9,677 bases of DNA from a virus (lineage: Duplodnaviria > Heunggongvirae > Uroviricota > Caudoviricetes), in IMG/VR virus record IMGVR_UViG_2657244940_000019; one strand, 5' to 3'. The notes under the pieces were generated by a model that saw only the letters and a list, made by a program, of their open reading frames with translations, made no database searches and was not told the origin of the DNA. This document shows positions 1-9,677 of this stretch, one piece after another. Every line of letters starts with the position of its first letter. Positions within the stretch are counted from its first letter, which is position 1. The position numbers were made by a program, and so were the translations under genes.

Positions 1-297
1 GTTGTTGCGCACGTATTCGGTGAACGCACTATGGCGACGCTGGGGCGTCTTATGAGCCTGCTGTCACCCTTTGACGTGGTGATATGGATGACGGATGGCT
101 GGCCGCTGTATGAATCCCGCCTGAAGGGAAAGCTGCACGTAATCAGCAAGCGATATACGCAGCGAATTGAGCGGCATAACCTGAATCTGAGGCAGCACCT
201 GGCACGGCTGGGACGGAAGTCGCTGTCGTTCTCAAAATCGGTGGAGCTGCATGACAAAGTCATCGGGCATTATCTGAACATAAAACACTATCAATAA
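1..297 (+). CDS. insB: IS1 transposase InsB, C-terminal fragment (5' end outside window)
   Basis: Frame 1 is open from base 1 and reads ...[51 protein letters not shown]...HYLNIKHYQ, with stop TAA at 295-297; recognised as the InsB C-terminus. Confidence 0.9.
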
Positions 298-312
298 GTT
301 GGAGTCATTACC
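1..312 (+). mobile_element. IS1 insertion sequence, 3' portion (rest of element lies left of the window)
   Basis: Sequence matches the IS1 right end as I recall it, finishing with the terminal inverted repeat ...ATCAATAAGTTGGAGTCATTACC at 290-312; contains the InsB C-terminus. The reverse complement of the same sequence is found at 9444-9677. Confidence 0.93.
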
Positions 313-387
313 GTGAGCTTCTTCGCCTTCGGCAAGGCCTTCGAAGTATTCTTCGTAAGCCTTTTCCATGATTGTGTCAAAATCCAT
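313..387 (-). pseudogene. 5' fragment (25 codons, MDFDTIMEKAYEEYFEGLAEGEEAH) of a small acidic ORF interrupted by IS1; the frame continues into IS1
   Basis: ATG at 387-385 preceded by AGGTGAGTGAT (Shine-Dalgarno-like); it starts 1 nt after the stop of the upstream small ORF; the IS1 terminus at 312/313 cuts the frame. Identity unknown. Confidence 0.3.
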
Positions 388-388
388 A

Positions 389-625
389 TCACTCACCTGA
401 GTTTCTTTCCAGCCAGCGACGGGCACCATTTTCGGTTTTAAACGTTTTGCTTTTGGTATACGTCATCGCGGTGAACGTACCGTCCTGGTTGGGGAACACG
501 CCACATACCAGAGATTCGCTGTTGCCAAGATCGATAGTATCCATGCTGACCTCATTTCCCCTTAACGCCGGGGTAGCGGAACAAAAACCTGCTGCATAGT
601 TATTAAAGTTGAACCCTGCCGTCAT
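389..625 (-). CDS. Small hypothetical protein in prophage early-left position (78 aa from ATG 625; alternative 51-aa product from ATG 544, which has the stronger GAGGT ribosome-binding site)
   Basis: ORF on the minus strand downstream of a candidate leftward promoter; internal start MDTIDLGNSESLVCGVFPNQDGTFTAMTYTKSKTFKTENGARRWLERNSGE has GAGGT 5 nt upstream. No recognisable domain; resembles the small early-left ORFs of Rac-like prophages (from memory, unverified). Confidence 0.4.
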   Translation of the reverse strand: MTAGFNFNNYAAGFCSATPALRGNEVSMDTIDLGNSESLVCGVFPNQDGTFTAMTYTKSKTFKTENGARRWLERNSGE

Positions 626-723
626 GTTCTTACGCCTCGGGCTGGCTACTTAACCCCTGACCACTGCCTGGTAACTCGAAGTATTGCCCTGCATTCTGTG
701 GGGTGGGGAGAGGGAATGAATGA

Positions 724-752
724 AGTTTAGAAAAATGAACTTTTCAGGTCAA
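724..752 (-). promoter_or_regulatory. Candidate leftward sigma70 promoter (P_L-like): -35 TTGACC (752-747), 17-nt spacer, -10 TAAACT (729-724)
   Basis: Read directly on the minus strand; an operator-like 16-mer lies immediately upstream at 769-754. Confidence 0.35.
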
Positions 753-753
753 T

Positions 754-769
754 GTTTTTTTATCAAAAC
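754..769 (-). promoter_or_regulatory. Operator-like 16-mer GTTTTGATAAAAAAAC (O_L candidate)
   Basis: Same GTTTTGAT....AAAC pattern as the copies at 1476-1491 and 1522-1537 on the other side of the repressor gene. Confidence 0.35.
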
Positions 770-836
770 ATTTTAAGCAGGCAGCTGTTAAGCCATCACC
801 ACGATGGCATACAGTTAATCAAATAGATGAGGTCGG

Positions 837-1475
837 TTAAATATCTTGTTGAATTTTAAAGCATACGCCCAATATGCAAGATAGATCATCCAGCATAATT
901 GAAGGGTAGCGAGGATTCGTGGGGACTAAAAGAATATCCGGCCCTTCTATCTCCAGTTTACGAATGACAGGTGTTGTGGTCCCTTTGGGTAAGGCAAGGA
1001 CAATATTTCCTGGTTGTACGGTTCGATCGGGATCAACAAAAACTGTTGAACCATTTGGGATGGAAACTCCCCCACCAGATGTTGACATACTGTCACTCTC
1101 TAGAACAACTGCAAAGGTATTGGCCGGGATTTCTCCGACAAGCTGCACACAAGAGGTTATTGAGGAATTTTTCATATAATCACTCCAGCTTGCTGCCTGC
1201 TGAAGTGATAGTAGCGGAACCGTTTTTATCGGCGGTAAAGATAGATCAAGCGAATCACCTGTATTTAACTCTCCTCCATTAAGAAGCCAATTTTCGTTTA
1301 CTTTCAATATTTTTGCCAGTGAACTTATGTAACGCGAGGACGGCGCTCCTCCACCGTTCATCCATTGACTTACGGAGCCTTTTGATGCGCCAGTGGCATT
1401 GACAAGGTCTTTGCCTTTCAGGTTTAGCGCATGCATACGTTGGGTTATGCGTTCAGATATTGTTTGCTTGCTCAT
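837..1475 (-). CDS. Phage cI/LexA-like repressor: N-terminal XRE-type helix-turn-helix plus C-terminal S24 self-cleaving peptidase domain (212 aa)
   Basis: Translation MSKQTISERITQRMHALNLKGKDLVNATGASKGSVSQWMNG... (HTH); C-terminal half has the S24 signature: Ser in ...LESDSMSTSGGG... and Lys in ...PVIRKLE.... Divergent from a cro-like gene, with an operator-like array between them. Confidence 0.85.
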   Translation of the reverse strand: MSKQTISERITQRMHALNLKGKDLVNATGASKGSVSQWMNGGGAPSSRYISSLAKILKVNENWLLNGGELNTGDSLDLSLPPIKTVPLLSLQQAASWSDYMKNSSITSCVQLVGEIPANTFAVVLESDSMSTSGGGVSIPNGSTVFVDPDRTVQPGNIVLALPKGTTTPVIRKLEIEGPDILLVPTNPRYPSIMLDDLSCILGVCFKIQQDI

Positions 1476-1537
1476 GTTTTGATTTTAAAACACAGATGGT
1501 TTTGTTTCTTGACTTTCTTTGGTTTTGATTATTAAAC
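1476..1537 (+). promoter_or_regulatory. Operator array between divergent repressor and cro-like genes: three 16-mers starting 23 bp apart (1476 GTTTTGATTTTAAAAC; 1499 GTTTTGTTTCTTGAC, degenerate; 1522 GTTTTGATTATTAAAC)
   Basis: Direct reading; 23-bp phasing (about two helical turns); the motifs overlap candidate promoter elements for both divergent genes. Confidence 0.45.
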
Positions 1538-1538
1538 T
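1509..1538 (+). promoter_or_regulatory. Candidate rightward promoter (P_R-like): -35 TTGACT (1509-1514), 18-nt spacer, -10 TAAACT (1533-1538)
   Basis: Same TTGAC(T/C)...TAAACT architecture as the leftward candidate at 724-752; sits inside operator repeats 2 and 3. Confidence 0.35.
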
Positions 1539-1566
1539 TTTGGCGTTCAGTTTTATGGAGCGACTC

Positions 1567-1809
1567 ATGAAAAAATCAGAAGTATTAGGCTATTTTGGCG
1601 GAGTTGTTAAAACAGCCGCAGCTCTAGGAACGTCAAAAACCACAGTCAGCATGTGGGGGGAAGAGGTTCCGTGGAAATGGGCGTTGCTAATTCAGGCAGT
1701 CACTGCCGGGGCGCTCAAATATGAGTTACACATACCGACGGTTGTCATTCCCGGTTCTGATCATAATCCGCCTTCTAACCAAGGGGGGATTCATGAAAAT
1801 CAAGCATGA
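1567..1809 (+). CDS. Cro-like small HTH protein (YdaS/Cro family-like), 80 aa
   Basis: ATG 1567 preceded by GGAG (1557-1560); MKKSEVLGYFGGVVKTAAALGTSKTTVSMWGEEVPWKWALLIQAVTAGALKYEL... shows the G..K.A..LG.S...VS.W pattern of Cro/YdaS-type proteins; divergent from the repressor. Confidence 0.7.
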   Translation: MKKSEVLGYFGGVVKTAAALGTSKTTVSMWGEEVPWKWALLIQAVTAGALKYELHIPTVVIPGSDHNPPSNQGGIHENQA

Positions 1810-2008
1810 ACACATCCGCATGGCGATGAATGCCTGGGCGCGTCCTGATGGCGAAAAAGTTCCGGCAGCTGGAATAACCCAGGCTTATTTTGAGTTGGGT
1901 ATGACGTTTCCTGAACTGTACGACGACAGCCATCCGGAAGCCCTGGCTCGCAATACCCAGAAAATTTTCCGCTGTACATATGATCGCGGTTTGAGGAAAG
2001 GGTTATGA
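1793..2008 (+). CDS. Small protein in the cII position of the immunity region (71 aa); function uncertain
   Basis: ATG 1793 with strong purine-rich ribosome-binding site AAGGGGGG; overlaps the cro-like gene by 17 nt and its stop TGA (2006-2008) overlaps the mazE ATG (2005-2007). The C-terminal part could be fortuitous read-through of mazE upstream sequence. Confidence 0.5.
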
Positions 2009-2253
2009 TCCACAGTAGCGTAAAGCGTTGGGGAAATTCACCGGCGGTGCGGATCCCGGCTACGTTAATGCAGGCGCTCAATCTGAATATTGATGATGAA
2101 GTGAAGATTGACCTGGTGGATGGCAAATTAATTATTGAGCCAGTGCGTAAAGAGCCCGTATTTACGCTTGCTGAACTGGTCAACGACATCACGCCGGAAA
2201 ACCTCCACGAGAATATCGACTGGGGGGAGCCGAAAGATAAGGAAGTCTGGTAA
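2005..2253 (+). CDS. mazE: Antitoxin MazE (ChpAI)
   Basis: 82-aa translation [82 protein letters not shown] recognised as E. coli MazE; stop overlaps the mazF start (TAATG). Confidence 0.97.
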
Positions 2254-2588
2254 TGGTAAGCCGATACGTACCCGATACGGGCGATCTGATTTGGGTTGAT
2301 TTTGACCCGACAAAAGGTAGCGAGCAAGCCGGACATCGTCCGGCTGTTGTCCTGAGTCCGTTCATGTACAACAACAAAACAGGTATGTGTCTGTGTGTTC
2401 CTTGTACAACGCAATCAAAAGGATATCCGTTCGAAGTTGTTCTATCCGGTCAGGAACGTGATGGCGTAGCGTTAGCTGATCAGGTAAAAAGTATCGCCTG
2501 GCGGGCAAGAGGAGCAACGAAGAAAGGAACAGTTGCCCCAGAGGAATTACAACTCATTAAAGCCAAAATTAACGTGCTGATTGGGTAG
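2253..2588 (+). CDS. mazF: mRNA interferase toxin MazF (ChpAK)
   Basis: 111-aa translation [51 protein letters not shown]... recognised as MazF; codon 9 is ACG (Thr) where I recall Met in the K-12 protein. Confidence 0.97.
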   Translation: MVSRYVPDTGDLIWVDFDPTKGSEQAGHRPAVVLSPFMYNNKTGMCLCVPCTTQSKGYPFEVVLSGQERDGVALADQVKSIAWRARGATKKGTVAPEELQLIKAKINVLIG

Positions 2589-2659
2589 GTGTTACTAACT
2601 CACTTCTATTCTGGTCACAGGTTTCCACCTGACAGACCCGCAATTTTCAGGATAATTCA

Positions 2660-3451
2660 ATGAATCAAATCGACCGTTTGCTCACCATCATGCAGCGCCT
2701 GCGCGACCCGGAAAACGGCTGCCCGTGGGATAAAGAGCAGACATTTGCCACCATTGCGCCTTACACCCTTGAAGAAACCTACGAGGTGCTGGACGCCATC
2801 GCCCGTGAAGATTTTGACGATCTGCGCGGTGAACTGGGCGATCTGCTGTTCCAGGTGGTGTTTTACGCACAAATGGCTCAGGAAGAAGGGCGCTTTGACT
2901 TTAATGATATTTGCGCTGCTATTAGCGATAAATTAGAGCGTCGCCATCCGCATGTTTTTGCTGACAGTTCTGCCGAAAATAGTAGTGAAGTGCTTGCCCG
3001 TTGGGAGCAAATCAAAACCGAAGAGCGCGCGCAGAAAGCGCAGCATTCGGCGCTGGACGATATTCCTCGTAGTTTACCGGCTTTAATGCGTGCGCAAAAA
3101 ATCCAGAAACGTTGCGCCAACGTTGGTTTCGACTGGACGACGCTTGGTCCGGTAGTCGATAAAGTCTACGAAGAGATCGACGAGGTGATGTACGAGGCGC
3201 GGCAGGCTGTTGTCGACCAGGCTAAACTGGAGGAGGAAATGGGTGACCTGCTGTTTGCCACGGTCAATCTGGCTCGTCATTTAGGGACAAAAGCGGAAAT
3301 CGCATTGCAAAAAGCGAACGAAAAATTCGAGCGTCGTTTTCGCGAAGTGGAGCGTATTGTTGCCGCGCGTGGACTGGAAATGACAGGTGTTGACCTCGAA
3401 ACAATGGAAGAAGTCTGGCAACAGGTAAAACGGCAGGAAATTGATCTCTAA
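2660..3451 (+). CDS. mazG: Nucleoside triphosphate pyrophosphohydrolase MazG
   Basis: 263-aa translation MNQIDRLLTIMQRLRDPENGCPWDKEQTFATIAPYTLEETYEVLDAIA... with two MazG-type repeats; conserved position after mazEF. Confidence 0.96.
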   Translation: MNQIDRLLTIMQRLRDPENGCPWDKEQTFATIAPYTLEETYEVLDAIAREDFDDLRGELGDLLFQVVFYAQMAQEEGRFDFNDICAAISDKLERRHPHVFADSSAENSSEVLARWEQIKTEERAQKAQHSALDDIPRSLPALMRAQKIQKRCANVGFDWTTLGPVVDKVYEEIDEVMYEARQAVVDQAKLEEEMGDLLFATVNLARHLGTKAEIALQKANEKFERRFREVERIVAARGLEMTGVDLETMEEVWQQVKRQEIDL

Positions 3452-3464
3452 GGGAATTACGCGG

Positions 3465-3506
3465 TCAAGCGCGATTTGTGTCATTTTTTAAATGACAAGC
3501 GCTTGA
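3465..3506 (+). terminator. Interrupted hairpin 14 nt after the mazG stop (outer arms TCAAGCGC / GCGCTTGA, inner arms GTCATTT / AAATGAC), followed by TTTG; candidate mazG terminator or attenuator
   Basis: Inverted repeats read directly; the downstream T-tract is weak, so function is uncertain. Confidence 0.3.
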
Positions 3507-3594
3507 TTTGCGTCAAAAACATTTACCCCAAAGGGGCTATTTTCTCACTCCTGATTTCAATAGTGCGCTGGCGAAGAGGAGGGATAATGAAAGT

Positions 3595-3623
3595 TTGTGG
3601 CACAGGTCATGTTCGGGTATACT
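3595..3623 (+). promoter_or_regulatory. Candidate pyrG promoter: -35 TTGTGG (3595-3600), 17-nt spacer, -10 TATACT (3618-3623)
   Basis: Good -10 hexamer about 55 nt upstream of the pyrG ATG; weak -35. Motif-based only. Confidence 0.3.
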
Positions 3624-3663
3624 GCTTTCCCGTCCTGGTTATTCCATCGTCTTTTCAACCTAA

Positions 3664-5316
<1,653 letters not shown>

Positions 5317-5335
5317 GTAAAAAAGTTAGAACGGC

Positions 5336-5358
5336 AACGCGTACCCTGGGTACGCGTT
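5336..5358 (+). other. Perfect hairpin AACGCGTACC-CTG-GGTACGCGTT in the pyrG-eno intergenic region, followed by GTTTGT
   Basis: 10-bp perfect inverted repeat read directly; 20 nt after the pyrG stop and 45 nt before the eno ATG. Candidate partial terminator or RNA processing/stability element. Confidence 0.45.
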
Positions 5359-5388
5359 GTTTGTCTGGAGTTTCAGTTTAACTAGTGA

Positions 5389-6702
<1,314 letters not shown>

Positions 6703-6721
6703 GTCTGACTTTATCTGATTT

Positions 6722-6752
6722 AAAAATGCCAGCCTTCGGGCTGGCATTTTTT
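6722..6752. terminator. Bidirectional rho-independent terminator shared by convergent eno and ygcG: AAAAATGCCAGCC-TTCG-GGCTGGCATTTTTT
   Basis: 9-bp GC-rich stem, 4-nt loop, A-tract upstream and T-tract downstream, lying between the eno stop (6700-6702) and the ygcG stop (6762-6764). Confidence 0.85.
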
Positions 6753-6761
6753 ATGGTTGAG

Positions 6762-7634
6762 TTACCAGCGACCGGACGCGCCGCCACCGCCAGAAGAACC
6801 GCCCCCGCCGCTAAATCCGCCGCCACTTGAGCCACCACCGGAACCGCTGTTGTCTGAATGATAACTTCTACCAGATGCTTTTTTCTGAAGTACACATAAA
6901 CAGGTAAAGACCATAATGGTGGTGAAAGTAAAAAAGAAGAAAAATACAGCAATGGAAAAAGTTTTATCGGAGAACAGGAATAAATCTAAAAGATAGATTG
7001 CTGAAATACAGACACTGCTTTTACATGCGCGACAAAAATTACTGCCTTGATGAAAAAACCAGAAAGGGAAGAACATCACTGCAAATACCCAAAAAATAGC
7101 AAAGTAGTAATGATCGCTGGAAGATGCTGATTCACTTTCTGAAGGATTAACCGAATATTGGTGTTGTGAAGTGAGTCGGTTATTCAAAGCGATTATAGCT
7201 AACTCTAATCCCTTAGCTAATTTTTGTTGTTTAAATGCGGGTATCATGTTGCTACGGATGATATCTCCAGCCAGAGCGTCGGTTACCTTTTCTTCCAGCC
7301 CATAACCTACCTGGATGCGGACAGTGCGATCCGACCAGGCAACAATGATCAGTATCCCATCATTACGTTTGGCATCTCCTAAACGCCAATTGTCAAAAAC
7401 CCTTGTAGCATATTGTTCAATGGAATCGTCTCCGGTGGACGGCACTACTAATACAGCGACCTGCGCCCGTGTTTTATGTGTAATATCCTGCAGTTGCTGT
7501 GTCAGTGATTGTTGTTCAGAAGTGCTTAACGTACCAGTAATATCGGTCACCTGTTGGCGCAGTTCCGGCACAGCAATTTGCTGGGCAAGCCCAGGAAGGC
7601 ACCACAAAGTGAATAGAATAAAGATTAAGCGCAT
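6762..7634 (-). CDS. ygcG: TPM-domain membrane protein, YgcG-like (290 aa from ATG 7634; an in-frame TTG at 7646 would give 294 aa)
   Basis: Signal peptide [22 protein letters not shown]-type domain (...[37 protein letters not shown]...), hydrophobic transmembrane segments, and Gly-rich C-terminus ...[25 protein letters not shown]. Position convergent with eno matches K-12 ygcG from memory; exact identity not verified. Confidence 0.8.
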
Positions 7635-7639
7635 TACGA

Positions 7640-8782
7640 TCACCAACGGTCGGATGAACCGCCGCCTCCTGAAGAACCGCCACCACCGCGGAAAGAATTT
7701 CTCGACGAAGAGCGAGAATGAGCATGAGCATTACGATTCCCCATTTTCCTGTTGCTTTTTTCTCCTGACCCCAGCTTAAGATTGCCAGTAAATTTGGCCA
7801 CAATGATCAGCAGAACGATGCCAGCAATGGTTATTGGGCCGATAAAATGATCAATTAACCCAATAATTGTTGAGATGAATGCAATATCTTTATTACTGGC
7901 GAACACCAGGCACCATCCCACAATAATTATCAGCATCACGACAAACAATGAATTTCGTCCTGATTCACGAAATTGCGGAGTCTTCTTTTGTTTTTTCACT
8001 TTAGCGTTTTTATTTTTTGGGGCCAGCATCATAGGAAATACGCGGCACATATTAAAAACTACTGCGAGACGCTGCCAGCAGATTGCTGCGAAAAATAAAC
8101 TAAAACAAACGACCGACACCCGCCGAATGATGACATCGTCCTGAAAGCAGAAAAACCAGACCGTAGGTGTAATCATTGATATCATCCATATGCCAGGTCC
8201 TGGACGGCTGGTAAATCGCCAGAGGACAATGATGGCAACGATCATCAGCACTGTCCAGGCAAGGCATGGCAGCGAAAGTTGCGGATTAGCAAACAGATGA
8301 TTGGCTAAAGCATCCAAAGGGCTAAGGTTCGCTTTGATATGGGTAAACTGTGCGATGCTTTCAATTCCGCCCGTTAATCCAGCAAAGAGATTGTTTTTTT
8401 CGAATTCTGGCTGCATATGGTAACGAACAATTTGCGCAGCTTGTTCCGGCGGCAACATCTGTTCCAGTCCATGTCCAATCTTCATTGACGCCAGCCCTTC
8501 CGGCCAAACGACGAGAATTAAGATACCTTCGCCATATCGCTTCTCTCCAACGGGTTTCCAGTGATATACCCCGTATCTCTGCGAGGCTGCAAGTTTAATG
8601 TTTTTGCCCCCTGTTGTCGGCGTAACCAACACGGCCACCTGGAAGTGGTTTTGCTGCTCGAGAGTCTGTAAAGCACTTTGTTCTTCTGTCGTTAATGTCC
8701 CGGTTAAGTCAGTCACTGAAGGCAATCGTTCAGCGAATACCTGAAAACCGCATAGCATCAGAAGTAAGAGAAAAATACGCAT
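7640..8782 (-). CDS. TPM-domain paralog with expanded polytopic membrane region (380 aa)
   Basis: Signal peptide [20 protein letters not shown]-type core (...[25 protein letters not shown]...), at least four hydrophobic helices separated by a Lys-rich loop ([23 protein letters not shown]), and tail ...[16 protein letters not shown]. Ribosome-binding site AAGGA before ATG 8782; its stop lies 5 nt before the ygcG start. Confidence 0.78.
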
Positions 8783-8796
8783 ATCAATTCCTTTTG

Positions 8797-9443
8797 TTAC
8801 CAGCGCCCGGAAGCGCCACCGCCACCAGATGAACCGCCACCACCGCTAAAATTGTCATTGTCGAATGAAGAGGATGACGATGATGAATAGTGGGAGGAAG
8901 AATTGCTTCTTGTATGGCGTGATGGCTGGTTGGCATCACGCATCGAATCCCGAACCTTTTTGCCGAAGGGGGTAAAAGCGATGGCAACTGCCAGAAACGG
9001 TGTGGCGAAGCAGAGTAATGTTGTGAGTACTCCCCAGCTTCCGCTGAAACCTGCTATAGGTAAAACAAAGGCCAGTACAATGGCTGCGAAGCAAATTACT
9101 CCCAACGTTTTGATATATCCTCTGGCAGAAATAAACGTCAGTATTATCGCCCAGACTAATAAAGCCCACCAACCGCTAAAGGGCAAAGGGTGATCGGTCG
9201 GTGTTATCGTTGCTGAATTATTCCCCGTCAGGCGACTTTCAATATCGTTGATCCCCTTTTGTAAACCACCAGCCAGGTCGCCTTTTTTAAATGCCGGAAT
9301 AATACTGTTGCGAATAATTTTCCCGGACTGTGCATCCGTAATAATACCTTCCAGCCCGTAACCGATTTCAATACGCACGGTATGATCCTGCCAGGCGACT
9401 AACAGTAGAACGCCATCATCACGGTCTTTATCACCCGGTTTCC
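8797..9443 (-). pseudogene. Third TPM-domain paralog, 5'-truncated by IS1 (about 80 N-terminal codons missing, including the signal peptide)
   Basis: The frame is open from the IS1 junction (9443/9444): ...KPGDKDRDDGVLLLVAWQDHTVRIEIGYGLEGIITDAQSGKIIRNSIIPAFKKGDLAGG... aligns with YgcG residues about 88 onward; then membrane helices, a Ser-rich stretch and tail ...[17 protein letters not shown]. The first possible start inside the native part is GTG at 9378. Confidence 0.75.
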
Positions 9444-9677
9444 GGTAATGACTCCAACTTATTGATAGTGTTTTATGTTCAGATAATGCCCGATGACTTT
9501 GTCATGCAGCTCCACCGATTTTGAGAACGACAGCGACTTCCGTCCCAGCCGTGCCAGGTGCTGCCTCAGATTCAGGTTATGCCGCTCAATTCGCTGCGTA
9601 TATCGCTTGCTGATTACGTGCAGCTTTCCCTTCAGGCGGGATTCATACAGCGGCCAGCCATCCGTCATCCATATCAC
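9444..9677 (-). mobile_element. IS1 insertion sequence, 3' portion in inverted orientation (rest of element lies right of the window)
   Basis: 9444-9466 GGTAATGACTCCAACTTATTGAT is the reverse complement of the IS1 terminus seen at 290-312; the following sequence is the reverse complement of window 79-312. Confidence 0.93.
9459..9677 (-). CDS. insB: IS1 transposase InsB, C-terminal fragment (5' end outside window)
   Basis: Minus-strand translation ...[35 protein letters not shown]...HYLNIKHYQ, identical to the left copy; stop at 9461-9459. Confidence 0.9.

Follow-up and report, generated by a model that had tools for sequence, protein, structure and literature searches.

The mazEF toxin-antitoxin pair of E. 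coli K-12 lies in the order relA-mazE-mazF-mazG and is governed from the relA-mazE spacer, which holds two autoregulated promoters (P2/P3) 13 nt apart, a 47-bp 'cab' operator (the 'alternating palindrome') within them and a FIS site further upstream (PMC4803016, PMC4333400, PMC5610899). Of the two, the downstream promoter is reported to be tenfold weaker than its upstream partner, even in the intact form (PMC4803016). Lambdoid immunity regions of the YdaS/YdaT type, whose products are analogues of Cro and CII, are found in CP-933P and in prophages beside ompW or mtfA in many E. coli. YdaT has a POU-like DNA-binding domain (about residues 3-90) and a C-terminal helix, alpha6, through which it forms the tetramer needed for DNA binding; a 1-96 fragment is already unable to bind DNA (PMC9986795). 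The two kinds of system meet in paaR2-paaA2-parE2 of CP-933P, where an addictive toxin-antitoxin pair inside a bistable CI/Cro/CII-like prophage switch has been studied experimentally (PMC8630535).

The window analysed here, 9,677 nt in length, is the entire contig CDRA01000096.1 of the draft E. coli-type assembly GCA_000947375.1. Two loci that are separate in clonal sister strains meet in it end to end, with an exact joint: on the left a lambdoid prophage remnant, truncated by IS1 and broken within ydaT past codon 60, and on the right the mazE-mazF-mazG-pyrG-eno block of the chromosome, which sets in 30 bp upstream of mazE. An earlier note on this DNA had pointed to a prophage immunity module sitting directly on mazEF where relA is expected, and this holds at every position it gave; relA sequence is absent from the window, while the mazG-pyrG-eno neighbours are present downstream of mazEF. 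IS1 lies at both contig ends, positions 79-313 and 9443-9677 being exact inverted copies, and the right-hand element truncates the third YgcG/TPM paralogue. The features of the left piece and of the join are as follows.

1..313, plus strand: partial IS1 at the contig end (3' part of insB, right end at 313; PF03400 DDE_Tnp_IS1)
315..1974: lambdoid prophage immunity segment (ydfB' - ydfA - cI-like - cro - 5' part of ydaT)
389..625, minus strand: ydfA (DUF1391; PF07151, E 2.9e-27)
752-724, minus strand: PL-like promoter, TTGACC-17-TAAACT (consensus match only)
754-769: perfect palindrome GTTTT-N6-AAAAC adjoining the PL-like promoter (consensus match only)
837..1475, minus strand: cI-like repressor, 212 aa, with HTH and S24 autopeptidase domain (Pfam; alignment to lambda CI)
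1476..1537: three putative operator repeats at 23 bp spacing, direct-repeat families D1 and D2 (pattern search and inspection)
1509..1538, plus strand: PR-like promoter, sigma-70-like, TTGACT-18-TAAACT (consensus match only)
1567..1809, plus strand: cro-like gene of the P22_Cro family (PF14549, E 1.1e-15)
1793..2008, plus strand: ydaT'::mazE-leader fusion ORF, 71 aa (PF06254 on record)
1974..1975: prophage/chromosome breakpoint, ...TTTTCCGCTG / TACATATGATCGCGG... (alignments)

The immunity segment is 99.7-99.8% identical to prophages of thousands of E. coli genomes, for example that beside ompW in ATCC 11775. It shares with YdaS/YdaT-type regions the divergent repressor and cro genes, the 17-nt overlap of cro and ydaT, operator-like repeats and PL- and PR-like promoters. 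It differs from them in that ydaT breaks off after 60 of its 141 codons and mazEF replaces the replication genes that always follow ydaT; the repressor is of the S24 type, whereas CP-933P has PaaR2. The operator-like repeats read GTTTTGATTTTAAAAC (1476-1491), GTTTTGTTTCTTGACT (1499-1514) and GTTTTGATTATTAAAC (1522-1537), and the second and third overlap the PR-like promoter. The cro-like gene has GGAG 7 nt upstream, and its counterparts in reference records are annotated as Cro/CI family or DicC. No plus-strand terminator-like site was predicted between 1476 and 2660.

That the divergent gene encodes a cI-like repressor with an HTH and an S24 peptidase, as the earlier note had it, is borne out by Pfam, with Peptidase_S24 above the cut-off and HTH_3 (E 1.7e-4) just below it at 22.0 bits against a gathering cut-off of 23.0, and by alignment with lambda CI residues 25-224 (3bdn, E 3.8e-10). 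The HTH is further backed by alignment to the N-terminal domains of 434 and P22 c2 repressors. Annotated gene calls cover just the C-terminal 112 of its 212 residues. The catalytic dyad is kept, with the Ser of DSM and the Lys of IRKL aligning to lambda Ser149 and Lys192. The description of the protein as SOS-cleavable fares less well: lambda Ala111-Gly112 (QAG-M) aligns to Ala94-Ala95 (QAA-S) in place of a canonical Ala-Gly or Cys-Gly scissile bond, and the QQAAS motif is conserved among homologues of 84-99% identity. Our literature search returned no paper on whether the scissile-bond Gly of LexA or CI can be replaced by Ala, and the entries in phage databases that carry this immunity module are in-silico prophage predictions. 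With the Ser/Lys dyad present but Ala-Ala where Ala-Gly is canonical, the protein is a putative rather than an established SOS-cleavable repressor.

The small ORF between cro and mazE, which the earlier note placed in the position of cII, consists of YdaT residues 1-60 followed by 11 foreign residues read from the mazE leader. Full-length YdaT has 141 aa and matches PDB 3c4r (E 1e-88) and 8bt1 (E 3e-79) over its whole length. Only native residues 1-60 remain here; the cut falls inside the DNA-binding domain and before the tetramerisation helix, and no better-than-chance match to the YdaT operator TTGATT-N6-AATCAA occurs in the window. YdaT' is, as judged from its sequence, a dead fragment and not a CII-like regulator. 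Both the identity of this truncated ydaT and the 30-bp mazE remnant had been missed before. Each of the overlaps previously described was found: 17 nt between cro and the small ORF, stop on start between the small ORF and mazE, and 1 nt between mazE and mazF. The intact prophage already has the 17-nt overlap and K-12 the 1-nt overlap, leaving the ATGA overlap, in which the TGA at 2006-2008 lies on the mazE ATG at 2005-2007, as the sole new one of the three. It is a one-in-three accident of the frame at the junction, because the other two frames meet a TGA inside the 30-bp leader.

The right piece begins with what is left of that leader.

1975..2004, plus strand: residual mazE leader, -30 to -1 (alignment to K-12 and sister contigs; relaxed promoter scan)
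2005..2253, plus strand: mazE antitoxin, identical to K-12 (PF04014 at 3.5e-14)
2253..2588, plus strand: mazF toxin (PF02452 at 5e-24)
2629-2656: promoter-like CTGACA-16-GATAAT ahead of mazG
2660..3451, plus strand: mazG
9443..9677, minus strand: partial IS1 in inverted orientation at the contig end

MazE and MazF are intact, an AbrB-type antitoxin and a PemK/MazF toxin with overlapping genes. The locus resembles that of K-12 in its proteins (MazE 100%, MazF 99% identical, with M9T in MazF common to the sister strains), in the 1-nt overlap, in mazG-pyrG-eno, in the Shine-Dalgarno sequence and in the last 30 bp of the leader. It differs in that K-12 has relA and the autoregulated promoters with their operator, whereas prophage ydaT sequence stands here instead. 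Alignment to the K-12 spacer places the start of homology at 1975, so that only the last 30 bp of 77 bp survive and 1793-1974 is conserved prophage ydaT rather than spacer. A trivial loss of relA that kept the K-12 promoter is thereby ruled out.

Retained in the 30 bp are a TATGAT -10-like hexamer (1979-1984), the Shine-Dalgarno GAGG (1993-1996) and ~13 bp from the end of the 'b' operator arm. The K-12 palindrome arms and the high-affinity ATATAT MazE site sit upstream of this segment; arms c and a (including ATATAT) and most of b, about 34 of the 47 operator bp in all, have been replaced by ydaT sequence, and relA, the FIS region and both -35 regions are lost with them. This pair accordingly lacks its own P2/P3 promoters, complete 'cab' operator and FIS site. 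The published reviews give the layout of the spacer without coordinates, and geometry indicates that any start site ahead of the Shine-Dalgarno calls for a -35 element farther out than -43, therefore outside the retained 30 bp. The wild-type pair TTGATA-15-TATGAT scores 10/12, and the best residual pair at the junction scores 8/12; in a relaxed promoter scan the junction created no new promoter above 8/12, and that only at poor spacing. If the contig is correct, we predict that mazEF has lost autoregulation together with control by ppGpp and FIS, since relA, the FIS region, the operator arms and the -35 regions have been replaced.

The two flanks of the breakpoint are each found elsewhere. Positions 1-1974 are 100% identical to sister contig L014, in which full-length ydaT is followed by replication genes, and positions 1975-9677 are 100% identical to sister contigs L004-L007, in which relA-mazE is normal. 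The equivalent points are ydaT GCTG/GATAGAG in L014 and the relA-mazE spacer GTATC/TACATATG in L005. The two sequences share no base at the join, which has no repeat, shared k-mer or N, and the contig passes through it unbroken. The junction was absent from the clonal sister assemblies, from a viral collection, from a metagenome collection and from 5,426 complete E. coli genomes (0/5,426), and the arrangement thus lacks the conservation of toxin-antitoxin pairs naturally embedded in prophage immunity switches; the check on recurrence proposed in the earlier note has thus come out negative in complete E. coli genomes. The exact 71-aa fusion product was seen in one contig only among 153 billion gene positions, and a product from the alternative 95-aa start was not on record. 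Shorter C-terminal YdaT fragments exist in the protein collection, but these are generic. Because the join is found in this assembly only, it is, on these genomic comparisons, a singleton and not an evolved system. Either the strain has undergone a very recent rearrangement of its own or the contig is chimeric, the two alternatives that the earlier note had allowed for.

We favour a very recent illegitimate recombination in one isolate, blunt and not mediated by an IS, that left mazEF de-autoregulated and mainly distal in the rightward operon of the prophage; we give this a probability of roughly 0.55. If the backbone is collinear with K-12, as the gene order in L014 suggests, about 345 kb including essential genes would go in a simple deletion that reached from the prophage remnant to mazE; an inversion, or something more complex in a genome scrambled by IS1, would fit better. 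The apparent lethality of the deletion also suits a different account, in which the true genome is like its sisters, with full-length ydaT and normal relA-mazE, and 1974/1975 arose through assembly, scaffolding, gap closing or chimeric library molecules. Such a chimera, which we regard as possible but rather doubtful, would explain why both flanks match two separate sister loci perfectly and why the junction occurs nowhere else. The reach of CDRA01000096.1 and L014 into IS1 (235-313 bp) is unusually long and suggests extension or gap filling after assembly. An inversion predicts a reciprocal join (...ATATACTGTATC/GATAGAGAAAGAC) with a junction-specific ORF of 86 aa, and its absence from the protein collection is a weak point in the same direction, as the gene call could differ. 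L014 carries a singleton non-IS fusion of its own, DUF977'::'tdcG, an observation that runs counter to the recombination; as its accession series apparently places it in the same sequencing project, the project's assemblies could be prone to chimeras. Against this, a graph-based misjoin would have no obvious cause at a join that lacks any repeat, shared k-mer or N. Sister assemblies cross both breakpoints unbroken, which gives no reason to expect contig ends there, and wild-type paths, if present, would make the graph fork and end the contig at 1974/1975.

A genuine junction could also be inert or decaying, with mazEF either essentially untranscribed, the prophage promoter being tightly repressed and the residual -10 too weak, or expressed constitutively at a low level from TATGAT or a fortuitous promoter, independently of the prophage switch and of DNA damage. 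The surviving TATGAT has poor -35 partners, a toxin-antitoxin pair does no harm when it is silent or when both genes are expressed together at all times, and so needs no selection, and the Ala-Ala at the scissile position means that derepression in the SOS response may not occur. This outcome nevertheless seems improbable to us, because from the PR-like promoter to mazE there is neither a terminator-like site nor an untranslated gap and any promoter activity should reach mazEF, and because TATGAT, which we infer to be the -10 element of the native downstream promoter, would belong to the weaker of the two native promoters even if it were intact.

Under the favoured recombination, transcription would run from the PR-like promoter through cro and ydaT' to mazE and mazF; the four ORFs abut or overlap one another between 1567 and 2588 with no untranslated gap. 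The pair would be largely silent under CI-like repression and co-expressed upon derepression. Residual TATGAT or a fortuitous promoter could also drive expression independent of PR. The earlier note had proposed that mazEF could be read through from the PR-like promoter. The structural part of that proposal stands, and is stronger than was known at the time because the native promoter and operator are largely deleted, with no terminator-like site in between; an evolved or recurring coupling does not stand, the junction being a singleton. Tentatively, and provided that the junction is genuine, a natural promoter swap may have taken autoregulation away from a chromosomal type II toxin-antitoxin pair and put the pair under a lambdoid CI/Cro switch. 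Production of MazE and MazF would then be confined to bursts, whenever stochastic switching or DNA damage sets off the rightward promoter of the prophage remnant, and after re-repression labile MazE could decay faster than MazF, leading to delayed growth arrest.

Such an arrangement would resemble paaR2-paaA2-parE2, in which a type II pair is likewise placed under prophage immunity regulators instead of classical autoregulation, as is predicted here. That pair, however, shares its transcript with the CI analogue and so lies on the repressor side, whereas mazEF lies on the cro side in a singleton known from sequence alone. It would also resemble promoter capture or operon fusion in IS-rich Escherichia and Shigella, where a blunt non-homologous join puts genes behind a foreign promoter; this lineage has other IS1-associated rearrangements, but here the breakpoint has neither IS nor microhomology. 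There is no sign of selection for the combination of prophage and mazEF. With one occurrence, and none in clonal relatives, the case gives no ground for supposing that evolution has tied mazEF to prophage induction. In practical terms, a striking gene adjacency in a draft contig that is short and bounded by IS elements calls for comparison with sister assemblies and reads before it is interpreted. If the junction is true, mazEF is intact but has exchanged its own promoter and operator for an early promoter of the prophage. Autoregulation, and the coupling of a toxin-antitoxin pair to a bistable phage switch, could then be studied in a natural experiment, and the isolate would offer a ready-made test of the purpose of mazEF autoregulation.

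The window (9,677 bp) comprises the whole of contig CDRA01000096.1 from draft assembly GCA_000947375.1 and contains zero N. It ends at both sides in partial IS1 copies in inverted orientation, the usual cause of short-read contig stops. The earlier note had placed a prophage immunity module directly on mazEF, and all of its coordinates hold on rechecking the ORF positions and overlaps:

1-313, partial IS1
following the left IS1, ydfB' and ydfA (DUF1391), the first genes
837-1475, minus, cI-like repressor (Pfam domains and lambda CI alignment)
1509-1538, plus, sigma-70-like site TTGACT-18-TAAACT by consensus match, a candidate rightward (PR-like) prophage promoter
1567-1809, plus, cro (P22_Cro in Pfam, E 1e-15)
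1793-2008, plus, 71-aa ORF
ATG at 2005-2007, plus, mazE
2253-2588, plus, mazF
thereafter, plus, mazG, pyrG and eno in that order
6762-9378, minus, three YgcG/TPM paralogues 3' of eno
9443-9677, partial IS1

Clonal relatives were traced via a rare 380-aa YgcG-like protein, present in 17 contigs only, and via the IS1::ydfB' fusion ORF. The three YgcG/TPM-domain paralogues lie in tandem and each ends in a Gly/Ser-rich tail; IS1 (9443) cuts the third short at 193 aa, whereas related cluster members have 297 aa. Several of the sister assemblies are fragmented and end near 6844-6961, in or beside the region coding for these tails.

Alignments to K-12, to 4,708 E. coli genomes and to the sister contigs all agree that chromosomal homology begins at 1975. 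The sequence reads ...AAAATTTTCCGCTG up to the breakpoint and TACATATGATCGCGG... beyond it; the intact prophage instead reads on GATAGAG, the chromosome is preceded by ...ACTGTATC, and no base at the join is common to both parents. Positions 313-1974 are a lambdoid prophage immunity region that thousands of E. coli genomes carry at 99.7-99.8% identity; the annotations given to its genes in those genomes are ydfB, ydfA, LexA family protein, Cro/CI family regulator and 'toxin YdaT family protein'. Positions 1-1974 are 100% identical to sister contig L014 (CDQY01000220.1), which runs on through full-length ydaT into replication genes, and 1975-9677 match sister contigs L004-L007 at 100% identity with zero mismatches, all four running on from mazE into relA, rlmD and barA. 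The window thus joins, exactly and end to end, two loci that lie apart in otherwise indistinguishable genomes. The earlier note had raised the question of recurrence, and the arrangement does not recur: none of 5,426 complete E. coli genomes spans the junction, its 24-mer was not found in the metagenome collection nor a 29-mer in the viral collection, and among 153 billion gene positions the 71-aa fusion protein was found in no contig but this.

Only the last 30 of the 77 bp of the relA-mazE spacer are retained. In K-12 this spacer reads gccgaaatttgctcgt-ATCTACA-a-TGTAGAT-tg-ATATAT-actgt-ATCTACA-tatgatagcggtttgaggaaagggtt-ATG. It carries two promoters 13 nt apart with a 47-bp 'cab' alternating-palindrome operator within them, ATATAT belonging to its site 'a', and a FIS site further upstream (PMC4803016, PMC4333400, PMC3879964, PMC5610899). 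The window keeps only ...TACA-tatgatCgcggtttgaggaaagggtt, by our reading about 13 of the 47 operator bp. Promoter loss was argued from geometry rather than from published start-site coordinates: for a transcript to include the mazE Shine-Dalgarno, its start can be no later than about -13, which places its -35 element beyond -43, where the retained 30 bp do not reach. A relaxed promoter scan scored the wild-type TTGATA-15-TATGAT at 10/12, and the junction TATGAT (1979-1984), paired with CAGAAA or TACCCA, at 8/12 with poor spacing. Breakpoint, geometry and scan together indicate that the native mazEF promoter and operator are largely gone, a loss that goes beyond the earlier note, which had proposed the comparison with K-12 to locate the start of mazE homology. 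The K-12 antisense RNA aMEF (annotated 2911051-2911450) would map to approximately 1894-2293 on the minus strand, starting within mazF and crossing the junction. Over the final ~80 nt, where the K-12 RNA is antisense to the relA end, it would here be antisense to the truncated ydaT instead, and any aMEF function relying on its 3' part would be altered.

The 71-aa ORF does occupy the cII position, as described earlier, but it is a dead ydaT fragment, with YdaT residues 1-60 native and 11 further residues read from the mazE leader. In all the intact contexts examined, ydaT encodes 141 aa and replication genes come next; YdaT of the same family matches structures 3c4r (E 1e-88) and 8bt1 (E 3e-79) over its full length. 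YdaT of prophage CP-933P is a functional CII analogue with a POU-like DNA-binding domain (~residues 3-90) and a C-terminal tetramer-forming helix, and a 1-96 version is already without DNA binding (PMC9986795, PMC8630535). The 17-nt overlap of cro with this ORF and the 1-base overlap of mazE and mazF are native to the parent loci. The only new overlap is ATGA, between the TGA at 2006-2008 and the mazE start codon. It arises in one of three junction frames, because the other two meet TGA within the 30-bp leader, and is no purpose-built signal for coupling; mazE retains its own GAGG at 1993-1996.

The anatomy of the prophage side suggests an intact switch. Three repeats at 23-bp spacing lie in the 91-bp divergent region. 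Repeat 1 (1476-1491) is a perfect GTTTT-N6-AAAAC palindrome, and repeat 3 (1522-1537) departs from it at a single position; together with repeat 2 (1499-1514), repeat 3 covers parts of the -35 and -10 of the PR-like site. Another perfect GTTTT-N6-AAAAC palindrome (754-769) adjoins a leftward promoter-like TTGACC-17-TAAACT at 752-724, which has its TAAACT -10 in common with the PR-like site, and 724-769 probably holds a PL/OL pair from which ydfA and ydfB are expressed. The repressor ORF encodes 212 aa with Peptidase_S24 and an HTH_3 match (E 1.7e-4) just under the Pfam cut-off, and residues 13-204 align to full-length lambda CI (E 3.8e-10). The start codon (ATG at 1475) lacks a Shine-Dalgarno, and a minus-strand TAAAAT lies 7 nt 5' of it, suggesting that the mRNA is leaderless like those of lambda cI and paaR2 (PMC8630535). 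Such an mRNA would account for the fact that only the C-terminal 112 aa are recognised by gene callers and in RefSeq (WP_001362937.1, 'LexA family protein'), and the full-length repressor looks to be systematically under-annotated across thousands of genomes. Its catalytic Ser and Lys fall opposite Ser149 and Lys192 of lambda CI. Where lambda has the scissile Ala111-Gly112 (VQAGMFSP), the ungapped alignment gives QQAASWSD, Ala94-Ala95, kept in homologues down to 84% identity. To our knowledge, the natural CI/LexA-type cleavage sites known so far are Ala-Gly or Cys-Gly. A literature search for Ala at the Gly position of the scissile bond found no paper, and the phage records with the same module are in-silico prophages, so the repressor is no more than putatively SOS-cleavable.

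We favour a genuine junction, with a probability of roughly 0.6-0.65, and consider an assembly artefact less likely. The join has no repeat, shared k-mer or N, and sister assemblies traverse both breakpoints, at neither of which a contig would thus be expected to end; the contig is unbroken through the join, and the reads presumably offered no competing path. That the join is a singleton counts towards an artefact, as does a second case. The L014 assembly, apparently of the same project by its accession series, carries its own singleton non-IS fusion, prophage DUF977'::'tdcG (5618-6976, 452 aa), found in one contig only and in none of the complete E. coli genomes. Either the lineage accumulates blunt junctions at the prophage remnant or these assemblies are chimera-prone. 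The window and the L014 contig also reach unusually far into IS1, hinting at post-assembly extension.

The L014 remnant leads to tdcG, yhaO and yhaM in the same orientation as relA/mazE. On a K-12-collinear backbone, a simple deletion from remnant to mazE would remove ~345 kb including essential genes; this cost counts towards an artefact, or favours an inversion or more complex event. Events of either sort are plausible in a lineage with IS1-mediated rearrangements. In L004 an unannotated ~1.6-kb gap (8373-10001) beside the TPM genes matches IS1, and beyond it lies the argI-rraB-valS-holC-pepA region, which in K-12 is ~1.5 Mb distant; this adjacency is a large rearrangement in the lineage, apparently mediated by IS1. 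The predicted junction-specific reciprocal ORF was absent from the protein collection, weak evidence either way.

If the junction is genuine, most transcription of mazEF would come from the cro operon, with mazEF at its distal end. Both genes are intact (MazF is M9T relative to K-12, as in sister strains), and the PR-like promoter lies 467 bp upstream. The ORFs are contiguous or overlapping over 1567-2588 and no plus-strand terminator-like site was found between 1476 and 2660, so neither intrinsic nor Rho-dependent polarity is expected. Occupation of the operators by the CI-like repressor would keep the pair off, and a flip of the switch would turn both genes on in balance; autoregulation by MazE-MazF would be lost, as would the inputs from ppGpp and FIS, and mazG would keep its own promoter-like site (2629-2656). 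Flipping by DNA damage would hinge on the Ala-Ala site, and, more speculatively, MazF release might be delayed after re-repression. The observation in the earlier note is confirmed and its interpretation partly supported.

Neither part is unusual: mazEFG is an operon of the K-12 type, and the immunity module is lambdoid and very common. In function the nearest analogue is the CP-933P system paaR2-paaA2-parE2, whose toxin-antitoxin pair lies inside a CI/Cro/CII-like bistable switch; there paaA2-parE2, the subject of experimental work, is on the side of the repressor (PMC8630535), whereas mazEF here is a one-off on the cro side. The junction is a singleton structural variant, or chimera, of known parts; it bears no sign of an evolved system, and the arrangement has a neat predicted regulatory consequence.

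Follow-up and report, generated by a model that had tools for sequence, protein, structure and literature searches.

The best explanation for the three TPM-domain genes beside eno in the window (the whole 9,677-nt stretch of DNA analyzed), and one we hold to be probable, is that they are the downstream end of an Enterobacterales operon passed on by vertical inheritance, in which TPM3 was split by IS1 and whose products may have a scaffold role. The window carries an accessory locus, annotated, ordinary and partly inactivated by IS1, and not a new acquisition. In the intact state, found in the strains GPEC1186, ATCC 25922 and NU14, the genes lemA-TPM3-TPM2-TPM1 lie in this order between queE and eno.

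Organization of the locus

The enolase gene eno (5404..6702, plus strand) is the convergent housekeeping neighbor and anchors the locus on the chromosome. On the minus strand we found TPM1, an intact ygcG-type gene of 290 aa (6762..7634; Pfam TPM, 7.9e-38), TPM2, also intact, of 380 aa (7640..8782; Pfam TPM, 5e-17), and a 3' fragment of TPM3 (8797..9443) with codons 84-297 of a 297-aa gene, collinear with TPM3 of GPEC1186. The ORF map agrees with the first-pass annotation, which had described three minus-strand ORFs in the same direction, convergent with eno, with intergenic gaps of 14 nt (8783-8796) and 5 nt (7635-7639). The operon-like spacing holds, the 5-nt gap assuming the TPM1 start at the ATG at 7634 as in the RefSeq annotation, and SD-like sequences accompany this spacing.

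A palindromic, GC-rich hairpin at 6726..6747, with an A-run on one side and a T-run on the other, separates the stop codons of eno (6702) and TPM1 (6762), its place given by a unique exact match. Its RNA fold reaches -23.3 kcal/mol (z = -4.8 against shuffles), and it is likely a bidirectional intrinsic terminator common to the convergent eno and TPM1, although it is absent from the output of the simple terminator scan. Inside the region, the terminator consensus scan remained at chance level, and promoter-like sites were at or below chance in the consensus scan (2 against 4.7 expected). The Rfam search of the window returned no family.

Interruption of TPM3 by IS1

A partial IS1 (9444..9677, minus strand) reaches the contig end and consists of the terminal inverted repeat GGTAATGACTCCAAC, at 9444-9458, and the 3' part of insB. 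It interrupts TPM3 after nucleotide 247 of 894 (codon 83). This arm forms a 100% inverted repeat with a copy at 79-313, at the left contig end, and the called IS1 genes match the Pfam DDE_Tnp_IS1 domain, as InsB-type transposases. The TPM3 fragment has neither start codon, signal peptide, promoter nor the first half of the TPM domain, while the second half, three membrane helices and the Gly-rich tail are retained; TPM3 is a pseudogene in the window. The identical cut is present in several other assemblies, one of them with a further rearrangement upstream.

The first reading had overlooked this truncation, as well as lemA as the first gene of the operon, and of the three TPM genes it counted only TPM1 and TPM2 stand as intact, the third being a 3' fragment. 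Both lemA and the operon upstream region are off the contig, so lemA is not in the window. The IS1 cut parts TPM2 and TPM1 from lemA and from the native upstream region, and the lemA-TPM system in the strain of the window is probably non-functional or poorly expressed.

The lemA-TPM operon in E. coli and its relatives

From 5426 complete E. coli genomes, TPM2 DNA was found in 1115 (20.5%) and lemA together with TPM3 in 1454. Since the 1115 carry lemA and the triad at the same queE-eno site, the copy-number comparison goes against the acquisition, or expansion in one strain lineage, that had been proposed for the extra paralogs. In 7 out of 9 sampled triad loci all ORFs are open; TPM3 of O157:H7 has a nonsense codon and TPM2 of EC36 a frameshift. 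The RefSeq pseudogene flags ("missing C-terminus") could be taken as a widespread decay of TPM3, a reading we rejected because translation gave intact ORFs in 9 out of 10 sampled loci. The TPM1 protein of the window is identical to that of GPEC1186, and TPM2 differs from the GPEC1186 gene by a 12-nt in-frame deletion.

The same queE-eno site contains lemA-TPM3-TPM2 in E. albertii, and in Klebsiella spallanzanii lemA followed by one TPM gene and a TPM2 ortholog. In the intact loci of E. coli, E. albertii and Klebsiella, a 13-nt spacer separates lemA from the TPM gene that follows on the same strand. Full-length TPM2 orthologs were found in Escherichia only, and the Klebsiella ortholog has no TPM core, with the membrane module and the tail kept in several species.

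The enteric LemA orthologs were recovered by protein search and exact-protein look-ups. LemA of the intact relatives matches the Pfam LemA family (4e-48) and has the lipobox LSGC. Its identity follows the distance among taxa, with 83-99% in Escherichia, 78-81% in Klebsiella, 56-71% in other Enterobacterales and ~50-57% in Pseudomonas and Burkholderiales. The enteric inheritance seems patchy, since no named LemA ortholog from Salmonella, Citrobacter or Enterobacter was among the best matches listed. Exchange by homologous recombination may also occur among enterics.

In a tree of TPM domains with 19 LemA-linked sequences as outgroup, the Klebsiella protein groups with TPM1 and TPM3 in a single clade (93% bootstrap). 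This clade and the synteny with E. albertii and Klebsiella speak against a recent acquisition, which the comparison of TPM cores had been expected to tell apart from local duplication. Bootstrap support is only 64% for TPM2 as a member of the enteric clade. Judged from their sequences, TPM3 is the canonical lemA partner, with an architecture orthologous to that of BA41 of Bizionia, TPM1 is a duplicate within the enterobacterial clade, and TPM2 is a fast-evolving paralog in which a degenerate TPM domain is fused to a larger membrane module.

The yqcG-ygcG genes of K-12

The first-pass annotation gave K-12 a single ygcG between eno and queE, and this was correct, with a 46-aa yqcG also there. 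K-12 shares with the lemA haplotypes the chromosomal site, the intergenic region with the first 35 nt of lemA (81-84% identical) and the 13-nt spacer, which precedes ygcG. The K-12-type ygcG corresponds to TPM1 only from about codon 60 on, that is, in its 3' two-thirds, with 94-98% DNA identity. On the other hand, K-12 has no lemA, of which the 46-aa yqcG remains, no TPM2 and no separate TPM3, and the 5' end of ygcG is divergent. Neither the first 59 codons of ygcG nor the 3' half of yqcG matched any sampled haplotype. We rejected the lemA 3' end as the source of this half of yqcG, as the local alignment score of 28 is not significant (shuffle mean 24.6, maximum 40), and claim homology for the 5' part only.

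The K-12 yqcG-ygcG pair appears to be a recombinant remnant of the lemA-TPM operon in reduced form. The single-copy state of ygcG would be derived, given that both the region upstream of lemA and the 5' end of lemA persist in K-12 and that the K-12 ygcG is chimeric. Only the relic is carried by 73% of E. coli, and ygcG is open in thousands of K-12-type genomes. If yqcG and ygcG are leftovers of a larger operon, this affects the reading of K-12 phenotypes. A sigma-S RNA polymerase ChIP peak lies in the K-12 queE/ygcG intergenic region (PMC4447067), and the annotation of yqcG assigns its product to the cell envelope stress response. These stress data concern the relic of K-12, and ygcG and yqcG are partly confused in them.

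TPM domains, membrane topology and the Gly-rich tail

All three proteins matched PF04536 (TPM_phosphatase) above the gathering score of 22.1 bits, which settles in favor of the TPM assignment made from the letters. TPM1 (129.7 bits) and TPM2 (62.5 bits) cover the full domain, and the TPM3 fragment (46.7 bits, 3.8e-12) only profile positions 77-123; the intact TPM3 of relatives reaches 141.4 bits. The block VAW...GYGLE...IIR...IPAFK, described before as common to the three, is present in TPM1 and TPM3, but survives in TPM2 only in degenerate form, VVW...GHGLE...IVR...QPEFE. The polar and aromatic residues conserved in the family are, in TPM1 numbering, D31, Q58, D91, D92, D102, R106, E108, Y111, E114 and D119. 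Intact TPM3 retains every family-conserved residue, TPM1 has the substitutions D91N, E108Q and G115E, and TPM2 is devoid of seven of them (D91, D92, D102, R106, E108, Y111 and D119); its TPM domain is degenerate.

The TPM domain of TPM1 was modeled by AlphaFold2 with pLDDT >94, and its best Foldseek matches are all TPM structures (5ANP, 2KW7, 7TBR, 3PVH, 8C7I, 4OA3 and 6ADQ_J), with BA41 (5ANP) at TM 0.90 and rmsd 2.1 A. The phmmer matches to PDB were BA41 (5ANP; 6e-23), PG0361 (2e-20) and 7TBR (1.6e-18). The AlphaFold2 model of TPM2, built from a 17-sequence alignment, has a mean pLDDT of 38.6 and is unusable, and the TPM fold match therefore refers to TPM1 only. Among NCBIfam models only sub-threshold Psb32 and MamQ matches were found; we rejected the TPM proteins as Psb32 (NF047379 equivalog; cut-off 160, scores of 37 and 34 bits) and LemA as the magnetosome protein MamQ (1.8e-25; cut-off 250, score 89.7).

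The membrane segments that had been noticed are confirmed by hydropathy. TPM1 has a signal peptide, the TPM domain, three hydrophobic helices, a Ser/Gly linker and the tail, and in TPM2 the signal peptide and the degenerate TPM domain are followed by some five helices in the membrane, a Lys-rich loop and the tail. TPM3 has an N-terminal signal peptide in intact strains, removed here by IS1. The signal peptides are cleavable-looking and the hydrophobic helices are odd in number (3, about 5 and 3); hydropathy and the positive-inside pattern support a topology with the TPM domain in the periplasm and the tail in the cytoplasm.

A basic, Ser-rich linker precedes the tail in each TPM protein. All three tails have the ending (A/S)S(G/D)RW, as first observed, and the C-terminus is almost invariant, F-x-GGGG-xx-GGGG-(A/S)-S-x-x-W. 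The comparison of tail DNA placed the coding segments at 6765..6809 (15 codons) in TPM1, 7643..7687 in TPM2 and 8800..8844 in TPM3, all on the minus strand, with 74-77% identity between copies (family D1). The Gly-rich tail ending in W is a hallmark of the family and not specific to the TPM triad.

One reading, speculative and to us rather improbable, is that the GGGG-xx-GGGG-(A/S)-S-x-x-W tail is a functional docking strand instead of a spacer. It is suggested by the AlphaFold2 model of TPM1, where residues 281-290 form a confident beta-strand (mean pLDDT 88) after a disordered linker (pLDDT 38), and by AscF/AscG and BA42, in which TPM sheets are completed by foreign or terminal strands (PMC13456599). 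The tail-less, BA42-like TPM that canonical operons co-encode, with no signal peptide and with its start overlapping the stop of the YgcG-type gene, points the same way, as does the Klebsiella TPM2 ortholog, which keeps the membrane module and the tail with no TPM core. If docking is true, the family would serve as a coupling device across the membrane, in which the helices join the periplasmic TPM domain to a cytoplasmic tail bound to a partner, and in Escherichia this device would have been rebuilt as three tail-bearing paralogs.

Proposed function

For LemA with TPM, for ygcG and for the LemA family, no functional study in E. coli turned up in the literature search. By analogy with characterized TPM proteins, the most likely role is that of a stress-linked inner-membrane scaffold or assembly module. 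With TPM domains in the periplasm and tails in the cytoplasm, the paralogs and LemA (predicted as a lipoprotein that contains a four-helix bundle) would form a hetero-oligomeric inner-membrane scaffold, which may aid the assembly or maintenance of envelope membrane complexes in stationary phase or envelope stress. Its analogs would be Psb32/TLP18.3 in photosystem II, AscF in the CIII-CIV supercomplex, MOLO-1, and YdjH with PspA. A scaffold is suggested by the conservation of TPM2 despite its lost polar residues and by the Klebsiella TPM2 ortholog, in which the TPM core was lost and the membrane module and tail were kept; the link to stress is drawn from the sigma-S ChIP peak and the envelope-stress annotation of yqcG. 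An assembly role is also favored over a phosphatase for TPM proteins elsewhere (PMC11237479, PMC12419801).

Alternative explanations

A horizontal acquisition, with the two extra paralogs as a lineage-specific expansion beside a pre-existing ygcG, would be compatible with the minority state of the triad in E. coli, with alleles that are mosaic and contain deeply divergent segments, and with a GC3 of 0.40-0.46 across the whole TPM genes against 0.52-0.57 in eno, pyrG and mazG. Low GC3 fits an older foreign origin as well. The AT-rich stretches that first raised this idea do exist (GC of 0.36 at 6901-7200 and 0.40 at 7801-8100, against ~0.50-0.52 in eno and pyrG); they overlie a Phe-rich membrane region (TPM1 aa 181-240) and the Lys-rich loop and a membrane helix of TPM2. 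We consider acquisition very unlikely, as E. albertii and Klebsiella share the site and gene order, LemA divergence tracks taxonomy, the enteric TPM1/TPM3 clade is well supported, K-12 retains the lemA upstream region, lemA 5' end and lemA-to-TPM spacer beside a chimeric ygcG, and the intact locus of GPEC1186, ATCC 25922 and NU14 is without flanking mobility genes. The notion of an expansion survives in part, in comparison with the single tail-bearing TPM that follows lemA elsewhere, but it is not specific to the lineage of the window. Even further from the evidence is an anti-phage defense or toxin-immunity system, which we regard as extremely improbable: the locus is accessory and polymorphic with divergent alleles, and CRISPR arrays are nearby in some genomes, but PADLOC gave no family at E <= 0.01 for TPM1, TPM2, TPM3 or LemA, Pfam revealed no nuclease, NTPase or toxin domain in these proteins, and LemA-TPM is a stable chromosomal pair across Proteobacteria.

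The decay of the window DNA is a much more serious possibility, to which we give slightly less than even credence: TPM2 and TPM1 would be silent remnants on the way to the reduced state of K-12. The IS1 at codon 83 detached lemA and the promoter, the cut is common to several assemblies, promoter-like sites are fewer than expected, and the broken genes of O157:H7 and EC36, with the predominance of relic-only E. coli, show the same tendency. However, TPM1 and TPM2 are intact ORFs, TPM1 being identical to that of an intact strain, the open ygcG of thousands of genomes suggests that the last gene retains some use, and IS1 read-through or weak internal promoters may sustain expression. The TPM domains could also be periplasmic phosphatases, ATPases or ADPases, with paralogs differing in substrate and with helices and tail as mere anchors. 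The nearest solved relative, BA41, is reported as an ATPase/ADPase, BA42, AtTLP18.3 and Rv2345 are reported as phosphatases (as cited in PMC11237479 and PMC13456599), and measurable phosphatase or ATPase activity in vitro is given for the four (as cited in PMC13456599). TPM3 retains the conserved D31, D91, D92, D102, E108, E114 and D119, and the conserved acidic cluster is kept in TPM3 and TPM1. The reported activities, nonetheless, are low and the phosphatase assignment is disputed (PMC11237479, PMC12419801), AscF binds neither metal nor nucleotide (PMC13456599) and Psb32 is structural (bioRxiv 10.1101/2025.05.08.652833). TPM2 is devoid of most conserved polar residues and still conserved across Escherichia, and a simple anchor would not account for a tail that is invariant and lies across the membrane from the TPM domain. 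We therefore find the enzymatic explanation unlikely, and a dedicated phosphatase role for the TPM paralogs less likely than the scaffold.

Comparison with known systems

Outside the enterics, a TPM gene directly follows lemA in at least 73 LemA-anchored loci, and essentially every complete one bears the tail; these loci belong to relatives ~50% identical that were collected independently of the tail. The canonical cassette among the matches listed (73 loci) has one tail-bearing TPM after lemA, and in 22 of these 73 there is a second, tail-less TPM of ~167 aa, orthologous to BA42 (1e-15). Such a cassette, lemA followed by a tail-bearing TPM, is conserved across Proteobacteria and reaches Bacteroidetes (BA41/BA42), which makes LemA-YgcG cassettes very widespread. 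The natural genotypes of E. coli (intact four-gene, two-gene, K-12 relic, and disrupted by IS or nonsense codon) make the family genetically tractable.

BA41 of Bizionia argentinensis (5ANP, YgcG family), 33% identical to TPM1, has the same architecture, in which a signal peptide and a TPM domain are followed by one or more membrane helices and a Gly-rich tail ending in ...GGGGASGGW. It differs in being one protein where Escherichia has three tail-bearing paralogs, and in having apparently one helix against three in TPM1 and TPM3 and about five in TPM2. BA42 of the same species (4OA3/2LT2) is a stand-alone small TPM with no counterpart in the Escherichia and Klebsiella loci examined, where its place in the operon is occupied by TPM2 and, in E. 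coli, also by TPM1. The first gene of the intact operon belongs to the LemA family (PF04011) and matches 2ETD of T. maritima (2.9e-32), but the Escherichia LemA has the lipobox LSGC instead of a plain membrane anchor.

Psb32/TLP18.3 shares the extracytoplasmic or lumenal TPM fold (Foldseek 3PVH and 8C7I) and the tether by a C-terminal membrane helix. It is a tail-anchored photosystem II assembly factor that binds the assembling membrane complex, and a Gly-rich C-terminal extension in its non-photosynthetic homologs was already noted (bioRxiv 10.1101/2025.05.08.652833). Psb32 itself is without the Gly-rich tail, and E. coli is without a photosystem.

Organization of the locus in the window

The window is the entire 9677-bp record CDRA01000096.1 (assembly GCA_000947375.1; L011 among our comparison loci). 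IS1 ends, 100% identical and inverted, bound the contig at 1-312 and 9444-9677, the arms 79-313 and 9443-9677 being 100% complementary. Between them, the plus strand carries a lambdoid prophage immunity segment, mazE, mazF, mazG, pyrG and eno. The minus strand carries TPM1 (6762-7634, 290 aa, with the ATG start according to RefSeq), TPM2 (7640-8782, 380 aa) and an open frame of TPM3 restricted to 8797-9443. The first-pass annotation had described three minus-strand TPM genes convergent with eno, separated by gaps of 14 nt and 5 nt and all encoding a Gly-rich tail ending in W. Orientation, gaps and tails were confirmed, and a profile search matched all three proteins to Pfam PF04536 (TPM1, 7.9e-38; TPM2, 5e-17; TPM3 fragment, 3.8e-12), but the third gene is not intact. 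An IS1 terminal repeat, GGTAATGACTCCAAC, starts at 9444 inside TPM3 and breaks it after nt 247 (codon 83), taking as reference the intact 297-aa gene of E. coli GPEC1186. The window therefore contains two intact genes and one 3' fragment, whose PF04536 match is limited to profile positions 77-123. This fragment has no start codon, signal peptide or promoter. Since IS1 also parts TPM2 and TPM1 from lemA and its upstream region, and promoter-like sites in the window region are at chance level, the lemA-TPM system is probably crippled here.

The IS1 cut in TPM3 is also present in other assemblies with an identical TPM2. In one of these assemblies (L007), the sequence upstream comes from another part of the chromosome (pepA-holC-valS...argF side), which suggests an IS1-mediated rearrangement. 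Relative to GPEC1186, the TPM2 of the window lacks 12 nt, AATCAACAATTA (residues NQQL), at 8668-8669. This in-frame deletion falls in the TPM domain's first helix. A GC-rich palindromic hairpin (6726-6747; -23.3 kcal/mol, z = -4.8), flanked by an A-run and a T-run, separates the stop codons of eno and TPM1 and is read as a bidirectional terminator common to both genes. At the other side, the prophage immunity genes (313-2004: DUF1391, LexA/S24-type repressor, Cro and truncated YdaT) directly abut mazE, about 31 nt upstream, at the expected position of relA. Complete E. coli genomes offer no match across this junction, which is either a real rearrangement displacing relA or a chimeric contig.

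Distribution in E. coli

In intact genomes such as GPEC1186 (99.5% identical to the window), ATCC 25922 and NU14, the gene order is queE, divergent lemA-TPM3-TPM2-TPM1 and convergent eno. Upstream of TPM3, at a distance of 13 nt, lemA codes for a LemA-family protein of 200 aa (Pfam 4e-48; PDB 2ETD 2.9e-32) with the lipobox LSGC. From 5426 complete E. coli genomes, lemA+TPM3 DNA was found in 1454 and TPM2 DNA in 1115 (20.5%); about 340 pair a divergent lemA-TPM3 with an unrelated membrane ORF of 120 aa downstream, and the remaining ~3960 (~73%) are K-12-like. RefSeq already annotates the locus, which is common in E. coli, contrary to the idea of a triad special to this lineage. A PADLOC search of the locus proteins gave no match.

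In many genomes, RefSeq/PGAP flags TPM3 as a pseudogene "missing C-terminus" (L004 5235-5906; L005 5401-6072; L006 5386-6057; L099 and L101 3023-3694; L100 3038-3709). In 9 of the 10 loci sampled, direct translation recovered uninterrupted, tail-encoding frames of 297-302 aa, so the operon is mostly intact where carried, and the flags look like annotation artefacts from the low-complexity C-terminus. The sole true nonsense mutation among sampled loci is in O157:H7 (L003 7356-8030), where codon 225 has changed from TTA to TGA, with loss of the final helix and the tail; a frameshift in TPM2 occurs in a single strain, EC36. The 52-aa "hypothetical protein" annotated beside TPM3 in O157:H7 comes from reading the tail-coding region out of frame, and the same spurious ORF is found in the window (8784-8987).

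Relics and mosaicism in K-12

As the first-pass annotation stated, K-12 has a single ygcG beside eno, the MG1655 layout being queE, yqcG, a 13-nt spacer, ygcG and eno. YqcG (46 aa; L096 3558-3698) carries the annotation "cell envelope stress response protein". The K-12 intergenic region and the first ~35 nt of the lemA position are 81-84% identical to every lemA haplotype, and YqcG's hydrophobic stretch can be aligned to the signal peptide of LemA. Homology of the yqcG 3' half to lemA was not demonstrable. Because position, upstream region, 5' end and 13-nt spacer are kept, yqcG looks like what is left of lemA. From about codon 60 on, but not before it, ygcG matches TPM1 at 94-98% identity; its initial 59 codons, like the remainder of yqcG, had no match in any sampled haplotype.

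A second TPM1 allele (O157, NU14, B20123) shares the 5' end of the window copy and differs over the 3' two-thirds, so the locus is mosaic, with breakpoints close to a conserved 10-residue block. The 5' ends of the two alleles are identical, while their 3' two-thirds (window 6843-7278 compared with L003 and L098) are deeply divergent, with no detectable nucleotide similarity. The allele of the window, GPEC1186 and K-12 ygcG is Phe-rich and AT-rich; the other is TPM3-like.

On sequence comparison, the simplest reading is that a divergent four-gene haplotype gave rise to yqcG-ygcG by recombination and by deletions within it, with the triad being no addition to the K-12 state. Of the proposed lineage-specific expansion, the part that stands is that three tail-bearing paralogues are particular to Escherichia. 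The K-12 genes yqcG and ygcG may be re-read as relics of a larger operon.

Ancestry of the locus

The AT-rich stretches from which horizontal acquisition had been proposed are real; they correspond to the Phe-rich membrane segment of TPM1 and to a Lys-rich loop and helix of TPM2, and GC3 is lower over the entire TPM genes (0.40-0.46 vs 0.52-0.57). Three lines of evidence speak against a recent acquisition. In E. albertii, the locus is queE | lemA-TPM3-TPM2 | eno, with no TPM1, and in Klebsiella spallanzanii queE is followed by lemA-TPM, a TPM2 orthologue, a CRISPR array and eno (L093 6001-8468). LemA identity falls in step with taxonomy among the top protein-search matches listed: 83-99% in E. 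coli, E. albertii and E. marmotae, 78-81% in Klebsiella species, 68-71% in Tenebrionibacter and Entomohabitans, 56-61% in Photorhabdus, Brenneria and Biostraticola, and ~50-57% in Pseudomonas and Burkholderiales. In a bootstrapped neighbour-joining tree of TPM domains, TPM1, TPM3 and the Klebsiella protein form one clade (93% against 19 LemA-linked outgroups); TPM2 joins it with only 64%. Together, these sequence data argue for vertical inheritance, patchy loss and in-lineage duplication, and within the set of loci examined TPM1, K-12's surviving ygcG, is the additional copy peculiar to E. coli.

Only in Escherichia did the search recover TPM2 orthologues of full length. In the Klebsiella orthologue the TPM core is gone, whereas signal peptide, VxDxLTxxEQ start, membrane module and tail are kept. 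This core-less form is conserved in several Klebsiella species; the K. spallanzanii array has type I-E-like repeats.

Protein anatomy

Hydropathy indicates a signal peptide, a TPM domain and then three helices (TPM1, TPM3) or about five (TPM2), and basic residues are located after the last helix, from which we infer periplasmic TPM domains and cytoplasmic tails. In the AlphaFold2 model of TPM1, built on an 89-sequence alignment, residues 21-150 have pLDDT >94, and three helices span 173-249, followed by a disordered linker (pLDDT 38) and, at the C-terminal ten residues (281-290; window 6765-6794), a beta-strand with mean pLDDT 88. The top Foldseek matches were TPM structures only: BA41 of Bizionia argentinensis first (TM 0.90), then PG0361, 7TBR, TLP18.3, Psb32, BA42, LMTP1 and AscF.

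Across 89 diverse homologues, D31, Q58, G86, G112, E114, D119 and G142 are invariant, and D91, D92, D102, R106, E108 and Y111 nearly so. TPM3 keeps every family-conserved residue, TPM1 differs at three positions and TPM2 lost seven; the "VAW...GYGLE...IPAFK" block ascribed to each gene is only degenerate in TPM2. TPM1 and the intact form of TPM3 belong to the TPM family with YgcG/BA41-type architecture, TPM2 at the sequence-profile level only, and none fits the Psb32 equivalog. Tail-coding DNA is only 74-77% identical between the three copies, so the conserved thing is the protein motif.

Possible function

Weak phosphatase/ATPase activity was reported in vitro for AtTLP18.3, Rv2345, BA41 and BA42 (cited in PMC11237479, PMC13456599), and a primarily enzymatic role of the cassette (lemA plus its adjoining TPM genes) could be proposed from it. 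We consider this unlikely, given that AscF, a subunit of the CIII-CIV supercomplex, binds neither metals nor nucleotides (PMC13456599), and that Psb32, found on photosystem II with its membrane helix at the PsbY position (bioRxiv 10.1101/2025.05.08.652833), stands on the assembly side. Published opinion is split, the opposing proposal for TPM proteins being a non-enzymatic role in membrane-complex assembly (PMC11237479; PMC12419801). Here, TPM2 is degenerate yet conserved, the Klebsiella orthologue is retained despite losing its TPM core, the tail is invariant on the opposite membrane face and the pairing with LemA is constant. For these reasons we tentatively favor, at close to an even chance, that TPM proteins and LemA would act as a scaffold or assembly module for membrane complexes.

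Expression of lemA-TPM might occur in stationary phase or envelope stress, considering that in K-12 sigma-S RNA polymerase binds the upstream region common to lemA haplotypes (PMC4447067), that PhoP-P binds segments upstream of queE overlapping the lemA/yqcG upstream region (PMC4974570), and the annotation of yqcG.

Comparison with known lemA-TPM cassettes

At least 80 loci were retrieved via LemA alone, independently of the tail. A strong TPM ORF directly follows lemA in 73 of the 80 listed, and essentially all complete ones have ~280-310 aa and end in GGGG-xx-GGGG-(A/S)-S-G-x-W, those without the tail being contig-end cuts or frameshifts. The tail is thus a family hallmark and not a property of this triad; a C-terminal extension rich in glycine was already noted in non-photosynthetic Psb32 homologues (bioRxiv 10.1101/2025.05.08.652833). 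In 22 of the loci listed, a second TPM gene starts a few nt before the first one ends and encodes a protein of ~167 aa without signal peptide or tail and ending in NELPxxPxxL (e.g., L055 9412-9918; L013-L092).

BA41 (PDB 5ANP, 6e-23), whose deposited sequence ends in ...GGGGASGGW, is orthologous to the protein with the tail, so cassette and tail span from Bacteroidetes to Proteobacteria. The second protein is the BA42 orthologue (1e-15), so that BA41 and BA42 correspond to both TPM genes of a single conserved cassette. Escherichia differs from this canonical arrangement in having three tail-bearing paralogues and no BA42-like gene. The locus is of a known, uncharacterised kind, partly inactivated in the window and with a lineage-specific paralogue expansion, and it is a convenient starting place for work on the LemA-TPM family.

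Follow-up and report, generated by a model that had tools for sequence, protein, structure and literature searches.

The window, by which we mean the whole 9,677-nucleotide stretch of DNA analysed here, carries three genes for TPM-domain proteins, and a preliminary description had proposed that the middle one differs from its neighbours by a much larger membrane domain with an internal Lys-rich loop, suggesting functional divergence among the paralogs. The question raised by this locus is what kind of protein the middle gene encodes, and whether its enlarged membrane part and basic loop point to a role of their own. The window corresponds to an Escherichia-type chromosome segment. At its left end lies an IS1 element (1-313), followed by a fragment of a Rac/Qin-like prophage immunity region (313-1974) and, on the plus strand, by the genes mazE-mazF-mazG-pyrG-eno. 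After eno, the three TPM-domain genes (A, B and C) are found on the minus strand, and an inverted IS1 copy follows. Paralog A, the downstream gene, is YgcG (290 aa; 6762..7634, minus strand); its ATG lies 5 nt past the stop codon of B, and this ATG at 7634, not the TTG at 7646, is the start codon, in agreement with RefSeq. Paralog B, the middle gene, was called as an open reading frame of 380 aa plus stop (7640..8782, minus strand), and its product differs from E. coli WP_001217980.1 only by the in-frame loss of 4 aa and by a single T-to-M substitution. The reading frame of B is unbroken, is preceded by a good Shine-Dalgarno sequence and shows tight coupling to ygcG. The upstream gene, C (8797..9442, minus strand), is truncated at its 5' end, with about 81 codons gone, and its frame stays open as far as the IS1 end (9443..9677, minus strand, the inverted copy). 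This IS1 end stands where the start of C, and lemA with its upstream region, would otherwise lie. This decapitation of the operon by IS1 had gone unmentioned in the preliminary description. Since the same IS1/C junction, together with an identical B protein, also occurs on other public contigs (17 contigs for the exact B protein), the junction is a lineage trait and an assembly error is excluded. In its IS1 load and its rearrangements the window resembles Shigella.

In intact loci lemA lies directly upstream of the TPM genes, whereas in the window it is absent and IS1 stands in its place. Intact E. coli strains (e.g. GPEC1186 and HS13-1) show the order queE, lemA-C-B-A, eno, with proteins of 297 aa (C), 382-384 aa (B) and 290 aa (A). 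The E. albertii operon is lemA-C-B, A being absent, and that of Klebsiella is lemA-C-B' at the syntenic locus (queE, lemA-TPM-B' ... eno). Placement of lemA directly upstream is thus seen in E. coli, E. albertii, another Escherichia species and Klebsiella, and in the last three of these the B-type membrane domain is encoded at the same operon position. K-12 has kept only A (ygcG) at this locus, without lemA, C and B. The N-terminus of E. coli LemA contains a lipobox-like motif (FNLSGC). When the locus was scanned for consensus promoters, fewer sites were found than in shuffled sequence, and none of them lay upstream of B.

B begins with a signal peptide and a TPM domain; five hydrophobic helices follow, with the Lys-rich loop among them, and a basic linker and a Gly-rich C-terminus complete the chain. 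The signal peptide (residues 1-17; 8732..8782, minus strand) is of the Sec type as read from the sequence and has 81% identity to that of the Klebsiella orthologs; we assume that signal peptidase I would cut B after VFA. Classification of B as a lipoprotein was considered and rejected, as LMLC has Leu at position -1 and, judged from sequence, misfits a lipobox. The TPM domain (residues 23-145; 8348..8716, minus strand) was recognised by Pfam PF04536 (TPM_phosphatase) with an E-value of 5e-17 and a score of 62.5 bits, the cut-off being 22.1. In the AlphaFold model this part (pLDDT 65-86) forms the TPM alpha-beta-alpha sandwich with a Foldseek probability of 1.0, matching the solved structures 5anp, 2kw7, 7tbr, 3ptj and 8c7i (E 3.6e-8 to 1e-2). 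The best match was BA41 (5anp; E 3.6e-8, TM-score 0.75 normalised to the target), and the other solved TPM structures matched by the model were PG0361, Rhom172_1776, TLP18.3 and Psb32.

Past the TPM domain, a juxtamembrane helix (residues 155-165; 8288..8320, this and the following features all on the minus strand), conserved in Klebsiella as EALADHLLA, leads to TM1 (residues 169-190; 8213..8278), which is strongly hydrophobic and contains the invariant motifs LPC and RF. TM2 (residues 197-213; 8144..8194) is short and of marginal hydrophobicity, and a DDVIIRR turn (residues 215-221; 8120..8140), in which D216-V-I-I219 is invariant, Klebsiella included, joins it to TM3 (residues 222-238; 8069..8119), which is short and hydrophobic and whose AlphaFold helix runs to residue 248. 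The Lys-rich loop (residues 249-276; 7955..8038) is followed by TM4 (residues 277-296; 7895..7954), with the highest hydrophobicity of all segments, and by TM5 (residues 300-333; 7784..7885), a long helix with a hydrophobic core at 313-331. The chain ends with a basic His/Ser/Arg-rich linker (residues 334-363; 7694..7783), which is disordered and predicted to be cytoplasmic, and with the Gly-rich C-terminal motif common to the family (residues 364-380; 7643..7693). On a Hessa-type insertion scale, 169-187, 278-296 and 313-331 came out as strong segments and the pair 198-212 / 222-236 as short and marginal. AlphaFold placed helices at 167-190, 196-212, 217-248, 276-295 and 300-331, and two independent runs, one for B and one for a Klebsiella ortholog, both gave five helices and a disordered loop. 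Tertiary confidence was poor (mean pLDDT 58 for B and 43 for the Klebsiella ortholog; pTM 0.36 and 0.23, respectively), and because of this the models of the membrane domain were used for secondary structure only. Judged by hydropathy, insertion scale and AlphaFold helices, the hydrophobic stretches do look membrane-spanning. The preliminary description had counted at least four helices after the TPM core, and every segment that it quoted could be located (helices at 174-188, 222-236, 279-295 and 306-329, the basic loop at 254-276, the His/Ser/Arg-rich linker at 330-363 and the Gly-rich tail at 364-380), but it had missed a fifth helix at 197-213.

The membrane region of B spans about 163 aa, about 2.7 times the family norm: among 63 YgcG-type proteins whose genes neighbour lemA in other proteobacteria, the span is 44-86 aa with a median of 60 aa. 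Instead of the compact YgcG-type region with two or three detected hydrophobic segments in about 45-86 aa, B has five helices. Both A and C have about three hydrophobic segments inside about 75 aa, and the earlier statement that the neighbouring paralogs have a shorter membrane region is borne out. Smith-Waterman comparisons against shuffled sequences detected no homology among the membrane regions of A, B and C (z from -0.6 to below 1.3) and gave no support for an internal duplication within B (z = 1.2). A Pfam search with the membrane domain of B returned nothing at E <= 1, and in the Foldseek search of the B model against the PDB only the TPM part was matched, the membrane domain having no match.

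With regard to topology, the TPM domain of B should be periplasmic because it follows a Sec-type signal peptide, and the Lys-rich loop and the tail are predicted to be cytoplasmic. As TM2 and TM3 are paired, the loop would be cytoplasmic whether the pair spans the membrane or re-enters it, and the same holds for the linker and the tail. These two segments (15-17 residues, marginal) may in fact form a re-entrant or interfacial hairpin, which would alter the helix count and leave the side of the loop the same. Lys and Arg residues number 20 in the three proposed cytoplasmic segments and 3 in the two short periplasmic turns, and the helix count is odd in all three paralogs. In other members of the family, the linker past the last helix is rich in Gly and Trp and carries hardly any charge (median K+R = 1), so that for the family as a whole it is helix parity only that points to a cytoplasmic tail.

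The TPM domain of B has also diverged. In local alignments it scored 197 and 217 against those of the other two paralogs, compared with 381 for the A-C pair. All 13 B-type sequences (13/13) carry substitutions (E63K, D85E, D95E/K, R99S/A, E101K, Y104H/P and D112P) at positions where 79-100% of the other family members share the same residue. Six or seven family-conserved polar residues are thereby gone, and B lacks the polar set conserved in its subfamily (E63, D85, D95, R99, E101, Y104 and D112 in B numbering), while the structural glycines and hydrophobic residues of the domain are retained. As these residues are conserved in its own subfamily and missing from B, catalytic activity of B appears doubtful. 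Together with the Klebsiella orthologs that have no TPM core (see below), the polar substitutions suggest that the TPM domain of B has lost or changed the role of the conserved polar cluster. The four-residue deletion in the window copy corresponds to 12 nt, in frame, between TTA repeats (approximately 8669..8671, minus strand, coordinates from codon 38); it removes LNQQ from the first TPM helix and was found in none of the other alleles examined.

Full-length homologs of B were obtained only from Escherichia, namely E. coli, E. albertii (75-88% identity) and one further lineage, and the remaining homology matches cover the TPM domain only, at an identity of at most 37%. With the membrane domain alone, an exhaustive phmmer search of 1.84 billion representative proteins gave 11 matches and a profile search of 5.8 billion proteins gave 37, and neither returned anything beyond Escherichia- and Klebsiella-type sequences and fragments. 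The Klebsiella orthologs (e.g. from K. spallanzanii; 265-288 aa; P0025, P0029-31, P0128, P0134 and P0135) are like B in their signal peptide, juxtamembrane helix, TM1-TM3 with (D/E)DVII, basic Lys-rich loop (longer, 41 aa), two further helices and Gly tail, but their TPM core is deleted, leaving a remnant such as ISDLTSTLAAAEQ. Between the two genera, TM4-TM5 show 14-20% identity and are unalignable at the sequence level, and the Gly tail is 88% identical. The tail is almost invariant over 45 family members, G366-G369, G372 and G374 being fully invariant in these 45 sequences; B retains this Gly-rich motif and ends in SSDRW where the family has ASGRW. Elsewhere in the family, a Burkholderia protein (P0036, 419 aa) has an enlarged membrane region and P0024 has an A-type TPM domain fused to a different membrane domain. 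As these members have independently enlarged or swapped their membrane regions, plasticity of the membrane domain is a trait of the family.

Selection on the different parts of B was estimated by pairwise Nei-Gojobori dN/dS among E. coli alleles, E. albertii and the other Escherichia lineage. For the whole gene the ratio was 0.21-0.35 in seven of the eight pairs and 0.64 in the closest, low-divergence pair (window versus O157). By region, it was 0.10-0.29 for the TPM domain, 0.11-0.25 in six of the eight pairs for the juxtamembrane helix with TM1-3 (0.5-0.64 with the O157 allele), 0.16-0.42 for TM4-5, 0.31-0.46 for the tail and 0.26-1.05, mostly about 0.5, for the Lys-rich loop, which is the least constrained part of the protein. 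By these ratios, B is under purifying selection. Its functional core probably comprises the juxtamembrane helix, TM1-TM3 and the Gly tail, with the TPM domain outside it.

The Lys-rich loop itself, whose stretch quoted in the preliminary description corresponds to residues 254-276, is indeed present between the helices: 7 of the 23 residues of that stretch are Lys, against 3.4% in the remaining protein (P = 7e-6, and P = 0.003 after correction over all protein segments). The length of the loop varies between 28 and 41 aa, and all 17 homologs have a net loop charge between +5 and +9. Identity between Escherichia and Klebsiella is 16%, and K256, K258 and K261 are invariant from Escherichia through Klebsiella, which hints at a role past bulk charge. 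The loop is predicted to be disordered in both AlphaFold models (pLDDT 36-45 in B). At the DNA level it is 43% A with runs of A6, A5 and A6; the frameshift of at least one widespread truncated allele (P0016, 158 member sequences) lies inside these runs and that of another (P0017, 172 members) just past the loop. On this evidence, the loop is a low-complexity, indel-prone segment in which the charge appears to be selected and the sequence not. The concern that the extra region might be a poorly conserved low-complexity insertion is thus justified for the loop, whose length and sequence vary with the charge kept, but does not extend to the entire membrane domain. It could still be argued that the loop is a specific motif, be it a clamp for cardiolipin or phosphatidylglycerol, a docking site for nucleic acid or a partner, or a protease-sensitive regulatory segment. 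The conservation of charge in every homolog despite full sequence turnover, the three invariant lysines and a charge exceeding that of most family members past the last helix would agree with this. Such a motif is, however, hard to reconcile with the weak constraint, the variable length and low identity to Klebsiella, the predicted disorder and the slippage-prone A runs, and we hold it to be quite improbable. We therefore keep to the interpretation that the loop most likely serves as a flexible, positive cytoplasmic spacer whose charge would orient the flanking helices and could rest against anionic lipid head groups.

The Klebsiella orthologs are unbroken in several diverged lineages, and as two diverged Klebsiella copies gave a dN/dS of 0.33, purifying selection still acts on the form without a TPM core. 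These intact orthologs suggest that the B-type membrane module, comprising the juxtamembrane helix, TM1-TM3 with DDVII, the basic loop, TM4-TM5 and the Gly tail, might be an autonomous unit of Escherichia and Klebsiella and the membrane-embedded working part of a LemA/TPM envelope module, to which the TPM domain would be an optional periplasmic accessory; we consider this distinctly unlikely. Another proposal would be that the five helices form a small channel, pore or transporter, with the periplasmic TPM domain as its accessory or regulator, by analogy with MOLO-1, a TPM protein that modulates an ion channel (as cited in PMC13456599). Conserved charged or polar residues do occur beside or inside the helices (D215/D216, R220/R221 and D314/H315), and the membrane module persists in Klebsiella without the TPM core. 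On the other hand, the domain resembles no Pfam family and no solved membrane protein, TM4-TM5 are unconserved in sequence between the genera, AlphaFold gave no confident fold and the gene is often lost, for which reasons a transport function seems very improbable.

E. coli YgcG (b2778) and the YgcG-family proteins encoded next to lemA have the same signal peptide, periplasmic TPM domain (PF04536) and C-terminal hydrophobic region, that is, the YgcG-type layout, and also the near-invariant C-terminal motif; YgcG further shares with B the operon and the locus between queE and eno. Besides the size and helix number of its membrane region, B differs from the YgcG family by its internal Lys-rich, predicted cytoplasmic loop, by the loss of conserved polar TPM residues and by a membrane domain confined to Escherichia and Klebsiella. 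RefSeq names some B alleles 'YgcG family protein'. In NCBIfam, B had no match at E <= 0.01 and YgcG only a sub-threshold match to Psb32, and the collection seems to hold no model for the YgcG family. The anti-phage defence models of PADLOC matched none of A, B, C, LemA and the Klebsiella ortholog. B is an architectural variant inside the known YgcG family and does not represent a new kind of system. Its divergence from A and C in structure and sequence is well supported, and the three may plausibly have diverged in function too, as proposed at the outset.

Beyond the YgcG family, B has the TPM alpha-beta-alpha fold in common with AtTLP18.3, Psb32, MOLO-1, AscF/AscG, BA41/BA42, Rv2345 and B. 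subtilis YdjH. AtTLP18.3 and Psb32 function in photosystem II repair, MOLO-1 is an auxiliary subunit of an acetylcholine receptor and AscF/AscG belong to the mycobacterial CIII-CIV supercomplex, while phosphatase or nucleotidase activity, or metal binding, is on record for some TPM proteins. Unlike B, the characterised TPM proteins have one or few anchoring helices at most and are devoid of the Gly-rich C-terminal motif. They are membrane-associated, and most help to assemble membrane complexes or serve them as accessory factors (PMC13456599; PMC11237479); TPM domains have been proposed to be chaperone-like or assembly factors at membranes (PMC11237479). The literature on LemA, YgcG and the O157 locus tags contains no functional characterisation and offers indirect hints only. 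A sigma-S ChIP peak lies in the K-12 queE-ygcG intergenic region and ygcG is listed as envelope-stress-related (PMC4447067), the same residue of a YgcG-family protein was mutated in two Cupriavidus adaptive-evolution studies, and TPM and lemA genes were induced in a Flavobacterium sppA mutant.

B is an accessory gene that is often lost or broken in nature. Of 5426 complete E. coli genomes, 1115 carry it and about 80% do not, and a stretch spanning 80% or more of the three TPM genes occurs in 332 complete E. coli genomes. The annotation of Nissle-type, M1/5 and XH992 strains lists C as a truncated pseudogene, and that of O157:H7 as a shortened gene. This raises the question of whether B in the window strain is a relic without function that is turning into a pseudogene, or a dispensable gene that is drifting under weak selection, in which case its membrane domain and loop would have no role. 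The loss of lemA, its upstream region and part of C to IS1, the 12-nt deletion that no other allele examined shares, the absence of B from most genomes (K-12 keeps ygcG only), the decay of C in several strains, the many members of the truncated B alleles P0016 and P0017 and a dN/dS of 0.2-0.35, fairly relaxed for a bacterial gene, are all in keeping with such a fate. Yet the reading frame of B is intact, with its Shine-Dalgarno sequence and its coupling to ygcG preserved, the exact protein recurs on 17 public contigs, the cross-species dN/dS of the TPM and TM regions is well under 1, and the Klebsiella orthologs remain unbroken in diverged lineages. We regard a gene without function as rather unlikely. 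It should nevertheless be kept in mind that, given the deletion, the missing upstream part and the lack of a promoter-like site upstream of B, the copy in the window may be silent or decaying.

The account that we prefer, and towards which we lean moderately as a whole, is that B belongs to the YgcG branch of TPM-family proteins and resides in the inner membrane; we are more confident of its architecture and less so of its role. Its gene is part of the lemA-TPM operon found between queE and eno in some Escherichia and Klebsiella, and its signal peptide would export the diverged TPM domain into the periplasm. The chain would then enter the membrane via TM1 and the marginal hairpin TM2-DDVIIRR-TM3, bringing the Lys-rich loop to the cytoplasm, after which TM4 and TM5 would cross out and back so that the basic linker and the Gly-rich C-terminus end in the cytoplasm. 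Presumably B, the lipoprotein LemA and the remaining TPM paralogs are subunits of one module for envelope or stationary-phase stress; that they form a complex is suggested by the operon structure. In the window this module is broken, having lost lemA, the sequence upstream of it and the start of C. As to its origin, we infer as the simplest scenario that a three-helix YgcG-type protein gained a two-helix hairpin (TM4-TM5) in its cytoplasmic linker, whereby the former basic linker past TM3 would have become the Lys-rich loop. Gain of a hairpin keeps the number of helices odd, so that both basic segments would stay cytoplasmic; the search for internal duplication described above gave this origin no sequence support.

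For annotation, B is best treated as an accessory, often inactivated gene of the E. coli/Shigella type in which the A tracts of the Lys-rich loop coincide with frameshifted alleles, and the practical weight of this is modest. For the family, B shows that the membrane part is fast-evolving and exchangeable while the Gly-rich C-terminus is nearly invariant, and that the TPM domain can degrade or vanish while the membrane part and the tail persist. This directs experiments to the membrane domain and the tail over the presumed 'phosphatase' domain, with the TPM-less Klebsiella ortholog as the best lead. If the membrane module were indeed autonomous, it could offer a first experimental handle on the lemA-YgcG operons, which are widespread in Proteobacteria and beyond, and on their invariant Gly-rich C-terminus.

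The operon in which YgcG-type proteins are commonly encoded has the order lemA, a YgcG-type TPM gene of 280–310 aa with a Gly-rich tail, and a short TPM gene of 165–250 aa without this tail, as seen in the comparison loci L014–L093. The tail itself is a 17-residue C-terminal motif that stays almost invariant across YgcG-type proteins, from those of Enterobacteriaceae through Burkholderia and Leptospira (alignment A2 and the comparison loci). In contrast to this common layout, the Escherichia locus is atypical in having three tail-bearing paralogs. E. coli LemA (L001, 9017–9619) carries a lipobox-like LSGC within its N-terminus (MFRIFIAFIFIFNLSGCGYN), and is therefore, as judged from its sequence, probably a periplasmic lipoprotein rather than a helix-anchored protein.

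The syntenic Klebsiella orthologs of the middle paralog, B (L004, 6001–6858, and L005, 5379–6191), are devoid of the TPM core and retain the signal peptide, the membrane domain, the basic loop and the Gly-rich tail; the dN/dS between these two copies was 0.33. The synonymous divergence between the window's B and the E. albertii allele P0008 (L010) is mosaic, with a dS of 1.39 in the TPM part (window 8348–8716, minus strand) versus only 0.2–0.36 elsewhere in the gene, a pattern suggesting that old TPM allele classes have recombined with one another. The 301-aa protein P0024 combines a signal peptide and TPM domain of the A (YgcG-like) type with a different membrane domain, suggesting that membrane regions have been swapped among the paralogs in a cassette-like manner.

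The window's B has also lost LNQQ from its first TPM helix through a 12-nt in-frame deletion between TTA repeats at codon 38 (window position ~8669–8671). This deletion was seen in no other allele examined, and a protein identical to the window's B, including the deletion, is present on 17 public contigs. The lysines of the basic loop (7955–8038, minus strand) are encoded by runs of six, five and six adenines. The frameshifts of two truncated public B alleles, P0016 (275 aa, 158 members) and P0017 (285 aa, 172 members), fall within or just past this tract, suggesting that it is a slippage hotspot.

The 9.1-kb segment is flanked by two inverted IS1 copies (1–313 and 9443–9677) that have the same ends pointing inward and share 235 identical bp. 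This arrangement resembles a composite transposon; it may also be a mere outcome of IS1-mediated rearrangement, as in Shigella. Next to the first copy, a Rac/Qin-like prophage fragment (313–2004) takes the place of relA, the gene found upstream of mazE in E. coli. This fragment encodes a LexA-family repressor and a Cro/CI regulator, and also includes a truncated YdaT-family gene. Since the breakpoint lies ~30 bp upstream of mazE, the native upstream region of mazEF has probably been altered in the window.

At the other end, IS1 interrupts the upstream TPM paralog C (8797–9442, minus strand), from which ~81 codons are gone, and lemA is missing from the window; the same IS1/C junction recurs on other public contigs (L095). 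In O157:H7 (L006), M1/5 (L007), XH992 (L008) and a Nissle-type strain (L002), C is shortened to ~224 aa, without membrane region or tail, and is separated from B by ~230 bp of non-coding DNA preceding the latter; three of these four strains have C annotated as a pseudogene. Decay of the lemA/TPM locus takes different routes in different lineages.

Follow-up and report, generated by a model that had tools for sequence, protein, structure and literature searches.

Gene inactivation by IS1 in the IS-expanded genomes of Escherichia and Shigella has a characteristic appearance, with a canonical end of the element, a short target duplication, an interrupted coding sequence and contigs that break at the repeat. 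The target duplication of IS1 is usually 9 bp long, 8 bp being a less usual length, and insertions of the element are classically polar in both orientations, via Rho. Recombination between IS1 copies in such genomes shows itself by flanks that do not match in an assembly spanning the element. Fusion promoters formed by IS1 insertion, with an outward-facing -35-like hexamer upstream of co-oriented genes, are also documented (review PMC9330008, citing Prentki et al. 1986).

The described locus closest in position is yqcG-ygcG of E. coli K-12, found at the same place between queE and eno, where lemA and two TPM paralogs have been lost and ygcG has been kept. The loss there appears to be a deletion, which leaves ygcG directly behind the native promoter region on the queE side. 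As context only, the K-12 spacer equivalent to the queE-lemA spacer of the complete locus carries a strong binding site for the RpoS holoenzyme in genomic SELEX (PMC5493296) and binds phospho-PhoP on its queE side (PMC4974570). At the locus described here, unlike in K-12, it is IS1 and a pseudogene fragment that stand upstream of the surviving paralogs. The locus shares with the known cases of IS1 inactivation the canonical end, the short duplication, the interrupted coding sequence and the contig break at the repeat, and with the known cases of IS1-IS1 recombination the mismatched flanks, seen in one spanning assembly; we find no mechanistic difference to either, the duplication being 8 bp long in this case.

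The window, i.e. the whole stretch of 9,677 nucleotides analysed, is the entire contig CDRA01000096.1 (GCA_000947375.1) in reverse orientation. It is composed of an IS1 end (1-313), a prophage-like stretch (314-1974), mazE, mazF, mazG, pyrG and eno on the plus strand, three genes for TPM proteins on the minus strand, and a further IS1 end from 9444 on. Searched against Rfam, the window was without a match.

Read directly, the plus strand from position 9444 is the right end (IRR) of IS1, GGTAATGACTCC... / GGTAATGACTCCAACTTATTGATAG. The inverted repeats of the element are GGTAATGA / GGTGATGC; the window contains the IRR as GGTAATGACTCCAACTTATTGATAG, and the opposite end, IRL GGTGATGCTGCCAACTTACTGAT, is visible in two other contigs (L003 and L023). 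The part of IS1 included in the window (9444-9677, minus strand) comprises 234 nt up to the contig end, with the IRR adjoining the gene fragment, and is 100% identical to an annotated IS1B copy. Its transposase lies on the minus strand, in the same direction as the TPM genes, and is represented by the 3' end of insB (9459-9677, minus strand, from the ORF list) with the last 72 codons and the TAA stop at 9459-9461. The encoded InsB C-terminus matches positions 154-199 of the 199 of NCBIfam transpos_IS1 and also Pfam DDE_Tnp_IS1. The contig stops inside the element because short-read assemblies break at multicopy repeats; the only assembly which spans the whole 768-bp IS1 (at 8572-9339 of L003) is a 282-kb contig of GCA_010686555.1, where the 3' junction is identical.

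The border between element and gene is sharp. When positions 8600-9677 were compared by megablast to 5,426 complete E. coli genomes, only query positions 1-844 were aligned with IS-free E. coli, so that homology ends exactly at 9443, and the part beyond matched IS1 copies everywhere. The junction of IS1 and the TPM gene itself was absent from all 5,426 complete genomes, and an exact 38-nt junction pattern had no match in the GTDB species-representative genomes. The same 3' junction was found at 100% identity in at least eight independent assemblies or read sets, and it is therefore no accident of assembly.

What remains of the interrupted gene (8797-9443, minus strand) are 647 nt, which begin with the final two bases of codon 83 and run through codons 84-297 to the stop codon, and these are 100% identical over 647 nt to the gene EGX93_RS12875 of strain FDAARGOS_536. 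The missing 5' part of this 297-aa TPM gene amounts to 247 nt (82 codons and 1 nt), the coding region for the signal peptide MRNFIFLMAFFCSSVFA and for the N-terminal half of the TPM domain. While the intact 297-aa protein matches positions 1-123 of the 125 of the Pfam profile TPM_phosphatase (PF04536), the fragment matches only positions 56-123, which places the cut inside the domain. The original prediction, made from the letters alone, had put the IS1 terminus at 9444 and inside the TPM domain of the third paralog counted along the window, and both statements stand. What the fragment still codes for is the C-terminal half of the domain, along with three membrane helices predicted by hydropathy and a Ser/Gly-rich tail; a full TPM domain following an N-terminal signal peptide is absent from it, since profile positions 1-55 and the signal peptide are gone. 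Judged by its sequence, it is a remnant of a member of the TPM/YgcG family, a pseudogene and not a functional member.

The reading frame of the TPM gene remains open for some distance into the element. Beyond the junction codon (9442-9444) the IS1-derived extension (9445-9504, minus strand; translation, ORF list) contributes 19 sense codons preceded by a TGA at 9502-9504, in agreement with the about 20 codons originally predicted. ATG, GTG and TTG are all absent from this extension, and the first candidate start in the truncated frame is a GTG at 9376-9378, preceded 7 nt upstream by AGGA. From here gene callers report a 193-aa ORF (8797-9378, minus strand) that is devoid of the signal peptide and of half of the TPM domain. 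That this could be the natural start of the gene, in which case no truncation would have occurred, is contradicted by the IS-free relatives, in which the 297-aa gene starts 247 nt past the junction. A fusion protein of InsB and the TPM protein was also considered and was rejected, because insB and the TPM gene are in different frames, the insB stop at 9459-9461 being located upstream of the junction.

The intact locus is evident from the IS-free strains CFT073 (L001) and FDAARGOS_536 (L011). Between queE and eno both carry, divergent from queE, the series lemA, TPM (297 aa), TPM (384 aa) and ygcG (290 aa). The divergent queE is separated by 172 bp from lemA (200 aa; Pfam LemA, E 4e-48), which is followed after 13 nt by the 297-aa TPM gene and, after a further 14 nt, by the 384-aa TPM gene; ygcG abuts or overlaps the latter. 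In NCBIfam the TPM proteins matched Psb32 and LemA matched MamQ, in both cases below threshold. In both strains lemA lies directly upstream of the TPM genes, in their orientation and separated from them by minimal spacers, and because lemA precedes the 297-aa gene, the gene broken in the window is the second, and lemA the first, of a predicted four-gene envelope operon. The description of the broken gene as the first of the operon was thus wrong by one gene. A match to the 297-aa TPM gene was found in only 1,452 of the 5,426 complete E. coli genomes.

The only sizeable non-coding stretch upstream of the TPM gene is the 172-bp spacer between queE and lemA, and the operon promoter should be located there. 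As the gap between lemA and the TPM gene measures only 13 nt, the truncated gene was most likely without its own promoter already before the insertion. Of the loss of the signal peptide and of the gene's own promoter, both originally proposed, only the former can be maintained.

The 8 bp preceding the element in the window (9436-9443) read CGGTTTCC on the plus strand and GGAAACCG on the gene strand. In order to find the other side of the insertion, the protein encoded by the 5' fragment was computed beforehand for a simple insertion with duplications of 7-11 bp and either IS1 end, and ten candidates (duplications of 7-10 bp, both IS1 ends and three N-terminal allele variants) were looked up by exact sequence in a collection of 15 billion proteins. 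One of the ten exists, MRNF...FDSWKPGDAANLLI, which corresponds to an 8-bp duplication followed by the left end of IS1, while the other nine submitted products (duplications of 7, 9 and 10 bp, the IRR end and N-terminal variants) are absent from this collection. The existing protein led to three contigs (L023-L025) which contain queE, lemA and the 5' part of the TPM gene, ending in ...GATAGCTGGAAACCG and followed directly by the IRL, GGTGATGCTGCC; read further, ...GATAGCTGGAAACCG is followed by GGTGATGCTGCCAACTTACTGATTTAG. The left end of IS1 thus adjoins GGAAACCG, the same 8 bp as in the window, where the gene strand at the junction shows GGAAACCGGGTGAT following on ...CATTACC. The 8-9 bp duplication that had been expected on the far side of the element is therefore present, as an 8-bp duplication with its two junctions on different contigs and in different samples: the reciprocal contigs come from ERZ27242602, SRR27117395 and SRR25011160, which are other samples than those showing the 3' junction. 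As the window itself ends inside IS1, these contigs are tied to the event in the window by the base-exact agreement of site, duplication and orientation.

Because the same 8 bp are found next to the IRL in the reciprocal contigs, we take the founding event to be a plain insertion of IS1 with an 8-bp target duplication, the IRL pointing toward lemA and insAB co-oriented with the operon, and assign to this reading a probability of roughly 0.85. IS1 would have transposed into codon 83/84 of the second gene of lemA-TPM(297 aa)-TPM(384 aa)-ygcG, duplicating 8 bp and with its transposase genes pointing in the direction of the operon. The window would represent the downstream half of the product, consisting of the right end of IS1, the 3' two-thirds of the gene and the two intact downstream paralogs. 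The interrupted gene would have become a pseudogene devoid of start codon, Sec signal peptide and the first 55 of the 125 TPM positions. Just beyond the newly inserted element, the promoter, lemA and the 5' fragment would still have been intact, as they are in the three reciprocal contigs. The original prediction that the operon promoter was probably gone is on these grounds overstated, since these contigs keep the promoter region, lemA and the 5' fragment beyond IS1 and only one assembly (L003) shows a different locus on the far side.

That assembly deserves attention, as it speaks for a different origin, in which the junction arose in one step through an intramolecular rearrangement mediated by IS1 (replicative inversion or deletion) or through homologous recombination between IS1 copies, a step that would also have removed lemA, the promoter and the 5' portion of the TPM gene. 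In the 282-kb contig the flank on the IRL side, TTGGTCCTA, belongs to the spacer between yjgK and arcA and shows no duplication, so that the TPM fragment is joined, without a matching duplication, to a place which in the IS-free FDAARGOS_536 is about 1.8 Mb away from the TPM locus; moreover, IS1 is known to generate such rearrangements (PMC9330008). Against this, the reciprocal contigs end in the same 8 bp at the left end of IS1 and in the orientation of a simple insertion, which makes a direct rearrangement very improbable. Since the reciprocal junction is the signature of plain transposition, any rearrangement can only have taken place afterwards, and the far flank in the 282-kb contig would imply either a later IS1-IS1 rearrangement (inversion) or a misassembly across a multicopy repeat. 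Following the plain insertion, the element may thus, in at least one related genome, have recombined with another IS1 copy, leaving lemA and the promoter cut off from the 3' half of the operon.

The genomes concerned are dense in IS1, as can be seen from one of the reciprocal contigs (L023), where the segment of 1,986 bp with queE, lemA and the 5' part of the TPM gene is located between two direct IS1 copies (1-233 and 2220-2352); recombination between these would delete the segment. In the window, the second IS1 end (1-313) has its IRR terminus at 313 and insB on the plus strand. The contig thereby has an IS1 right end facing inward on either side, a typical result of the breaking of short-read assemblies in a genome rich in IS1.

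At the other side of the window, the prophage-like block (314-2008), with DUF1391, an S24 repressor, Cro and a YdaT-like gene, is joined at 1975 to the promoter of mazE, 30 nt before the ATG of this gene. At this join relA would be expected, and two sister assemblies with the same IS1/TPM junction (L003 and L004) have relA there. A 71-aa ORF running across the join was found nowhere else in the entire protein collection than on this contig. The join is either a strain-specific rearrangement removing relA from its position or an assembly chimera.

Both paralogs downstream of the broken gene are intact. The spacer following the TPM fragment (8783-8796, minus strand) is 14 nt long and carries AAGGA, the ribosome-binding site of the next gene, which encodes the second TPM paralog (7640-8782, minus strand; 380 aa; Pfam TPM, E 5e-17). 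With respect to the 384-aa form and to all other alleles compared, the 380-aa allele has lost LNQQ, in frame, from within the TPM domain and has an M in place of a T near the C-terminus; the exact allele was found on 17 contigs, none of them from a closed chromosome. These changes fit relaxed constraint on the protein, the numbers being too small for an argument. The third TPM paralog, ygcG (6762-7634, minus strand; 290 aa; Pfam TPM, E 8e-38; alternative upstream starts at 7643 and 7646), encodes a common E. coli allele, found exactly on 908 contigs. All three TPM paralogs of the window share the C-terminal end ...[AS]S[GD]RW.

Transcripts coming from the lemA promoter or from a weak IS1 promoter would have to traverse IS1, and the following about 680 nt, from the insB stop to the next start codon, would depend for their translation on the use of the GTG at 9378. 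Because a transcript has to cross both the element and about 680 nt of pseudogene that is for the most part untranslated, the insertion probably lowers the expression of the 380-aa paralog and of ygcG strongly, through polarity, instead of switching it on. The opposite outcome would be a regulatory rewiring instead of a loss, with read-through from insAB or a hybrid promoter driving the two paralogs without lemA and the first TPM protein. The orientation of the element, which sends insAB transcription into the operon, would agree with this, as would the ribosome-binding site AAGGA of the 380-aa gene, the integrity of both downstream ORFs with ygcG being a widespread allele, and the precedent of the fusion promoters documented in the review quoted above. 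Unlike in those, the flank here is without a suitably spaced -10 hexamer, both by the scan and by direct reading: a consensus scan of 6700-9677 showed no promoter-like site at or near the junction of IS1 and flank, and the best hybrid found by eye consists of a -35-like TTGGAG, 8 nt from the IS1 end, followed at a spacing of 19 nt by GATAAA, in which the final T is missing. Mostly untranslated RNA of about 680 nt would favour Rho termination, the 380-aa allele has its lineage-specific changes, and the locus decays repeatedly in other lineages. For these reasons activation of the downstream paralogs by IS1 is unlikely, and reduced expression is the reading we keep. Promoter and terminator scans of 6700-9677 and of the intact locus gave fewer sites than shuffled controls and none in the queE-lemA spacer, and are uninformative on the native promoter.

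Loss of the operon is not confined to the lineage with this IS1. In other E. coli lineages the 297-aa TPM gene (5689-6582 in L013-L021) has independently acquired nonsense mutations at least three times (Q74*, W83* and W100*), and truncated products (P0018 and P0030) are consistent with +/-1 frame shifts in an A7 tract at codons 53-55. Since the gene has been knocked out independently in these lineages, the 193-aa ORF is called there as well. Strain 100416 (L002, 4117-5282) has an IS1 inside lemA together with an internal stop in the middle paralog of the 384-aa type, and FDAARGOS_536 (L011, 2332-3486) an internal stop in the 384-aa paralog. K-12 (L012, 2558-3584) has, from queE to eno, no more than yqcG (46 aa) and ygcG. 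Its similarity to the four-gene locus breaks off some 35 nt inside lemA and is picked up again some 200 nt inside ygcG, the intervening stretch of about 290 nt being without a match, by which K-12 is recognised as a variant in which the operon has undergone deletion or replacement.

E. coli can plainly do without the operon, which is often found in decay. The series of independent null alleles, comprising the present IS1, the IS1 in lemA, the three nonsense alleles, the A7 frame shifts, the stops in the middle paralog and the K-12 deletion, could also be read as recurrent selection for loss of lemA-TPM-TPM-ygcG across E. coli and Shigella, going beyond merely neutral decay. We consider this improbable; if it were true, carrying these envelope proteins could be a disadvantage in certain niches, where they might for instance be a target of phage or of host defences. 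In a related reading, IS1 would drive the two paralogs that are left, independently of lemA.

Altogether, an IS1 has inserted in an uncharacterised envelope-protein gene of an IS1-rich strain of the Escherichia/Shigella type and has knocked it out, which is an ordinary event. It has all the marks of a textbook IS1 insertion, to which a rearrangement through IS1 seems to have been added later in at least one related genome, and as such is a case of ordinary IS pseudogenisation; the whole would fit the decay and rearrangement of genes by IS elements that are usual in IS1-expanded lineages of this type. For annotation it follows that the ORF of 193 aa at 8797-9378, reported by gene callers as a "TPM domain protein", should be marked as a fragment of a 297-aa gene that has become a pseudogene, and that the operon should be described with lemA as its start. 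The junction, together with the 8-bp duplication, is a clean lineage marker for the IS1-rich clone, and the repeated loss of this uncharacterised envelope operon in E. coli could guide work on the function of LemA and TPM proteins.
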